Assembly: GCA_016788665.1 (NCBI GenBank) | Contig: JAEUSF010000001.1 | Coordinates: forward strand, 48,222-112,221 | Source: Candidatus Doudnabacteria bacterium | GTDB lineage: Bacteria; Patescibacteriota; Doudnabacteria; UBA920 | Direction of reading: 5' to 3' | DNA: 64,000 nt | Shown: in pieces, positions 1 to 64,000 of the stretch | How the letters are laid out: every line of letters begins with the position of its first letter | Position numbering within the stretch: the stretch's first letter is position 1 | Made by a program: the position numbers and the translations under genes | The notes under the pieces: model-generated | Seen by the model: only the letters and a program-made list of their open reading frames with translations | Databases searched by the model: none | What the model was told of the DNA's origin: nothing

Positions 1-1055
1 ATAATATTTTTGCTTTTTAAGGTTTTAGATAAGGTAAATAGAATAAAAAAAGTAAAACTTATGAGACCCGTTAGTCCTGTTTCCGTCCAAAAATTTAAAA
101 AAATATTATGAGGATAGTTGTGGGGTGGAAGAGTTTTGTCAGAAATTAAGTTGTTATATTCTTTTGCATAGCCGCCTAACCCTAAGCCGAATATTGGAGA
201 GCTTTTAATTGCTTTAATTCCGCTTTGCCATAGAGTTATGCGTGAAGAAGCAGACTTTTCCCCAGTAAAAGGAGAGAAGAGTTTTGTTTTTATGCTGGGA
301 GTGGCTAGGGCTATAATTATACCAATTGTTATGACTATAGCTGCGGTTTGGCGGATTTTTTTGTCTCCGGTCCATATGGCATAAAATGTAAGAGCGCCTA
401 CTATTCCTAACCAGCCTGCGCGGGAAAATGAAAATATGAGCCCCGTAATTCCAAAGAGCCAGGCTAGTATTTTTAAATTTGGGAAAGTTCGCGTCTTTGT
501 GCTTAATAATAAATCAGGTATTAAAAGCGCTAAGAGCGGAGCAATAAAAAGTGCGTAAAAATTAGGATGTAGAAAAAAGCTAACCGATCTTTTTAATTCA
601 ATGTCGTTGCCTTGAAAAAGAATTGGCAAGCCAAAGTTTGTAAAGTATTGGAAAATTGCGTACATACCGCATACAGAGACTGTAAAATATATTAAATTTA
701 TAAGTTTTTGTTTTTTTAAATTGTCGGTGAAAATATATTTTCCTATAACAAATAAAGAGACTGGTTGAACAAAAAGCACAAAAAATTGACCTAGGTTTTT
801 TATAGGCTCTCCTTGTACAAAAAGCGAGATTAGTCCAGAAAGCAAAAAAAGACCCACAAAAAAGTTTTCACGAAACAGTTTTTTTACAAACTGAAAAAAC
901 AAACCCAAGGCGTTCTGTTTTAAAAGCTGCAAAAAAAACATTAGCCAGACTGCTAAAACTCCCAGCATTAAAAAGTTGCCAGGAATGCCGAGCAAATTTA
1001 TTTTTATGAAATAAAGTGGTGAGATAAGCAGGCTAAGTAGAAATATATATAGCAT
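1..1055 (-). CDS. O-antigen ligase (Wzy_C)-like polytopic membrane protein, 3' end truncated by window start
   Basis: Not in the ORF track. Manual minus-strand translation from ATG at 1053-1055 (MLYIFLLSLLISPLYFIKINLLGIPGN...FSFSRAGWLG...HPHNIFLNFWTETGLTG...) runs without stop to position 1. It is hydrophobic, with SRAGW and H.HN...E.G motifs typical of Wzy_C/WaaL-family ligases. Confidence 0.5.
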   Translation of the reverse strand, partial: MLYIFLLSLLISPLYFIKINLLGIPGNFLMLGVLAVWLMFFLQLLKQNALGLFFQFVKKLFRENFFVGLFLLSGLISLFVQGEPIKNLGQFFVLFVQPVSLFVIGKYIFTDNLKKQKLINLIYFTVSVCGMYAIFQYFTNFGLPILFQGNDIELKRSVSFFLHPNFYALFIAPLLALLIPDLLLSTKTRTFPNLKILAWLFGITGLIFSFSRAGWLGIVGALTFYAIWTGDKKIRQTAAIVITIGIIIALATPSIKTKLFSPFTGEKSASSRITLWQSGIKAIKSSPIFGLGLGGYAKEYNNLISDKTLPPHNYPHNIFLNFWTETGLTGLISFTFFILFTLSKTLKSKNI

Positions 1056-1056
1056 A

Positions 1057-3651
1057 CTAAAAATTGTTGCCTGGAATTTCGTAATTTAGAATAATACTGG
1101 TATCAGCGGAATTGCCTGTTACGTCCACCGCTTTGGCTGCTATTGTGTGTTTGCCGTTTCCATAGTTATCTGGCAAATCAAAAATATATGGAATGGAATT
1201 TATGCTCTTTATAAAATTGCCGTCCACCGAAATATCTATTCTGGCAATGTTATTTTCTCCAGTTGCTGCTATTTCTATTCGGACTGGCAGGCTGAAGACC
1301 GAAGAGTTATCTTCGGGTGAGTTTATACTTATAGCGGGTGGATTGCCTATATTTGTTGGGGTTGTTGAACCGTTCAGTGAGGCAGGGTAACCAAAGCCAT
1401 TTTTTAAGGCCCAGCCATTTACTGCATTTTCCCAATTTTGATTTTTTGGATTCTCGCTTTTATAAACTAAGTATGTGCGGTAGATTATTTGATTAGGGGG
1501 TGTTAGAGGTGTGGCTGGCTGCCCGGTAAAAGAATCTATCTCGACCGCTTTATGTACGTCGTCGTATTCAGTAGGGATACTGTAGCTGGCAAAAATTTCT
1601 GTCTTTGTAGTTGGAGTAAGTTGAGTTGGAAGTTTGCCCGAAACACTGTCAACAACAATTTCTTGAATACCCGAAGGTCTTTCAAATCGTTCGACAGGAG
1701 TGTCTTTTAGGGCGTTGGTCATAAACTCTTTCCAGATTGGTGCGGCAACAATGACACCGTCAGCTCCCCTCTTCATAAGACATTTAGGGTTTTTACTTCC
1801 ACAATTATTTCCACTCCATACTCCTGCTGCCAATGACGGAGTAAATCCCATAGTCCAGCCGTCGTGCCAGTCGTTTGTGGTGCCGGTTTTAGCTGCTACG
1901 GGTCTTCCTGGTAGTGTTAGTGGTGAGTTGGAGCCGAATACGTAGCTCCGGGCATTGTTATCTGACATAATATCTGTCAGTTCATAAACTGCCTGTGGGT
2001 CTAAAACTTCTTGGGGCTTATTTTGAAATTCTTCGACTATTTGATTGCTTCTGTCTTGTATTTTTAGAATAAAAGTAGTGGCATTTTTTACGCCCTTGTT
2101 TGCCAAAGTTGCATATGCGCTTGTGTGGTCAACCAGTTTTACTTCGCATCCTCCCAATACCAACGAAAGGCCACAATTAGACAGGGGGCTGGTTATGCCA
2201 AGTTTTTTAGCTGTCTCTGTGGCATTATCTACTCCGACTAATGCCAGAGTTTTTACGGCAGGTATGTTTAAACTGCCTGCTAAGGCTTGTCTCATAGAGA
2301 TGGGTCCCCTTTCAGAACCATCGTAATTTTGAGGTATATAGTCTTTGTTATTAAACTTTCCGAAATTTGTTGTGACATCCATTAACATACTCGCTGGGGC
2401 ATATTTGTGTTCTTTGTCGAAAGCGGTTACATATACATATGGCTTAAAACTGGAACCAGGCTGTCTGGGGGCAGTGGCTACGTTGAATTGAGGTTCAAAC
2501 AGACAATTGTCACCAGATTTGCAGCTTTCTGGTGAAGATGTTCCAAAATAGTTTTTACTGCCCACCAGAGCCAAAATTTGGCCTGTCTTTGGTTCAATAG
2601 CAACCAAGCTGGAGTTGTTGGCGTTGTATTTTTTAGCGTTATTTTCTGCATACTTATTAACAGCATCCTCAGCGATTTTTTGTAATTTTGGGTCTAGTGT
2701 CGTGTACACTTTTAAACCACCTTCTTGCAAGGTTTTCTCACCAAACTTTTCAGCCAAATAGTCTTCCACCATAAAGACAAAATGAGGCGCGGTTATAGAA
2801 GTTCTTATGTTGCTAAAAGCCACCTTTTCTTCCTTGGCTTGTTTTTCCTGTTCCTGGCTTATGTAACCATCTTCCCGCATTCGCTGCAAAATGTAATTTT
2901 TTCTACCATCTAAAGTTGTTCTGTTGGGGCCGAATGGGTTGTAGCGGCTAGGAGATTGTGGTAAGGCTGCAAGATAAGCTGCCTCTGCTAAGCTTAAGTC
3001 TTTGGCGTGTTTTCCAAAATATCCTTGGCTGGCTGCTTCGGCTCCGTAAGTGTTTTTTCCGTAGGGAATTTCGTTAAGGTACATTTGCAATATTTCATCT
3101 TTTGTAAACCTGGTTTCCATAGCCACGCTTAAAATAACCTCTCTAGGTTTTCTGTCCCATGCGCTGTAGTTTATTAAAATTGCATTTTTTACCAGCTGTT
3201 GTGTTATGGTGCTGCCCCCTCCCCCACTCCTGTCCAAATTCACGGCCAGTCTGAAAACCGCCCTGCCTATTCCTGTGAAAGAAATGCCATGATGTTTATA
3301 GAAATCTTTATCTTCTATGGCAATAGTGGCCTTTTTCAAGTACTCGGAAATTTCTTCAGATGGCACCAGAGTTCTTTTTACTTCGCCGTGTATTTCGTAT
3401 AGCAAGGAGTTGTCGCGAGCATAAATCTTTGTGCTTTCGGCAACTTGTCTTTCTACTAGTTTGCCCGGGTCAGGTAGGTCTTTAGAGTAATATAAAAACA
3501 GTACGGCGAACAAAAATATTCCAACCGCTGCAGTTCTAAAAAACCAAAGTGCTAAAGTTTTTATATTCCACTTAAAACTTCGTCCTTTGGATTTTTTAAA
3601 TTTTATTTTTTTCCCAGCCTTGTCTTTGCTCTCAAAGCTATATATCCGCAT
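1057..3651 (-). CDS. mrcA: class A penicillin-binding protein (bifunctional glycosyltransferase GT51 / transpeptidase), PBP1A-like
   Basis: N-terminal TM, GT51 motifs (GGSTITQQLVKN, RKxxE), transpeptidase SSFKP (SxxK) and KTGTT motifs, C-terminal extension. Confidence 0.85.
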   Translation of the reverse strand: MRIYSFESKDKAGKKIKFKKSKGRSFKWNIKTLALWFFRTAAVGIFLFAVLFLYYSKDLPDPGKLVERQVAESTKIYARDNSLLYEIHGEVKRTLVPSEEISEYLKKATIAIEDKDFYKHHGISFTGIGRAVFRLAVNLDRSGGGGSTITQQLVKNAILINYSAWDRKPREVILSVAMETRFTKDEILQMYLNEIPYGKNTYGAEAASQGYFGKHAKDLSLAEAAYLAALPQSPSRYNPFGPNRTTLDGRKNYILQRMREDGYISQEQEKQAKEEKVAFSNIRTSITAPHFVFMVEDYLAEKFGEKTLQEGGLKVYTTLDPKLQKIAEDAVNKYAENNAKKYNANNSSLVAIEPKTGQILALVGSKNYFGTSSPESCKSGDNCLFEPQFNVATAPRQPGSSFKPYVYVTAFDKEHKYAPASMLMDVTTNFGKFNNKDYIPQNYDGSERGPISMRQALAGSLNIPAVKTLALVGVDNATETAKKLGITSPLSNCGLSLVLGGCEVKLVDHTSAYATLANKGVKNATTFILKIQDRSNQIVEEFQNKPQEVLDPQAVYELTDIMSDNNARSYVFGSNSPLTLPGRPVAAKTGTTNDWHDGWTMGFTPSLAAGVWSGNNCGSKNPKCLMKRGADGVIVAAPIWKEFMTNALKDTPVERFERPSGIQEIVVDSVSGKLPTQLTPTTKTEIFASYSIPTEYDDVHKAVEIDSFTGQPATPLTPPNQIIYRTYLVYKSENPKNQNWENAVNGWALKNGFGYPASLNGSTTPTNIGNPPAISINSPEDNSSVFSLPVRIEIAATGENNIARIDISVDGNFIKSINSIPYIFDLPDNYGNGKHTIAAKAVDVTGNSADTSIILNYEIPGNNF

Positions 3652-3708
3652 GGCTTAATTATAGAGTATTATGTATAATGTATCTAGTATAATGTAAAGT
3701 GCATATTT

Positions 3709-4896
3709 ATGTCATCTAATATAATTGAAGAAATTTTAACCCGGGGTGTTGAGGAAGTTATTGACAAAGAGCAGTTAAAAATTGCCCTAATGTCAAAAAA
3801 AAGTCTTAGAATTAAGCTTGGTATTGACCCCACTTCTCCCAATATTCATATAGGTAGGGCTGTGGTCTTATGGAAGCTTAGAGCGCTACAGGAACTGGGT
3901 CACAAGGTGGTTTTTATTGTGGGTGATTTCACCGGCCAAATTGGCGACACCTCTGACAAAGATTCCGAGAGACCCATGTTGTCAGATGAGCAGATAAAAA
4001 ATAATATTAAAACTTATTTTAAACAGGCAGGAAAAATTATAGATGCTAAAAAAGCAGAGATGCATTATAATTCTCGGTGGTTAAAGAAGTTGGGTTTCTT
4101 AGAGATTGGAAAAATTGCCGACTTGTTTGGTCTCCATGAGTTTGAGGCGAGGGAAAATATTTCTCGAAGGCTAAAAAGTGGAAAAAGAGTTTCTTTAAGA
4201 GAACTGCTCTATCCTCTAATGCAAGGTTATGACAGTGTTGCGGTTAAGGCCGATGTAGAACTTGGCGGGACGGACCAAAGGTTTAATTTGCTTGCGGGTA
4301 GGGTGATTCAACCGTATTATGGCCAAAAACCCCAAAATATTTTAATGACCACCCTAATGGAAGGAACAGATGGTAGAAAAATGTCTTCTTCTTGGGGAAA
4401 TGTAATAAATATTACCGACTCCTCAAAAGACATGTTTGGTAAAGTCATGTCGGTGGGAGATGGTCTTATAAAAAAATATTTTGTTTTAGCGACCCGAGTG
4501 TCTTTAGACAAGGTAGAAGAGATTTTAAGTTTGAACAAAAATCCCAGAGACCAAAAACTTCTATTGGCTCAAGAAATTACTTCTTTATATTATGGTCCTA
4601 AAGTTGCAGAGTCGGAAAAAGAAGCGTTTATAAAACAGTTTACAAAAGGAGAGTTGCCGGAAGAGATTGAAAAACGGAAAATTACTGGTAAATTGTTGCC
4701 GGCTGGGCAGTATAAGTTGTCTAAATTACTAAAAGAAACCGGGCTTGTTTCTAGCACAGGAGAGTCTAGAAGATTAATAGACCAAAAAGGTGTAAAAGTA
4801 AATAATGTGGTTAGCGGGGATGTTGATTTAGTTATAGATGGTAAACAAGAGTATTTGTTGCAAGTTGGAAAAAGACGGTTTCTAAAAATAGTATAA
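3709..4896 (+). CDS. tyrS: tyrosyl-tRNA synthetase with C-terminal S4 domain
   Basis: Class I HIGH-like region (PTSPNIHIGRAV), KMSSS (KMSKS variant), C-terminal S4-like RRLIDQKGVKVNN. Confidence 0.8.
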   Translation: MSSNIIEEILTRGVEEVIDKEQLKIALMSKKSLRIKLGIDPTSPNIHIGRAVVLWKLRALQELGHKVVFIVGDFTGQIGDTSDKDSERPMLSDEQIKNNIKTYFKQAGKIIDAKKAEMHYNSRWLKKLGFLEIGKIADLFGLHEFEARENISRRLKSGKRVSLRELLYPLMQGYDSVAVKADVELGGTDQRFNLLAGRVIQPYYGQKPQNILMTTLMEGTDGRKMSSSWGNVINITDSSKDMFGKVMSVGDGLIKKYFVLATRVSLDKVEEILSLNKNPRDQKLLLAQEITSLYYGPKVAESEKEAFIKQFTKGELPEEIEKRKITGKLLPAGQYKLSKLLKETGLVSSTGESRRLIDQKGVKVNNVVSGDVDLVIDGKQEYLLQVGKRRFLKIV

Positions 4897-4910
4897 TAAA
4901 AATTTAAAAA

Positions 4911-4947
4911 CCCTCCCGTTTCTGCCGATTGGCAGGGGGAGGGTTTT
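4911..4947 (+). terminator. rho-independent terminator after tyrS
   Basis: ccctccc...gggaggg stem followed by TTTT. Confidence 0.7.
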
Positions 4948-5216
4948 GCTAACGCTATTTTCTTGTTTACATTTCGGAAGAGGTGCTGCCCTCTTCTTTT
5001 TCTTCGGTGCCTTCTGTTACTACGCCGCCGTCATTGGTGGCTCCACCCATTGGTTCGTCGTCAAAAAACATATTGTTTCTCCTGTAGTTTCTTTAAAAGA
5101 AACTTTAAAGATTAAATTTTACAATTCTCCGACGAAGAAGAACTGTATAAAAATTATAACATAGCTAATTTTGGTGTCTACTAAAATATTAATTTGTCTG
5201 TTGATAAGATGGTAAT

Positions 5217-5708
5217 TTAAAGATATTTGGAGTTTCTGTAAAAATGACCTGCACATAATGCTACCGCCAAGGCATCTGCCGCGTCGTCGGGTTTGGGAAT
5301 TTTCTTAAGCTTGAAAGTTTTTTGCACCATGTACTGAACTTGTTTTTTCTCCGCTTTTCCATAACCGCAAATAAAGTTTTTTACTTGCAAAGGTGTGTAT
5401 TCTAAGACTGGTAAAGAATTTGTTTGGCAAATATATAAAGCAACTCCGCGGGCTTGTGCTACAGTTATTGCAGTTTTTTGATTTGATGTAAAAAAAAGTT
5501 TTTCAACTCCTACGGCTTCAGGAGAGTATTTTTTTATAATATCCTTTATGTCGTCACCCAATATTTTAAGACGCTCTGCGTCGCTTAAAGTTTTTTTTGT
5601 TTCAATAACCCCAAAGTCAACCAGTTTAAATTCGCCTGATTTTTTATGGCTTTCTATTATTCCGTAGCCGGTCGTGGCGGTGCCGGGGTCGATACCGAGA
5701 ATGATCAT
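5217..5708 (-). CDS. ruvC: crossover junction endodeoxyribonuclease RuvC
   Basis: MIILGIDPGTATTGYGII N-terminus and catalytic acidic residues; about 160 aa. Confidence 0.85.
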   Translation of the reverse strand: MIILGIDPGTATTGYGIIESHKKSGEFKLVDFGVIETKKTLSDAERLKILGDDIKDIIKKYSPEAVGVEKLFFTSNQKTAITVAQARGVALYICQTNSLPVLEYTPLQVKNFICGYGKAEKKQVQYMVQKTFKLKKIPKPDDAADALAVALCAGHFYRNSKYL

Positions 5709-5807
5709 AAATCAAAGTTTAAATATGAAAATGTAAAATTACAGTCGTCACCCGAACGGCGGCTCTATGCTTTTAACTGTGATCTTACATTTTTAATTTT
5801 AGTAAGC

Positions 5808-6527
5808 TTATAAGTTAGCGCTCGTATGCACACCAATAACATCTTCGTCACTCTCTAATTCTGCAAATAAACTGTCTACTTTGGGCTTTTGTTCTTCCGT
5901 AAGATCTACTCCCTGGGAAGATTCTTTAATAATATCGGCTTTGGCAATTTTTGCTCCGACAGAAGTGAGTGCGTCTTTTATTTTTTTTAAATCAATCGGG
6001 GTAGTGTAAACTTCTAGGCCTTCTTCGGACTCTCGTACGTCATTTGCGCCGGCATCTATGGCAGCAAGCTCGATTCTTTCTAAACTATTGTCTCGTTTAA
6101 CCAATATTTGTCCCTTGGTTTCAAATTGCCAGGCAACAGAGTTTTGTGCGCCTATGCTGCCGCCATGTTTTGAAAAAATATGTCTAATATTTTGGTAAGT
6201 CCTGTTGGTGTTATCGGTCGCGGTCTCTACTAAAAAGGCTGTACCAAAAGGTCCATACCCTTCGTAAATTGCCTCGGTAATGCTGCCAGCTCCCCCACCC
6301 ATAGCCGCTTTAATGGCTCGTTCAATGTTGTCGTTTGGCATGCCCTGATCTTTGGCGTAGTCTATTGTGCTCTTTAGTTTATAATTTACGCTTGGGTCCC
6401 CACTTCCCCCGCCTTCCTTTACGGCAATGCTTATTTTTTTCCCAAGTTTAGAATATAAAAGCCCGCGCTTTTGGTCGAGTGCGCCTTTGCTGCGTTTTAT
6501 TTGTGACCATTTAGAATGACCGGACAT
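5808..6527 (-). CDS. yebC: YebC/PmpR family DNA-binding transcriptional regulator
   Basis: MSGHSKWSQIKRSKGALDQKRG N-terminus, diagnostic of the YebC/TACO1 family. Confidence 0.85.
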   Translation of the reverse strand: MSGHSKWSQIKRSKGALDQKRGLLYSKLGKKISIAVKEGGGSGDPSVNYKLKSTIDYAKDQGMPNDNIERAIKAAMGGGAGSITEAIYEGYGPFGTAFLVETATDNTNRTYQNIRHIFSKHGGSIGAQNSVAWQFETKGQILVKRDNSLERIELAAIDAGANDVRESEEGLEVYTTPIDLKKIKDALTSVGAKIAKADIIKESSQGVDLTEEQKPKVDSLFAELESDEDVIGVHTSANL

Positions 6528-6556
6528 GTTCAGAATTAAGAAGTAAGAATTATGAA

Positions 6557-7225
6557 TTAAGATTTGAAACTAATGATAACAGTAATCTCCCCTTTTATGC
6601 TTGGTTTTTCTTGAAGTTGGTGGATTACATCTAGCGGGTTGCCGCGAATGAATTCTTCGTGGAGTTTGGTAAGTTCTCTTGCTACAACTACGTTAGCTGT
6701 GGGAAATGCATTTGCTATGTAAGAAAGGGTTTTTAAAATTCTTTCCGGAGATTCATAAAAAATTGCTGTGGCTTCTGCTGCTTCCGCGGCTTGTAAGGCA
6801 GAAACGGTTTTTGCAGCTGTCTTTTGCAAAAATCCGAGAAACATAAAACGGTCGGTGGGCAGGCCCGAGGCAGAAAGCGCTGCTATGGCAGCATTGGCGC
6901 CAGGGATTGGAATTACTTGTACGTTTTGGTTAACGCATTCTCTAACCAGTCTAAACCCCGGGTCGCTTATGCCAGGAGTTCCGGCATCGGTAATAAATGC
7001 ACCGTTTTGTTTGGAGAGTCTTCGGGCTAGTTCTTTAACTACTTGCTGCTCGTTATGTTCTGCGAATTGGAATATTTCTTTATTTCTGATATCTAAATGT
7101 TGAAGCAACCTATTTGAATAACCAGGATTTTCTGCAACTATAAAATCGCACGCTTTTAAGGTTTCTATCGCGCGTAAGGTTATATCCCCCAGGTTCCCTA
7201 TTGGTGTTGCAACAACGTAAAGCAT
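6557..7225 (-). CDS. rsmI: 16S rRNA (cytidine1402-2'-O)-methyltransferase
   Basis: MLYVVATPIGNLGDITLRAIETL...DFIVAE, tetrapyrrole-methylase fold typical of RsmI. Confidence 0.85.
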   Translation of the reverse strand: MLYVVATPIGNLGDITLRAIETLKACDFIVAENPGYSNRLLQHLDIRNKEIFQFAEHNEQQVVKELARRLSKQNGAFITDAGTPGISDPGFRLVRECVNQNVQVIPIPGANAAIAALSASGLPTDRFMFLGFLQKTAAKTVSALQAAEAAEATAIFYESPERILKTLSYIANAFPTANVVVARELTKLHEEFIRGNPLDVIHQLQEKPSIKGEITVIISFKS

Positions 7226-7268
7226 TTGATTTAAAAGAATTAAAGGATTTAAATGACTGACAAGATTA

Positions 7269-7571
7269 TTAGAAATTATTTGAATGCTTGCTAATAGATG
7301 TTGACCTTGATGCTGTCATGACAGCTGTTAGTTCGTCAGCTTCTTTTAATAAAGATTCAACTGTTACCTCGTTTAAAATATTGGAAGCAACCATAAGTTC
7401 TAACCAGCCTAATGTTTCGTCTGGCTCTTTTACCACAGTCCCCATTTTCAAAATAAAATCTTTTGGTAATTTACTCCTACAAGCAGCTCTGTAGTTACTG
7501 TATATGTCAGTACCCGATCTTAAAATTTGATCCCCTATTTTTCTAACCACTAACCCATGATTTTTCTCCAA
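7269..7571 (-). CDS. four-helix-bundle protein (23S rRNA intervening-sequence protein family, TIGR02436/PF05635-like)
   Basis: SNYRAA..S...DFI.K....E..ET..WLEL pattern shared with the second copy at 46749-47093; flanked by inverted repeats (see findings). Confidence 0.55.
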   Translation of the reverse strand: MEKNHGLVVRKIGDQILRSGTDIYSNYRAACRSKLPKDFILKMGTVVKEPDETLGWLELMVASNILNEVTVESLLKEADELTAVMTASRSTSISKHSNNF

Positions 7572-7690
7572 ATATTGTACAAGTTTAACAATCCTTACCG
7601 CAAACTTTTTGGTTCTTTCTTTTAATTCGTCGCGTGTTATAGGGTGTAATCATTTAAATCTTTTAAATGATGTCGACCTTTTAAATCATA

Positions 7691-7963
7691 CTACTCGTCA
7701 GTAGGTTCTAGTCCAAACATTTCTTCTATAAGCTGGTACTTATTATGGAGCATTTCTCGGTAATCTCCTAATTCCCATTTAGAGTCACCTTCCGCTTGGT
7801 CGTAGTCGTCTTGAGTTTTTTTCAGTTCCTCATTTATTTCTTCTAGGATTTCGTAAGCCTGATCTTCGGTTTGAGGGGCTTGGTCCATCCATTCTTCAAA
7901 AGTTAGATTTAAAAGTTTTTCGTACTTTTCTTGATATATGTTTCTAAGTTTGTCTTGGTCCAT
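7691..7963 (-). CDS. small acidic hypothetical protein (90 aa)
   Basis: Complete ORF, highly acidic (many D/E), no recognised domain. Confidence 0.4.
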   Translation of the reverse strand: MDQDKLRNIYQEKYEKLLNLTFEEWMDQAPQTEDQAYEILEEINEELKKTQDDYDQAEGDSKWELGDYREMLHNKYQLIEEMFGLEPTDE

Positions 7964-8548
7964 AAGTAGTGTTTATGCGGATCTGCGGATTGGTCGCGGA
8001 TATGCTGATGTCTATGGATTATGCATCAGTAGGAATCCGTTTATCCGTGTACAATCAGTAGGTCCGTGTTAATTTAGTAGCTCATTTATTTTACAATAAA
8101 ATTTGAAAATGAAAAACCCCTTGCATATCCACTAAGTGGTCATGACAAGAGGTTTTTGAAAAGCTGAAAATAAGAGTCTATAGCCGTGCGATTCACCGCA
8201 CAGCCAATTGTCCAAAAAATGAGGACAAAATGAGCACGGCTTGTGCTTTAGTTTTTTTATTCGATTGTATTTTGTTTTTGTTTCATTCTCCTTTTGGAGA
8301 AGAAAATTGCTTTTCTATATACAGTATAGCAGATTTTTGTCCGCTTGTCTAGAGTCTTTTTGCTAAATTATGAAGGTTATCAAAAATGATGTTGGTAATT
8401 TTTTGTAGTCTCCTTAGTCAAAATCGTATTTTTTACTTCAAAATCGAAAAGTTTGCTTTTTAAATCTTTAAATTGCCGGAAATTTGCGTGAATTTGATCA
8501 GTGTTATCATAGAATATAACTGCCAATTTTATTTTTTTTGAAAGCATA

Positions 8549-10012
8549 CTATATCCAATCAAAATTAATTGCTGCTAGATCGTCAAAAGTTATGGTTTTG
8601 CTTAGTTTCTCTGAAGCGGGTATATATTTTTGAGAAAAATAGTCGTAAAGGTCAGCGGTGGCTACCGAAAGAAGTTTGTTAAATTCCATTTTAAAAACTT
8701 GGTCTAAATATTCTTTAGTCATACCATTTTGAGCTATTATATCTGCAGCGTATAAAGCCCTAATTTGTTCGTTTATGCGTCCAAAAAAGATTGCTATGCC
8801 AGCTATAAACCCTGTCGTGTCGACTTCATTTATAAGGTCGTGCTCGGTGGAATATTCGGTGTTTTCTAAACTTTTTAACCACGCTTGTCTAAAGTGTTCT
8901 AAGTAGACCGTTGAGCCATAGCCCGTAAGAGGTTTTACTCCGGCATAAAAGTTTAAAACAGAAAAAATGGTAAAAAGACTAGGGTAAATTTCTTTTTTTT
9001 CCAGCAATTCAATCACAATGTCTGGTTTAAGTTCTATGCTTAAATGTTTAAAGCGTTCGTCCTCCGGCACAAGCTTATTGCCTTGGATGTACATCCTTAA
9101 AGAGCGGGGTTCGTTTGGATATTTTCGCCAAAAGAAATGTGTGCCTTTTTTTTCTTTTTCGTTCCAAGCGACCACTATGCCTCGAAAGTTATTTATTACC
9201 TTATTTCTGAGATTTTCTTCAAACAAAGAGGCGGAAACAAAATTGTCCTCTCTTAATATTTGCTTTAAGCATTCTGCTATAAGCTCCTCTTGAGTAATAT
9301 ATATAAGTTCAGGTAGACGCTTTCTTACAGAGCCTTCAAAAATTAAAGGCCAAGTATTTTTTACAATTAAGCTAACTTGATCGTTATAATTTGTACAACT
9401 TTCAAAATTTATATTATTTACTAAACTTTGGTATTTATCTAAAAAGTTTTTTTCCGACTCGTTAAATACGTTCCATCGTTTTATATTCTTTAAGCGGTCT
9501 ACAAAATTAAAGTCCCTTTTTGGTATAAAGTAAGAACAGTACTCTCTTTCGTTAGCGCTAAATAAAGGAACAGTTTTTCCATGAAATTGAAAACCACTTT
9601 TGCTGAAATAATTGTTAGGCGGTACATCGCCACTGGAAATTACTATGGTGGCAGATTGCCTGCGGCTTCCCTGTATTTTTGAAACGCTACTTATTACGTT
9701 TGAGGAAACTAAAATTGGGTGGTTAAGTATTTGGTGGTGATCTGCAATATTAAAAGATAAATTTTCTTCCAATTCAACTCTTAACTGGTTAATGGCGTCA
9801 GGTCCAAATAATGCAGTGATTTTATTTAGCAAAATTTTTTTTATTAAGCCTTGTCTAGTTTTGTGTATATTAGAAACTTTGAAATTATACAACTTATCAG
9901 AGTAAATATTGACCGGGTCTTTGACATCTAAAAAGCGTGCAAAAAGCGGCACATAATGTTTTATCTGTTCTATAATTTTTTCTTTTTCCAAAATAATTTT
10001 GTCGGTATCCAT
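8549..10012 (-). CDS. hypothetical protein (487 aa), no recognised domain
   Basis: Long uninterrupted ORF in the AT-rich context; no P-loop or other diagnostic motif seen. Confidence 0.5.
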   Translation of the reverse strand: MDTDKIILEKEKIIEQIKHYVPLFARFLDVKDPVNIYSDKLYNFKVSNIHKTRQGLIKKILLNKITALFGPDAINQLRVELEENLSFNIADHHQILNHPILVSSNVISSVSKIQGSRRQSATIVISSGDVPPNNYFSKSGFQFHGKTVPLFSANEREYCSYFIPKRDFNFVDRLKNIKRWNVFNESEKNFLDKYQSLVNNINFESCTNYNDQVSLIVKNTWPLIFEGSVRKRLPELIYITQEELIAECLKQILREDNFVSASLFEENLRNKVINNFRGIVVAWNEKEKKGTHFFWRKYPNEPRSLRMYIQGNKLVPEDERFKHLSIELKPDIVIELLEKKEIYPSLFTIFSVLNFYAGVKPLTGYGSTVYLEHFRQAWLKSLENTEYSTEHDLINEVDTTGFIAGIAIFFGRINEQIRALYAADIIAQNGMTKEYLDQVFKMEFNKLLSVATADLYDYFSQKYIPASEKLSKTITFDDLAAINFDWI

Positions 10013-10083
10013 GTCTGAATTGTAAAGAAAATATATATTATTTACAATATTCCAAATAAAAATCCGCCTAACGCGGATTTTTA

Positions 10084-10160
10084 TGGTGGGCGTGCCTGGA
10101 CTCGAACCAGGGACCCCGAAGGTATAAGCTTCGTGCTCTAACCAGCTGAGCTACACGCCC
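10084..10160 (-). tRNA. tRNA-Ile, anticodon UAU (reads AUA), CCA encoded
   Basis: Manual fold: GGGCGTG/TA/GCTC-AGCTGGTTA-GAGC/A/CGAAG-CTTATAC-CTTCG/GGGTC/CCTGG-TTCGAGT-CCAGG/CACGCCC/A/CCA. The D-arm is the canonical Ile type and the anticodon loop is CUUAUAC. Confidence 0.8.
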
Positions 10161-10320
10161 CCTACTACGCACCAGGCTTCGTAGGGCGAGCCTTATGCAA
10201 CAGGTTGTATTTAGTTAACCGCTTGTCCTCCGAAGCTTTACGCGAAGGAGGAAGCTACACGCCCATTGATAGATATTATAGTCGATGTATTACAAAGCAT
10301 CAAGTGTGTGTCTGTAAATA

Positions 10321-10346
10321 AAAAGGCACCCCTTAGGTGCCTTTTT
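10321..10346 (-). terminator. palindromic hairpin terminator downstream of gyrA (works on both strands)
   Basis: aaaaGGCACCccttaGGTGCCttttt. Confidence 0.65.
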
Positions 10347-10387
10347 ATTGTTTAGCTACTAGCCGCTCCCTACTTGCTACCAGCTTT

Positions 10388-12853
10388 TTAAATTACCGTT
10401 GCGCTGGCAACTTTGTCGCCTTCGTCGAGTCTCATGACTCTTACGCCCTGCGTAGCTCTGCCCAAGGTGGAGACTGCGTTTAAAGGTGTTCTAATAGTTT
10501 GTCCTGTTCTAGAAATAAGAACTAGGTCATGTTCTTCGCTGGAATTAAGTATGGACATGCTCACTATTTTACCGGTTTTCGGGGTAACCTTTAGTGTTTT
10601 TATACCGCTACCCGACCGTTTTTGGATTTTATAGTCAGTTAGCTTGCTCTTTTTTCCAAGACCGTTTTCTGTAATTACCAATACTTCTAAGTCTTTTACA
10701 TCTACGCCCTTTTTTATAACATCCATAGAAATAATTTGGTCGTCCTTTTTTATGCGCATGCCGGTAACTCCACTGGCGCCGCGGCCCATGGGACGAACAT
10801 CTTTTTCGCCAAATCTTATTGCCTGACCGTTTTCTGTGGAGAGAATTATTTGGTCGTCCCCCGTAGAAAATTCTACCCACTTAAGTTCGTCGCCGTATTT
10901 GAGGTTTATGGCAATCATTCCGCTTCTTCTGACTTTGGTGAACTCTTCCCTGTCGGTTTTCTTTATAAGTCCATTTTTGGTAGCCATGACAAGATATTTA
11001 GCTCCGTCTTTTTTGGAAAGAGTTAGTACGGCCTGTGCGGTTTCACCTTGGCTAAGTTCAAGAAAATTGACTAGAGCCTGGCCTTTAGAGACACGTGAGC
11101 CTTCAGGGAGCTCGTATACCTTGGTGAGAAAAACTCTACCTTTGTTAGTAAAGAAAAGTATGTCGTCATGAGTGTTGGAAGAAATAAGTTTTTCTACAAC
11201 ATCTTCTTCTTTTAGGGTTTGACCGATTACCCCTTTTCCACCGCGCGCCTGCTGCCTGTAGGTGTCTGGCGCTAAGCGTTTTACATAACCGGATTTGGTG
11301 ATGGTAATAATAACATTGCTTTCAGGGATAAGGTCTTCGGCGCTAAATGTGCCAATTGCATTTTTTACGACCTGAGTTCGGCGTTCGTCGCCAAACCTTG
11401 CCTTAAGGTCCTCTACTTCCTTTTTTATTATTGAGAGGATTTTTTTGTTTGACTTAAGTACTCCTTCCAAGTCTTCTATTAAAATTTTCTTTTCTTTTAG
11501 TTCGTCCTCTATTTTTTTTCTTTCGAGGCCTGCCAAAGTTTGCAGACGCATGTCTAGAATCGCATTTGACTGAATGTCGGTTAACTTGAATTTTTTCATC
11601 AAGTTTTCGTGTGCTTCGTCTCGGTTGACCGATTTCTTTATGGTATTGATTATGGCATCTATGTTGTCCAGCGCTTTTTTTAAGCCTTCCAAAATATGGG
11701 CGCGCTCTTTTGCCTTTTTAAGTTCGAATTCCGTTCTGCGTCGAATAACAATTTGCCTGTGCTCCAAATATTTTTCTAAAATAGTTTTCAGGTTTAGCAC
11801 ATGAGGCTCTATCCCGTCTACTAAAGCCAGCGTATTCATATGAAAAGTTTCCTGCATTTGGGTGAAGGAAAAAAGCTGGTTTAAAATTTTATTGGCAAGC
11901 GCGTCTTTTTTTAGGTCAATAACAATTCTCACGCCATCTTTGTCAGACTCGTCTCTTACGTCTCTTATGCCTTCAAGCTTTTTGTCTCGGACTAAGTCGG
12001 CAATTTTTTCTAAAAGAGTGGCTTTGTTTACTCGGTATGGTATTTCGTGTACTAGGATTTGATATGCGCCGGTTTTGGTTTCTACGATTTCTGTTTTGGC
12101 ACGCATAACAATACTGCCTTTTCCGGTAGCATATGCGTTCTTTATGGCCGCAACGTCGTAAATTATACCTCCTGTTGGAAAATCTGGACCTTGTATAAAT
12201 TCAAGGAGGTCTTCTACTGTGCTTTCAGGTTCGTCAATAAGCCTGATAATTGCATTTGCCAGCTCAGTAAGGTTGTGGGGCGGTATATCTGTCGCCATAC
12301 CCACTGCAATACCTAAGGTGCCATTTAAAAGCAAGTTAGGAAGTTTGCCTGGGAGCACTGCCGGCTCCTTACGTGTTGCATCGTAGTTGTCTCGCCAGTT
12401 TACAGTTTCTTTGTCCAAATCTACTAAAAGTTCTTCTGCCAAGGCGGACATTCTGGCTTCCGTGTACCTCATAGCGGCAGCCCTGTCTCCATCCATGGAA
12501 CCAAAGTTACCTTGCCCGTCTATGAGCGGATAGCGCATGGCAAATTCCTGTGCCATATGCACCATGGCGTCATACACTGCGGAGTCACCATGAGGGTGAT
12601 ATTTTCCAAGCACGTCACCGACTACGGCTGCGCTTTTTCTGAATTTTACATTATGTCGCAGGCCAAGTTCGTGCATTACGTATAAAATACGTCTGTGAAC
12701 CGGTTTAAGTCCGTCGCGTACGTCTGGCAGGGCGCGGCTGACTATTACGCTCATAGCATAATCTAAATACGACTCCTGCATTTCTTTTTCAATCGTACGG
12801 GCCTTTACAAGACCGATATCGTGCGAAATTTGTTCTTTTGCGTCTTTAGGCAT
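10388..12853 (-). CDS. gyrA: DNA gyrase subunit A
   Basis: [21 protein letters not shown], catalytic Tyr region, C-terminal beta-pinwheel repeats; 821 aa. Confidence 0.95.
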
Positions 12854-12858
12854 AGGTT

Positions 12859-13404
12859 CTATTTACTCGTTTTCTTAATATCTTTTTTTGTAAAATTTAA
12901 AATTTCAAAGTTTTTTATGTGGTGGTTTAGGTTGGTTTGGATTTGGGAAACAGAGGTTATTGCTTCTGTTAAATAAAAATTATTTAGTTGAGAAGGTTTG
13001 GTAGAAAAGAGGTCGGATAAATTGGTGGGCGGTAAATTTAAAATATTTGCCCAGTAATTAATGTCTTCAGCAAATCCTACCAGACTTTTACCGTGAGAAT
13101 GGCTCTTGTTTAAGGGCCTAAAGGCTTTCTTTATGGACCTGGCTTGTGTGTCCATGGTAAGCCCTGCTTGAGTATGTTCAATTTTTAAGGGATTGTGTTC
13201 CTGAAAAGGTGTGTGCTGTTTGAATTTTCGCGCGTCGTGAAAAGTTTTGTATTCACTAAGTGTTTCTCTGAGTTTGCTTAGGAACAAATTGCATTTGTCC
13301 AAAAAAATTTTAGCTCTTTCCAGTTGACCAGGTTGCTTAAACGCTTCGGTTATTCGAAAGTAGGTGTTTTGGTATTCTGTCTGTGGTGAATGTTGTTCTC
13401 TCAT
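12859..13404 (-). CDS. hypothetical protein (181 aa)
   Basis: ORF 5 nt upstream of gyrA on the same strand, overlapped by ATGA with the next small ORF; no recognised motif. Confidence 0.45.
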
Positions 13405-13613
13405 TTATTTTCGTTATACATTTTTTCCCCTTGGATTTTAACTTCTTTTGCTTGTTGTTTAAAAAAACTTGAAGCACGGTTTAGGTTGGGGCCCATGCGA
13501 TTAAATAATATCCAAATAGTTAGTAAAAAAATAACAACTACAATTATAATCGCCCACAGTAATCGGATCTTTTGTTCTCGGGGTTTATTTTGAATGGTTT
13601 TTATTAAAGACAT
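13401..13613 (-). CDS. small single-pass membrane protein (70 aa)
   Basis: One hydrophobic helix (LLWAIIIVVVIFLLTIWILF); 4-nt start/stop overlap with the downstream ORF suggests translational coupling. Confidence 0.4.
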   Translation of the reverse strand: MSLIKTIQNKPREQKIRLLWAIIIVVVIFLLTIWILFNRMGPNLNRASSFFKQQAKEVKIQGEKMYNENK

Positions 13614-13698
13614 TTAAATGCAGAATGAAGAATCGAGAATGCAGAAGCACAAGGAATGATTTTTTTACTTCTGCATTTTGCATTCTAAATTTTTTAAT

Positions 13699-14325
13699 TT
13701 ACCTCAGCGCTTCTAATGCGACCAGTTTAAAACCCTCTTCTGTTAAATCTTTTTTCTTTATTGTTAGCTTGTCAGTTTCTTCTTTTTTGCCGCCCATTTC
13801 CTTTATAAATTTTTCTAAAGGGTCCAGGTCAAAAATTAGATCTTTAGACTTGTAGTGCGAAGGGATTACAATTTTTGGTTCGAGTTCGTTAACTACCTTT
13901 GCGGCTTGAGAAGCTGAAAGTACGGTATTGCCGCCAACTGGCAAAATTAAAATATCAATTTCGCCCAGGTCCTCAATTTCCGACTCCTTCATATTCCATT
14001 CTTTTATATGAGTTAAATTCAAAATTCGCATGTCCTCAGCTTCAATAAGAAAAACAGTTATAAACTTGCCTTCTTGGTCTAAGGGGAAACCGGAAATACT
14101 TGCCCCTTTTATGTCGTAGTCGCCAGGGTCAGTGACTCTAAAAGGCTCCCCGGAAACGCCGGAGTCTTGGCTGTATGCTTTGTTATTTTTTTCCGCGAGC
14201 ATTAAGATGTCCGCTGCTCCTCGCGGAGAGACCAGCCCCGTGTCTTTATGGAAAGGGTCGGTAATAATTGTTGCTTCTTTTGTGGTAATTTTAAAGGATG
14301 AAAGACCAAAATATTGTATTTGCAT
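13699..14325 (-). CDS. MBL-fold (UPF0173-like) protein with degenerate metal-binding motif
   Basis: MQIQYFGLSSFKI...DPF... resembles UPF0173 metallo-beta-lactamase-fold hydrolases, but the HxHxDH motif is replaced by LMLAEKNN. Confidence 0.5.
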   Translation of the reverse strand: MQIQYFGLSSFKITTKEATIITDPFHKDTGLVSPRGAADILMLAEKNNKAYSQDSGVSGEPFRVTDPGDYDIKGASISGFPLDQEGKFITVFLIEAEDMRILNLTHIKEWNMKESEIEDLGEIDILILPVGGNTVLSASQAAKVVNELEPKIVIPSHYKSKDLIFDLDPLEKFIKEMGGKKEETDKLTIKKKDLTEEGFKLVALEALR

Positions 14326-14453
14326 ATAGTCGGATCTACGAATGTAAAGAGTCTACGAAAACCTATGAATTAAATAATTTTAATTACTAAATCTATACGA
14401 ATTATATACAAATTTGGGCAAAAAGAAAAGGCAAAAAATGCCTTTAGTGAGAG

Positions 14454-14672
14454 TTAAAAAAGCTCAAGTTGCATTGGCTGGATGGTCCCGCAGGTGTTGC
14501 AAATACAGCGCATGGGATTTCTTTGCGCCGTCTCCCAAATTTGCCTGCCCCCGTATTTAAGCCAAGCGGTAGCGTTTTCCCCGGGAGGCTTTAAGCTTTC
14601 GTCGTTGCAAGGTACAACCGTGCCTTTGCATGGTTGTCCGTTACTGGACCATGTCATAGGGCATTTTACCAT
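14454..14672 (-). CDS. small Cys-rich protein (72 aa), GC-rich, probable horizontally acquired gene
   Basis: Perfect SD (AGGAGG, 4-nt spacer) before ATG at 14670-14672. An intrinsic terminator hairpin (aaaaggcaaaaaatgccttt) lies about 14423-14445. GC is far above neighbours, and there are 6 Cys including a CxCxxC. Confidence 0.5.
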   Translation of the reverse strand: MVKCPMTWSSNGQPCKGTVVPCNDESLKPPGENATAWLKYGGRQIWETAQRNPMRCICNTCGTIQPMQLELF

Positions 14673-15022
14673 AGCTCCTCCTGCCGAGATTATGGCAAAA
14701 ACTAATTTTGAGTCACCTTGTATTCAATTCTCGCTCGGCTAGTCTTTTGAAAAATAGGGGTTTTAAGGGCTTGCTTTTTTTTGTAAAATAGGTATAATAT
14801 TAGAGCTTATTTGCACAAGCGCTATTTAAATAATTAACAACAAATAAGCTTAAAGCAAGGCGCTTGATTAATAATTAACCAATGTATAATCGTATTTAAT
14901 TTAACGCAACGATAAATTGATCGTTGTTTTTTATTCACTTTAAATAAATATTCGGTTATAAAATAATCTGTTCGGCCCTTTATGGCAGGCGGATTACGAA
15001 CGTCATTGGTAAAAACATTTTT

Positions 15023-16207
15023 ATGGAAGAAGTAATACAAACTCCGGTAGCATCCCCTATTCACCAGGCCACATACTCTGACGAGGCTAAGGTAGCCAGT
15101 ACCATGCAGGACTTAATTTCCTCTGGTGTGGAAATTAAAGTTTTAAAACCTGGTGACATGGTGGAAGGTGTTTTAATTTCCGCCGGTAAAAACGAAGTCT
15201 ATATAGATTTGGAAGGTTATGGTGTTGGAGTAGTTCGTGGTCGCGAATTGTACGACGACCAAGCTTCTATTGCCGCTTTAAACCCGGGTGATAAGCTTTT
15301 GGTTTCAGTGGTGGAATCGGAAAATAAGGAAGGCTTGGTAGAATTGTCCTTAAGGCAGGCTGGACAAAGTCGGGTTTGGCAGACATTGAAGGAAAAAGTT
15401 GAAAGTAAAGAAGTTGTGCGTACTAAAATTTTAGAAGCCAATAAAGGTGGTCTTATGGTAGAAATTAGCGGAGTAATTGGTTTTTTGCCGGTTTCCCAGC
15501 TTTCCATAGAGCATTACCCGCGCGTTGAAGATGGTGATAAAAGTAAAATTTTGGGCGCGCTTAAGTCCTACATTGGTCAGTTGTTCGATGTTCAAATAAT
15601 TACTGCAGAACCTGACGAAGAAAAGCTTATTGTGAGTGAAAAAGCTGTTATGGAAAAAGAAATGGAAGGCAAGCTTTCTAAACTCAAAATCGGCGATATC
15701 GTTGAAGGAGCTGTTACAGGGGTTGTTGATTTCGGTGCCTTTGTTAAATTCGGAGAACTAGAAGGGCTTGTGCATATTAGCGAGCTTGCTTGGCAGCGTA
15801 TAGACAATCCAAAGGATATTATAAAAGTTGGCGACAACGTTCGCTGTAAAGTTATTTCCATAGACAAGGGGCGTGTTTCTTTGTCTATAAAACAACTTTC
15901 TCAGGATCCTTGGTTGGAAGCGGTAAAAAAATACCAAATAGGCCAGGTAGTAAAAGGTAAGGTTAGCAAAATTATGCCATTTGGAGTCTTTGTTGAGTTG
16001 GACAAAGATATACAAGGATTAGCTCATATAATGGAGTTATCACACGACGCCGTTAAAAGTGCTGAAAATATTTTAAAAACGGGTGAAGAAAAAGAATTTA
16101 AAATTATTTCAATTGAACCAGGCGAGCATAGGTTAGGGCTTTCTTTAAAAGCTTTAACTGAGGCTCCTAAAACAGAAGAGGTTGTAGCAGAGGAAAAGGT
16201 GGAATAG
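15023..16207 (+). CDS. rpsA: 30S ribosomal protein S1 (short, 4 S1 domains)
   Basis: Repeated S1 OB-fold motifs (GDMVEGVL..., GDIVEGAVTGVVDFGAFVKF..., GQVVKGKVSKIMPFGVFVEL...). Confidence 0.9.
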   Translation: MEEVIQTPVASPIHQATYSDEAKVASTMQDLISSGVEIKVLKPGDMVEGVLISAGKNEVYIDLEGYGVGVVRGRELYDDQASIAALNPGDKLLVSVVESENKEGLVELSLRQAGQSRVWQTLKEKVESKEVVRTKILEANKGGLMVEISGVIGFLPVSQLSIEHYPRVEDGDKSKILGALKSYIGQLFDVQIITAEPDEEKLIVSEKAVMEKEMEGKLSKLKIGDIVEGAVTGVVDFGAFVKFGELEGLVHISELAWQRIDNPKDIIKVGDNVRCKVISIDKGRVSLSIKQLSQDPWLEAVKKYQIGQVVKGKVSKIMPFGVFVELDKDIQGLAHIMELSHDAVKSAENILKTGEEKEFKIISIEPGEHRLGLSLKALTEAPKTEEVVAEEKVE

Positions 16208-16215
16208 TAAAAATA

Positions 16216-16258
16216 AAAACGGCTTTGTATTCGCCAGATGGCGAACAAAGCCGTTTTT
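16216..16258 (+). terminator. rho-independent terminator after rpsA
   Basis: aaaacggctttgttcgcc agatg ggcgaacaaagccgtttttaa. Confidence 0.75.
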
Positions 16259-16291
16259 AAATTTGTACATAACCTTGGTAAACCGATTGGT

Positions 16292-16519
16292 TTACATCAT
16301 AGGTTTAGAGCTCATTTCACCTGCGCACATTTTGCAGGTCTGTTTGTGAGTAACTAATTCGTAAACTGCAGATAAGGCTACTAAGACGTAGACAACTTTT
16401 GACAAAGCAGAGCCTGCGCCAAAAATCATATCTACTAGGTTATAACCGAAGGCATGCAAACCCCAGTTAAGGCCTCCAATAATAACTAATATCCATGCTA
16501 CCATATGTAATGCTTTCAT
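16292..16519 (-). CDS. DUF378 family small membrane protein
   Basis: MKALHMVAWILVIIGGLNWGLHAFGYNLVDMIFG matches the DUF378 signature (IGGLNWGL). Confidence 0.65.
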   Translation of the reverse strand: MKALHMVAWILVIIGGLNWGLHAFGYNLVDMIFGAGSALSKVVYVLVALSAVYELVTHKQTCKMCAGEMSSKPMM

Positions 16520-16633
16520 GGATTCTCACCCCCTCTCGGATTTTTTGTTTCTTTTATAAGCATTTTTAACTATAAGTATTATAGCACACTATAAAACCCC
16601 TTTATTATAAGGGGTTTTATAGTTTGAAAAGGT

Positions 16634-18019
16634 TTACCAGCCAAAGAGTTTTCCAACATCCTCGGAGGTTTCTCTTCTTTTTGCTATTTTTATTTCGCCG
16701 TTTTGGGCAATGAGTTTAGCAGGAGAAGAAAGAAGGCAGTGGTGGCTTGCAAGGGCGTCTTGGTATGCGCCTGTGTCGAAGACCGCAATATATAATTCGT
16801 CACAATCGGCAAGTCTGGGAAGGAGAATATATTCTCCCCCGGCAGTATATCTGTCGTCGCTGTCGCAAGAAGAGCCGGCTAACCAAACTTGTTGAAGTTT
16901 ATGGGTGTTCATGTAGTTTACCGGAACCATATGCCACTTTTGGTGAATAGCCCAAGTGTCCAAAAGGTCATTCATAAAACTTCCGTCAATTACGTACCAC
17001 TTTTTATTGTTCTTTTCGCTTACATTTTTTTCGGCAAGAACTTTATAAATGGTAATTTGTGCCGGGGCAGCAACATAGCTTCCCCATTCTACTATTAAGT
17101 TAGGATGTTTAAGTTGTAAACGGTCTGATTCTTTTTTTGCAGTTTTAACTATTTGTTGAATAAGGCTTTTGCCGCTGTAAAAATGTTTTTTCTTTTCGAA
17201 GGGTACGCCCGCTCCCCCACCTATATCCAAAGTGTCTAAACCGGGATTTTTTTCCTTTAAGGTTTTAAATAGGCTTAAAGCCCTTTTCATAGGTTTTACA
17301 AAACCTTCGATAGTTTCGATTTGTTTGGAGATGTGGTAATGCAGGGTTGAGAGGTTTTTTATTTTACCTATTTTAAGTAGCTCCTCTTCGGTAAAACCAA
17401 AGCGGTTAAATTTTTTGTCCCAATGCGCCTGAACTTTAATATCTAAGTTTACGCGTATTCCGACTTCTCCCTTAAATTTCTTCAGTCTCTCGAGCTCGTT
17501 ATAGTCTTCTATTATAGGTACCACAATTAAGCCCTTGCCCCGAAGCTCTTCTATTAAGCTTATATATTTTTCAGTTTTGGGTCCGTTACATATAACTCTT
17601 ATTTTGGCATTAAATTTGTCTTGTTCTATCATTCTTTTCACAAGGAAAAGTTCGTTAGCGGACGCCACGTCTAAATTTGCACCTTCCGCTACAGCTGGAA
17701 GGACAAATTCTTTAGTTTGGTTAGCTTTCATGGCGTAGTGATAGTAAAACCTGCCTTTGTAGCCCAGGACTTTAATGTACGCATTAAAGGTTTCTATAAG
17801 GTCACGAACTCTATTTTCTATAATGGTGGGAAAAACTATCTCGGTTGGAGAGCCATATTTTTTTACAACATCAAAAATATTGTACTGATAGTTCCCTTCC
17901 CTGAAAATTAGTTCGCCGTCGGGGCCAATGTCAAAGTTTTGGGTGTTCACTTCTTCAAGTCCCATTCGCCAAAACTTTTTAAAACCATTTTTCCTTTTTG
18001 CAGCAGACTTTGTTGTCAT
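16634..18019 (-). CDS. PLP-dependent decarboxylase, Orn/DAP/Arg decarboxylase family (fold III)
   Basis: YAMKAN PLP-lysine motif (YHYAMKANQ), GGGAGVPF glycine-rich loop, CDSDD substrate-specificity region. Confidence 0.7.
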   Translation of the reverse strand: MTTKSAAKRKNGFKKFWRMGLEEVNTQNFDIGPDGELIFREGNYQYNIFDVVKKYGSPTEIVFPTIIENRVRDLIETFNAYIKVLGYKGRFYYHYAMKANQTKEFVLPAVAEGANLDVASANELFLVKRMIEQDKFNAKIRVICNGPKTEKYISLIEELRGKGLIVVPIIEDYNELERLKKFKGEVGIRVNLDIKVQAHWDKKFNRFGFTEEELLKIGKIKNLSTLHYHISKQIETIEGFVKPMKRALSLFKTLKEKNPGLDTLDIGGGAGVPFEKKKHFYSGKSLIQQIVKTAKKESDRLQLKHPNLIVEWGSYVAAPAQITIYKVLAEKNVSEKNNKKWYVIDGSFMNDLLDTWAIHQKWHMVPVNYMNTHKLQQVWLAGSSCDSDDRYTAGGEYILLPRLADCDELYIAVFDTGAYQDALASHHCLLSSPAKLIAQNGEIKIAKRRETSEDVGKLFGW

Positions 18020-18328
18020 TTGTTCTAGGCTTAGATATTTTTACCCAATAAGTGTTTAAAGGATAAAAAGGTTTAATATATAATAATTAACTGCTAATTC
18101 TATAATACTTTAGGCAATTTGTCAAGTCCTGTGGAAGGATATGAGCCAAAATAAAAACACGCATTCATTGTAATTAGCGTGCGTTTAAGGCGAGCCATTG
18201 ATTTGACCTTTTTGTTTTTGAGAATTTAAATATATTGTTTTTTAATTTTTCCAATGAGTAGACTTTGAAAATTATACGAGTAATTTAACACTCAAAAAAC
18301 TACTTGTCAATTTTTTAGGTAAGATTTA

Positions 18329-18415
18329 TGGTGCCCAGGGAGGGAATCGAACCCTCAATCCCTTGCGGGCGACGGATTTTAAGTCCGTAGCGTATACCAG
18401 TTCCGCCACCTGGGC
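18329..18415 (-). tRNA. tRNA-Leu, anticodon UAA, long variable arm, CCA encoded
   Basis: Manual fold: acceptor GCCCAGG/CCTGGGC, anticodon stem ACGGA/TCCGT with loop CTTAAAA, T-arm GAGGG-TTCGATT-CCCTC. Confidence 0.85.
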
Positions 18416-18552
18416 ATATATTTACTTAGTCCTGCTTCGCATGAAGCTACGTAGGACACTTCTTCGTTTGCGATATTTAAGTATTATCGAAAAAGAACCA
18501 TATGAATAGCAATGCTTGCACTTCATAGTTCCTTTTGGAAGGAACGAAGAAG

Positions 18553-18627
18553 TGGAGGTGCAGATGGGAATCGAACCCATGCATTGCGGTTTTGCAGACC
18601 GCCGCGTTACCACTTCGCCACTGCACC
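18553..18627 (-). tRNA. tRNA-Cys, anticodon GCA, CCA encoded
   Basis: GGTGCAG...GCGGT-CTGCAAA-ACCGC...ATGGG-TTCGATT-CCCAT-CTGCACC-T-CCA. Confidence 0.85.
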
Positions 18628-18632
18628 GAAAT

Positions 18633-18878
18633 TTATGTATCTATATATTTTATTTTTAACAATTCTTTTTGCTGTCCGCTTTTATAAAACTTTTCCTTTT
18701 TCATGGCTTCGCTTCTGGTCAGACAAGTTTCATAACTCAATAGTTTCCATGGTCTGTAACCTTTGGTGGATTTAACTCTGCCTTTGTTATGCTGAGTATA
18801 CCTTAGTTGAACATTTTCGCATGATCCAATATAGACGTCGCCATTCTGAAGGCTTTTAAGAAAGTATACGTAATACAT
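18633..18878 (-). CDS. small GIY-YIG nuclease family protein (YhbQ/UPF0213-like)
   Basis: MYYVYFLKSLQNGDVYIGSCENVQLRYTQHNKGRVKSTKGYRPWKLLSYE...EAMKKEKFYKS carries the GIY...YIG...R...E...N motifs. The ORF-track version (to 18980) reads through a tRNA-Cys fragment; I prefer the internal ATG at 18876-18878, preceded by TATAAT. Confidence 0.7.
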   Translation of the reverse strand: MYYVYFLKSLQNGDVYIGSCENVQLRYTQHNKGRVKSTKGYRPWKLLSYETCLTRSEAMKKEKFYKSGQQKELLKIKYIDT

Positions 18879-18936
18879 AGAAACATTATACTTTTGTAGG
18901 TTTTGTCCCCCTACGGGGGATCTGCCGTAGGCATGA

Positions 18937-18974
18937 CAGACCGCCGCGTTACCACTTCGCCACTGCACCGAAAT
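18937..18974 (-). repeat. exact 38-bp duplicate of tRNA-Cys 5' end (5 nt upstream + nt 1-33), followed by a GC hairpin
   Basis: 18937-18974 is identical to 18595-18632. After the break in the anticodon loop comes TCATGCCTACGGCAGATCCCCCGTAGGGGGA, then 7 more tRNA-matching nt (CAAAACC). Confidence 0.8.
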
Positions 18975-19021
18975 GTACAATGAGGTAATTTTACTTCATT
19001 TGAATTTTTTTTTCAATACTA

Positions 19022-19049
19022 AAACCCGTCACTTGTGTGACGGGTTTTA
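19022..19049 (-). terminator. terminator hairpin
   Basis: aaaacccgtcacttgtgtgacgggtttt. Confidence 0.7.
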
Positions 19050-19053
19050 TAGC

Positions 19054-19746
19054 CTATTTGGCAATAGCTAATTGCGGAAAGGTTGTAAGATTAGAATTTT
19101 GGGTTGCCATATAAGCTGCCAAAGTTCTTTCTTCCTGCGCAAGACTGGTTAATGCCATAAGTTCGGCGTACTTTTTTTTGGAACCATTTACCCAGGCATC
19201 AGATCCAGGGTAAACATAAATTCCGCGCATTTTTTCGAAAGTTGTATACTTTTCTTTATAAATAGGTTTCTCAAGAAGTTTACACATGTCTACAAACCAA
19301 TCTAACTTGGTCTTGTATTTTCTCCAAGCCGGATGACCTGGTTCTACGCCAATACCGCTACAGTTGTTGTCAGCACAGCGTCTTCCGAAGTTGCTTTCTA
19401 CCCAGGAAATAGCTAATGCACGCTGCCATTGAGGCTGCTTTGTAATTTCGCTTGAATAGGCGGACAACGGAGAATTATGGTCTTCTAAATAGTCTTTAAG
19501 TCGAATTGTTAAAGGATCGTTACTAGTAATTTCTTCTATAGTAAGTAATTTTTGGTTTTCGTCAGTACTGTCTTTAAACAGGACTGAGGGGTCTTGGATA
19601 TTAAAAACTAAGGCAGTTTTATTCTTAGAAGTCTGGTTAGCTAAAGCCAGATGAGGATTCATGGCTGGCAATAAAGCTAATATAGCGACCAAAGCGCCAA
19701 AGGTGCTCTGGTTAATGGCAGACTTTAAGTTGAAAAGAGCTTTCAT
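19054..19746 (-). CDS. secreted hypothetical protein with signal peptide
   Basis: N-terminal signal (ALVAILALLPAMNPHLALA). The ISWVESNFG segment weakly resembles lysozyme-like/glucosaminidase folds; this is a low-confidence functional guess. Confidence 0.45.
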   Translation of the reverse strand: MKALFNLKSAINQSTFGALVAILALLPAMNPHLALANQTSKNKTALVFNIQDPSVLFKDSTDENQKLLTIEEITSNDPLTIRLKDYLEDHNSPLSAYSSEITKQPQWQRALAISWVESNFGRRCADNNCSGIGVEPGHPAWRKYKTKLDWFVDMCKLLEKPIYKEKYTTFEKMRGIYVYPGSDAWVNGSKKKYAELMALTSLAQEERTLAAYMATQNSNLTTFPQLAIAK

Positions 19747-20118
19747 TCTTATATCAGACTCCTTTCTTCCCTCTTGCTTTGAGTAAACAAAACAAGGTTG
19801 ATTATTTAAGGAACATTAGGTCCAGTAATGGACCAACCCAAACCATTCGACACGATTATTTATATAAAAGCAATATGGTCTGGGTAAATAAAAAAGTGCA
19901 GGTAGCACTTTCTTAATGTAAGTATACGCTTTTTAGCGCTTTTTTTCAAGCCCTTTTTGTCTATTTTTAGCTTAAATAAGCGAAAATACATTTATTTAGT
20001 TTTAAAAACAGCCAAAATCAGCCCTCTTATATAAGCCAAAATCTGACTAAGTTTAGAAAGGGAGAATTGTGTTCAGATAGTGTTAAATACCTTTACTTAA
20101 GCCAAAAGGCAAGGCGGA

Positions 20119-20769
20119 CTACAAAATTTTTATGTCAATTTCCCCATAGCTTTTAACAACTATATCGGCGTTTGCAATTTTTTGGGTTTCGAATGTGGTT
20201 CCAAGCCCCACGCAAAACATGTTTGCGCGTTTTGCTGCCTCTATACCTCTTGGTGAGTCCTCTATTACCACACATTCTTCTGGAAGCGAGCCCGTTTCTT
20301 TGGCGGCAAAGAGAAAAATAGCCGGGTCTGGTTTAGATTTGTTTTCTACTTTTGATATGCCAAATACCTTATTTTCAAAAAGTTTAAAGAGGCCAAGCTT
20401 TTGGTCTATCATTTTAAGAAAATCGTCGTTCGATGAGGTAGCTATGCAGGTTTTAAAACCCAGTTCCTTAATTTGTCTGTAAAAGTCTAAGAAACCGGGT
20501 ATAAACCCGATATTGTTTTGAAAGCTTTGGTCGAGGAGGCTTTTTCTTTCTCCATACAAAGTTTCTAGGTCCCCTGTAAAATTATATTTTTCTTTTAGAA
20601 CTCTAGTACCTTCTTTAATTTCTCTGCCCACCAGCAAGTCTTTTATTTCCTCTAACTTATAGGCAGTCCCGTGTCGCTTTAGAAATTCAAAATCTGCTTT
20701 CATGTAGACTTTTTCGGTGTCTACAACCACCCCGTCCATATCAAAAATTATTGTTGTATATTTTGGCAT
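20119..20769 (-). CDS. HAD-IA family hydrolase (beta-phosphoglucomutase-like phosphatase)
   Basis: Motif I IIFDMDGVVVDT; motifs II-IV (S/T, K, DD) present. Confidence 0.75.
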   Translation of the reverse strand: MPKYTTIIFDMDGVVVDTEKVYMKADFEFLKRHGTAYKLEEIKDLLVGREIKEGTRVLKEKYNFTGDLETLYGERKSLLDQSFQNNIGFIPGFLDFYRQIKELGFKTCIATSSNDDFLKMIDQKLGLFKLFENKVFGISKVENKSKPDPAIFLFAAKETGSLPEECVVIEDSPRGIEAAKRANMFCVGLGTTFETQKIANADIVVKSYGEIDIKIL

Positions 20770-20881
20770 AAAAATAGTTTAGCAGAAGCTGGTAAAACAA
20801 AAAAACTCCCATTGTTAGTTTTTAGTCCGCTTTATTCTTTGTCTATAATTAATGAGATTTAATTGAATAATAAATTATTTA

Positions 20882-21376
20882 TTATTTTTGAATTTTAAAG
20901 GAAGCAGCGCTTTGCCCCGCAGTTATTATATTATTACCGTTTGCGGAATATAATTGTATGCCTAATTTATAATCTCCGGGTTTTACGGAGTGGGTTTGCC
21001 AATTGGAACAGACTAAAAGCCCGTCCCACTTGAAGCTGGTTTTCGAATTTGCCAATGCTGTTGCGTCGCCACCTTTACTGCAGTCTGAATTGTTGGTTAT
21101 GCTGCCTAAAGCTTCCTCGCCGTTAGACGAAAGGAGTCTAAGATAAATTGTCGCATTCGTAGGAGGGTTTAACACGCTCCAAGACAGTGGTATATCAGCG
21201 CCCTCTCCTTGGGTAAATATTGAACCGCTTGGTAATACATTAGAAATCATGGCTTCAGGAGTTGTGGACGCGTTTTGGTTGACTATAGATTGTTTTTGAG
21301 TTTGTTGGGTCAAGCCGCACCCTGCTCCTAACACAGCAATTATAGAAAGAAAAAATAATAATTTTTTTATAAACAT
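20882..21376 (-). CDS. putative lipoprotein / secreted protein
   Basis: Preferred start MFIKKLLFFLSIIAVLGAGCGLTQ has a signal peptide and lipobox-like LGAGC; the ORF-track N-terminal extension to 21493 is unlikely. Confidence 0.5.
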   Translation of the reverse strand: MFIKKLLFFLSIIAVLGAGCGLTQQTQKQSIVNQNASTTPEAMISNVLPSGSIFTQGEGADIPLSWSVLNPPTNATIYLRLLSSNGEEALGSITNNSDCSKGGDATALANSKTSFKWDGLLVCSNWQTHSVKPGDYKLGIQLYSANGNNIITAGQSAASFKIQK

Positions 21377-21671
21377 GAGTATGTGGTTATATGACCTAAA
21401 CTTTACGACATTGAAAGTATAACAAAAAACTTTTGGTAGTAACAGGTGTTTTGAAAATAGCAAACTCCGCGTCCGGAAGGTTGTTGGCCGCACTAAATTT
21501 GTGGAAATAAATTACCAAGCAAGCTTGGGACCACTTTCGTTTGATTCCTCTTTCACGCCATAAACTAAAAGAAATCGCCCCACCCATAAAGGGTGAGGCG
21601 TTTTCTTTTGGAGCTGCCTAGTTAAGGATGTTAGAACTATGGTTATGGGAAACAGTAAGTCCTTAGAGGTG

Positions 21672-23948
21672 TTAAAATTTTTCTTTTAAAGAATAAAACA
21701 TGTCATCAATTTGTTTGTACTCGGAAGAATCAGTACTCGACGAAGTTCTATAGTCTTCTGGGTCTATATCCACATATTTTTCATTTTCTAGCTCATGTAC
21801 CTTATGCTCTAGCTGTTTTTCAATTTCTTTAATATCAACTTCTAACTCCTCGCTTATTTCTCTAAAATCAGTTTTTAAATCCTCGTAGGAGCCTTCAGAA
21901 ACGTAATCAATTTCGTTTTCTAGTATATCATTTATTGAACTTTTTATTTCATCAGACAATTTAATTTTTTTATATTCCTCGGGAAAAATTTCCGCAAATT
22001 TAATAAAATATTTTACATCCTCAATTGACTCCATCGTTTTAGAAAAGAAATCGACAATGCCAGTTTTATCAAATTTGGTGAAAGGAGCAATTATTTCTAG
22101 TATATCAATATAAAAATTTTTATCTTCCCCTTTAATTTTATTATATTCAATATGTCCAAATATTTTAAAAACAAAATTCTGCCATTCCAAATCTTCGTTT
22201 AAACTCAAATTATTGATTGCTAATTTGAGTTTATATAAAATACTCGTCGACCTCCTAGCCCAATAATAAATAGCGTCAGCGCTAAAAGAATGTACAGTTC
22301 TTATCAAATGAGAGATTTTAAAATCAGAAAGTCCATTTTTTATATTTTCTTTAATTGTTTTAACTTGTTTTTTGCTTAGGATTATTTTTTCATTGCTCTC
22401 TTCATTAACCGAAAAAACTGTAAAAAATTGATTCAAAAAAATAACGTTCGTGATTAGGTCGTCAACTAAATCGGAATCTCTTTTTAGGTAATTTAGCAAA
22501 AAATCTTTGATTGAAGGATTTTGGAAGTCAATATATATTTGACCTCTTCCATCTCTTTTTGAAGATATGAATGTATTTTCAAGCTCCTTAATAGAGTCTT
22601 TTAATGAAAAGGAGTTAAAAGTAAAATTGTATTTTTTTGAATATTTTTGGGCAAATTTTATAAATGCTTCCTTTAAATCTTCAAATAACGCTGGGCCTCC
22701 CATAGAAAGCAAAACCATTAGTAAGCATTTGGAAAAATTAGTAATTTGCTTTTCATAACTGTGTTTCCATATCAATTCAGGGTTGTCTAGGTAATTAATA
22801 AATTTGTCAAAAAATTTTAAAGGCTTTATATTTTCCCAAATGCTAGGATTTGTAATAGTTTCAATTATCCTAGGATTATAATTGGGATGGTTAATAATAC
22901 CCATATAGTTTTTGTCCTCAAGGATGTTTTCTATATAGGGCTTGCTTATGTTTGAAAAATATAGATGATTGTATAAAATTCTTGACTTAACAAGTTTATT
23001 ATATTTTGATAAATCCAAAATACATTTTGCCAATTGAAGATTTTTATTATCTAGGCGTTCATAATTTACCAGGGCTTGATTTAAAATATATTCTCTTGTA
23101 GTCAGAATTAAGATTTTATTTTTAGATTTATTAACCAAGTCAATAAATTTAATTATTCTTTCATCCTCGTTGTTAGATATTTTATTTTCTAAAAAATTAG
23201 TTCCCAAAAAATCATCAAAAAGAAAAATTTGTTTTCTTTCAGGATTTAGAGCCTTGTATCCCTCCCCAATGTTATCAGATAAGTACACAAAATCTTCAAA
23301 GTCATTAGCCAAAAAATGATATACCAGTATTCTAGCCAATGTCGTTTTGCCTATACCTGGTATTCCCGATATTATTACGTACTTTTTTTTACTTAAGATT
23401 TCGAGAGCTTCGTTATAACTATCGTTCTCAACATACACTTTAATATTCTCTTTAATTGATTCTTCCTCGAAACTCGATTGATTGTATACTTTACTTTGTA
23501 CCAACTTTTCAAGAATAGAAGTACTAGATAACCATAACTTGAAATGTCTTTTTTCTACATCGGGGAATTTTCCGAGTAAATTATTTAAATCGCTTCTGCT
23601 GAAGATGTCATTAGGAGAAATGATTATAGGCTTACATAAATCAAAAATAGTTTGTTTTTGTTTTCGTGATAAAGGTGAGGATGTTGTTAGTATATATCTT
23701 TTTGGTTTAAGTTTAATCGCTTTTCCGGCCTCTTTTTTTATATTTGAAATTAAGGAATTATAATTTTCGTATCTTTTACACTGCACAATAATTGTTTCCT
23801 CTTTGTCTTGATAGCAACGTAAATCAATTCCACCATCTCGACCAGCAATAAAACTTTCCAGACGAATATTAAGGAATTTTTGAAGCAAGTCCCTAGACAG
23901 AACCTCAAATTCAATCGACGATAAATTTAAAAAATTATAAATATCCAT
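21672..23948 (-). CDS. Avs-like antiviral STAND protein: N-terminal Mrr-like PD-(D/E)xK nuclease + STAND (NB-ARC-type) NTPase + helical C-terminal domain
   Basis: Residues about 10-70: FEVLSRDLL...GRDGGIDLR...IIVQCKRY (Mrr_cat-like, D...QxK). Walker A VIISGIPGIGKTTLARIL, Walker B KQIFLFDDFLG, then ILILTTREYIL (NB-ARC/STAND TTR motif). About 430 aa helical C-terminus. 3-nt gap to the upstream OLD gene. Confidence 0.8.
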   Translation of the reverse strand: MDIYNFLNLSSIEFEVLSRDLLQKFLNIRLESFIAGRDGGIDLRCYQDKEETIIVQCKRYENYNSLISNIKKEAGKAIKLKPKRYILTTSSPLSRKQKQTIFDLCKPIIISPNDIFSRSDLNNLLGKFPDVEKRHFKLWLSSTSILEKLVQSKVYNQSSFEEESIKENIKVYVENDSYNEALEILSKKKYVIISGIPGIGKTTLARILVYHFLANDFEDFVYLSDNIGEGYKALNPERKQIFLFDDFLGTNFLENKISNNEDERIIKFIDLVNKSKNKILILTTREYILNQALVNYERLDNKNLQLAKCILDLSKYNKLVKSRILYNHLYFSNISKPYIENILEDKNYMGIINHPNYNPRIIETITNPSIWENIKPLKFFDKFINYLDNPELIWKHSYEKQITNFSKCLLMVLLSMGGPALFEDLKEAFIKFAQKYSKKYNFTFNSFSLKDSIKELENTFISSKRDGRGQIYIDFQNPSIKDFLLNYLKRDSDLVDDLITNVIFLNQFFTVFSVNEESNEKIILSKKQVKTIKENIKNGLSDFKISHLIRTVHSFSADAIYYWARRSTSILYKLKLAINNLSLNEDLEWQNFVFKIFGHIEYNKIKGEDKNFYIDILEIIAPFTKFDKTGIVDFFSKTMESIEDVKYFIKFAEIFPEEYKKIKLSDEIKSSINDILENEIDYVSEGSYEDLKTDFREISEELEVDIKEIEKQLEHKVHELENEKYVDIDPEDYRTSSSTDSSEYKQIDDMFYSLKEKF

Positions 23949-23951
23949 AAA

Positions 23952-25913
23952 TTAAAGAGACTGGAATAAAGTAGTTATAACGCTAGGTATGTTTTGTTTG
24001 TCTTTAATTACAGATTTTATTAATTTGCCACTTTTTTCTCCCTTACTTGGCAGGCAGGCTTTTTTCTCTTTATTACTATCAAGATAAACTTTGTCACTTA
24101 GTAGCTTGTAAAACTTATGTTCTCTATCATTCTTTAAATCTTTTCTAATTTCTCTAAAAACACTCTCGTCATAATTAAGACCGCAACACTCTTTTAAAAC
24201 TTCAATCCAAACGCTGTCGTCTATGGAATCTTCTAAGTCATAAGTCCCAATCAAAGTAATATTTTTAGCGGATAAAGCTGAATCAGAGTCAAGCAGGTAA
24301 TAAACATGTTCTTCGCTTTTTTGAAAGTTTTTTAAAAGCTCTTCAAACATAGTTTTATTTTTTTTACATTCATCTTTCCCCCCTAGATTAATAAGTTGAA
24401 TTGAATCCTGCATTAGTGTTCTTCCAAAATACAACTCATAAAAATAAGGTATTAAAATTTCTTCGGTGGGTCCTTCTACACACAAAAATTTATCGTAAAA
24501 TAAGAAGTCGCTACTTTTAACTTTTAATGAGTTTAGGACATCTTCAACATTAGAGCATTCTAAAATTTCAGAATAACCATCTTTCAAAGTAAAACGTTTT
24601 ATATTTTTAATGTTCAGTCTGTCAACAAAAATTGTCGAATGAGTGCTAACAAAAACTTGATAATAACTTTGAGATAATTTTTTTAAAATATTATATAAAT
24701 CTCTTTGAGCAGCAGGGTATAGATGAATTTCTGGTTCATCAAAACACCATAGAAATTTTTTTCTAATATCTTCAGTCGTTATTTTTTGTAAACTTGCCCA
24801 TTTAATAAATGCAAACCAAATCTGTTTTTTTACTCCCTCTCCTTGTGACTCCAGTCTTATATCACCATCACTACTAGTTTTATTTATCATAATATCTGAA
24901 ACATTTTCCTCAATATTAAAACTAACTGCTGCTTTTATGGCAGTAATATTTGGGAGTTCTTCAAAAAGATTGCCGGCTTTCCCTGCAAGTTCTTGATTTA
25001 CTTCTTGTGTAACGGTTTCACTGAGTTCCTTTGCACTTGTTTGCAGCGTATTTTTATATCCTTCTATTTTTGAAGCCATTGAATCAGCCGCAAGTTTTTC
25101 GACATCTTTTAGAGTTACGTTCCAGTCAATATAACGACAAACTGGGAAAAACCCCTTATCTTTTTTTACAAAATCTTTGTGCTCAGCCCAGCTTAGCTCC
25201 ACATCACTTTTACTATAAATTGCCCTAATCAATTCAATGTTTTTAAATCTCCCTTTTTTATTTTCGTTTACAACTTCATCATTTGAAATATCCAATTCAC
25301 CCTTTTTATCTTTTAAAAAAGTTTGATTTTGACTCCAAAGCTGTAATGGATTCGATTTTGTTTCTTTAAGGCAAACAAAATATTTACCCGAGGAATTTTC
25401 CTTTGTAAATTGCTTGAGTATATATAGTTTATTTTCGGTTAAACTTTCTATGCTCCACTTAAGTATGTTAGTCGAGCTTTCGACAAAATCTTCACTAATA
25501 TCTTTTTCTTCAATTTTAAACTCCCCGATTATTGTCGTTGTGTTTTCAGTAAAATTAAAGATGGGTAAATTTAACTTTTCAAAGATTGAGTTATAATCTA
25601 ACTCGCTTATGCCCGTGTTTGAAATATCTGAAGTTAATTGGCCTTCTTTCGCAATATGAAAAGTACTATCCGTTTCTAATAGTAAACAAATGGCTTTTAA
25701 AAAAACAGATTTTCCAGCATCATTTATGCCAATGAAAACATTTGGAATATCCGGCTGTAAATCGACTATGACGTTTTTACAACTTTTGTAATTTATAATA
25801 GCCAAACGTTCTAAAATCATATTGATATTTTTTATTAAAGGCACCGCTGAATCAATTATAGGCTTAATTTTGCGAACAAACAAGTATAAATTTGTACAAT
25901 TTTTTAAGAACAT
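23952..25913 (-). CDS. OLD-family (overcoming lysogenization defect) nuclease: ABC/AAA_15-type ATPase + Toprim
   Basis: Walker A FIGINDAGKSVFLKAI; long coiled insertion; Walker B/D-loop LWCFDEPEIHLYPAAQ; Toprim glutamate FLCVEGPTEEILIP and DxD YLLDSDS. A probable true start is the internal ATG at 25818-25820 (MILERLAIINYK...). Confidence 0.85.
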   Translation of the reverse strand: MFLKNCTNLYLFVRKIKPIIDSAVPLIKNINMILERLAIINYKSCKNVIVDLQPDIPNVFIGINDAGKSVFLKAICLLLETDSTFHIAKEGQLTSDISNTGISELDYNSIFEKLNLPIFNFTENTTTIIGEFKIEEKDISEDFVESSTNILKWSIESLTENKLYILKQFTKENSSGKYFVCLKETKSNPLQLWSQNQTFLKDKKGELDISNDEVVNENKKGRFKNIELIRAIYSKSDVELSWAEHKDFVKKDKGFFPVCRYIDWNVTLKDVEKLAADSMASKIEGYKNTLQTSAKELSETVTQEVNQELAGKAGNLFEELPNITAIKAAVSFNIEENVSDIMINKTSSDGDIRLESQGEGVKKQIWFAFIKWASLQKITTEDIRKKFLWCFDEPEIHLYPAAQRDLYNILKKLSQSYYQVFVSTHSTIFVDRLNIKNIKRFTLKDGYSEILECSNVEDVLNSLKVKSSDFLFYDKFLCVEGPTEEILIPYFYELYFGRTLMQDSIQLINLGGKDECKKNKTMFEELLKNFQKSEEHVYYLLDSDSALSAKNITLIGTYDLEDSIDDSVWIEVLKECCGLNYDESVFREIRKDLKNDREHKFYKLLSDKVYLDSNKEKKACLPSKGEKSGKLIKSVIKDKQNIPSVITTLFQSL

Positions 25914-25953
25914 CGTAGTATAAATTTGATTATTTGATTAACTAATCAAGCTA

Positions 25954-26148
25954 ATGCAACACGGCGGACAAAGACCAAATTCGGGTCGTCCCAAAGGTAG
26001 TAAATCGAAAAATACCCTAGAGCGTGAAGCCCTAAGGCAATTTATATTTGACGAGGTTAAACGGAACCAAAAGAAAATTGTCGCTGCGTTAATCCGCCAA
26101 GCCACAAAAGGGCAAAGAAAAGGTGTCAGGTACAATTTTAGCAAATGA
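25954..26148 (+). CDS. small basic DNA-binding-like protein with phage terminase-small-subunit-type N-terminal motif
   Basis: MQHGGQRPNSGRPKGSKSKNT... (GRPKGS motif common in phage TerS/HTH proteins). Divergent from the OLD-STAND operon across an inverted-repeat operator. Confidence 0.4.
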   Translation: MQHGGQRPNSGRPKGSKSKNTLEREALRQFIFDEVKRNQKKIVAALIRQATKGQRKGVRYNFSK

Positions 26149-26209
26149 CCTTTCGGCTTCGCTCAGGCTCCAAAGAAAAAATTTCCAAAAAATGTGGAAG
26201 TTTTTTCTT

Positions 26210-26231
26210 TGGAGCGGCTAAGGGGAATCGA
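26210..26231 (-). repeat. 22-bp direct repeat of the tRNA-Gly 3' end (pseudo-tRNA fragment / att-like)
   Basis: tggagcggctaaggggaatcga is identical to 26418-26439. Confidence 0.8.
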
Positions 26232-26417
26232 CCCGCCCACGGTGGATTTTCAACTCCCTTTGGTTGTTTCAAATCTCACCTAACGCGGGCCCGTCACTAC
26301 CAAAAACTGCGCTCGCTCGCTTTTGGTTTCCGCCTTTGGCGGAACCGTTCCCGTTCGATTCCTCCAAGCCATTACAAACAAAAAATCCGATTACCGTAAA
26401 GGCAATCAGATTTTTTG

Positions 26418-26491
26418 TGGAGCGGCTAAGGGGAATCGAACCCCTATCCTCTCCATGGCAAGGAGAAGTTCTACCATTGAACCATAGCCGC
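26418..26491 (-). tRNA. tRNA-Gly, anticodon GCC
   Basis: GCGGCTA...TCTCC-TTGCCAT-GGAGA...GGGGG-TTCGATT-CCCCT-TAGCCGC-T-CCA. Confidence 0.85.
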
Positions 26492-26536
26492 AAGTAATAA
26501 CTATTTTATCAATTCTATTTAATTTGGCAAATTTTT

Positions 26537-26611
26537 TGGTGCCGCGGGTCAGGATCGAACTGACGACACGACGCTCTTCAGGCGTCTGCTCTACCACTGA
26601 GCTACCGCGGC
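26537..26611 (-). tRNA. tRNA-Phe, anticodon GAA
   Basis: GCCGCGG-TA-GCTC-AGTGGTA-GAGC...GACGC-CTGAAGA-GCGTC...GTCAG-TTCGATC-CTGAC-CCGCGGC-A-CCA. Confidence 0.85.
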
Positions 26612-26614
26612 TTG

Positions 26615-26847
26615 TTTAACTTGTTTTTTAAAAGCCTTCTTCCAGCTGCTGTTTTTAAATACAATTCTCTTTTTCTAGCTTCGTCGAATGTATTAAGTTC
26701 TTCAGTATAAACTATTTTAATATTTTCCATTCTTGAAGTGGTTTAAGTATGTCCGTATTTGTGTTCTTTAAGACGTCTTTCCAGATCCTTAGTCATTCCT
26801 TTGTATAGCTTACCATCTTTATCTCTCAATACATATACAGTATACAT
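26615..26847 (-). pseudogene. frameshifted GIY-YIG nuclease gene (second copy of the tRNA-associated cassette)
   Basis: Minus strand from ATG 26845-26847: MYTVYVLRDKDGKLYKGMTKDLERRLKEHKYGHT then stop. Shifted frames continue ..KPLQEWKILK.. and ..VYTEELNTFDEARKRELYLKTAAGRRLLKNKLNK, the same family as 18633-18878. Confidence 0.65.
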
Positions 26848-26862
26848 AGTTATATAGGTATT

Positions 26863-26929
26863 GGCGTCTGCTCCCCGCCCGACTGAACGGCTTCAGTCGT
26901 TCGGGCGGGTACCACTGAGCTACCGCGGC
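26863..26929 (-). repeat. truncated tRNA-Phe 5' duplicate (nt 1-20 + 37-bp GC hairpin + nt 21-31)
   Basis: 26910-26929 equals tRNA-Phe 5' end (taccactgagctaccgcggc). Hairpin cccgcccgactgaacggcttcagtcgttcgggcggg; then ggcgtctgctc matches the next 11 tRNA nt. Confidence 0.75.
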
Positions 26930-27072
26930 TCGTTTGGATTACTATGAGCCCGCACTACGCCTTGATTACATCTAGGCTTCGGCGCGCAGCCTTCGCAATA
27001 ATACAACTTTCGATAAATCTTCAAACTTGGTTTACGCTTTTTGGCGTAAGCCAGCCGAAGCTTTAGCGAAGG

Positions 27073-27149
27073 CTGGTGGGCAATAAAGGATTCGAACCTT
27101 TGGCCTTCTCGGTGTAAACGAGACGCTCTAACCAACTGAGCTAATTGCC
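27073..27149 (-). tRNA. tRNA-Val, anticodon UAC
   Basis: GGGCAAT...TCTCG-TTTACAC-CGAGA...AAAGG-TTCGAAT-CCTTT-ATTGCCC-A-CCA. Confidence 0.85.
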
Positions 27150-27341
27150 CGTAATAATTTCAATGCCTCAGAGACGAGACTTGTATAAGCAGATTTAATT
27201 TTATGACGCTTGTCCGCTATAGCCACTTAAGCGACAGCGGCGGAAGCTAATTGCCCTAAGTTTATATACTAAATGTTTTTTAAGCCACAAATCTTTTTTC
27301 GCCTGCTGTAATTAGCGTAAAAAACTTGCCCAAATACTATA

Positions 27342-27659
27342 TCAAGAAAGAGCTTTTTTAGCAAGGCTCTCGGAGAGCTTTGCTAGCGTTTCTATGCTGT
27401 CTTCCGGACTCGTTTTGCACTTTCTGGTTTGTCCGCAAATAAGGCATTTATGGGTTAGTATATATTCACCTTTTCTATATTCAACATGAATAGGTTCCAT
27501 TTGGCCTTCACATTTTTCTGCCCTGTCACCTGGGTTAATGTCCACGTGCTTGCTCCATAGGCATTGGGGACAATGATTGGTATAACCACTACCCTTAACT
27601 TTAGCTCCACAGTTTTTGCAAGCAAAATTTTCAATTCTTTTTTGAAACATTTTTACCAT
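27342..27659 (-). CDS. RNHCP domain zinc-binding protein
   Basis: FACKNCGAKV...GYTNHCPQCLWSKHVD matches the RNHCP (PF12647) signature. Confidence 0.65.
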   Translation of the reverse strand: MVKMFQKRIENFACKNCGAKVKGSGYTNHCPQCLWSKHVDINPGDRAEKCEGQMEPIHVEYRKGEYILTHKCLICGQTRKCKTSPEDSIETLAKLSESLAKKALS

Positions 27660-27745
27660 AAAAAGATTATATCAAAATAAATAACATACTTAAACTTATT
27701 TTACCTAAGCAATAAAAAATTCCTGGTATGTCCAGGAATTTTTTA

Positions 27746-27831
27746 TGGTGCCCGAGGAGGGACTCGAACCCTCAAGCCGTGAAGGCACACGCACCTCAAG
27801 CGTGCGCGTATACCAATTCCGCCACCCGGGC
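27746..27831 (-). tRNA. tRNA-Leu, anticodon GAG, long variable arm
   Basis: GCCCGGG...CACGC-TTGAGGT-GCGTG-GCCTTCACGGCT-TGAGG-GTTCGAGT-CCCTC-CTCGGGC-A-CCA. Confidence 0.85.
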
Positions 27832-27898
27832 TAAGCTATTTATTTTTTAACCTGCTTATTATAATATATCTATATAAATAAATCTAGACTAAAAATAC

Positions 27899-28471
27899 AT
27901 GTATATACCAGTTATATTAGGTTCTGTTAGAGAAGGCAGAAGAAGTATTGACCCTGCTAAGTTAATGGTAGAGAGGATTAAGGCAATGGGGCACGAGTCA
28001 GTCTTGGTTGATTTCAAAGAAATGCCACTGCCTTTTTTTGACTCGGCTGTGGTTCCAGTGGCAATGAAGGGTGTGTATCCAAACGAAAATGCTCAAAAGT
28101 GGAGCGGTATAGCTCTTAAGGCAGACGCGTTTGTTTTAGTTGTTTCTGAATATAACCACGGATATAGTGCGGTTTTAAAAAACGCATTAGATTGGCTGTA
28201 TATGGAGTTTTCTAAAAAGCCTTTTGGCATGGTAGGCGTTTCGGACGGTAAGTTTGGAGCCATGAGGGCAATGGAACAACTCAGGTCGGTTATAGAGAAT
28301 TTTGGAGCGTTTGCTATAAGGGAAGTTGTACCCTTTGGGCCGGTTCAAGACGCATTCGACCAAAGCGGAAAACTTATAGACGAGTCCTATAACAAAAAAA
28401 TTGAAGGCTTGTTAACCAATTTGGTTGAGTTTGCAGGAGCAATGAAGCCAATAAGACCGAACTTAAATTAA
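27899..28471 (+). CDS. NAD(P)H-dependent FMN reductase family oxidoreductase
   Basis: MYIPVILGSVREGRRS... flavodoxin-like fold typical of SsuE/ArsH-type reductases. Confidence 0.75.
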   Translation: MYIPVILGSVREGRRSIDPAKLMVERIKAMGHESVLVDFKEMPLPFFDSAVVPVAMKGVYPNENAQKWSGIALKADAFVLVVSEYNHGYSAVLKNALDWLYMEFSKKPFGMVGVSDGKFGAMRAMEQLRSVIENFGAFAIREVVPFGPVQDAFDQSGKLIDESYNKKIEGLLTNLVEFAGAMKPIRPNLN

Positions 28472-28545
28472 AAATGCAAAATTCAGAATGCAAAATGGTA
28501 GGTGCTCTGTTATACATTTTGCATTTTTAATTTGTAATTTTGCAT

Positions 28546-29550
28546 TTAAATAACTTTCCACTTCCCCACTTCGTCTTTTACAAGTTTTCCTGCTACAGAA
28601 AAACCCGCAGCCAGCTTGTGTCCACCCCCTCCAAATATTCTTGCTACTTCTGAAACATCTATCCCCTTTTGTAGTTCGCTTCTCAGGCTTCCTTTTATTA
28701 CTCCGCCATCTTGTTTTAAAAACATGGCGAATTTGGCCTCAGGAACTGCGTTCAAGGTTTCTACAAAGCCTTCAAAGGCGTTTTGAGGAAGGCTAGAGTC
28801 AAGTTTTTTTATATCATCCTCTGCCATAATCGAATAGATGATTTTAGTTTTTTCATCGTAATAGGTATTTTTTAAAGCATTCCCCCAGGCTGCAAAGCTC
28901 TTTGGGGTTTTGTTTTTGTACGTATTTTTTATTATTAGACTTAGGTTGGCTCCGCGGCTTAAGAGTTCTCCCGCTGCTTTGAGCGTTGAGCTTTGCGTAT
29001 TACTGTGCCTGAAAGATCCTGTGTCGGTTATAATGCCGGTTAAAAGACAAGTGGAAATATCTTTGGTAATTTCCCAGTCGCAAAATTTAAAAAAATCATA
29101 AACCAATTCGGCAACGGAAGATTTTTTAGCGTCAACCATGTTTATATGACCGAAGAGTTTGTTGTCGTGGTGGTGATCTATGTTTATAAAGGGCAGGTTT
29201 AGTTCTAAAATATTTAGACTTCCGCAGCGTTTTTTTTCTCCGCAGCCGCATGCAATAACTAAGTCGAAATTCTCATGCTCAATATCGTCCTTGATTGTAT
29301 GACTGCCTGGCATAAATTGCAAAGACTCCGGGACGCCTTTTTTTATAGCGCATTCCACCCGCTTTCCCATTTTTTCCAGTTGCAGCTTAAGTGCCAGGAC
29401 GCTTCCCCCGTCGTCCCCGTCCATGTGCTCGTGCATGGTAAGTAAAACGGAGCTAGTGGCTTCCATTGCTTGTTTCGCTTTGTTAAATTGTTCAAGTATG
29501 TTTAAAGACATAGTAAAAATTTCAAATACCAAATTTAACATTTCAAACAA
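28546..29550 (-). CDS. nrnA: DHH/DHHA1 phosphoesterase, NrnA-like nanoRNase/pAp phosphatase
   Basis: DHH motif (INIDHHHDN), DHHA1 GGGH (FGGGGHKLAAGF). The N-terminal 13 aa of the ORF-track call are encoded by an intergenic repeat; an alternative start is ATG 29509-29511 (MSLNILEQ...). Confidence 0.8.
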   Translation of the reverse strand: MFEMLNLVFEIFTMSLNILEQFNKAKQAMEATSSVLLTMHEHMDGDDGGSVLALKLQLEKMGKRVECAIKKGVPESLQFMPGSHTIKDDIEHENFDLVIACGCGEKKRCGSLNILELNLPFINIDHHHDNKLFGHINMVDAKKSSVAELVYDFFKFCDWEITKDISTCLLTGIITDTGSFRHSNTQSSTLKAAGELLSRGANLSLIIKNTYKNKTPKSFAAWGNALKNTYYDEKTKIIYSIMAEDDIKKLDSSLPQNAFEGFVETLNAVPEAKFAMFLKQDGGVIKGSLRSELQKGIDVSEVARIFGGGGHKLAAGFSVAGKLVKDEVGKWKVI

Positions 29551-29611
29551 AATGCAAATGCCAAAGTATAATTCAAATACTAGGAATTAATTTGAGATTT
29601 GTAATTTGAAA

Positions 29612-29968
29612 TTACTTTTCTTCCTCGTGAATTTTTCGAATAAGCTTGTCCACGTGTTCTACATATCTGGGGCTGGTGTCGAGGTGAAAGCTTATGCGTG
29701 GAAATATTTTGGTGTTCATGGAGCCGTTTAGGCGGCCTTGAATTTCAAATATATTATTTTCCAAAATTTTTAAAATGTGGGCGTCGTCCCCGCCAAGTAT
29801 GGAGACCCATATTTTTGCCCATTTCATGTCTTTGCTAGTTTCAACTTTGGAAATAGTAAGAAGCCCATTTTCGCCTTGGAGGGTTTCGTGCAGGACTGGG
29901 CCAAGTACGTGTTCTATGAGCGAGTTAACTTTAGCTATACGGTTTGCTGGCTTTTGTAATTTTTTCAT
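29612..29968 (-). CDS. rbfA: ribosome-binding factor A
   Basis: 118 aa, KH-like RbfA sequence immediately downstream of infB (conserved infB-rbfA order). Confidence 0.85.
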   Translation of the reverse strand: MKKLQKPANRIAKVNSLIEHVLGPVLHETLQGENGLLTISKVETSKDMKWAKIWVSILGGDDAHILKILENNIFEIQGRLNGSMNTKIFPRISFHLDTSPRYVEHVDKLIRKIHEEEK

Positions 29969-30091
29969 AAAATTATTTTAACATTGACTACGTATTCTAC
30001 ATAAATTTTTTCGTTTTAGCAAGGCTAATAAAAAACCCGCCCTTAGGGTAAAAGAACGGATTTTTTTTATAGACTCAATCGCTTTTGTACT

Positions 30092-32020
30092 TTACAAAGT
30101 TTTAAGTTTTATTTTTTCTTCGTAAGCCTCTATAACGTCGCCCTCTTCTATTTTTACTTGGGTTTTAAGTTTGGTTCCGAATTCTTCACCCATATGTACA
30201 TTTTTAGCGGCGGCTTTGTTATGCTGTAGTTCTTCTATTTCGGCTTTGCCTATTTCAGCGCCGTCTCGGTAAATTGTGATTTTGGAAACTTTGGTTAGCT
30301 GTCCTTCTTCTACTCTTCCGCCAATTATAATTTGCCCTTTTTCTCTTCGGAAAATTGCCAGTATTTTGGCTTTGCCCATAATTATTTTTTCAGTTTCTGG
30401 GGTAAAGAGTTTTATGACCGCACTGGTAACATCTTCTATGAGTTCGTATATGACTTCGTAAGTGTCTATAATTACGTTTTTTTGTTTAGCCAAGTTTTCT
30501 GCACGAGGACTTATTTTATTTCTAAAGTTTAGAACGGCAGCTTTTCCGTTGGTTGCGGTCATTATGTCGTTTTCGCTTATTTCGCCGACCCCTTCTGACA
30601 AAATATTTATTTTAACTTCGTCGTTTTTTAGTTTGGCAATAGATTGTTTTATGGCTTCTAGGCTTCCTGCTACATCTGCCTTTAAAACTAAATTTAAAGA
30701 TTTTGTCTTTATGTCGCCTTGTATTTGGCTTTTTGACTGAAGCTTGTGACTTTGAAGTTTACGTTTTGTTATGACAGCTATTTGCTTGGCTTCGTCTAAG
30801 CTGGACAGGGACTGTACAATGTCCCCTGCCTGAGGAACTTCGGAAAGACCTGAAATTTGAGCTGGGGTGGAAGGAGTGGCTTCTTTAAGTCTTCGGCCTG
30901 TTTCGTCTTCCAGTGAGCGTATGCGTCCGAAAGCAGCTCCGGCAGAGACAATGTCTCCAACTTTAAGTGTGCCGTTTTGTATTATAACTGAAGCAGTAGC
31001 GCCTTTACCCTGTGTAAGTTTAGATTCAATAACTGTACCAATGGTTTTGCCTGAAGGGTTGGCGGTAAAATTTTCAACTTCTGCTGTGAGCAATATCATT
31101 TCGAGTAAGTTGTCTATACCTTTGTTTTGTTTGGCAGAAATTTCAACTGCTATGGTTTTGCCTCCCCATTCTTCGGTTAGAACCCCTGCTCCCGCGAGCT
31201 CCTGTTTTGCTCTCATAACATTGGCGTCTGGTTTGTCGACTTTGTTTATGGCGACTATCATCGGAGTGTTCGAAAACTTGGCGCGGTTTATGACTTCTAG
31301 TGTCTGAGGTCTTACTCCGTCGTCTGCTGCTATAACTAAAACAATTATGTCGGTAACATTGGCACCTCTGGCCCGCATTTCCGAAAAAGCTTCGTGACCT
31401 GGCGTGTCTAAAAAGGTTATTTGTTTACCATTGTGTTTTATTTGGTAAGCGCCAATGTGTTGGGTTATTCCGCCGCTTTCACCGTCTGCTACTTTTGTTT
31501 TTCTTATGGTGTCCAAAAGGGTAGTTTTTCCGTGGTCAACATGGCCCATTATTGCAACAATTGGAGGACGGGATTTTAAGTTGGCCTGTAATTCGGTTTT
31601 TAAAACCTCGTGTAAAAAACCAATTCCAAAATGTTGTTGTGTGTTATCGGCTTGGCTGCTAACTTCAAAACCCAAATCTTGTGCGACTATGCTGGCGGTG
31701 TCGAAATCAATCTCTTCGTTTATGGTAGCCATTACGCCATTTTTTATTAACTCCTTTATAACGTCGACGACGGGGATGTTAAGTGAAACGGCAAAATCCC
31801 TAACTTTTATAAAAGTTGGGAGCTTGATGGTTTTAACCGAAACAGTTTCTTCTGGTGCCGCTGCTTTTTTTACTATTCCAAGCGCGTCGGCAATTTTTTT
31901 TGCAAGCGCATTGTCTATTTTGTTAGCTCTGGGCGATATAAAAAAACCTTTCTCTTTTGCTTTCACGCGGAGGTCTTGTATGGAAATATTTAATTGGGAC
32001 GAAAGCGAAGAGAGGTCCAT
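30092..32020 (-). CDS. infB: translation initiation factor IF-2
   Basis: GTPase motifs ([21 protein letters not shown]) and C-terminal IF2 beta-barrel domains. Confidence 0.95.
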
Positions 32021-32143
32021 TTAGTTAAATGCAAAATTATAAATGCGAAATGCAGAGTGAAATTTCTATAACTTGTTTACAGTATCATAAAAGTATAATA
32101 AAATCAAGTATTTTTGCATAAAAAAAACCGCTTGAATTTTACT

Positions 32144-33568
32144 TCAGGCGGGTTGCGCTTTTGCGATTTTAATTAGATGCCCAACAGGAGTTGGGTACTG
32201 ACGGGTGTAACACGCATAGCAGTACCTTGTATCTTGTCCGTCGTTAACCGCCGTTTGGAGTTTTTCCAAAGGGAGATAACCCAAGCTATTTGCTCCCAGG
32301 AATTTTCGCGTTTCGTCCAGCGACATGCGGTTTGCAATAAGTTTGCTTTCGCTCGGGGTGTCTACTCCGTAGAAGCACGAACCTGTGGTGGGCGGGCACG
32401 AAATACGGACGTGCACTTCGGTAGCACCGCTTTCTCGAACCATACCTACTATTTTTGCCAGCGTGGTGCCGCGCACAATTGAGTCGTCGACCAGGACAAC
32501 TCTTTTGCCTTTAAGGAGTTGATGTACCGGGTTAAACTTGTTTTGTACTTGTTCGTCGCGGTAACGCTCGTCTCCTTCAATGAATGTCCTGCCAACGTAG
32601 TGGTTTCGGATGATTCCTCTAACTAAAGGAATCCTGGATTCCATGGAGTAGCCTTCTGCAGCCGCAATGCCTGAGTCGGGCACGGCGACCACAGCGTCGG
32701 CTTCCACAGTGTGGGTTTGGGCTAGGAAGCGGCCCATGGTTTGGCGGTCCTGCATTACAAACCGTCCAAACACGACTGAGTCGGGTCTGGAAAAGTACAC
32801 GTGCTCGAAGACGCAACGCGACTCTGGGGCGGGGCCTCCATACGAGTCTGAAGAACTCGTGTTGTGAGAGGAAAAAAATATCTCACCAGGCTGAATTTCC
32901 CGCACGTACTTAGCGCCAAGATGGTCTAGGGCGCAGGTTTCCGAGGCAATGACTTGGAAAGTTCGCCTCCCGTTGTCAAAGCCTACTCCCAAGACTAGTG
33001 GTTTAAAACCGTGTTTGTCTCGGATGGCGTAGACGCCTTCGGTGGAAAGAATGACTAGCGCGAACGCTCCCTCGACTTCTAAGAGCGCCTCTTTTATTGC
33101 CGCGAGTAAATTGGGAGCTTTGGCATGAGCGATGAGCAGCAGTATGACTTCCGAGTCGCTCGTGCTTACCGGGGTTATGTCCCTGAGCGCTAAACGAACT
33201 CTCAGTTCGTCGGTGTTCGTAACGTTACCGTTGTGGGCCAATGCAATTGGCCCAAACCTTGACTCGAAGTAAAACGGCTGGGCGTTTAGAACTGCCTTGT
33301 CGCCACTTTTTTCGCCTTGGGTTGCGTAGCGGTTATGCCCAATTGCAAACTGGCCTTTAAGTTCCTTGGTTACGCTGGGAGTCAGGGCATTTCTAACCAA
33401 GCCGAGCCCTTTTTGGACTTTTATTTTTTCGTCCCCTAAGACGGCCACGCCGGCGGCTTCTTGGCCGCGGTGCTGCAGTTGAAACAGCCCGTCGGCAGCT
33501 ATTCTTCCGGCTTCCGGGTGTCCGCAGACACCCACAACTCCGCATTCTTCCTTGAACTTGTCGAACAT
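32144..33568 (-). CDS. purF: amidophosphoribosyltransferase
   Basis: N-terminal nucleophile Cys (ECGVVGV), class II amidotransferase domain, type I PRTase motif VVLVDDSIVRGTT, C-terminal Cys cluster. Confidence 0.85.
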   Translation of the reverse strand: MFDKFKEECGVVGVCGHPEAGRIAADGLFQLQHRGQEAAGVAVLGDEKIKVQKGLGLVRNALTPSVTKELKGQFAIGHNRYATQGEKSGDKAVLNAQPFYFESRFGPIALAHNGNVTNTDELRVRLALRDITPVSTSDSEVILLLIAHAKAPNLLAAIKEALLEVEGAFALVILSTEGVYAIRDKHGFKPLVLGVGFDNGRRTFQVIASETCALDHLGAKYVREIQPGEIFFSSHNTSSSDSYGGPAPESRCVFEHVYFSRPDSVVFGRFVMQDRQTMGRFLAQTHTVEADAVVAVPDSGIAAAEGYSMESRIPLVRGIIRNHYVGRTFIEGDERYRDEQVQNKFNPVHQLLKGKRVVLVDDSIVRGTTLAKIVGMVRESGATEVHVRISCPPTTGSCFYGVDTPSESKLIANRMSLDETRKFLGANSLGYLPLEKLQTAVNDGQDTRYCYACYTRQYPTPVGHLIKIAKAQPA

Positions 33569-33595
33569 CTCTTTATCCCCCTCTGAGTTTTGGAA

Positions 33596-33720
33596 TACAA
33601 AAACCCCGCTACTTGCGGGGGCTTAAGAGGTTACACTGCGGCCTTGGACATAAGTCTTGGGCCGATGTGAAAATCTCATAGGCAGGCATTATAACAAAAG
33701 TTTAGTTTTAGGCAAAGTTT
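33596..33720 (-). promoter_or_regulatory. purF promoter (TTTGCC-17-TATAAT) and leader intrinsic terminator (candidate attenuator/riboswitch)
   Basis: Minus orientation: cTTTGCCtaaaactaaacttttgtTATAATg, then about a 115-nt leader ending gcccccgcaagtagcggggttttt, about 25 nt before the purF RBS GAGGGGGA. Confidence 0.55.
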
Positions 33721-33728
33721 TTTAAAGG

Positions 33729-34463
33729 TTAAAGCCTATTCCAAATAAAATTGAAAATGGATTGTAAACCGGCAGAAATTTCTTTGCTTCGGATTATTAC
33801 TCCCACCGGTTCGCTGTCTTCCCTGTATACAGCAAAAGAAACATTGTTGCCGTATATATTTATACCTAACGGCATGGAAAAAAACTTTTCTTCAACATTT
33901 TTTACTTCTCTTAGCTCATGCGTGTCGGATTTCATTTTAAAAATGCCGGCCGTTTTGGGACCGCTAATTAGCATTTTGAGAGGAATTTTTTTTCTCACTC
34001 TCGCCCATATGTAGTCTTTTTTTATGTACTTAGATATTTCGGGTTGTATTTTTTCTATGCCAACAATTTCTAGAATTGGCTCCCCTTGTTCAATGTGGTC
34101 TTGGTAAACTTTTTTTATTCCCTCTATGCCTTCATATAGGGAAATTTTGGGTCGCGATTTTGCCGTGAGCATTAAAGATTGCAGAAGTGGAATTTGGTTT
34201 TGTAAGGCTTCAAGCTCCAACTTTTTTGCCTCCAAAAACTTTTGCGGGTCTTCGGGGACTAAAAATTGTCTCTTGCCTTTTATGCTTTTGGAAATTAGAC
34301 CCTTTTCAAACAGTTTGGGAATAACTTCGTAAAGGGTTGGTCTTTTAATACCCGCTTTTTCCGCCAGCTGTTTGTGGAGAGATTCTCCTAGTTCTAAGGC
34401 GGCCAGGTAAATTTGGCTTTCTGTTTTAGATAAGCCTAAGTTTTCAAGAATTTTTGAATTCAT
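33729..34463 (-). CDS. TrmB family transcriptional regulator
   Basis: N-terminal winged HTH (LGLSKTESQIYLAALELGESL...GIKRPTLYEVIPKLFEKGLI), TrmB-like C-terminal domain. Confidence 0.65.
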   Translation of the reverse strand: MNSKILENLGLSKTESQIYLAALELGESLHKQLAEKAGIKRPTLYEVIPKLFEKGLISKSIKGKRQFLVPEDPQKFLEAKKLELEALQNQIPLLQSLMLTAKSRPKISLYEGIEGIKKVYQDHIEQGEPILEIVGIEKIQPEISKYIKKDYIWARVRKKIPLKMLISGPKTAGIFKMKSDTHELREVKNVEEKFFSMPLGINIYGNNVSFAVYREDSEPVGVIIRSKEISAGLQSIFNFIWNRL

Positions 34464-34569
34464 GTAAAAAGTGTAGTATTTTTTGACACTTTTGTAAAGT
34501 AGAATGGCTAATTATCTGTTGGCAATACATAATTAGTCGTCACTAAGTGACGACGGAAAGGAGGATTTA

Positions 34570-34929
34570 ATGGTTTCGAATATCCCGATTCTTACAAATC
34601 CGCAAATGCCGGGTGTCAGTGTGTTGCCGTTCGGAACGGTTAGAGCTGGCCTGCCTCAAAGTGTTCTGGTTAGAATGGAGCCTTGTGCTGTTATCCCAGG
34701 ACATGTTCATGAAGTGGATGCAGAAATGTATCCCGTCAGCGGCTCAGCGTGCCTGATTGCAGACGATTCAAATTTCAGTGGGCGTCTGGTCTGTGTCGGG
34801 AACCAGGTCAAGTTTGCCGCCAGGCGACTTCACGGCTTTGTTGCCGGGCCCGAAGGTTTTTCTTTCGTGTCCGTTAACGGAGGGATTGTCGACGCAGAGC
34901 CTGGTCGTTGGGATATTACTTTCGTCTAG
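34570..34929 (+). CDS. cupin domain protein, GC-rich (probable HGT)
   Basis: Perfect RBS gaaAGGAGGatttaATG. A cupin His cluster (GHVHEVDAEMYPVSGSA). GC about 52% versus about 37% for neighbours. An own terminator (ccggcagagcataagcatctgccgg) follows at about 34944-34980. Confidence 0.6.
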   Translation: MVSNIPILTNPQMPGVSVLPFGTVRAGLPQSVLVRMEPCAVIPGHVHEVDAEMYPVSGSACLIADDSNFSGRLVCVGNQVKFAARRLHGFVAGPEGFSFVSVNGGIVDAEPGRWDITFV

Positions 34930-35032
34930 TCAATCTGTAACAAAAAAACCGGCAGAGCATAAGCATCTGCCGGTCATTTTATTATTTAAATTTGAATTCC
35001 GTGCTATCTGGATTTGTCTGTGCATTTACGAA

Positions 35033-35875
35033 CTAAAAGGTTCTATTTTTTCCAACAATCATTCTAAGCCTTTGGGGAATTATTTCTACTGTGGCCGGAA
35101 ATTTAGCAACTATGCGGCCCAGCATAGAAAGTGGTAGTCCGCGTGGTTCCAAAAATTCTATTTTCTTGCATTTTATAATTGTGGACTTGGGTACGTTTTC
35201 TAACACACCTTCCGCTATATCTTTTTTGTAGCGGAAAATCTCCATTTTGTTTAAAGGTTCCAAAATTAGAAGGTCCATATTGCTGTCCGTGGGGTTGGCT
35301 ATTTTTTGGTTTTTACTGGAAGTCGAGCGAATGTTTACGGCCAGTCCGCCTAAGGCTTCTAGGTCAATGGTATAAGAGTCATCTATTCTAACTTTTAAAC
35401 TCTTGGGTTCGCTAGAAAGAAGCTTGAGTCCTGACCAAAAACCTGTCGATTTTATATTTTGACTCATTACTCCAAATTCTAATGAAGAAATAAAGTAGTT
35501 ACCTGAGATTTTGCACAAATCTATTCGTTCAATGCGTCTGGCGGCTATGGTTTTTACAGCTCCCAGTAAGTCGCCTATGCCTAAAATTTTAGACAAAAAA
35601 GATTGGTCGTCTAAAGGTACGAAGCCTAAGGTGAAGTCGCGGCCCTTGAGGGCGGCTAGTAAAAGGTTAAAAGTATCGTCACTGCCACAGGCTACTAGAG
35701 TCTTGCAAGCTCTTTGGCTGGCAATTTCTACCAAGTCTTGAACCGACCTTAAGGGTGTCACGCGGGCTACTTCTCCTCCAATTTTAAATTCGGCTAAAAG
35801 ACCCGAAAGCTGAGTTTGAAGCCTTTCGAATTTTTCTATAGGTATATTGCCTTGGTCTAAAATATAGTAGTACAC
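35033..35875 (-). CDS. diacylglycerol kinase catalytic-domain family lipid kinase (YegS/BmrU-like)
   Basis: DAGK_cat-like N-terminus (LVACGSDDTFNLLLAAL; degenerate GGDGT). Confidence 0.55.
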   Translation of the reverse strand: MYYYILDQGNIPIEKFERLQTQLSGLLAEFKIGGEVARVTPLRSVQDLVEIASQRACKTLVACGSDDTFNLLLAALKGRDFTLGFVPLDDQSFLSKILGIGDLLGAVKTIAARRIERIDLCKISGNYFISSLEFGVMSQNIKSTGFWSGLKLLSSEPKSLKVRIDDSYTIDLEALGGLAVNIRSTSSKNQKIANPTDSNMDLLILEPLNKMEIFRYKKDIAEGVLENVPKSTIIKCKKIEFLEPRGLPLSMLGRIVAKFPATVEIIPQRLRMIVGKNRTF

Positions 35876-35964
35876 AAATAAATTTCAAATATCAAATGCC
35901 AAATTTCAAATAAATACTTGGCATGATTTTGAATTTGAAATTTGTAATTTGTAATTTTATATTA

Positions 35965-36363
35965 TTATTCCCCTTCTACTTCTGCCTGGGGGCTTTTTTT
36001 GCCATTGCCGTTACCATTGCTCCCCATGCTGCATTTGCCTGAAAATTGAGCTCCGTCTTCTACGCGCAAAATTTGGCAAGTAATATCGCCTGTTACTTTG
36101 GCTGTGCTTTGGAATACTAGGTGGCCTGAAATTTTTAAATTTCCCAATATTTCTCCGCCGATTACTCCATTGCCCGCTACTATATCGGCGCTAATTTTTG
36201 CTCCCTCGTTTACATAAACGCTCTGAGTAGTTTTTACCTTTCCTGCTACCTGTCCTTCTATTTTTATATTGCCTTCGCTATTTAAGTCGCCTTGAATTTT
36301 TACCGAAGGGCCTACGACGGTTTCTGCTGCGGCGTTTAAATTGTCGTCTAATGTGCTGTTCAT
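35965..36363 (-). CDS. bactofilin family cytoskeletal protein
   Basis: Repeated beta-helix pattern (IEGQVAGKVKT..VYVNEGAKISADIVAGNGVIGGEILGNLKISGHLV). Confidence 0.8.
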   Translation of the reverse strand: MNSTLDDNLNAAAETVVGPSVKIQGDLNSEGNIKIEGQVAGKVKTTQSVYVNEGAKISADIVAGNGVIGGEILGNLKISGHLVFQSTAKVTGDITCQILRVEDGAQFSGKCSMGSNGNGNGKKSPQAEVEGE

Positions 36364-36460
36364 AATAAATTCCTTATGGCTGCAAAAATACTAAATTCGC
36401 ATAATGCGGTACGAAAATAAAAATAGATTTCCGTATTTTTTTGTAGTTCAGGCAGCTTGT

Positions 36461-36961
36461 TTATTTACTAATCAAATTTTTATGGTGAGTATTGGCTCTT
36501 TCTATGGCTTGTAGTTCTTCTTGTGTTAGCTGTATGTCGCATTTACCTTCTGTTATTTGTTTGGCATAAATTCGGTTTTGTTCTCTTCCGTGAATTGAGG
36601 TTATAATCATGCCCGTGTTATGAGCGTCTAAGAGCGCTATTACAAAACTTAAATTTCCGCTTGCTCCGTCAAAAGGATTGAACTTTACTACCCCAGCTTT
36701 TTGAATTCCTAGCAGTTGGTCGTTTTTTAAATTTTTTATGCGGTTTTCTAAAATAAGTTGGTTGCTCTGAAGAGTGTGAAGGCCTTCGGTAAGTTCGTGA
36801 ATTACGGCTTCTAGGTCTTTTGAGGTGCTACCAGTAAAAAAAATTTTTCTAAGTGCGTTTAGGCTTCGGAGTTGCAAAAGTGACCAGGTTGCCAAACCCA
36901 GAGCCAGAATTCCAACAAATATTCCAATAAAACCAATATAATTTATGCCCATAGCCTGCAT
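36461..36961 (-). CDS. DUF4446-like membrane-anchored protein
   Basis: N-terminal TM and FNPFDGASGNLSFVIALLDAHNTGMIITSIHGR...IYAK resemble DUF4446. Confidence 0.45.
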   Translation of the reverse strand: MQAMGINYIGFIGIFVGILALGLATWSLLQLRSLNALRKIFFTGSTSKDLEAVIHELTEGLHTLQSNQLILENRIKNLKNDQLLGIQKAGVVKFNPFDGASGNLSFVIALLDAHNTGMIITSIHGREQNRIYAKQITEGKCDIQLTQEELQAIERANTHHKNLISK

Positions 36962-37042
36962 ATTGTAGCATTGACGCTGGTTGCTTTCAACTAAGCAAAA
37001 TGTTATTATTTATTGGAATTCTATTAAATGTAATAAACTTTT

Positions 37043-37240
37043 ATGTCTAATAAAAATACTTCCCAGTCTTTTAAAGCGGCAGGCTCCGAGCACGTAGCGG
37101 AATATGGCGTTATAAAGCACGATTTGGTCAAAGTTGTAATTCTGAATGCGGTTTATTTGGCAGCCATAGTGGCTTTGTATTTAAGTAACAAACAAAGCGG
37201 TTTCCTGGAAAAATGGTTTGCAAAAGTGTTTAATTTTTAA
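37043..37240 (+). CDS. small membrane protein (65 aa)
   Basis: Hydrophobic helix (VVILNAVYLAAIVALYL) and a dedicated terminator (aaagccagaactactaagggttctggtttttt) at 37247-37287. Confidence 0.35.
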   Translation: MSNKNTSQSFKAAGSEHVAEYGVIKHDLVKVVILNAVYLAAIVALYLSNKQSGFLEKWFAKVFNF

Positions 37241-37301
37241 ATATATAAAATAAAAGCCAGAACTACTAAGGGTTCTGGTTTTTTGTTTGGCGGCAGTGAG
37301 C

Positions 37302-37445
37302 TTATGTGTTGGCTTTGGTGGTGGTTTTTTCCTGCGCACACTTCGGGCACTTGGGCACTTTGCCAATATAACCTCGTATTTTCAGTCTCCCGTGCTTGGG
37401 GCAGCTAAATGTCCTTAGCCCTAGGTAGTTGTGAAGAGCCCGCAT
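37302..37445 (-). CDS. small zinc-ribbon protein (47 aa)
   Basis: Preferred start MRALHNYLG... is preceded by RBS aaaGGGGGGtccaaATG. CPxH...CPKC four-ligand zinc ribbon; the ORF-track N-terminal extension is rejected. Confidence 0.4.
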   Translation of the reverse strand: MRALHNYLGLRTFSCPKHGRLKIRGYIGKVPKCPKCAQEKTTTKANT

Positions 37446-37595
37446 TTGGACCCCCCTTTCTTTTGTTCCTGTCTGTAGTTTAGCAAAATTCAAAAAGGTG
37501 CAAAATAAAGGGTAAAAATTTGCATTTAATATAGTTGCGTGAAAATATTTTATTGCTATAATATATAGCATATACGCTATATTAAATATATCAAT

Positions 37596-39107
37596 ATGTC
37601 AGAAACTAAAAAAATAGGGCAGTTTATTTCGGAGCTTAGGCAGGAAAGAGGTTTGACGCAAGGTGAGTTGGCGCAAGCATTAAAAACCACACAGTCCGCC
37701 GTTGCAAGAATGGAAAAAGGTCAGCAAAATTTTTCTACAGAAATGCTTAGTAAAATAAGCAAAGTACTAAACAAGGAAATTATTACTTTGGCGGGGCAGA
37801 GCGTGAATTTTAAAGTTGAGGGCGGGCATAAATTAAAAGGCAGAATTGTTACGAACACTTCAAAGAATGCCGCCTTGGGTCTCTTGTGTGCTTCTCTGTT
37901 AAACCGCGGGGTTACAACTCTAAAAAATGTTCCTAAAATAGAAGAGGTTTTCAGAATTTTGGAAGTTATAAATAGCATTGGGGTAAAAACCGAATGGAAA
38001 AATTCTGACTTGGTTATAGTGCCTCCGAAAAAGTTTAGTATAGAAGGGCTTAATTACGAAGCGGCAATAAAAACCCGCAGCGTTATTATGCTTATGGGGC
38101 CCTTAATACATTTTGTTAAAAAATTCTCACTCCCCTTTGCAGGCGGGTGTAAGCTTGGGGAGCGAACTGTCGCACCCCATTTGTTTGCTTTGGAAAGTTT
38201 GGGAGTGGAAATAAAAACTGTGCATGATCATTACGATGTCGAAGCTAAGAAGTTAAAACCGGCAGAAATTGTTTTGTATGAAATGGGTGACACCGTTACA
38301 GAAAATGCTCTTATGGCTGCAGCGCTTGTGCCTGGTAAGACCACAATAAAATATGCATCGGCAAATTATATGGTTCAAGATATGTGTTTGTTTTTGGAGC
38401 ACATGGGGGTCAAAATCGAAGGAGTGGGTACTACCACTTTAATGGTGTGGGGTAAAGAAAAAATAGACGAAGATGTGGAGTTTAGCGTTATGGAAGACCC
38501 TATAGAGTCAATGATGTTTTTGTCATTGGCTGCTGTAACCAATTCGTCTATTGTGATAGAGCGTTGCCCAATAGATTTTTTGGAGCTTGAATTGTATAAA
38601 ATGCGCAAAATGGGTTTTAAATATAAAATTATAAAAAGTTATAAATCTGGTAATGCCCATACCAATTTGGCAGATATCCAAACTTTTGAGTCCTCGCTGG
38701 TGGCCTTGGGTGAAAAAATTCATCCTCTGCCTTCAAATAGCGGCATAAACATAGACAATTTGCCATTCTTTGTGCCTATAGCGGCAAAAGCTAAAGGTAA
38801 AACTTTAATTCACGATTGGGTATATGAGAATCGTGCTATATATTATTTGGAGCTAAATAAGCTTAGGGCAAATATAAGTTTGGCAGATGCTCATAGGGTT
38901 TATGTTGAAGGACCGACTAAGTTTAAGGCGGCGGAAGTTATTTGTCCGCCCGCACTTCGTCCGGCGGTAATTATTTTAATTACTATGTTGGCGGCTGAGG
39001 GTACCAGTATTTTGCGAAATGTTTATTCCATTGCACGCGGATACGAAGATCTGGCTAGTCGACTTAAGTCCCTTGGTGCTAAAATAGAAGTATTGAAAGG
39101 TATATAA
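37596..39107 (+). CDS. murA: UDP-N-acetylglucosamine 1-carboxyvinyltransferase with N-terminal XRE-type HTH domain fusion
   Basis: Residues 1-62 form a complete HTH_XRE (FISELRQERGLTQGELAQAL...). Residue about 70 onward is canonical MurA (KLKGRIVTNTSKNAALGLLCA...; active-site Cys in FAGGCKLGERTVAPH). TATAAT promoter upstream. Confidence 0.85.
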   Translation: MSETKKIGQFISELRQERGLTQGELAQALKTTQSAVARMEKGQQNFSTEMLSKISKVLNKEIITLAGQSVNFKVEGGHKLKGRIVTNTSKNAALGLLCASLLNRGVTTLKNVPKIEEVFRILEVINSIGVKTEWKNSDLVIVPPKKFSIEGLNYEAAIKTRSVIMLMGPLIHFVKKFSLPFAGGCKLGERTVAPHLFALESLGVEIKTVHDHYDVEAKKLKPAEIVLYEMGDTVTENALMAAALVPGKTTIKYASANYMVQDMCLFLEHMGVKIEGVGTTTLMVWGKEKIDEDVEFSVMEDPIESMMFLSLAAVTNSSIVIERCPIDFLELELYKMRKMGFKYKIIKSYKSGNAHTNLADIQTFESSLVALGEKIHPLPSNSGINIDNLPFFVPIAAKAKGKTLIHDWVYENRAIYYLELNKLRANISLADAHRVYVEGPTKFKAAEVICPPALRPAVIILITMLAAEGTSILRNVYSIARGYEDLASRLKSLGAKIEVLKGI

Positions 39108-39152
39108 AATTTTTGTAATTCTGGTTTCATAATCCGGAGTTATGTTTAAGGT

Positions 39153-39728
39153 ATGGACTCTTTTTTAACAACACATTTGGCAGAATGGGGCAATTTTCCT
39201 TATTTGTTAGTTTTTTTCGGAATGCTTATAGAAGGTAATTTAACTTTATTTGCCTCAGGTGTTTTGCTGTCTCAGGGGGTGTTTGACCCGTTGCCTATTC
39301 TTCTTACTACTTTTGCCGGAGCTTTTGCGGAAGACTTCTTATGGTATAGGTTAGGTTTTAGGGTAAAGCAACATACTCATAGAACCGCTGAGTGGGCTGC
39401 AAAAATTACAAATTCGTTTTCAGGGCATTTAAAAAAGAAAAATTTTCGCACCCTGCTTATTTCCAACTTTGTTTATGGTATTCATAGGGCTGTACTTTTT
39501 AGAGCTGGTATGGAAAAATTTCAGTCAAAAAAGTTTTTTAGAAATGTAGCTGTAAGTTTGTTAATTTGGATAGCATTAGTAGGCGGACTTGGTTACTCAG
39601 CCGGAGCTTCGGTGGGACTTTTGCAAGAATATTTTAAGTTTGCTCAAATTTTACTTTTGGTTTTGGTTATTTTATTTCTGCTATTTGAGAGATATGTTGT
39701 CTCAGGGAGACTTAGAAAACGGTTATAA
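39153..39728 (+). CDS. dedA: DedA/VTT family membrane protein
   Basis: LLVFFGMLIEGNLTLFASGVL...FAGAFAEDFLWYRLG matches the DedA signature. Confidence 0.8.
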   Translation: MDSFLTTHLAEWGNFPYLLVFFGMLIEGNLTLFASGVLLSQGVFDPLPILLTTFAGAFAEDFLWYRLGFRVKQHTHRTAEWAAKITNSFSGHLKKKNFRTLLISNFVYGIHRAVLFRAGMEKFQSKKFFRNVAVSLLIWIALVGGLGYSAGASVGLLQEYFKFAQILLLVLVILFLLFERYVVSGRLRKRL

Positions 39729-39730
39729 AA

Positions 39731-39771
39731 AATTGAGACCTTTGCTACTAGCAAAGGTCTCAATTTTTTTT
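39731..39771 (+). terminator. rho-independent terminator after dedA
   Basis: gagacctttgcta cta gcaaaggtctc + T-tract. Confidence 0.75.
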
Positions 39772-39829
39772 TGGATGGTGTGAATGACTATAAAGGAAGG
39801 AAAAGATTATATTTTTATCCAGTTGCCTT

Positions 39830-39903
39830 TGGTGGACTCACCGGGAATCGAACCCGGGCCTCAGCAATGCGAATGCCGTGTAATACCACTTTACTATGAG
39901 CCC
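39830..39903 (-). tRNA. tRNA-Ala, anticodon CGC (G3:U70 present)
   Basis: GGGCTCA...CGGCA-TTCGCAT-TGCTG...CCGGG-TTCGATT-CCCGG-TGAGTCC-A-CCA. Confidence 0.85.
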
Positions 39904-40112
39904 GACAAGGGTAACAGGACCACTGGAATATGGTCTTTTTTGTGAAGAAAGTAATAACTTATTAATTTTAGAACATTATGTTATAGTAGTAAAACTACAT
40001 AATGTAGAATGTTTACGCAGGCACTACGGAGTTTTGTTTTTGGGTTATTGTCTGAATATTATTCAGACAACCTGCCCACTGCTTTACCGTAAACTATAAA
40101 CAACTTTAATCT

Positions 40113-40583
40113 ATGTATAAAATTACAATTATAACTTTGGGAAAATTTAAAGAAAAAGCATACAAGGAGTTGGAAAGCGAATTTTTAAAGCGCCTATCCC
40201 CTTTTGCTAAAGTAAAGATTATTGAATTGCCTGAAATTCCGTATTTTAAAAATGCTGACACAGAAAGAATAAAAGAAAAAGAGGCAGAAAAAATTGTTCA
40301 GGCTATTCCAGACGGAGCGGTTGTTATTCTACTTGAAGAAAAAGGCACTTTGCGAAATTCTAAGGACTTTTCAGTGTTTTTGGAAAGGATTGGAAGTATT
40401 GGTAACGAAATTGTTTTTGTTATAGGTAGTGGCTTAGGCCTACATAAGTCTCTTAAGGAGTATTCGAATTATTCAATTTCGCTCTCCCCTCTTACTTTTT
40501 TACATAACATGGCAAGAGTAATACTCGAGGAACAAATCTATAGAGCTGTTACCATAATAAACGGAAAAGAATATCATAAATAA
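40113..40583 (+). CDS. rlmH: 23S rRNA (pseudouridine1915-N3)-methyltransferase RlmH
   Basis: 156-aa SPOUT protein, MYKITIITLGK...VFVIGSGLGL. Confidence 0.85.
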   Translation: MYKITIITLGKFKEKAYKELESEFLKRLSPFAKVKIIELPEIPYFKNADTERIKEKEAEKIVQAIPDGAVVILLEEKGTLRNSKDFSVFLERIGSIGNEIVFVIGSGLGLHKSLKEYSNYSISLSPLTFLHNMARVILEEQIYRAVTIINGKEYHK

Positions 40584-40640
40584 TATTTTAAAACGGTTTT
40601 GCTAGGTAGGTTTTAAAATATATTTTGAGACAGGTTTTGC

Positions 40641-42062
40641 TTAAATCCCCTTTTGGGGATTTTTTATTCCAGCAATAATTACTAGAGTTCCCCATAGTAA
40701 TAGTTGCGCTTGGTTTAACGTGTAAAAATAGTGGTCAAATTGCATCAAAAATAAGAAACATAGCAAAATGCACAGAATCAAAGCATTTTCTGTGAGGGTG
40801 TTATCTGCTTTAAAAGTAATAAAGAGTTTTTTTAGAGCACTAAAAAAAATAAATAAAATTATAAGTAATCCTGGAATTCCTAACTCAGCTCCAGCGAGAA
40901 CAAAATAATTATGTATAGGTTGCTTTTCCCACGAATTTAATGATCTGCCTGAGTATTGCTCCATGTGTAACACACTCTCCCCCACACCCAAACCCCAAAT
41001 TGGGTTGGATTTAATTGCTGCCAGGCCAATTTTTATATATTCCTTTCGCTCGGCTGAGGCAGCGTCTGAGATAGTTACTCTTGTTGCAATTAATGAGGAA
41101 AATATTAGGCCCAAAGTGACAAAAGTTAGTGTAGGAATAATAAACTCTTTTGCCCATGGGACTCTCTTATTTTTTAAGTAAGCGGTCAAAAAAAGTAATA
41201 AAATGCCAAATATAGCTGCTATTATGGCCGCTCTGGAAAAAGTTAGCAGTAGACCAAGTGAGTTTACGAAATAAACCAAGGTTAAAGCGATTGTTTGGTA
41301 AAGTTTGGTGCTGCGAAATAAGAAATAACTGCATATTAAAAGTGAAATGGCCAAAAAAGCGCCCAAAACGTTTGGGTGAGGAAAGGTGCCATAAGCTCGC
41401 ATATACACGCCGTCCGCTAAGGCTATTTTCGCTACACCCTGCATAGTTGGTAAGATTTTTGATTCTCCCACAAAATACAAACCTAGGGATTTTTGAAGAA
41501 AAAACTGAAGAATGGCAAGAAATCCTTGAAAAAACGAAAAAAATAGAAAACCCTTTAAAATTGGTTGGAGGGTGAATGTTGCATGCGAAACAATAAATTT
41601 TATAGTTTCATATGCAACATAAACAATAATCAGCCATCTTATACTGTAAAAAGTCTGAAAAGAATAAAAAGCGCTATTGTTCAAAAAAATCTCTAAAATA
41701 AGCCAGATAATAAGAATAATATATGAATACTTATACAGCTTATTGGAGGGTTTTGTGTCATTTTCTTCTTGTGCAGGAGGATTGTTTAAAGAGTCGTAAA
41801 TCCCACGTGGGAATTTGTAGCTAATTAGTAGCCCAGTAATTAAAATATCGCTTAAATAAAAGGAAATTGTTGTAAAATCCGAATATTCTCCCAAATTATA
41901 ACTTTGGGGCGTTACGAACACCCACCTGACTGAGAAAAACAAAGAAATAAAAAGTAGAGTAATGAATATATTCTTGTATTGACAAATTATATACTTTATT
42001 GTGTGATGCATTCGAATTAAGTTAGGGCAGATATTTTTCGATTCGTGTAACCATTTTACCAC
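40641..42062 (-). CDS. O-antigen ligase (Wzy_C) family polytopic membrane protein
   Basis: Many TM helices, TFSRAAIIAAIFG and HNYFVLAGAELGIPGL motifs (Wzy_C). Confidence 0.6.
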   Translation of the reverse strand: MVKWLHESKNICPNLIRMHHTIKYIICQYKNIFITLLFISLFFSVRWVFVTPQSYNLGEYSDFTTISFYLSDILITGLLISYKFPRGIYDSLNNPPAQEENDTKPSNKLYKYSYIILIIWLILEIFLNNSAFYSFQTFYSIRWLIIVYVAYETIKFIVSHATFTLQPILKGFLFFSFFQGFLAILQFFLQKSLGLYFVGESKILPTMQGVAKIALADGVYMRAYGTFPHPNVLGAFLAISLLICSYFLFRSTKLYQTIALTLVYFVNSLGLLLTFSRAAIIAAIFGILLLFLTAYLKNKRVPWAKEFIIPTLTFVTLGLIFSSLIATRVTISDAASAERKEYIKIGLAAIKSNPIWGLGVGESVLHMEQYSGRSLNSWEKQPIHNYFVLAGAELGIPGLLIILFIFFSALKKLFITFKADNTLTENALILCILLCFLFLMQFDHYFYTLNQAQLLLWGTLVIIAGIKNPQKGI

Positions 42063-42134
42063 GAACAGTTTTCTGATATAATTTTGATTGTTATTGTTGT
42101 ACCTTGTAGTTTAGTTTGACCCTTCGCCTGGTCT

Positions 42135-42209
42135 GCTCTTGTAGTTCAATGGATAGAACAGCGCCGTCCTAAGGCGTGGATGTAGGTTCGATTCCTACCG
42201 AGAGCACCA
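42135..42209 (+). tRNA. tRNA-Arg, anticodon CCU
   Basis: GCTCTTG-TA-GTTC-AATGGATA-GAAC-A-GCGCC-GTCCTAA-GGCGT...GTAGG-TTCGATT-CCTAC-CGAGAGC-A-CCA. Confidence 0.8.
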
Positions 42210-42371
42210 TAGGCGTGGGGTTATAACAAAATAGTGGAATTATTGCACAATTTATTTTTTGTTTGGAACTGTATAGTTTGTTGGTATGTTGCAGAAAATG
42301 CATCCAAATGTGCAGCTAGTAGTTACCACTTATAACGGCTTATTTAAAAGAAAAATTAATCCTAAAACAAA

Positions 42372-42704
42372 ATGATAGATCCAGAATTACAACATTATTT
42401 GTCCGGCATTAATCAGCATTTGGGCGAAATTAAAAAAAACCAAAAGGTTGGTGTTTGGAGAGCATTTTTTAATGGGGTCTTTGGTGCGTTGGGGTATGCT
42501 GTAGGACTGGCTATTGTTGTTGGAATTTTAGGGTGGATATTAAAGGAAACGGGTTATTTGGGAAAGTTTAGACAACAAGCAAGGGACTTTCAATCAATTA
42601 TAAATGAGTTAAAAAATTTAAGACAACCATTTAACGAAACAGGGGAGAGTGTAATTACATTGCCGGATGGAAGGGAAGTAAAGGTTATTTCTCCCACAGA
42701 GTAA
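42372..42704 (+). CDS. hypothetical small membrane protein (110 aa)
   Basis: One or two TM helices (FFNGVFGALGYAVGLAIVVGILGWIL); no known motif. Confidence 0.45.
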   Translation: MIDPELQHYLSGINQHLGEIKKNQKVGVWRAFFNGVFGALGYAVGLAIVVGILGWILKETGYLGKFRQQARDFQSIINELKNLRQPFNETGESVITLPDGREVKVISPTE

Positions 42705-42760
42705 AATCTTGAAGTATTTCGCAATATAAGTTAAAATTATTTGAGTTAATTGTAATAAAT

Positions 42761-42834
42761 GGGCCAATAGTATAGTGGTAATACACATCCATGGCATGGA
42801 TGGGTTCCGGGTTCGATTCCCGGTTGGTCCACCA
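42761..42834 (+). tRNA. tRNA-Ala, anticodon GGC (G3:U70)
   Basis: GGGCCAA...CATCC-ATGGCAT-GGATG...CCGGG-TTCGATT-CCCGG-TTGGTCC-A-CCA. Confidence 0.85.
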
Positions 42835-43015
42835 GCCTTTCAGCCTTCGTAGCCGGTAATTAGATTTAAGTTTTATCGTTTTGTTTTGCATTACTTACAA
42901 CATAAGCATTTAAACCAAGTTTGCTTCGACTAAGTGGGCGCTAAAGCTTTTGGCTGGCTTGCGCCAAATGCGGAAGCTTGAGTAAAAGGTTTGTCGAAGG
43001 TTGTTTTGTAAAAAA

Positions 43016-43089
43016 CGGGATGTAGTATACCGGTAGTACGCGCGCTTCGGGTGCGTGAAGACAGGGTTCGATTCCCTGCATCCCGACCA
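43016..43089 (+). tRNA. tRNA-Pro, anticodon CGG
   Basis: CGGGATG...CGCGC-TTCGGGT-GCGTG-AAGA-CAGGG-TTCGATT-CCCTG-CATCCCG-A-CCA. Confidence 0.85.
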
Positions 43090-43319
43090 GACTTCGCTGA
43101 AGCTACGTCTGGCCTTTGGCCAGCAAGCAATCCTAAAAGATTTATCGAAGCTTGGTTGGGTAACTAACGAAGTCTGTGTCCACCGAAGCCCCGCCAGGGC
43201 GGGGCGTAGGCGGACTATTCAATGTGGATCAAAAGTTTTTAGAAAGCTAATATTGGTGAGTGTTAGAACCCCCTAAAAGGGGGTTTTAATATGCTTCAAT
43301 ATAATGTTAAAATTAACCT

Positions 43320-44081
43320 ATGAATGAACAAATGGTTATAGAAAAGCAATTGTTAAGTTTTGTGTGCAAAGGAAACAAAAGTGGACGTGCGGTTTTGTTT
43401 TTGCACGGTTGGAGAAGTCAAAAGGAGGTTTGGCAGGGGACTTTTGATGCATTGTTAAAAGAACATCCTGAATTTTGTATTATTGCTTTAGATTTGCCGG
43501 GCTTTGGGAGTTCGTCTTTACCAGTAGGGGATTGGAAGGTTGGGGATTATGCTGACTTGGTTGCAGAATTCATAAAAAAAATGGAATTAAAGGACTTGGT
43601 TTTAGTTGGGCATTCTTTTGGGGGGAGAGTGGCGGTTAAACTGTCTTCAGTGCGAACTGATTTGGTAAAAAGGCTAGTGTTGGTAGATGCAGCCGGTTTT
43701 GTAATGCAAAAAGCAAAGAAAGATGCCTTAAATCTAGCTGCGAAGATTGTTAAGCCTTTGTTTAAACCAAAGTTTATGCAAGGTTTAAGAAAAAAAATTT
43801 ATAAGAGCTTGGGCGCGGAAGACTATGTGGAAACGCCTGAGTTAAGGCAAGTGTACTTAAATGCTGTAAATGAGGATTTGACTCCAAATTTAAAAAGAAT
43901 TTTACAGCCTACTTTAATTGTGTTTGGAGAAAACGATGCTGATACACCCGTAGCATACGGTAAGCAAATGAATAGTCTGATTTTAAACTCAAAATTGCAG
44001 ATTATAAAAAATGCCGGCCATTTTAGTTTTGTAGATAAGCCCAATGAGTTTGTAAATTTATTGAATGATTTTATAAGTTAA
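43320..44081 (+). CDS. alpha/beta fold hydrolase
   Basis: HGW..S nucleophile-elbow GHSFGG, typical alpha/beta-hydrolase layout. Confidence 0.75.
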   Translation: MNEQMVIEKQLLSFVCKGNKSGRAVLFLHGWRSQKEVWQGTFDALLKEHPEFCIIALDLPGFGSSSLPVGDWKVGDYADLVAEFIKKMELKDLVLVGHSFGGRVAVKLSSVRTDLVKRLVLVDAAGFVMQKAKKDALNLAAKIVKPLFKPKFMQGLRKKIYKSLGAEDYVETPELRQVYLNAVNEDLTPNLKRILQPTLIVFGENDADTPVAYGKQMNSLILNSKLQIIKNAGHFSFVDKPNEFVNLLNDFIS

Positions 44082-44083
44082 TC

Positions 44084-45547
44084 TTGTGTTCTTGCCTGCC
44101 AAATTCTAAGGTGAAAAATATGAAAATTTTTAACGTAATAAAATACCAGCTTTATTTGCTTCAGCTGGAAAATTATGAACTGGTTCGTTATTTTGTTTTG
44201 CTTTTTAAAAAAGGCATATTACCGCCGGTTGGATTACGAAAAAGCCTTGTTTGGACTAAGAAAGCCCTATTGCTTTTTAGTTTGGCTGTTGCTACCCATT
44301 TGGTATTGCCAGCTGTTGTTTTCTTTTATTTTACTTCAGGGCTTTCGGTGGTAAGTGTTAGGTATTATGCATTGTGCGCCTTACTGCTTACTGCCTACTA
44401 TTTATTACAGTTTCTATACTTTATACTTTATACTTTATACTCTGTTTTATTCTGGCCGCTGGATTTCATAGTGAAGCAAATAATTATCAAAAAAGCTAAG
44501 TTCAAAGTAAAATATCTTGGTTCCCGAATAAAAATAATAGGTATTGCTGGTAGTTATGGTAAAACTACCATGAAGCATGCGCTTACTAAAGTACTGGGTG
44601 AAAAGTTTAAAGTGCTCAGTACCCCGGAAAGTGTAAATACTTCAATCGGTGTAGCAAGGTGGATACTAAAAGAAGTAGATGAGTCAGCTCAAATTTTAAT
44701 AATTGAAATGGGGGAGCATTACCGAGGTGACATTGAGGCGCTTTGTAAAATAGCCAGGCCAGATATTTCTGTTATAACCGGCATTAACGAAGCACATTTG
44801 GAGCGTATGGGCAGTTTGGACGAAATTGCGTCGACGGTTTTTGAGGCGGTGAGTTATTCAAAACCGGGAGCCGTAATTGTACTAAATGGTGACGACAAGA
44901 ATGTTATGGGTCTTTACAAGGAATTTGTTTGGAAAGACCATAGAGTGGAGAAGTTTCAAATTTCAAATTTCAAATTTCAAAAATTTAACGCCGAAGAGCT
45001 TTTTTGGACGGGTAACCATCCTGAAGCAGGGGAAATAAAAATACATTTATTAGGCGAGTACGCTTTGGGGTATGCAGATGCGGCAATTCAGGTTGCTAAA
45101 AGCTTTGTTATTTCTTGGGAAGAAGTAAGAAGGGGTATAGAAAAAATAAAGCCAGTAGAACATAGGTTGCAACCAATTAGGTCGGCGGGTGATTTGTTGA
45201 TAATTGACGATGCTTACAATGGTAATCCAGAGGGCGCAAGTGAGGCTATTAGGGTTTTGTCACGCATTGAAAATCGAAGGAAAGTTTATATTACTCCTGG
45301 ACTTGTAGAGATGGGCAAGGCGACGAAAGAAGTGCATATTGAAATAGGTGAGCAGTTAGTTGGTGTAGCAGATATAGTAGTGCTAATTAAAAACAGCGTA
45401 ACACCGAGTATAGAATTAGGAATTAAGAATAGAACAGAAATTATTTGGTTTAACACAGCTCAGGAAGCACACTCAAAACTGAGTACTATTTTAAAGCCGG
45501 GAGATGTGGTGGTATTCCAAAATGACTGGGGAGATAACTATGTTTGA
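44084..45547 (+). CDS. murF: UDP-N-acetylmuramoyl-tripeptide--D-alanyl-D-alanine ligase (MurF) with hydrophobic N-terminal extension
   Basis: Mur ligase motifs GIAGSYGKTT, PDISVITGINEAHLERMGSLDEI, DAYNGNP, PGLVEMG. The N-terminal about 120 aa is predicted TM, unlike the canonical MurF N-domain. Contains heptamer tandem repeats. Confidence 0.8.
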   Translation: MCSCLPNSKVKNMKIFNVIKYQLYLLQLENYELVRYFVLLFKKGILPPVGLRKSLVWTKKALLLFSLAVATHLVLPAVVFFYFTSGLSVVSVRYYALCALLLTAYYLLQFLYFILYTLYSVLFWPLDFIVKQIIIKKAKFKVKYLGSRIKIIGIAGSYGKTTMKHALTKVLGEKFKVLSTPESVNTSIGVARWILKEVDESAQILIIEMGEHYRGDIEALCKIARPDISVITGINEAHLERMGSLDEIASTVFEAVSYSKPGAVIVLNGDDKNVMGLYKEFVWKDHRVEKFQISNFKFQKFNAEELFWTGNHPEAGEIKIHLLGEYALGYADAAIQVAKSFVISWEEVRRGIEKIKPVEHRLQPIRSAGDLLIIDDAYNGNPEGASEAIRVLSRIENRRKVYITPGLVEMGKATKEVHIEIGEQLVGVADIVVLIKNSVTPSIELGIKNRTEIIWFNTAQEAHSKLSTILKPGDVVVFQNDWGDNYV

Positions 45548-46709
45548 AATATCAAATATCAAATATCAAATATCAAAGTTAAGGCATGTCTTTACAAGGC
45601 CTAGAGTAAGCTACGAGCCGCTTATTGAAGTGAGGATTTCTAAAGAGGCGATTTTGCATAATCTAAAAACTTATAGAGAAGCTTATCCAAAGTTTGGATT
45701 CGTGCCAGTTTTAAAAAGCAATGCCTATGGGCATGGGTTAGTAGAGGTTGCGAGTATTTTAGACAAAGAGAATGCGCCGTTTTTTATGGTGGATTCTTTT
45801 TATGAAGCTTTGGTTTTAAGAAGAGCAGGAATTAAAACCAAAATTTTGGTGTTAGGCTACGCTACGCTTGAGCAAATAAATAAAAATAATTTAAAAGATG
45901 TAAGCTTTGCGATTATAGACTTAGAGCAGTTAAAAAATATTTCAGCTAACTTAATAAGGAAAACTTTTTTTCATTTAAAAATTGACACGGGAATGCACAG
46001 GCAAGGCATGTTACCTGGGCAAGTAATGGAGGCGGTAAAAATTATTCGAAGCAACAGTAATTTTATTTTGGAAGGTGTGTGTAGTCATTTTGCTGATGCG
46101 GATGGAAAAGACCAGTCTTTTTCAAAAGGACAAATAAAACTTTGGAATGAAGTTTCGAGAGATTTGCAAAATCTATTTAGTTCTATTAAATTTTTGCATT
46201 TGTCCAATACGGGTGGGGCGTTTTATTTACCCGAAATAAATGCGAACGTGGGACGTTTGGGTATTGGCCTGTATGGATTCAATACTTCCCATTTTAGCAA
46301 TTTGAACTTAAAGCCAGCTTTAGAAATGGTTTCGATTGTAACTTCCATAAAAACTATTTCCGCTGGAGAAAAAGTAGGCTACAATAATTTATATACCGCT
46401 ACGCGGCCGACTAAAATTGCAACAGTGCCAGTTGGTTATAACGAAGGTTTGGATCGCAGATTATCCGATAAGGGCTTTGTAAAAATTAATAACTCCTTTT
46501 GCCCTATTGTGGGACGTATAAGTATGAATATGTGCAGCATAGATGTTACAGAAATAAAAAATATAAAGTTAGAGGATGAAGTCGTTGTAATAAGTAGAAA
46601 TTCACAAGATAAAAATTCAGTAGAAAGTATATCGGAGCTTACGGGTCAGATACCTCATGAAATTTTGGTTGATGTGCCAGGGTATTTAAAAAGAGTTGTT
46701 AGTGGTTAA
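45540..46709 (+). CDS. alr: alanine racemase
   Basis: PLP-lysine motif VLKSNAYGHG; start ATG 45540 overlaps the murF stop (ATGTTTGA). The ORF track gives an alternative start at 45504. Confidence 0.85.
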   Translation: MFEISNIKYQISKLRHVFTRPRVSYEPLIEVRISKEAILHNLKTYREAYPKFGFVPVLKSNAYGHGLVEVASILDKENAPFFMVDSFYEALVLRRAGIKTKILVLGYATLEQINKNNLKDVSFAIIDLEQLKNISANLIRKTFFHLKIDTGMHRQGMLPGQVMEAVKIIRSNSNFILEGVCSHFADADGKDQSFSKGQIKLWNEVSRDLQNLFSSIKFLHLSNTGGAFYLPEINANVGRLGIGLYGFNTSHFSNLNLKPALEMVSIVTSIKTISAGEKVGYNNLYTATRPTKIATVPVGYNEGLDRRLSDKGFVKINNSFCPIVGRISMNMCSIDVTEIKNIKLEDEVVVISRNSQDKNSVESISELTGQIPHEILVDVPGYLKRVVSG

Positions 46710-46748
46710 ATTTGTAATTTTATAGTTTTTAATTTTTAAATAAACCCT

Positions 46749-47093
46749 ATGAACTATGATCTCGAGGAGCGTACAGCAAAGTTCGGTGAGAATATTTTAA
46801 ATTTTTTAAAAACTATTCAGGCAGATCATATAACCAAGCCTTTAATAAACCAGCTTGTTCGCTCGGCAACAAGCATAGGTGCTAATTATATGGAGGCGAA
46901 TCAAGCAAGTTCAAAAAAAGATTTTTACAATAAAATAAGAATTTCTCAAAAAGAGTCTAATGAAACCAAGCATTGGATAAGAATGTTATCAACTGTTATG
47001 GGAGAAGAAAAAGAGCAATTAAGAAATTTTTGGAAAGAAGCGCATGAATTAACATTAATTTTTGCAAAAATATCGAAAAGTAATCAAAAGTAA
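46749..47093 (+). CDS. four-helix-bundle protein (23S rRNA intervening-sequence protein family, TIGR02436)
   Basis: SIGANYMEANQASSKKDFYNKIRISQKESNETKHWIRM is the canonical signature; inserted between alr and ddl. Confidence 0.75.
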   Translation: MNYDLEERTAKFGENILNFLKTIQADHITKPLINQLVRSATSIGANYMEANQASSKKDFYNKIRISQKESNETKHWIRMLSTVMGEEKEQLRNFWKEAHELTLIFAKISKSNQK

Positions 47094-47131
47094 ATTATTT
47101 AAAAATTATAAAATTACAAATTAAAAATTAT

Positions 47132-48310
47132 ATGCACATTGGAGTTTTTTTTGGCAGCGGAAGTGTTGAACACGACATTTCTATAATTACCGCTAACTTA
47201 GTTATAAATGGGCTTAAGAGCTTAAACCATTCTGTGACTCCTGTTTATATTACCAAGCAAGGTAAGTGGATGCTGGGCGAAGAGCTTGGTGACTTAAAGC
47301 TTTTTTCTGACCCAGCCAAAAAAGTAGAAGATCAAAAAAAATATTCAGAATATTATTTAGATATGCAGGAGTCGGTGGGAAAGATGGTGTTTAAGAAAAA
47401 AGGTTTAATGGGTAAGTCAGTAGCCATAGATTTAGCTTTTCCAGCCATGCACGGGACTCTTGGTGAGGACGGGACTTTGCAAGGATTGTTTGAAATGTTC
47501 CGTCTGCCTTATGTGGGCTGCGGGGTCGCAGCGTCGGCGGTGGCAATGGATAAGGCTCTGACTAAAATTGTTATGCAGTATGCAGGTGTTAGAACAACTA
47601 AATTTAAAGTGTTGTTCAAAAATGATTGGGAGAAGGACAGCGAGTTAGAGAAAAGTAAAGTAAGAGAACTGGTTTTTCCGGTTTTTGTTAAGCCTGTACA
47701 TTTGGGTTCTTCTATAGGCATTGGTAAAGCGAAAGATGAAAAAGAATTGGAGCAAAAAATAGAAGTAGCTTTCTTTTACGATCATAAAATTGTGGTGGAA
47801 GAAGCAGTGGAAAATTTAATGGATGTTACCTGCTGTGTAATAGGAAACAATGAAACCGATACACAGGCTTCAAATTTGCAGGAGTCGGTTTATACCCAGG
47901 ACATGTTTAATTTTGAAGATAAGTATATAACCGACGGGGGTAGCCAAACAGGCAAGGCTCAAAATAAGATGGTTATTCCTGCAAGATTAAACAGCGAGCT
48001 TACTAAAAAAATTCAAGATACTGCGAAAGTGGTTTATAAAGCTGTTGAGTGTACAGGTATTGCCAGGGTAGATTTTTTAGTAAATACTAAAACTAATGAA
48101 TTTTTTGCCAATGAAATTAATCCAATGCCTGGAACGTTGTATCATCATTTGTGGAAAGCCAGCAGCGTCGAGCTTCCAGATTTGTTAACAAATCTTATTA
48201 ATTTTTCGCAGGAGCAATACAAGGAAAAGCAGAGCGTAAATTTTACATTTGAGTCGAGTGTTTTAAAAGGATTGGGCGGGAGTAAGGGTAAGCTTGGAAA
48301 GCTTGGTTAA
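47132..48310 (+). CDS. ddl: D-alanine--D-alanine ligase
   Basis: ATP-grasp architecture, N-terminal HIGVFFGSGSVEHDISIITA, C-terminal catalytic motifs. Confidence 0.9.
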   Translation: MHIGVFFGSGSVEHDISIITANLVINGLKSLNHSVTPVYITKQGKWMLGEELGDLKLFSDPAKKVEDQKKYSEYYLDMQESVGKMVFKKKGLMGKSVAIDLAFPAMHGTLGEDGTLQGLFEMFRLPYVGCGVAASAVAMDKALTKIVMQYAGVRTTKFKVLFKNDWEKDSELEKSKVRELVFPVFVKPVHLGSSIGIGKAKDEKELEQKIEVAFFYDHKIVVEEAVENLMDVTCCVIGNNETDTQASNLQESVYTQDMFNFEDKYITDGGSQTGKAQNKMVIPARLNSELTKKIQDTAKVVYKAVECTGIARVDFLVNTKTNEFFANEINPMPGTLYHHLWKASSVELPDLLTNLINFSQEQYKEKQSVNFTFESSVLKGLGGSKGKLGKLG

Positions 48311-48411
48311 ATTTATGTTTCATCGGAATTCTGCCTTTGGGTGGTGGAACACAAGCAAAATGCTGTTGGTTTAATAAAAAACATTCAACAAATTTTATTT
48401 TTTTTACAAAT

Positions 48412-48442
48412 ACAGTCCTCTATATATAATATAGAGGACTGT
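48412..48442 (+). terminator. perfect 31-bp palindrome (terminator/promoter element) between ddl and rnhB
   Basis: acagtcctctatatataatatagaggactgt; contains TATAAT. Confidence 0.5.
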
Positions 48443-48469
48443 ATTTAAATAGAGTATTATAAATTTGCA

Positions 48470-49105
48470 ATGGACATTGATTTTGAAAATAAAAAATTAC
48501 TCGACGGGTATTCGGTGGTTATTGGTTGCGATGAGGTTGGGAGAGGTTGTTTAGCTGGTCCGGTTGTCGCTTCTGCGGTAATAATGAAGCCGGGGGTTAT
48601 AGTGTCAAACTTAGAGGTTAGAAAAATTAAAGATAGTAAATTGTTAAGTGCAAAAAAAAGAGAGGAGTTGGTAAAAGTAATAGAGGAGTGTTCGATATGG
48701 AGCATTGCCGAAGTTGAAGAAGAAGTTATAGACAAAATAAATATTCATAACGCTAGTTTGCTTGCCATGAAAAAAGCGATTATGGGTTTAGTGTTTCCTC
48801 ATTTAACTTCTGGCGGTACAAATGGAGCATTTGTTTGTGTTGATGGAAAATTTGTTATCCCAGAGTTAGATATAAAGCAGCAGGCTATAGTGGGAGGAGA
48901 TAATAAAATTTTTTCCATTGCAGCTGCTTCCATAATTGCAAAAGTCTACAGAGACGAGCTTATGAACAAGCTTCATATTAAACATCCTGAATACAACTTC
49001 GCAAAACATAAAGGCTATGCAACTTTATACCATAGACAAATGATACAAAAGCATGGGCTCGCTGTGTGCCACAGACGTAGTTTTTGCAAAAAGTTATTTT
49101 TGTAA
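48470..49105 (+). CDS. rnhB: ribonuclease HII
   Basis: GCDEVGRGCLAGPVVASAV catalytic motif. Confidence 0.9.
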   Translation: MDIDFENKKLLDGYSVVIGCDEVGRGCLAGPVVASAVIMKPGVIVSNLEVRKIKDSKLLSAKKREELVKVIEECSIWSIAEVEEEVIDKINIHNASLLAMKKAIMGLVFPHLTSGGTNGAFVCVDGKFVIPELDIKQQAIVGGDNKIFSIAAASIIAKVYRDELMNKLHIKHPEYNFAKHKGYATLYHRQMIQKHGLAVCHRRSFCKKLFL

Positions 49106-49324
49106 AATTTATTTACTGATTATTAGATTCAAAAGGTCGGTAAATATTTTATTCCAATATTTATTTTATTTTACCCGCGCACCTTTTATTGACAATGGTG
49201 CTAGAAGATATTAGCTAACTTGTATAGTTAGGGGTTTGGACAGGGCGTGGCTTGTAATTTCTGAAAAGTATTCTTATTGGCTGTTTACGGTTTTAGAAAC
49301 AGTTGTTATAATGCTTAACGATTC

Positions 49325-49415
<91 letters not shown>

Positions 49416-49509
49416 GTTTCTCTTAAGCTTCCTCTGGACCGTATTCATCCACATATGTTTTAGGAGAAGTGTAAGATTTAGAGAAGGGTAATGAAGAATA
49501 TACCTGATT

Positions 49510-50091
49510 ATGAAAATTTTATTCATTAGGCATGGTAGAACCACAGGAGATGATGAAGATCGGTATGGTGGTGACTATGACGATCATCTGTCTGTTCAAG
49601 GACAAGAACAGGCTAAAATTTTAGCAGAAGAGTTAAAAAAATACCCCGTAGAGTATATTGTTTCCAGTCCTTTGATGCGTGCGCGTGAAACGGCAGAAAT
49701 AATTTCTCAAGGAAGCATACCCGTTAAGATCGAACCCCAGCTTAAGGAAAGAAATCAGTACGGTGTTCTTACAGGGAAAATTAAAAGCATAGCTAAGCAT
49801 CAACAACCTGAGCTGGTTGAGAAATTAAAAGATAGATTCGAAACCCTCCAAGGTGCTGAGTCTTACGATAAATTTGTAAATCGTATACAGCAGGCTTTTG
49901 ATATACTTATATCAAATAAAAAAAATAACTGTGTAGCGGTGGTTTGGCATGGGGGCCCCATGAAGGTTTTATTTAGAGAAATTTTAATGAAAGGTGAGGT
50001 AGAGTGTGGAGATTGTGCGTGGGTTGAGCTTGAAAATAAAAATCAAGATTTAATTATAGTTAATTCAAAGAAAATTGAATTTTTATTTTAA
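49510..50091 (+). CDS. histidine phosphatase family protein (phosphoglycerate mutase-like)
   Basis: RHG catalytic motif (ILFIRHGRT), second His in VVWHGG. Confidence 0.7.
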   Translation: MKILFIRHGRTTGDDEDRYGGDYDDHLSVQGQEQAKILAEELKKYPVEYIVSSPLMRARETAEIISQGSIPVKIEPQLKERNQYGVLTGKIKSIAKHQQPELVEKLKDRFETLQGAESYDKFVNRIQQAFDILISNKKNNCVAVVWHGGPMKVLFREILMKGEVECGDCAWVELENKNQDLIIVNSKKIEFLF

Positions 50092-50156
50092 AATAGACGC
50101 TGCTAAACTCTTTTAAGAACGGTATAAGCTTTTTATTATATTGGTGTTAATAATTT

Positions 50157-50780
50157 ATGCTCATAAAATTTAATAATATTGTTTTCGATTGGTCGGGGGT
50201 TATAAAGGATTGCGTTGAAGATCACTTATTTGTGGTAAACCACATGTTTAAGGAACTTGGCGCGCCGGAAATAACTATGGAAGAGCTCAGGGCAAATTGG
50301 GTACAGCCGTATATGCTGTTTTATAACAAATATTTACCGTCTCTAACATTGGAACAGGAGCATGATGCATACAGAAGAGCTATTGCAAAAGCGCCAAAAG
50401 CAAAGCCATACCCGGGTATAGCCGAGGCTATTAAAAGGTTTAAAGACAAAAGTATTAATATGGCGGTTGTCAGTTCCGATTTTCCTGAGACCCTTTTTCA
50501 AGAAATTGAAGTGTTTGGACTTAAAAACATATTTCTTGATGTTGTTACAAATGCTCACAATAAGTCGGATAGTCTGGGTGAATTAATTCAAAAGCATAAT
50601 TTCGTTCGGGAAGAAACTATTTTTATTGGAGATTCTAACCATGAAATAGAAGCAGGTAAAAACCAAGGAATAAAGACAGGGGCGGTAACTTGGGGTTACT
50701 CTGAGAGGGAAAGACTATTGGCTTCCATGCCCGATTTTTTGGTTAGTAGTATAAAAGAATTGGAAGACTTGGTTAAATAG
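50157..50780 (+). CDS. HAD family hydrolase (variant motif I DxS)
   Basis: IVFDWSGVIKD motif I-like, Rossmann-like HAD core, DSN motif IV. Confidence 0.55.
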   Translation: MLIKFNNIVFDWSGVIKDCVEDHLFVVNHMFKELGAPEITMEELRANWVQPYMLFYNKYLPSLTLEQEHDAYRRAIAKAPKAKPYPGIAEAIKRFKDKSINMAVVSSDFPETLFQEIEVFGLKNIFLDVVTNAHNKSDSLGELIQKHNFVREETIFIGDSNHEIEAGKNQGIKTGAVTWGYSERERLLASMPDFLVSSIKELEDLVK

Positions 50781-50845
50781 ATTTATTGTATAAATGTGTT
50801 ATTTAAAAAAACAGGCGGCAAGTCTGTTTTTTTATATCACACAAG

Positions 50846-52243
50846 GTGTTACTCGACGAAGTGAGAAAAATGCTACATAATGGAAAAAACAGATTAACGA
50901 ACAAAACCAATATGCATAAATATTATGGCGGGGAAACAGAGAGGGCTTTAAAAAATTTTCCTTTTAGTACGCATAAAGTTCGGCAAGAATTTGTACGTGC
51001 CTTGGTTTTTATAAAAAAGGCAGCTGCTTATGCAAATTTTGAGGACAAAGGTTTTGGTATGGAAATAAGCCGCGCCATCTCGAAAGCGTGCGATGAGGTT
51101 TTGGGTGGTAAGCATGAGCAGCAATTTTTATTGCCAGCCTTGCAAGGTGGTGCGGGAACTTCTGTTAATATGAATGTCAACGAAGTTCTTGCTGGTTTAG
51201 CAACCGAGATGTTAAACAAGCAAAACAAAAAGTTTAAAGTGCATCCTAACGATCATGTTAATCGTTCTATGTCGACTAATGACGCAAATCCTTCCGCTGT
51301 GAAAATAGCCGCGTTATTTTTAAAGGAGAATTTAGAACTCGCTTTGGAAAATCTTGTAAAAGTTTTTGAATTAAAAGGGGTAGAATTTAAAAAAAATAAA
51401 AAGTTAGGCCGAACTCATTTGCAAGATGCTGTGCCTACTACTTTGGGCGCTGAGTTTTTTTCATACGCGGCTACTATTCAAAGACATTTGGGCAAGATTA
51501 AAAATACCTCTGGTTTACTGCAGGAGTTAAATTTGGGCGGCACGGCAATTGGTAATTCAATAAACGCAGATGCTGTATATATTAAATCTGTTTATAAAAA
51601 TTTAAATAAGTTCACGGGGCGAAAGTTTAGGCCTGCAAAAAATTTAATGTCTCTGACTTCGAGCCAAACAGATTTTTTGGCAGTCTCCCAGGCTGTTACG
51701 TCGCTTTGCGTAGACCTTTCAAAAATTGCTAATGATATAAGACTTTTGGCTTCGGGCCCAAGAGGAGGTTTGGGTGAGATAAGTTTGAAAAAGTTGCAAA
51801 AAGGTTCTTCCATAATGCCTGGTAAGGTGAACCCTGTTTTGCCAGAGACGGTAAACCAGCTTTATTTTTTAGTTTCGGGTAACAATTTGGCAATAGAGCA
51901 TGCTGCTCACGCTTCCCAATTGGAGCTGGGGGTCATGGTTCCCGTTATTGCTGACAAGCTCTTAGAGAGTCTGAAGTTAACCACTGAGGTAATTTCTGAA
52001 TTTGCTAAAAATTGCATTGTTCCTATGGTGGCAAATGCAAAAGAGTTAGAGAAGTATTTGGAAAATTCAACAGCGTTCTCTACCTTATTTGTGCCATTGC
52101 TGGGTTACGACGTGGTAAGCGAAGTGGTTAAAAAGTCTGTGCTGGAAGGTAGGACTTTAAGGGAAGTAATGCTAGAAAAAAAACTTGTAACTAATGAGCA
52201 GTTTGAAAAGGTAATTAACAATTTTAAGAAAAATGTACATTGA
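50846..52243 (+). CDS. aspA: aspartate ammonia-lyase (fumarase/aspartase class II lyase family)
   Basis: Signature GSSIMPGKVNPVLPETVNQ...QLELGVMVPVI matches aspartase more closely than fumarase C. Confidence 0.65.
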   Translation: MLLDEVRKMLHNGKNRLTNKTNMHKYYGGETERALKNFPFSTHKVRQEFVRALVFIKKAAAYANFEDKGFGMEISRAISKACDEVLGGKHEQQFLLPALQGGAGTSVNMNVNEVLAGLATEMLNKQNKKFKVHPNDHVNRSMSTNDANPSAVKIAALFLKENLELALENLVKVFELKGVEFKKNKKLGRTHLQDAVPTTLGAEFFSYAATIQRHLGKIKNTSGLLQELNLGGTAIGNSINADAVYIKSVYKNLNKFTGRKFRPAKNLMSLTSSQTDFLAVSQAVTSLCVDLSKIANDIRLLASGPRGGLGEISLKKLQKGSSIMPGKVNPVLPETVNQLYFLVSGNNLAIEHAAHASQLELGVMVPVIADKLLESLKLTTEVISEFAKNCIVPMVANAKELEKYLENSTAFSTLFVPLLGYDVVSEVVKKSVLEGRTLREVMLEKKLVTNEQFEKVINNFKKNVH

Positions 52244-52844
52244 TTTAACAAGGCCGTTTAACGGCACTATGCCGGTATATCCTGGTGACCCATTGCCGAG
52301 CTTATTAAAGATAGCAAATTGCGATGTAGATGGATTTGAAGATCATGAGCTAAAGTCTGCAATGCACGTTGGGACCCACATGGATGCTCCGGCTCATATG
52401 ATAGCCGGAGGTAAAAAAATTTCTGAGTACGGGCCTGAAAAGTTTATTGGTCAGGCGGTTTTACTTAACGCTGCGGGGTTGTCAGAAATTTCAGAGGAAA
52501 TATTAAGTAAGGCAGATATTAGTCAGAGCGATATGGTAATTATTAAAACTGGCTGGGAAGATAAATTTTTTGAACCAGAATATTTTGCAGATTATCCAGG
52601 ATTGACAGAAAATTTTGCAAAAAAACTTTTAGGACTAGGGGTGAGTATATTAGGTTTAGATACTCCAAGTCCAGACAGATCTCCTTACGCTGTACACAAA
52701 ATTTTATTGTCTGGTGAAGTATTAATAATTGAAAATTTAACAAATTTAAAAAGGTTGCCGGAAAATAAAAAGTTCGAGCTTATTGCTTTGCCGCTTAAAT
52801 TAGAATCGAACGCCTCGTTTTGCCGCGTCGTTGCAAAAATTTAA
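52233..52844 (+). CDS. cyclase family protein (kynurenine formamidase-like)
   Basis: Putative cyclase (PF04199)-like HxGTHxDxPxH region (MHVGTHMDAPAHM). Confidence 0.6.
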   Translation: MYIDLTRPFNGTMPVYPGDPLPSLLKIANCDVDGFEDHELKSAMHVGTHMDAPAHMIAGGKKISEYGPEKFIGQAVLLNAAGLSEISEEILSKADISQSDMVIIKTGWEDKFFEPEYFADYPGLTENFAKKLLGLGVSILGLDTPSPDRSPYAVHKILLSGEVLIIENLTNLKRLPENKKFELIALPLKLESNASFCRVVAKI

Positions 52845-53944
52845 AAATGAAAAAAATTTTAATTTTATATACATCGGCCGGTTTAGGTCATAAGACCATG
52901 GCTTTTAATTTGGGTAAGCAGGCAGAGAGCAAGGGATTTGGGGTTAGTTATTTAGACGTATATGAGGCCGAGGACGGAATTTTAGTTTCTGTAGGTAGAG
53001 TTGTGTATAAACTTATTTACGAGCACTTGCCGTGGGTATGGAGGTTTGTCTATACGAACAAAAGCTTTATAAACTTTTCGTTGAAATTCAGGCTTCGGGT
53101 AGCGGCCAAAAAACATATTGAAACAAAAAAAGTAATAGATAATTTGTTGCCGGATATGATAGTAACAACTCAGACCTCAGCTTCTGCCATTGTGGCTTAC
53201 CTGAAAAAACATGGTCTTTATAAGCAGCTATTTGGCATTGCTTTTTCGGACTTTCATTTGCACAGGTTTTGGCTGTATGAGCAGGCGGATTTTTATTTGG
53301 CAAACACCTTGGAGCAGAAGGCCGAAATGATCAAATTAGGTGTGGATAAAGAAAAAATTTTTGTTTGTGGTATGAGTTTGGAAAAAGCCTCGATTGTTGC
53401 GCCGCAAGTTGTAAGGGAGAGGTTGGGTGTTGAAGTGCGCGAAAAAGTTGTTCTTTTTACGGGTGGTTCGTTAGGGTATGGTATAGATTATAAATTGGCA
53501 AGGAGGCTTTCGGAGTATGAAAATGTTAGAGTCTTTATTGTGTGTGGAAAAAACGCTCAATTTTACGAGAGCTTAAAACAAATTTTTAAAGATACTCGTG
53601 TTATGGTATATGGGTATTATGAGCCAATGAAAGAATTGTATTCTTTGGCAAATGTTTTTATTTCTAAACCAGGGGGATTGTCGGTTAGTGAAGCGTTATC
53701 CTATTTTTTACCAATTATAATTTCTGGAGTGTTGCCTGGTCAGGAAGAAAAAAATTTGGAATTCTTAAATAAGAAAGAATTGGTTGTAAAAACAGGCGAA
53801 GACCTTTTGGGTATTGTTTTAAAAGAGTTGAATACAGGCAGTTTTGCAGCAAAATTGAAAATGAATCCCAATAGACAGCTCTTGTTAGACGGAGAGGTTG
53901 GTGCGGGGGAGGTTATGGGGAATTTGCTTCACGTAAGCTCTTAA
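52820..53944 (+). CDS. GT28-family glycosyltransferase, MGDG-synthase/UgtP-like diacylglycerol glycosyltransferase
   Basis: N-terminal KILILYTSAGLGHKTMAFNL; C-terminal GT-B domain with FISKPGGLSVSEAL. A likely start is the internal MKKILILY. Confidence 0.6.
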   Translation: MPRRCKNLKMKKILILYTSAGLGHKTMAFNLGKQAESKGFGVSYLDVYEAEDGILVSVGRVVYKLIYEHLPWVWRFVYTNKSFINFSLKFRLRVAAKKHIETKKVIDNLLPDMIVTTQTSASAIVAYLKKHGLYKQLFGIAFSDFHLHRFWLYEQADFYLANTLEQKAEMIKLGVDKEKIFVCGMSLEKASIVAPQVVRERLGVEVREKVVLFTGGSLGYGIDYKLARRLSEYENVRVFIVCGKNAQFYESLKQIFKDTRVMVYGYYEPMKELYSLANVFISKPGGLSVSEALSYFLPIIISGVLPGQEEKNLEFLNKKELVVKTGEDLLGIVLKELNTGSFAAKLKMNPNRQLLLDGEVGAGEVMGNLLHVSS

Positions 53945-54054
53945 GAGTGAATATTGGGTAAAGGGACGTTATTTTAATGAAACAATAGAGTTGTTTAAAG
54001 TTTGACTAATTCGTGTGATTTGTTTATCATATTTTTGTAATTAACTTAAAATCC

Positions 54055-54612
54055 ATGCCCAAGAAAGAAAAAGCTTCGTTTTTCGGTAAAATAATGGGAG
54101 CTAGTATAACCGAGGACGAACAACCAGAACCAGTGCCTGTTTCACCTGCAGTTGAAGAAGCTGAAGAGCTTCTGGAAGAGGAGCCTGAAGAGGTTGAAGT
54201 GGTAACTGTTGAAGAAGAGGAAGTAGAAATTCCTGAACAAACCAAAACAAAAGAGCAAAATGAAGAGTGGATGTCAGATTTTGAAGGGCAGCTAAATATA
54301 GATATGTACCAGACAAAGGACAATGTTGTTGTAAAGTCTACCATTGCAGGGGTAAGGCCGGAAGATATAGATATTACAGTTGCAAACGACATGCTGACCA
54401 TCAAGGGTAGTAGAAAAAAAGAAGACTCAGTAAGCCAGGACGACTATTTTTACCAGGAATGCTACTGGGGAAATTTTTCAAGAAGTGTGATTATTCCTAT
54501 AGATATAGATAGTGAAGCTATAGAGGCAGACTTAAAAGACGGAATTTTAACAGTTATAATTCCTAAAGCGGCAAAAGCCAAAACCAAGAAAGTTAAAGTA
54601 AAAGGTTTATAG
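54055..54612 (+). CDS. Hsp20/alpha-crystallin family small heat-shock protein with acidic N-terminal extension
   Basis: ACD core (DMYQTKDNVVVKSTIAGVRPEDIDI...GILTVIIPKA); a terminator hairpin follows at 54626-54660. Confidence 0.85.
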   Translation: MPKKEKASFFGKIMGASITEDEQPEPVPVSPAVEEAEELLEEEPEEVEVVTVEEEEVEIPEQTKTKEQNEEWMSDFEGQLNIDMYQTKDNVVVKSTIAGVRPEDIDITVANDMLTIKGSRKKEDSVSQDDYFYQECYWGNFSRSVIIPIDIDSEAIEADLKDGILTVIIPKAAKAKTKKVKVKGL

Positions 54613-54803
54613 AAATGTCTTATTTAACCCCATCTCTTTGTAAGAGGAGATGGGGTTTAAAAATGGCTTAGAAAATGGTACAATCTTATTAAGAAAACAA
54701 TAAAGATCCGACTTTCTTCTTTATTCTTAAAAGAAGAATACGAGCTGCCAACTTGATTTTTGAGAAAGTTATTTGGCAAAATTTGGGTTAAAGGAAAAAT
54801 TTA

Positions 54804-57050
54804 ATGGGAAAAAATAAAAAAGAGAATAAAGAAAAAAAATTTGAAATGCCGAAAGCGCCTGAGCTTAATTTGGCATCAGAGACAAAACGAGGAATCATGG
54901 TTGTGATTTTTGTGGTGCTTTCAATTGTTAGTTTGCTCGCGGTGTTGAATGTTGCTGGTAGTTTGGGGCAGAGTTATTTGGCGCTGCTGAATTGGTTTAT
55001 GGGTGTGTTGGGATATTTTGTTCCGGCTATTTTGCTATTAGTAGCTGTGCTTTTGGCAAAACACAAAATAGCTTCCGAGGAAGGAAGTGTGGACTCCTCT
55101 TTTTATTGGAGGGTTTATCTAGGATCTTTTTTATTGACTGGAGCAATTGCGGGACTTGTGCATGTTGCTTATTTAACTTCGGGAGAAGGTGCTTTTGTTT
55201 TGGCGTCTGAGGGTAGGGGCGGTGGTATGTTGGGGGCTGTGTTTGCGAGTTGGTTGTTTAGCCATTTAGGCATGTTGGCGTCGGGTATTATATTATTTGC
55301 ACTTTTGGTAATAGGCGTTATGGTGGCGTTTGATATAGCTTTAAGTGCTTTGTGGGCGAAGAAGAAATTGCCGGGTGGTTTGGCAAGTCCGGCTGCATTA
55401 CAGGGCGTTAAAATAAACAGTATGGCAAGCCAGGGTTTTGTAAATGAAAAAGTTGTGTCAAAAAATCCTAAACTAAAAAGCAAGGAAGACGAGAGTTTGG
55501 AAGAGGAAGCGGAACAGTTGCAGACACCTAAGCCTATAGTAATAAAAACTCCACAAATACCCAGCGGGCCCCAATTGGAAAGTTTGGCAATTGCCGATAG
55601 GACAGACTGGAAGTTGCCCCAATTCGATTTGCTAGAGGATAGTAAAAATAGCGTGGACAGCGGAAATATTGAACTTAATGTTGCCATAATAAAAAAGACG
55701 CTTGGTGATTTTGGTATTGATGTCGAAATGGGAGAAGTTAATGTGGGTCCAACTGTCACGCAATATACGCTCCGTCCGACTACTGGAGTAAAGCTTTCCC
55801 AAATAGCGGCATTGCAGAACGATCTTGCCTTGGCGTTATCGGCTCAGACTATAAGAATGGAATTACCTATTCCGGGTAAGCCCCTGGTTGGTATTGAGGT
55901 TCCAAATAAAACCTCTGCCATAGTTAGACTTAGGCAGGTTTTACAAAGCGTGGAATATACAGGGCATAAGTCAAAACTTGCCTTGGCGCTAGGTCGTGAC
56001 GTGGCTGGTAAGGCAGTTGTGACTGATTTAGCCAAAATGCCACACTTATTAATAGCAGGTGCTACAGGTACGGGCAAAAGCGTTTCTATAAATTCCTTGT
56101 TTATTTCATTGCTTTATAGAAACACTCCTCAGGACGTAAAGTTTATTGTGGTTGATCCTAAAAGGGTGGAAATGACCCCATATAACGGTATACCTCATTT
56201 ATTAACTCCGGTTATAACTGACCACGAAAAAGCCGTGAATGCGTTAAAATGGGCTGTTGCTGAAATGGACAGAAGATACAAGTTATTGGCGGAAGCGGGC
56301 AAGCGAAATATTTTGGAATACAATGAAGAAAATGGTTTGCCCATGCCTTATATTGTAATTTTGGTTGACGAGTTGGCTGACTTAATGGCTGTAGCACAAG
56401 CTGATGTTGAATCTACTATTGTTCGTCTGGCTCAAATGGCTCGTGCGGTGGGTATTCATTTAGTTTTGGCAACACAGAGGCCAAGCGTGGAAGTTATTAC
56501 GGGTCTTATAAAGGCAAATATTACTTCTCGTGTAGCTTTTGCGGTTGCAAGCCAAATTGACAGCAGGACGATTTTAGATTCTTCCGGTGCCGAAAAGCTT
56601 TTGGGGAACGGGGATATGTTGTATACTTCCGCAGAGTCCAACAAACCTAAGCGTATTCAGGGCGCGTATATTGGTGAGAAAGAAGTGAAAAAAGTTGTTG
56701 ACTTCTTTAAGGCGCAAGCTGGGGCTGTGTTATACAACGAAGAGATTGTGGAAAAGCCAAAAAGAGCTATGGGTATTCCTGGCTTTGAGGGTTCTGATAG
56801 TGGTGACGGGGACGCTCTATTGGCGGAGGCAAAGGACGAGGTTATGAGGGCAGGCAAGGCCTCGGCTTCTCTTTTGCAAAGACGCTTGAGAGTTGGTTAC
56901 GCTAGGGCAGCTAGATTGCTGGACTTATTGGAACAGCAGGGAATAATTGGCCCAGGTGATGGAGCTAAGCCAAGAGAGGTTTATGGAGTTTCGTCGGCAG
57001 AAAAAGCGGAGTATGGAATAGAAGAAACTGCGTCTGAAAGCGAACAGTAA
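54804..57050 (+). CDS. ftsK: DNA translocase FtsK
   Basis: N-terminal TM segments, Walker A LLIAGATGTGKSV, RecA-like motor, C-terminal winged-helix gamma domain (LLQRRLRVGYARAARLLDLLEQ). Confidence 0.9.
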   Translation: MGKNKKENKEKKFEMPKAPELNLASETKRGIMVVIFVVLSIVSLLAVLNVAGSLGQSYLALLNWFMGVLGYFVPAILLLVAVLLAKHKIASEEGSVDSSFYWRVYLGSFLLTGAIAGLVHVAYLTSGEGAFVLASEGRGGGMLGAVFASWLFSHLGMLASGIILFALLVIGVMVAFDIALSALWAKKKLPGGLASPAALQGVKINSMASQGFVNEKVVSKNPKLKSKEDESLEEEAEQLQTPKPIVIKTPQIPSGPQLESLAIADRTDWKLPQFDLLEDSKNSVDSGNIELNVAIIKKTLGDFGIDVEMGEVNVGPTVTQYTLRPTTGVKLSQIAALQNDLALALSAQTIRMELPIPGKPLVGIEVPNKTSAIVRLRQVLQSVEYTGHKSKLALALGRDVAGKAVVTDLAKMPHLLIAGATGTGKSVSINSLFISLLYRNTPQDVKFIVVDPKRVEMTPYNGIPHLLTPVITDHEKAVNALKWAVAEMDRRYKLLAEAGKRNILEYNEENGLPMPYIVILVDELADLMAVAQADVESTIVRLAQMARAVGIHLVLATQRPSVEVITGLIKANITSRVAFAVASQIDSRTILDSSGAEKLLGNGDMLYTSAESNKPKRIQGAYIGEKEVKKVVDFFKAQAGAVLYNEEIVEKPKRAMGIPGFEGSDSGDGDALLAEAKDEVMRAGKASASLLQRRLRVGYARAARLLDLLEQQGIIGPGDGAKPREVYGVSSAEKAEYGIEETASESEQ

Positions 57051-57189
57051 ATATAATTAAATTCTAAATTGCAAATATTTGGGTGCCAGTAAAATTCGGA
57101 GTTGGCTTCTTAAGTAAGAATTAACCCTGAAACTTTCGGCTTCTGCGTATTCGTTAAAATTTGTAATTTGGTACTAAAGATTTTGATCA

Positions 57190-58134
57190 TTGGAATTTGA
57201 AACTAAAAAAATCAATAGTGAAACTTTGGGTGAGTATCTAAAAGCTGTAAGGCAGGCTTTTAGATTAACCATTCCTGATGTGGCAGAGGCAACGGGCGTT
57301 AATTCCAAGTTGGTGACGGTCTTAGAAGAAGGCAAGATGCAAAATTTGCCCGCAGATGTGTATGTAATTGGGGCTTTAAATAAGTTGGCTAAGTTTTATA
57401 ATCTTAGTGAAAGCGAGCTACAGTTTCAGTATAAGAAAGAAAGATCTATAGCGAGGCATATAACTGGTAAAACAAACCCGGCGGTTATGCAGATTACCAA
57501 TTTTTGGAAGCAGCTTGTTATAACGCCTAAGGTTTTATTGTTGCTCGGAGCTGGTTTATTTGTTGCTTTTACTGTTATTTATTTATTGTGGCAAGTTTCA
57601 GCAATTAATAGGTCGCCTGATTTGGAGATTATTAGCCCAAAAAATGAAGAAGTAGTAAAAAGTTTGTCAGTTAAAGTTGTAGGGCAGACGGACAGAGGAG
57701 CAAGTGTTTTGGTAAACGGGCAGGAAATTTTTGTAGATAATCAGGGTAAGTTTTCCAACATGTTAAGTTTGGTTCCGGGGGTCCAAGAAATTACAGTGCT
57801 TTCAAAAAATAGGTTTGGTAAAGAAAGTAAAAAGGCTGTTAAAGTCATAATTGAAAATTCAAGTGAGTTACAAAATAATCAGGTTAAACTTGAGTTAAGG
57901 TTCTCAAGCGCGGTAAATATAAAATACGTAAAGGATTCTGATCAGGCAGTTGAAAGAGATTTTAATGCTGAAGAAAATTTAGTAATCGAAGCAAAAGAAA
58001 AAATTGAGATTATAAGTGTCGGTGACGGCGGAGCGGTACAAGGCGTTTTAAATGGGCAGCCTTTAGGTCCTTTGGGAAAAAAAGGGGAGCCTTTAACAAA
58101 AGTTACTTTTTATAAAGAGTCCGGCGGGAATTAG
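57190..58134 (+). CDS. rodZ: RodZ-like cytoskeleton protein (N-terminal HTH, TM, C-terminal DUF4115-like)
   Basis: XRE-like HTH (LGEYLKAVRQAFRLTIPDVAEATGV), single TM (VLLLLGAGLFVAFTVIYLLW), beta-rich C-terminus. Confidence 0.5.
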   Translation: MEFETKKINSETLGEYLKAVRQAFRLTIPDVAEATGVNSKLVTVLEEGKMQNLPADVYVIGALNKLAKFYNLSESELQFQYKKERSIARHITGKTNPAVMQITNFWKQLVITPKVLLLLGAGLFVAFTVIYLLWQVSAINRSPDLEIISPKNEEVVKSLSVKVVGQTDRGASVLVNGQEIFVDNQGKFSNMLSLVPGVQEITVLSKNRFGKESKKAVKVIIENSSELQNNQVKLELRFSSAVNIKYVKDSDQAVERDFNAEENLVIEAKEKIEIISVGDGGAVQGVLNGQPLGPLGKKGEPLTKVTFYKESGGN

Positions 58135-58262
58135 TAAAGAGCAGGGCTGTTAAATAAAATTTTATATTTATGGGTTACACTGACAGGCAGGATTATGTGT
58201 AAGAACCATTTTAGTCTTAAAAATAGGTTTATAAAATTTAAGTAGTCTTATAAAGGAAAAAT

Positions 58263-59336
58263 ATGCCAAAAAATAATTCAAAAGCAAATTCTGTTGATAC
58301 TGGTAAGTGGAAGGCGGTTACTTCCGCACTGGACCAAATTAAGGAAAAATTTGGCGATGGAAGCATAATGAAGCTTTCCGATACAAAATCTTTAAACATA
58401 GAGACAACTCCGACCGGGTCAATATCTTTAGATTTAGCGTTGGGGGCTGGCGGGGTACCTAAGGGAAGGGTTATAGAAGTCTACGGTCCTGAGAGCAGTG
58501 GTAAAACCACGCTAACTCTTCATATGATTGCCGAGGTTCAGAAAAAGGGCGGGTTGGCAGCCTTTATTGATGCAGAGCATGCTCTGGACCCTGAGTATGC
58601 TAAACGTATAGGTGTTAAATTGGAGGATCTGCTTATTTCCCAGCCTGATAATGGCGAACAGGCTTTGGATATTTGTGAGACCTTGGTTCGTTCTAACGGC
58701 CTTGACCTAGTAGTTATTGATTCGGTAGCCGCCTTAACCCCAAGGAATGAAATAGAGGGAGAGATGGGAGACAGTCATATGGGCCTTCAGGCCAGACTTA
58801 TGAGCCAGGCCTTAAGGAAGCTAACGGCTATAATTTCTAAAACTAGTACCACAGTTATTTTTATAAACCAGATTCGCATGAAAATTGGTGTTATGTTTGG
58901 TAACCCGGAAACAACTACTGGTGGTAACGCGCTAAAGTTTTATGCAAGCGTGAGGCTGGAGGTTAGGCGAACTGCGCAAATAAAAAATGGTGACAAGATA
59001 GTGGGTAACAGAGTTAAAGTTAAGGTAGTAAAAAATAAAATTGCTCCACCGTTTAAAGTTGCAGAGTTTGATATTATGTATAACGAGGGGATTAGTGCCT
59101 CTGGTGACTTGTTAGATACTGGGGTATTGATTGGGGTTATAGAAAAGTCTGGTAATACTTATATGTTCGGGAGCGTGAAGCTTGGGGTAGGTAGGGAAAA
59201 TTCAAAAACCTTCATAAAAGAAAATCCGGTAGTAATGAAAGATATAGACGTAGCGGTTAGAGAGAAAGTTAAAAGCGGAGAAGCCGTGGTGCCAAATAAA
59301 GCTCCAGAAGAAGTTTCTGAAGAGGAGAAAGAATAA
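58263..59336 (+). CDS. recA: recombinase RecA
   Basis: [18 protein letters not shown] Walker A, L1/L2 loops, 357 aa. Confidence 0.95.
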
Positions 59337-59473
59337 GTTGGTGGTCGCAATTTGTAATCTGCGACGAAAATCTTGGTGGATACCATTATCTGCCTAATAT
59401 TTTTACTGAACAAAGTTAAACTGAAGAATCAGAAAAATCTAAAACTCAAATCGGATTTAGAACATAAAAAATT

Positions 59474-59509
59474 ACCGCCCCTTTTAGCCTTCTGGCCGAT
59501 TGGGGCGGT
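59474..59509 (-). terminator. GC hairpin terminator between recA and the convergent gene
   Basis: accgcccc ttttagccttctggccgattg gggcggt. Confidence 0.6.
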
Positions 59510-59531
59510 TTAAGTTTTGCAAAGCGAAATA

Positions 59532-60137
59532 CTAGTCTTTGGGGTGTAAAAGTGAATCCCACATGGTGGTTCCACTGTCTTCCCAGTACTCGCAACCACT
59601 ACTCCAGTTCCTCCATGTTTGTTTGATCCACGTTTCCTCGGGTGAAGGAAGGTCAAATTTCCTTATCTCAAGCAGGAGTGCTATTTGCAGTACTGCTTTG
59701 GCGACAGTTTTGGAAAATTCTTCATCGTTTTTAACATCGACCGCCCAACCTATTCCCGCTGTGCTGTAGCCGGGGATTGTGGAGCGGTTTTGCTTCTTAC
59801 GAAAAGCAATGTGGTAATGAGTTTGCCATTGAAGTTTTTCTCTAAGTATTCCGCCTTTGCGGAGTAGCTCAAGATGCTCATAGACCACCCTTCTGAAATC
59901 TTTGGGCAGTGCCCATTGCCTGAAAATCAGGAATAGCTTTGCTTCGTCTTCTTCCTCGTCCCTTTCGCACACAATCATGCACGGGTGAAATGGTGGATCA
60001 ACAAAGCCCTCCAGGTTTCCCCATCTGACGAGCTCTTGTTTATTGGATTGGGGTATGTTGGTCTCCAGTACCCCACCTTCAAGCGTTTCAAAGTTCCAAA
60101 CAATTCGGTGAATTGTTCTTTTAGTCTTTTCGCTCAT
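59532..60137 (-). CDS. hypothetical Trp-rich protein (201 aa)
   Basis: Preferred start MSEKTKRT... with RBS aaaGGGGtgcgacATG; the ORF-track N-terminal extension to 60185 is unlikely. No recognised domain. Confidence 0.45.
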   Translation of the reverse strand: MSEKTKRTIHRIVWNFETLEGGVLETNIPQSNKQELVRWGNLEGFVDPPFHPCMIVCERDEEEDEAKLFLIFRQWALPKDFRRVVYEHLELLRKGGILREKLQWQTHYHIAFRKKQNRSTIPGYSTAGIGWAVDVKNDEEFSKTVAKAVLQIALLLEIRKFDLPSPEETWIKQTWRNWSSGCEYWEDSGTTMWDSLLHPKD

Positions 60138-60280
60138 GTCGCACCCCTTTAAATTACTCTGAATTTTAAAGTGTAACAGTAACATTTAATTTGTCTATAA
60201 TTATAATTAGTATGTTAATAAAAGATTGATTTTTGTTATTAAATATAGTAATATTAGTATGTCTAAAAAAGTAGACAGAT

Positions 60281-61024
60281 ATGAAAGAATTAGCGGAAAG
60301 TTTAGAAAAATTAGGATGGCATAATAAAAAAGCCAAGGTTTACTTGGCTCTTTTGCAGGTGGGCGAAGGCAGCGTAATAGATATTGCCGACAAAGCTGGA
60401 CTTAAAAGGACTAGTGTTTATAATATTTTGCCGGAAATGGTGAGGGAAGGCATAGTTACAATCGGTTTTAAGCAGGGTAAGAAGTATTTTTATGTAGAAA
60501 ACCCTAAGAATTTAAAACAAGACTTTGCAGACAAAATAAATTACATAGACAAAATTTTGCCGGAACTTTCTGCTATTCATAATGTAATTCCATATAAACC
60601 TAAAATTTCTTATTATGAAGGTGTGGGTGGAATGAAAGAATTATATTTAGATACTTTAAACAGTTTGCACAGTGGTGATGCCATTTTAAGCTATACGGGT
60701 TTTAAAGACTATTATGAATTTATGCCCAGAGAATTTATGGATTGGTACGTAGAAGAAAGAGTAAAAAGGAGAATAAGAATAAAAATGATAGTACCGGATT
60801 CTGAAACTACGCGAGAAATACTGCCCCAGCAACAAGCGACTCTGAGGGAAATAAAAGTTGTCCAGGAAAATAAATGGCAGTTTTCCGCGGATACGGAAAT
60901 TTTCGCAAATAAAGTCGCCCTAATTTCCCACACGGAAAATTTTATCGGCGTAATTATAGAAAGTAAGGAAATAAACCTTATGCAGCGTATGGCTTTTGAA
61001 ATTATGTGGAATGGGTTAAAATAA
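60281..61024 (+). CDS. TrmB family transcriptional regulator (paralog of 33729-34463)
   Basis: N-terminal wHTH (KVYLALLQVGEGSVIDIADKAGLKRTSVYNILPEMVREGIV) and TrmB C-terminal domain. Confidence 0.65.
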   Translation: MKELAESLEKLGWHNKKAKVYLALLQVGEGSVIDIADKAGLKRTSVYNILPEMVREGIVTIGFKQGKKYFYVENPKNLKQDFADKINYIDKILPELSAIHNVIPYKPKISYYEGVGGMKELYLDTLNSLHSGDAILSYTGFKDYYEFMPREFMDWYVEERVKRRIRIKMIVPDSETTREILPQQQATLREIKVVQENKWQFSADTEIFANKVALISHTENFIGVIIESKEINLMQRMAFEIMWNGLK

Positions 61025-61030
61025 GAGCCT

Positions 61031-63358
61031 ATGTCAGAAAATAAAAAAATTTATTGCAGTTTAGATATTGAAACTTCTGGGTTTGATCCTTTAAAGGACG
61101 AAATTTTAGAAGTAGGCTTTGTAAAATTCCAAATTTCACCTGCCCGGTCTGGTCATTCAGGTGGGAATTCCGAATTTCAAATTCTTGAAGAGTGGACACG
61201 GGTGTTTAAGCCTACAAAGCCGGTGGACGCCAAAATTTTGGGACTTACCGGGATTAAACAGGCGGAATTAGACGCTGCGCCAGAATTTTCAGAGTATAAA
61301 GAAATTTTACAGAGCAAGATCTCGGGGACTGTTATAGTCGGGCATAATGTAGTTTTCGATATAAAGTTTTTGGAAGAGGTTGGAATAGTTTTTTCGGGCC
61401 AGGTTGTAGATACTCTTGACTTGGTGCAGTGGATTTTGCCTACGCACCATTCGTACAACCTAGAAAACTTGATGCACTATTTTGGGATTAAACATCCGGA
61501 TGCGCATCGTGCTTTGGCTGACGCAAAGGCTTGTTTGGAAGTCTTAAAGTGTATGCTTAAAGAATTCTCTGCGTTTAGTAGAGAATTAAAATCTAACATC
61601 TATTCACTTATAGAGCCTTTTGCGTTTGAATGGAAAGATTTGCTTAAAAAAACAAATAATAATTGGGTTGAGTTGGGGTCTGTGGTAAAGCGCAAAAATA
61701 AATCTAAAAAAGAAGATTTGCAAAAGTTAAAATTTAAGGCGGGACATATTTATAATTTTGTGCTTCAGGAAGATTGGCAAGAAGCGGTGTTAAAGAATTT
61801 AAGTTTGGTGCGAAAAAAAAGCTTAATTGTTTTTCCAAAAAAACAAGACGCGGTAAGGTTCTGGAAAGAAGAAGGTGTGGGCGTAGTTTGGGAAGGTCGT
61901 TATGCATTTGATAAAACTAAGTTTCAAGCATTTAAAAATAAAACCCTTTCACCAGAAGAGGCTAAGTTTTGTTTAAAGGTTTTGGTTTGGGAAGATACCA
62001 ATTGGCAGACTGAATCTGTATACGACTTAAACTTGAGTTTTTTTGGTGCACAATTTAAAGATTATGTGACAACGGGAACAGTGGTCAGTAATGAAAAAGA
62101 AAAAGTTTTGTCGTGCGATATAAATACTTTTTTGCTTCTTGAAAAAAATGGTGACTTTCAAAACAGGCAGATAGTGTTTGTTGGTCTGGCAGAATTTGAG
62201 CAGGCCATTTCTTCAAATTTGACGGAAAAAGTTTCCTGGAGTTATGTAAACTATATTTTAAAAACCATATATAACCCTGAAATTAATTATGGGAAAATTG
62301 AACATAAGAAGACTGTAGAAGATTTGCTAAATGCGAGCGACCTCTTTTTTGGTTTGGTTAGCGCGATACTACAGACTGATCCGCCCGGATTTTTGGATGT
62401 AAGTCTAACGGATGAATTTGTAAGTTCTGTAAATTACAATAAGGTTAAAGAGGCGGCCGCAAGTTTTGCGGCTAAGCTAAATAGTTGGGGAAAGGTGTTG
62501 GAGTCAGAGGATTTACAGAATGTGGAAAATAATTTAAACAAATTTTTTAGTCAGGAATCCAATCGGGTTAAATGGATTGAGCTTTCGGAAAAGCGCTGCG
62601 CATTTAATAATGCCCCTTTATTAATTTCCGAGTATGCGGATGAGATTTTCAAAAAACATAAAAGCAGTTTTTTTGTAGACAGTCTGGCACCGCGCCAGAC
62701 TGTAAAATATTTTGTTGATAGGTTGGGGGTAAGTTTGTGGGGCTACGAAGAAGTAAAGCTCGAGAAAGGGTCTTCGGATGATTTGTTTTCTCGTATGGCA
62801 AAAGTGACATGTCATGCTCTTTCTAAAGGGTTGGATTCGGGTGAATTGTTAAAGCTGCTTTCTGACTCGAGCCTCCCAGCGGCAGTGCTGTTTGGTTCGC
62901 CAAAAATTCTTAAAGATTTTTATTCTGAGCACTACGAGTACTTAAAGTCGTTTGCCAGTCTGTCTGTACAAAATTCCACGGGTGGAACTAATAAATTGTT
63001 TAATAACTTTAAAATTAATTCGAATGGGGTTTTGCTTGCAACAGACCGGACTATTTTAAAAGCCATTCTTAGCAATACAGAAAATAGCCGGCCCGTGAAA
63101 CTGGGTGTTAAGACTTTGGTTGTTTTACGGTTACCCTTTGATCCAGTGAGTCATCCGTATGCCCAAGCCTTGGCAGCAATATATCCCAATGCTTTTCAGG
63201 CCATGGCTTTGCCAAAAGCTTTGTATAATTTTCATAAATTAGTTACTTTTTTTAGCAGTAAAGATTTACGAAGTATTTACTTGTGCGATTTAAAGCTGGG
63301 TAAGGAGTATGCGCAAGCATTTTGCGAATATTTAGATGTTTATTCAGGCAAAGCATAA
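61031..63358 (+). CDS. dinG: DnaQ-like 3'-5' exonuclease fused to DinG-family helicase-like domain (no Walker A detected)
   Basis: DEDDh exonuclease motifs (CSLDIETSG, VGHNVVFD, HRALADA) in the N-terminal 180 aa. A long C-terminal domain resembles the DinG C-terminus (LLATDRTILKAI...) but lacks GxGKT. Confidence 0.6.
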   Translation: MSENKKIYCSLDIETSGFDPLKDEILEVGFVKFQISPARSGHSGGNSEFQILEEWTRVFKPTKPVDAKILGLTGIKQAELDAAPEFSEYKEILQSKISGTVIVGHNVVFDIKFLEEVGIVFSGQVVDTLDLVQWILPTHHSYNLENLMHYFGIKHPDAHRALADAKACLEVLKCMLKEFSAFSRELKSNIYSLIEPFAFEWKDLLKKTNNNWVELGSVVKRKNKSKKEDLQKLKFKAGHIYNFVLQEDWQEAVLKNLSLVRKKSLIVFPKKQDAVRFWKEEGVGVVWEGRYAFDKTKFQAFKNKTLSPEEAKFCLKVLVWEDTNWQTESVYDLNLSFFGAQFKDYVTTGTVVSNEKEKVLSCDINTFLLLEKNGDFQNRQIVFVGLAEFEQAISSNLTEKVSWSYVNYILKTIYNPEINYGKIEHKKTVEDLLNASDLFFGLVSAILQTDPPGFLDVSLTDEFVSSVNYNKVKEAAASFAAKLNSWGKVLESEDLQNVENNLNKFFSQESNRVKWIELSEKRCAFNNAPLLISEYADEIFKKHKSSFFVDSLAPRQTVKYFVDRLGVSLWGYEEVKLEKGSSDDLFSRMAKVTCHALSKGLDSGELLKLLSDSSLPAAVLFGSPKILKDFYSEHYEYLKSFASLSVQNSTGGTNKLFNNFKINSNGVLLATDRTILKAILSNTENSRPVKLGVKTLVVLRLPFDPVSHPYAQALAAIYPNAFQAMALPKALYNFHKLVTFFSSKDLRSIYLCDLKLGKEYAQAFCEYLDVYSGKA

Positions 63359-63481
63359 AAAATTATAGTTATCCACATACATTTTTTGTTCGTTTTAAAG
63401 TCTATTAAAATTTAGCCAAGTAAACATGTTGTAAGAATCGCTTGAGAAATCGGGCTTTTTTTGTTTTGACGCAATACAGAA

Positions 63482-63516
63482 TTGACAAAGTGCGAAAATT
63501 TTGCTAAAATTTATAT
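63482..63516 (+). promoter_or_regulatory. strong sigma70-type promoter (TTGACA-17-TAAAAT), followed by boxA-like motifs
   Basis: ttgacaaagtgcgaaaattttgctaaaat; downstream GCTCTTTAAAAAATTTAACG (63550-63569) and GCTCTTAAAG (63601-63610) resemble boxA (TGCTCTTTAACAATTTATCA). Confidence 0.55.
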
Positions 63517-64000
63517 ATACAGTTTAGAAAATTACAGAAACAAAAAGCTCTTTAAAAAATTTAACGTCCAAACCCGCCTGCATATGCACGGAGGAAATCT
63601 GCTCTTAAAGTTTAGAATTTAAGATCGGGTTTCCTTCTACTTCCCGCTCATAGCGTGCCATTCTCACGCTGATTGCAAAAACAAAAACAAAAAAAATGTA
63701 GATTGCTTCGTTCCCCAACAAGCAATTATCGAAAATCTCAAAATAAGATTTTCAAAAGTTTAGGGTCAGCTTCGGTTGACCGTAAGGGAAGTTGAAGTGC
63801 AGTTTGAAAACAGATTGGGTTTCGGACGCTTTCCTCCGCTGTTATGCGGAGAGGCTTGAAACGCCAGAGTGCTAGAAGTTGCGCAAACATTTGTGCGACG
63901 CCTAGCCGAGCAATTCAGGCTATAGCGCCTACCGCTGGTCGATTTAATTTATATTATTGCGACCCCCAAGCGGGGGCGCTTTTTCATTTGTGGAAACTTT

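Follow-up and report, generated by a model that had tools for sequence, protein, structure and literature searches.

The 414-bp insert between alr and ddl is best explained as an IVS-type foldback cassette, i.e., a promoter-less four-helix-bundle (4HB) gene enclosed by inverted arrays of short repeats and lodged in an mRNA operon, in the manner of the intervening sequences (IVSs) of 23S rRNA. We give this reading about an even chance. The same arms are found in approximately 75 relatives across Patescibacteria, where they occupy about 100 different operon junctions.

Anatomy of the cassette at the alr-ddl junction

The window (the whole stretch of 64,000 nucleotides that was analysed) contains the cassette in sense orientation, flanked by murF, alr and ddl. 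The cassette occupies the entire alr-ddl spacer: it begins with the final base of the alr stop codon and ends 9 nt short of the ddl ATG. The features of the locus are as follows.

45504..46709, plus strand: alr (alanine racemase), upstream host gene, identified by profile matches
46709..46743, plus strand: left (5') arm, array AATTTGT AATTTTAT AGTTTTT AATTTTT followed by AAATAA
46725..46731, plus strand: extra 7-nt unit GTTTTTA, in the left arm only (direct reading)
46749..47093, plus strand: 4HB gene, 114 aa (23S_rRNA_IVP / TIGR02436), identified by profile matches
47095..47122, minus strand: right (3') arm TTATTTAAAAATTATAAAATTACAAATT, identical to the reverse complement of the left arm without its extra 7-nt unit
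47132..48310, plus strand: ddl (D-Ala-D-Ala ligase), downstream host gene, identified by profile matches

The left copy of the 13-mer, AATTTGTAATTTT, is found at 46709-46721, where the original prediction had placed it; its exact reverse complement, AAAATTACAAATT, is located at 47110-47122 rather than at 47109-47121. The prediction had described perfect 13-bp terminal inverted repeats bounding a 413-bp cassette. An inverted repeat is indeed present, but the simple 13-bp termini are replaced by arrays of tandem units in a cassette of 414 bp. The perfect inverted repeat extends to 16 nt (46709-46724 / 47107-47122), and alignment and direct reading show the arms to be complementary at 28/28 nt when one 7-nt unit of the left arm is skipped (46709-46743 vs 47095-47122). 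On pairing of the arms in this register, the GTTTTTA unit would form a bulge. In an ungapped register, the arms match over 35 nt at 83%, and the right arm gains one more unit (47123-47129).

The minimum free energy fold of positions 46690-47140 pairs the cassette arms (z = -2.95), and the predicted arm duplex amounts to -33.0 kcal/mol, whereas flanks shuffled across the family give -12.8 +/- 3.9. The left arm contains a window-specific T>G substitution, and the right arm has the complementary base; the pair differs from the corresponding positions of the related locus L001 by this one concerted change. The 4HB gene has no Shine-Dalgarno sequence, and its ATG is situated 5 nt past the left arm. 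The left arm was also considered as a promoter (TTGTAA ... TATAGT), a possibility rejected by inspection on account of the wrong spacing.

The four-helix-bundle protein

The "23S rRNA IVS protein" family comprises thousands of members, most of them outside rRNA, and includes solved structures; it is an orphan family that has been known since the 1990s, and we know of no function for it. The original assignment of the ORF to this family is confirmed by its matches to PF05635 (8.7e-16, 58.5 bits; cut-off 33.8) and TIGR02436 (2e-20, 73 bits; cut-off 24), together with a fold like that of PDB 2RLD. In the AF2 model of the 114-aa protein (pLDDT 94.8), helices span residues 3-20, 29-51, 56-84 and 88-113. 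The closest structure is 2RLD (profile E 1.5e-17; Foldseek TM 0.80-0.85), and PDB 2GSC also scores highly (Foldseek TM about 0.8). The relatedness to the DGR protein Avd, which had been pointed out originally, is remote by comparison: the TM values to bAvd are 0.67-0.71, and the identity to Avd (PDB 4DWL, 8UBE) is 13%. An exact-protein look-up of the 114-aa sequence returned no record. Strong purifying selection acts on the 4HB protein, whose family alignment contains 38 invariant columns. The 2RLD structure contains five chains, and S23p has been described as a homopentamer (PMC4990558).

A second cassette in the window

Another cassette, overlooked in the earlier reading of this DNA, spans positions 7227-7688 and consists of the following parts.

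7647..7688, minus strand: 5' arm (in gene orientation), array of 9-nt units, GATTTAAAW / GATTGACAW-like
7269..7640, minus strand: second gene for a 4HB protein, of 123 aa, which shares 31% identity with the first and matches the family at 38.8 bits
7227..7268, minus strand: 3' arm, directly after the stop codon

The 5' arm begins 2 nt past the stop of an upstream 90-aa ORF, and the 3' arm ends 1 nt ahead of a TP_methylase gene (6557-7225). The gene lacks an ATG, GTG or TTG start and is likely to start at ATA (7640). In the NCBI annotation, its product (P0121) is a Ca. Doudnabacteria four helix bundle protein. Relatives of this cassette also possess arms of 9-nt units. Outside the cassettes, no arrays of such units occur in the window or in loci L105-L117, and one stray pair is present in L084.

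Repeat background and chance

The exact 13-mer is present in 5 copies in the 64-kb window, and sites with up to two mismatches number 42, versus 19.2 +/- 4.2 expected. Because the 13-mer is thus recurrent, two inverted copies less than about 450 nt apart are by themselves only modestly unlikely to arise by chance (estimated at about 0.04). As originally noted, the motif of the arms is one of a family of heptamers seen elsewhere in the window, where this family is enriched. Two ORF-less hairpins are built of such heptamers.

28463..28549, no strand assigned: ORF-less hairpin assembled from related heptamers, with an exact 13-mer copy and an 18-nt perfect repeat
35881..35963, no strand assigned: ORF-less hairpin of AATTTGW heptamers, with a 16-nt identity (TATAAAATTACAAATT) to the right arm of the cassette

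The former has the opposite arm order (A-rich half first) and fills the spacer of two convergent genes, and the latter takes up the one separating two minus-strand genes.

The recurrence of the 13-mer and the AT-richness of the genome might favour the view that the arms are a chance match of low-complexity intergenic sequence. This explanation, which retains practically no probability, is already refuted by the flanks themselves: the flank-to-flank alignment score of the cassette is 45, approximately 11 sd above the other 51 genes of the window (mean 15.2, sd 2.6, maximum 23), none of which shows comparable flanking inverted repeats. Moreover, about 70 independent loci carry the same arms, some of them in hosts whose flanks have a GC content of 46-56%.

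Family-wide conservation and operon context

A flanking inverted-repeat score of at least 30 was obtained for 91% of 75 4HB loci, compared to 13% of the neighbouring genes, and arrays of three or more units were identified in the left arm of 65 of 78 relatives and in the right arm of 62 of the 78. The sequence of the 7-nt unit is kept throughout the family, and the similarity of arms between loci equals that within a locus. The repeat unit differs from one 4HB subfamily to the next and, within each, remains constant across hosts of 28-56% GC. ORF-less hairpins of 110-125 nt with the same arms occupy other spacers in the relatives' loci. The claim that the gene resides inside an inverted-repeat element is therefore well founded, given the same arms at so many junctions and the ORF-less miniatures. 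Strict-pattern heptamer arrays were absent from the Ddl loci L081-L104. As a control, these loci are not clean, since they come from other lineages and the strict pattern misses even the arm variant of the window itself.

The insertions are closely fitted to operons. Both neighbouring genes are co-oriented in 57 of 65 loci (53% expected, p = 2.6e-9), and in the median the arms begin 4 nt past the upstream stop and finish 7 nt ahead of the downstream start. The neighbouring genes represent 105 and 86 Pfam families and are mostly housekeeping genes. The same layout is found outside the CPR, as in sbcD-4HB-sbcC and argC-4HB-argB, and the homologues in Chlorobi, Chloroflexi and Bacteroides share it, with 7-9-nt units of their own. 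In the araD-4HB-araA locus of a gut Bacteroides, the (AATTGAC)4 arms match at 30 of 31 positions, and the protein is a 98% match to BT_0352, the very protein crystallised as 2RLD, whose gene lies in araMPRDAB of Bacteroides thetaiotaomicron. With the patterns used, 119 4HB hits were obtained among 185,579 species genomes, and no relatives were found on viral contigs in IMG/VR.

Age, inheritance and mobility

The interruption of murF-alr-ddl that had been proposed is borne out by the relatives examined, since the three genes are contiguous in L084, L085 and L087. The insert is present at the same alr-ddl site in L001 and L008 and is therefore old and vertically inherited within that clade. Vertical conservation of the gene at this position, raised originally as a counter-argument, thus holds for L001 and L008 but not for the three relatives that lack the insert. 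The Ddl proteins of these empty-site relatives (66-70%) are too divergent for exact junctions to be defined, and the flanks are AT-rich, with no recognisable target-site duplication.

The 4HB protein is 65-90% identical across CPR classes, whereas Ddl reaches only 35-37% in distant loci; in L001, the identities are 61% for Alr and 90% for the 4HB protein. Recent horizontal transfer was rejected on compositional grounds, because the GC3 of the ORF follows the GC content of the host (r = 0.75). No more than one copy of each 4HB subfamily was seen in the window or in any one locus, and no transposase was found in or next to the cassettes or among the neighbours at the relatives' loci. These features give no sign of recent mobility or of mobility driven by a transposase, and the present copy is an old, resident insertion.

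RNA stem or DNA site

The mismatches between arms show no bias towards G:U over A:C (56 vs 45, p = 0.32), and hence nothing marks the sense RNA over the DNA as the selected form. Locus-specific covariation of the arms within the subfamily is weak (difference 2.4, p = 0.03; the own partner has a median rank of 30th of 76), which would not be predicted from a pure pairing constraint and points to sequence-specific recognition of the repeats. Such recognition may likewise account for a unit that is subfamily-specific and yet constant among hosts of widely differing GC content. A stem composed entirely of A-U pairs, with its arms about 350 nt apart and translated genes alongside, may form poorly in vivo.

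Alternative explanations

The conserved repeats might instead be those of a DNA transposon, with the arms serving as terminal inverted repeats with multiple binding sites for an enzyme, transposase or recombinase, whose gene lies at another locus, or for one that the 4HB protein assists; the cassette and the ORF-less hairpins would then be autonomous-like and MITE-like forms, and RNA pairing would be incidental. We consider this unlikely. It would accommodate inverted arrays that are kept in sequence beyond mere complementarity, ORF-less derivatives with the same ends, the roughly 100 different genomic contexts, the variable presence at alr-ddl, and a 4HB identity across CPR classes far above that of the flanking enzymes. 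Neither the strict sense orientation nor the way the arms abut stop and start codons is expected from DNA transposition alone, however, and the lack of a transposase in or adjoining any cassette, the single copy per subfamily in any locus or window, the GC3 ameliorated to that of the host and the lack of relatives on viral contigs all weigh against it; target-site duplications are not recognisable in the AT-rich flanks. Subfamily-specific units would also suit a host regulatory module that is not selfish. The 4HB protein would then act as a regulator that binds the repeats or as an RNA chaperone, with the arrays serving as operators or binding sites; placement of its gene between two such arrays would permit autoregulation, and the hairpins without an ORF would make up a regulon, e.g., for intercistronic mRNA stability or processing. 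The 3-5 units per arm would match an oligomer such as the five-chain 2RLD or the homopentameric S23p (PMC4990558), and the strong purifying selection with its 38 invariant columns, the ORF-less copies of the same unit in the same loci and the long residence are in keeping with such a role. On the other hand, the distribution is patchy (the 119 hits mentioned above), close relatives lack the gene at the same junction, the contexts are unrelated housekeeping operons without a common function, the second copy in the window has no canonical start codon, and the ORF of the Coxiella IVS is decaying and apparently untranslated (PMC4990558), so that we assign to a regulatory module a small share of the probability.

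That the gene is an orphan DGR accessory gene (Avd), its arms being remnants of template or variable-region structures, is very improbable. PF05635 does resemble Avd (PMC10053308), and bAvd was recovered in the fold search, but the S23p structures 2RLD and 2GSC match the protein far better, the arms are tandem short repeats rather than TR/VR pairs, and no reverse transcriptase was detected among the 20 largest ORFs of the window or among the commonest neighbour families of some 72 loci. For this locus, a DGR origin is largely refuted.

Proposed mechanism and significance

As an IVS-type foldback cassette, the insert would be transcribed passively within the murF-alr-ddl message. Its arms could then pair as an A-U stem of about 28 bp with the ORF in the loop, like the terminal stem of a 23S rRNA IVS, and the paired arms are probably a substrate of RNase III in the transcript. 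Cleavage of the stem would free the 4HB mRNA and separate the alr and ddl messages, and we propose that the insertion is therefore tolerated in an essential operon. More speculatively, the 4HB protein may bind the repeat units, the oligomeric product of the element being itself the simplest candidate for their recogniser; the protein would thereby be linked both to the element that encodes it and to the copies without an ORF. The analogy with IVSs is one of architecture only, because no rRNA was found in the window or in the 20 related loci scanned.

A broader proposal, which we put forward tentatively and would sooner doubt than accept, is that PF05635 proteins are the dedicated partners of pan-bacterial foldback elements, with or without an ORF, that colonise transcribed operon spacers. 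In this scheme, the elements would be inverted arrays of subfamily-specific 7-9-nt units, the classical 23S rRNA IVSs would be the special case located in rRNA, and the oligomer would bind the arrays (as RNA stem or as DNA), thereby promoting their maintenance, processing or spread. If true, this would provide a function for an orphan family and trace IVSs, free-standing 4HB genes and Avd back to a single origin.

Free-standing 4HB members in at least four phyla display a single architecture, consisting of a sense insert in an operon spacer, cognate inverted arrays and ORF-less miniatures, which links them to the rRNA IVSs. Searches of the open-access literature brought up no account of this architecture, although database family comments, for example, may mention it. 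The mechanism thereby becomes testable, as a stem processed by RNase III and possibly a protein that binds the repeats, and Bacteroides offers a tractable host. The annotation of CPR genomes is affected, as such hairpins fill many intercistronic spacers, and essential operons such as murF-alr-ddl evidently tolerate inserts of this kind.

Comparison with known systems

The ORF-less hairpins of 110-125 nt resemble those of Correia/NEMIS and similar MITEs. Correia/NEMIS (Neisseria), ERIC, RUP and BOX are small intergenic inverted-repeat elements that are co-transcribed with the flanking genes, and Correia hairpins are substrates of RNase III. Unlike the cassette, MITEs of the Correia/NEMIS type have no 4HB gene, a high copy number, terminal inverted repeats of unique sequence and TA target duplications. 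The eukaryotic FB foldback transposons, like the cassette, have long terminal inverted repeats composed of short tandem subrepeats and occur with or without an internal ORF; they are, however, much larger, and their complete copies contain a transposase. There is no evidence of homology between the two. Integron gene cassettes share with the 4HB cassette a promoter-less single ORF, co-orientation with host transcription and an imperfect inverted repeat, but their attC is located at the 3' end only, and they are arrayed beside an integrase and attI. Identity with an integron cassette was considered, and inspection of the symmetric arms on both sides argues against it. Avd (PDB 4DWL, 8UBE) is likewise a small protein of four-helix-bundle fold that forms an oligomeric ring, and it binds nucleic acid in the DGR RNP; the 4HB cassette, by contrast, has a different genomic setting, with no RT, TR or VR nearby.

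A closer analogue than DGR/Avd is the 23S rRNA IVS itself, which the original prediction had named only as the origin of the family. The cassette differs from it in its location, an intercistronic spacer of an mRNA operon rather than helix 9, 25 or 45 of 23S rRNA, and in its arms, which are arrays of tandem 7-9-nt units. Its ORF is intact and highly conserved, whereas that of Coxiella is decaying, and RNase III cleavage, which has been shown for the Coxiella and other IVSs, is proposed for the cassette. CPR 16S and 23S inserts with 23S_rRNA_IVP ORFs have also been described (PMC11270868). The IVS of Coxiella burnetii, which RNase III cleaves, measures 428 nt, possesses a 28-bp stem of terminal inverted repeats with one mismatch and one bulge, and has an S23p ORF in sense orientation within its loop (PMC4990558). 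The cassette, at 414 nt and with a predicted terminal-repeat stem of about 28 bp that also includes a bulge, is nearly its equal in size and form. As in the S23p-containing IVSs of Coxiella burnetii and Leptospira (PMC4990558), it encodes a protein of the same family in a sense ORF within the loop. Both types of element use the transcript of the host and have no promoter of their own, both occur in ORF-less versions, and both are patchily distributed.

The 4HB cassette between alr and ddl

The genes around the cassette are murF, alr, ddl and the RNase HII gene. As originally predicted, its 114-aa ORF encodes a four-helix-bundle (4HB) protein of the 23S rRNA intervening sequence (IVS) family. 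The subfamily profile matches PDB entry 2RLD (1.5e-17), and the AlphaFold model, with four helices and a pLDDT of 94.8, superposes on 2RLD with a TM of 0.80-0.85 and on 2GSC with about 0.8. The subfamily is tight (65-90% identity, 38 invariant columns), and an NCBI-annotated identical protein is present in a Candidatus Doudnabacteria MAG.

Features of the cassette
46709-46743: left arm, starting with the 13-mer AATTTGTAATTTT (46709-46721)
46725-46731: 7-nt unit GTTTTTA, in the left arm only
46749-47093: 4HB ORF, 114 aa; PF05635 8.7e-16, TIGR02436 2e-20
47095-47122: right arm, ending with the exact reverse complement of the 13-mer (47110-47122)

The perfect 13-bp inverted pair of the original prediction was recovered in its left copy and in its exact complementarity, with the right copy lying 1 base further right; the element between alr and ddl measures 414 bp instead of 413. 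It overlaps the alr stop codon by that codon's final base, and 9 nt separate its other end from the ddl ATG. The inverted repeat is perfect over 16 nt, beyond the 13 first noted, and the arms match at 28/28 positions once the additional left-arm unit is skipped (35 nt at 83% in the ungapped register).

The 13-mer has five exact copies in the window and 42 sites with up to two mismatches (19.2 ± 4.2 expected), and it belongs, as proposed, to a recurrent TTTGTAA heptamer family (49 occurrences vs 33 ± 6), which makes the 13-mer pair, by itself, only modestly improbable. The reality of the inverted repeat is settled by a flank comparison, in which the 80 nt before a gene are aligned to the reverse-complemented 80 nt after it: the cassette gene scores 45, and the other 51 window genes average 15.2 (sd 2.6, maximum 23). 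A chance origin of the arms, including a pairing due merely to the frequency of the 13-mer, is thereby excluded. The arm duplex is predicted at -33.0 kcal/mol, and when 46690-47140 is folded, the arms pair and enclose the ORF in the minimum-free-energy structure (z = -2.95).

The alr-ddl junction in relatives

The junction was compared in metagenome loci whose Ddl shares 64-79% identity with that of the window, together with two loci from a species scan (L001, L008).

Organisation upstream of ddl in related loci
L084, L085, L087: murF-alr-ddl, spacer 73-168 nt, no 4HB gene
L081, L088-L091: murF immediately 5' of ddl
L083/L082, L102, L096: other inserts before ddl (GNAT, membrane protein, methyltransferase)
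L001 (Ddl 79%): 4HB cassette at the window's position
L008 (Ddl 73%): 4HB cassette at the window's position, right arm lost

The uninterrupted alr-ddl junction expected in relatives was thus found in three loci, and two others share the cassette; the element therefore counts as an insertion when compared with some relatives. It is old and has been passed on vertically within a subclade. A left-arm T>G specific to the window, unlike the orthologous cassette of L001, is matched in the right arm, amounting to one concerted change.

Some structured element occupies the junction in every relative examined. The cassette-less alr-ddl spacers contain different structures, GC-rich nested hairpins or long palindromes (L085:2930-2985, L087:2455-2520, L084:2850-2960), and the murF-ddl spacer at L081:2955-2995 is a one-sided array of ~9-nt units (AATGACAAA-like, similar to those of the second cassette described below), without an inverted partner. 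Within the murF coding sequence of the window, a tandem run of AATTTCA x3 (44957-44986) probably arises by coincidence, from codons for an F-K/Q-rich stretch. Perfect palindromes of 18 nt in the ddl-rnhB spacer (48408-48446) and 21 nt just 3' of ORF 39153-39728 (39727-39769) are likely terminators or processing sites.

Arms and placement across Patescibacteria

With each species represented by a single genome, a scan yielded 119 relatives; the best 80 loci, spanning many Patescibacteria lineages, were examined. In nearly all of these, an array (AATTTT + 1-2-nt linker)n ending in AAATAA precedes the gene, and the reverse complement TTATTT (linker + AAAATT)n follows it. Under a strict pattern of at least three units, 65/78 left and 62/78 right arms were recognised. 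The flank score is at least 30 in 91% of 75 loci vs 13% of neighbouring genes, and predicted arm duplexes average -26.3 kcal/mol vs -12.8 ± 3.9 when the flanks are shuffled. The arms are characteristic of the 4HB gene family. They remain AT-rich even where host flanks have 46-56% GC; cassette GC3 follows host GC (r = 0.75). A search of viral contigs found no relative.

The neighbours represent 105 upstream and 86 downstream Pfam families, mostly housekeeping (e.g., POR, T2SS F, adenylate kinase, DnaB, PheS, RuvB, LigA). The cassette lies on the strand common to both neighbours in 57/65 loci (53% expected, p = 2.6e-9), and median distances are 4 nt from the upstream stop codon to the left arm's outer end and 7 nt from the right arm's outer end to the downstream start. 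The cassettes therefore occupy whole intercistronic spacers in the sense orientation.

In L058:560-950 and L071:4380-4770, a tRNA-like sequence broken by an insert lies downstream of the cassette; in L071 it is duplicated along with the right arm.

A second cassette and homologues in other phyla

The window contains a second 4HB cassette, whose ends are flush with a 90-aa ORF on one side and with a TP_methylase gene on the other. Its gene lacks a canonical start (ATG/GTG/TTG), ATA being the likely one, and its inverted 42-nt arms consist of 9-nt units (GATTTAAAW/GATTGACAW), which its relatives carry in inverted arrays in the same or different contexts. More distant homologues are built in the same way, from repeat units of their own.

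Second cassette and distant homologues
7227-7688, minus strand: second 4HB cassette; 123 aa, PF05635 1.2e-9, 31% identity to the first
Prosthecochloris (L110): sbcD-4HB-sbcC; unit GATTTTTGA
Chloroflexi (L111): argC-4HB-argB; unit GATTTCT
L117, first 4HB gene: adjoins glycosyltransferase; unit AATTGACAA
L117, second 4HB gene (148 aa): ~1.2 kb from the first, opposite strand; unit GATAGAAA
Bacteroides-type contigs (L118-L121): araD-4HB-araA; (AATTGAC)4, arms 30/31, flush to both genes
Another Bacteroidaceae 4HB (L122-L125): aminotransferase-4HB-DAHP synthase; same AATTGAC heptamer

The Bacteroides-type contigs encode a protein with 98% identity to 2RLD (BT_0352); araMPRDAB has been treated as one AraR-controlled operon, its 4HB gene undiscussed (PMC4666351). 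The sigma-70 -35 hexamer TTGACA lies inside several units (AATTGAC, GATTGACAW, AATTGACAA) and recurs every 7-9 nt, inward from both arms, in L118-L125, L109, L117 and window 7647-7688.

The unit sequence is kept family-wide and differs between 4HB subfamilies, which suggests that the arrays may be recognised sequence-specifically, most simply by the oligomeric 4HB protein.

ORF-less hairpins and other window features

About 15 ORF-less hairpins of 110-125 nt occur in the same loci as the Patescibacteria cassettes (e.g., L011, L045, L017, L019 and, in three successive spacers, L026). They have the cassette arms, the AAATAA/TTATTT boundaries and an inner stem, but only a small loop, and each fills a spacer of co-directional genes within a few bases. 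Directly 5' of the 4HB ORF, L014:2459-2575 and L119:2417-2490 carry an ORF-less arm pair or proximal inverted array; the left array could therefore pair nearby or beyond the ORF, giving alternative structures.

Spacer-filling AT-rich hairpins of the window
28463-28549 and 35881-35963: the window's own heptamer variant AATTTGW, arms in opposite order
29518-29613, 5720-5801 and 13624-13691: further heptamer hairpins

The units of these five hairpins are related to the cassette arms, with the A-rich half first, opposite to the cassette, and two contain exact 13-mer copies. Such hairpins may act like terminators or in processing. Elsewhere, a low-GC island at 21672-25913 (28-31% vs about 38%) looks like a defence island: it encodes an OLD-like AAA_15/TOPRIM ATPase together with an nSTAND3 NTPase to which an Mrr-like nuclease domain is fused; the 487-aa ORF at 8549-10012 (minus strand) has no Pfam match at 1e-5.

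Origin of the cassettes and comparison with rRNA IVSs

A DNA transposon whose ends carry multiple sites and whose derivatives are MITE-like would account for the conserved ends and many contexts, but no transposase was found in or beside any cassette, no target duplication is recognisable, each subfamily was seen in a single copy in the window and in every locus, and the strict sense orientation is left unexplained. Conservation and the pairing of repeat to subfamily would suit a host regulator with its operators, with which the patchy distribution and unrelated contexts agree poorly. Of the predicted kinship with Avd, the accessory protein of diversity-generating retroelements, there remains its place among the fold matches, at a TM (0.67-0.71) below that of 2RLD; a retroelement remnant is unsupported because no reverse transcriptase was found among the 20 largest ORFs of the window.

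Likeness to the 23S rRNA IVS instead favours a sequence in which the cassette would be passively co-transcribed, its arms would pair in the transcript and RNase III would cut the paired arms, insulating the insert. As signs of RNA selection, arm mismatches showed no G:U bias, an uninformative result, and locus-specific arm covariation was little and weak.

The 4HB gene family and rRNA IVSs are already known; the open-access literature searched contained no description of 4HB elements in operon spacers, of arms built of cognate tandem repeats, or of ORF-less miniatures or recurrence across phyla. Among known systems, the 23S rRNA IVS comes closest. The Coxiella IVS measures 428 nt and has a 28-bp terminal-repeat stem (one mismatch, one bulge); its loop contains the S23p ORF, of the same family, in sense, and RNase III excises the element (PMC4990558); a few CPR rRNA inserts likewise carry an IVS-protein ORF (PMC11270868). 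The cassettes resemble these IVSs in size and orientation, in protein family and in terminal stem; their setting, mRNA operons, is different.
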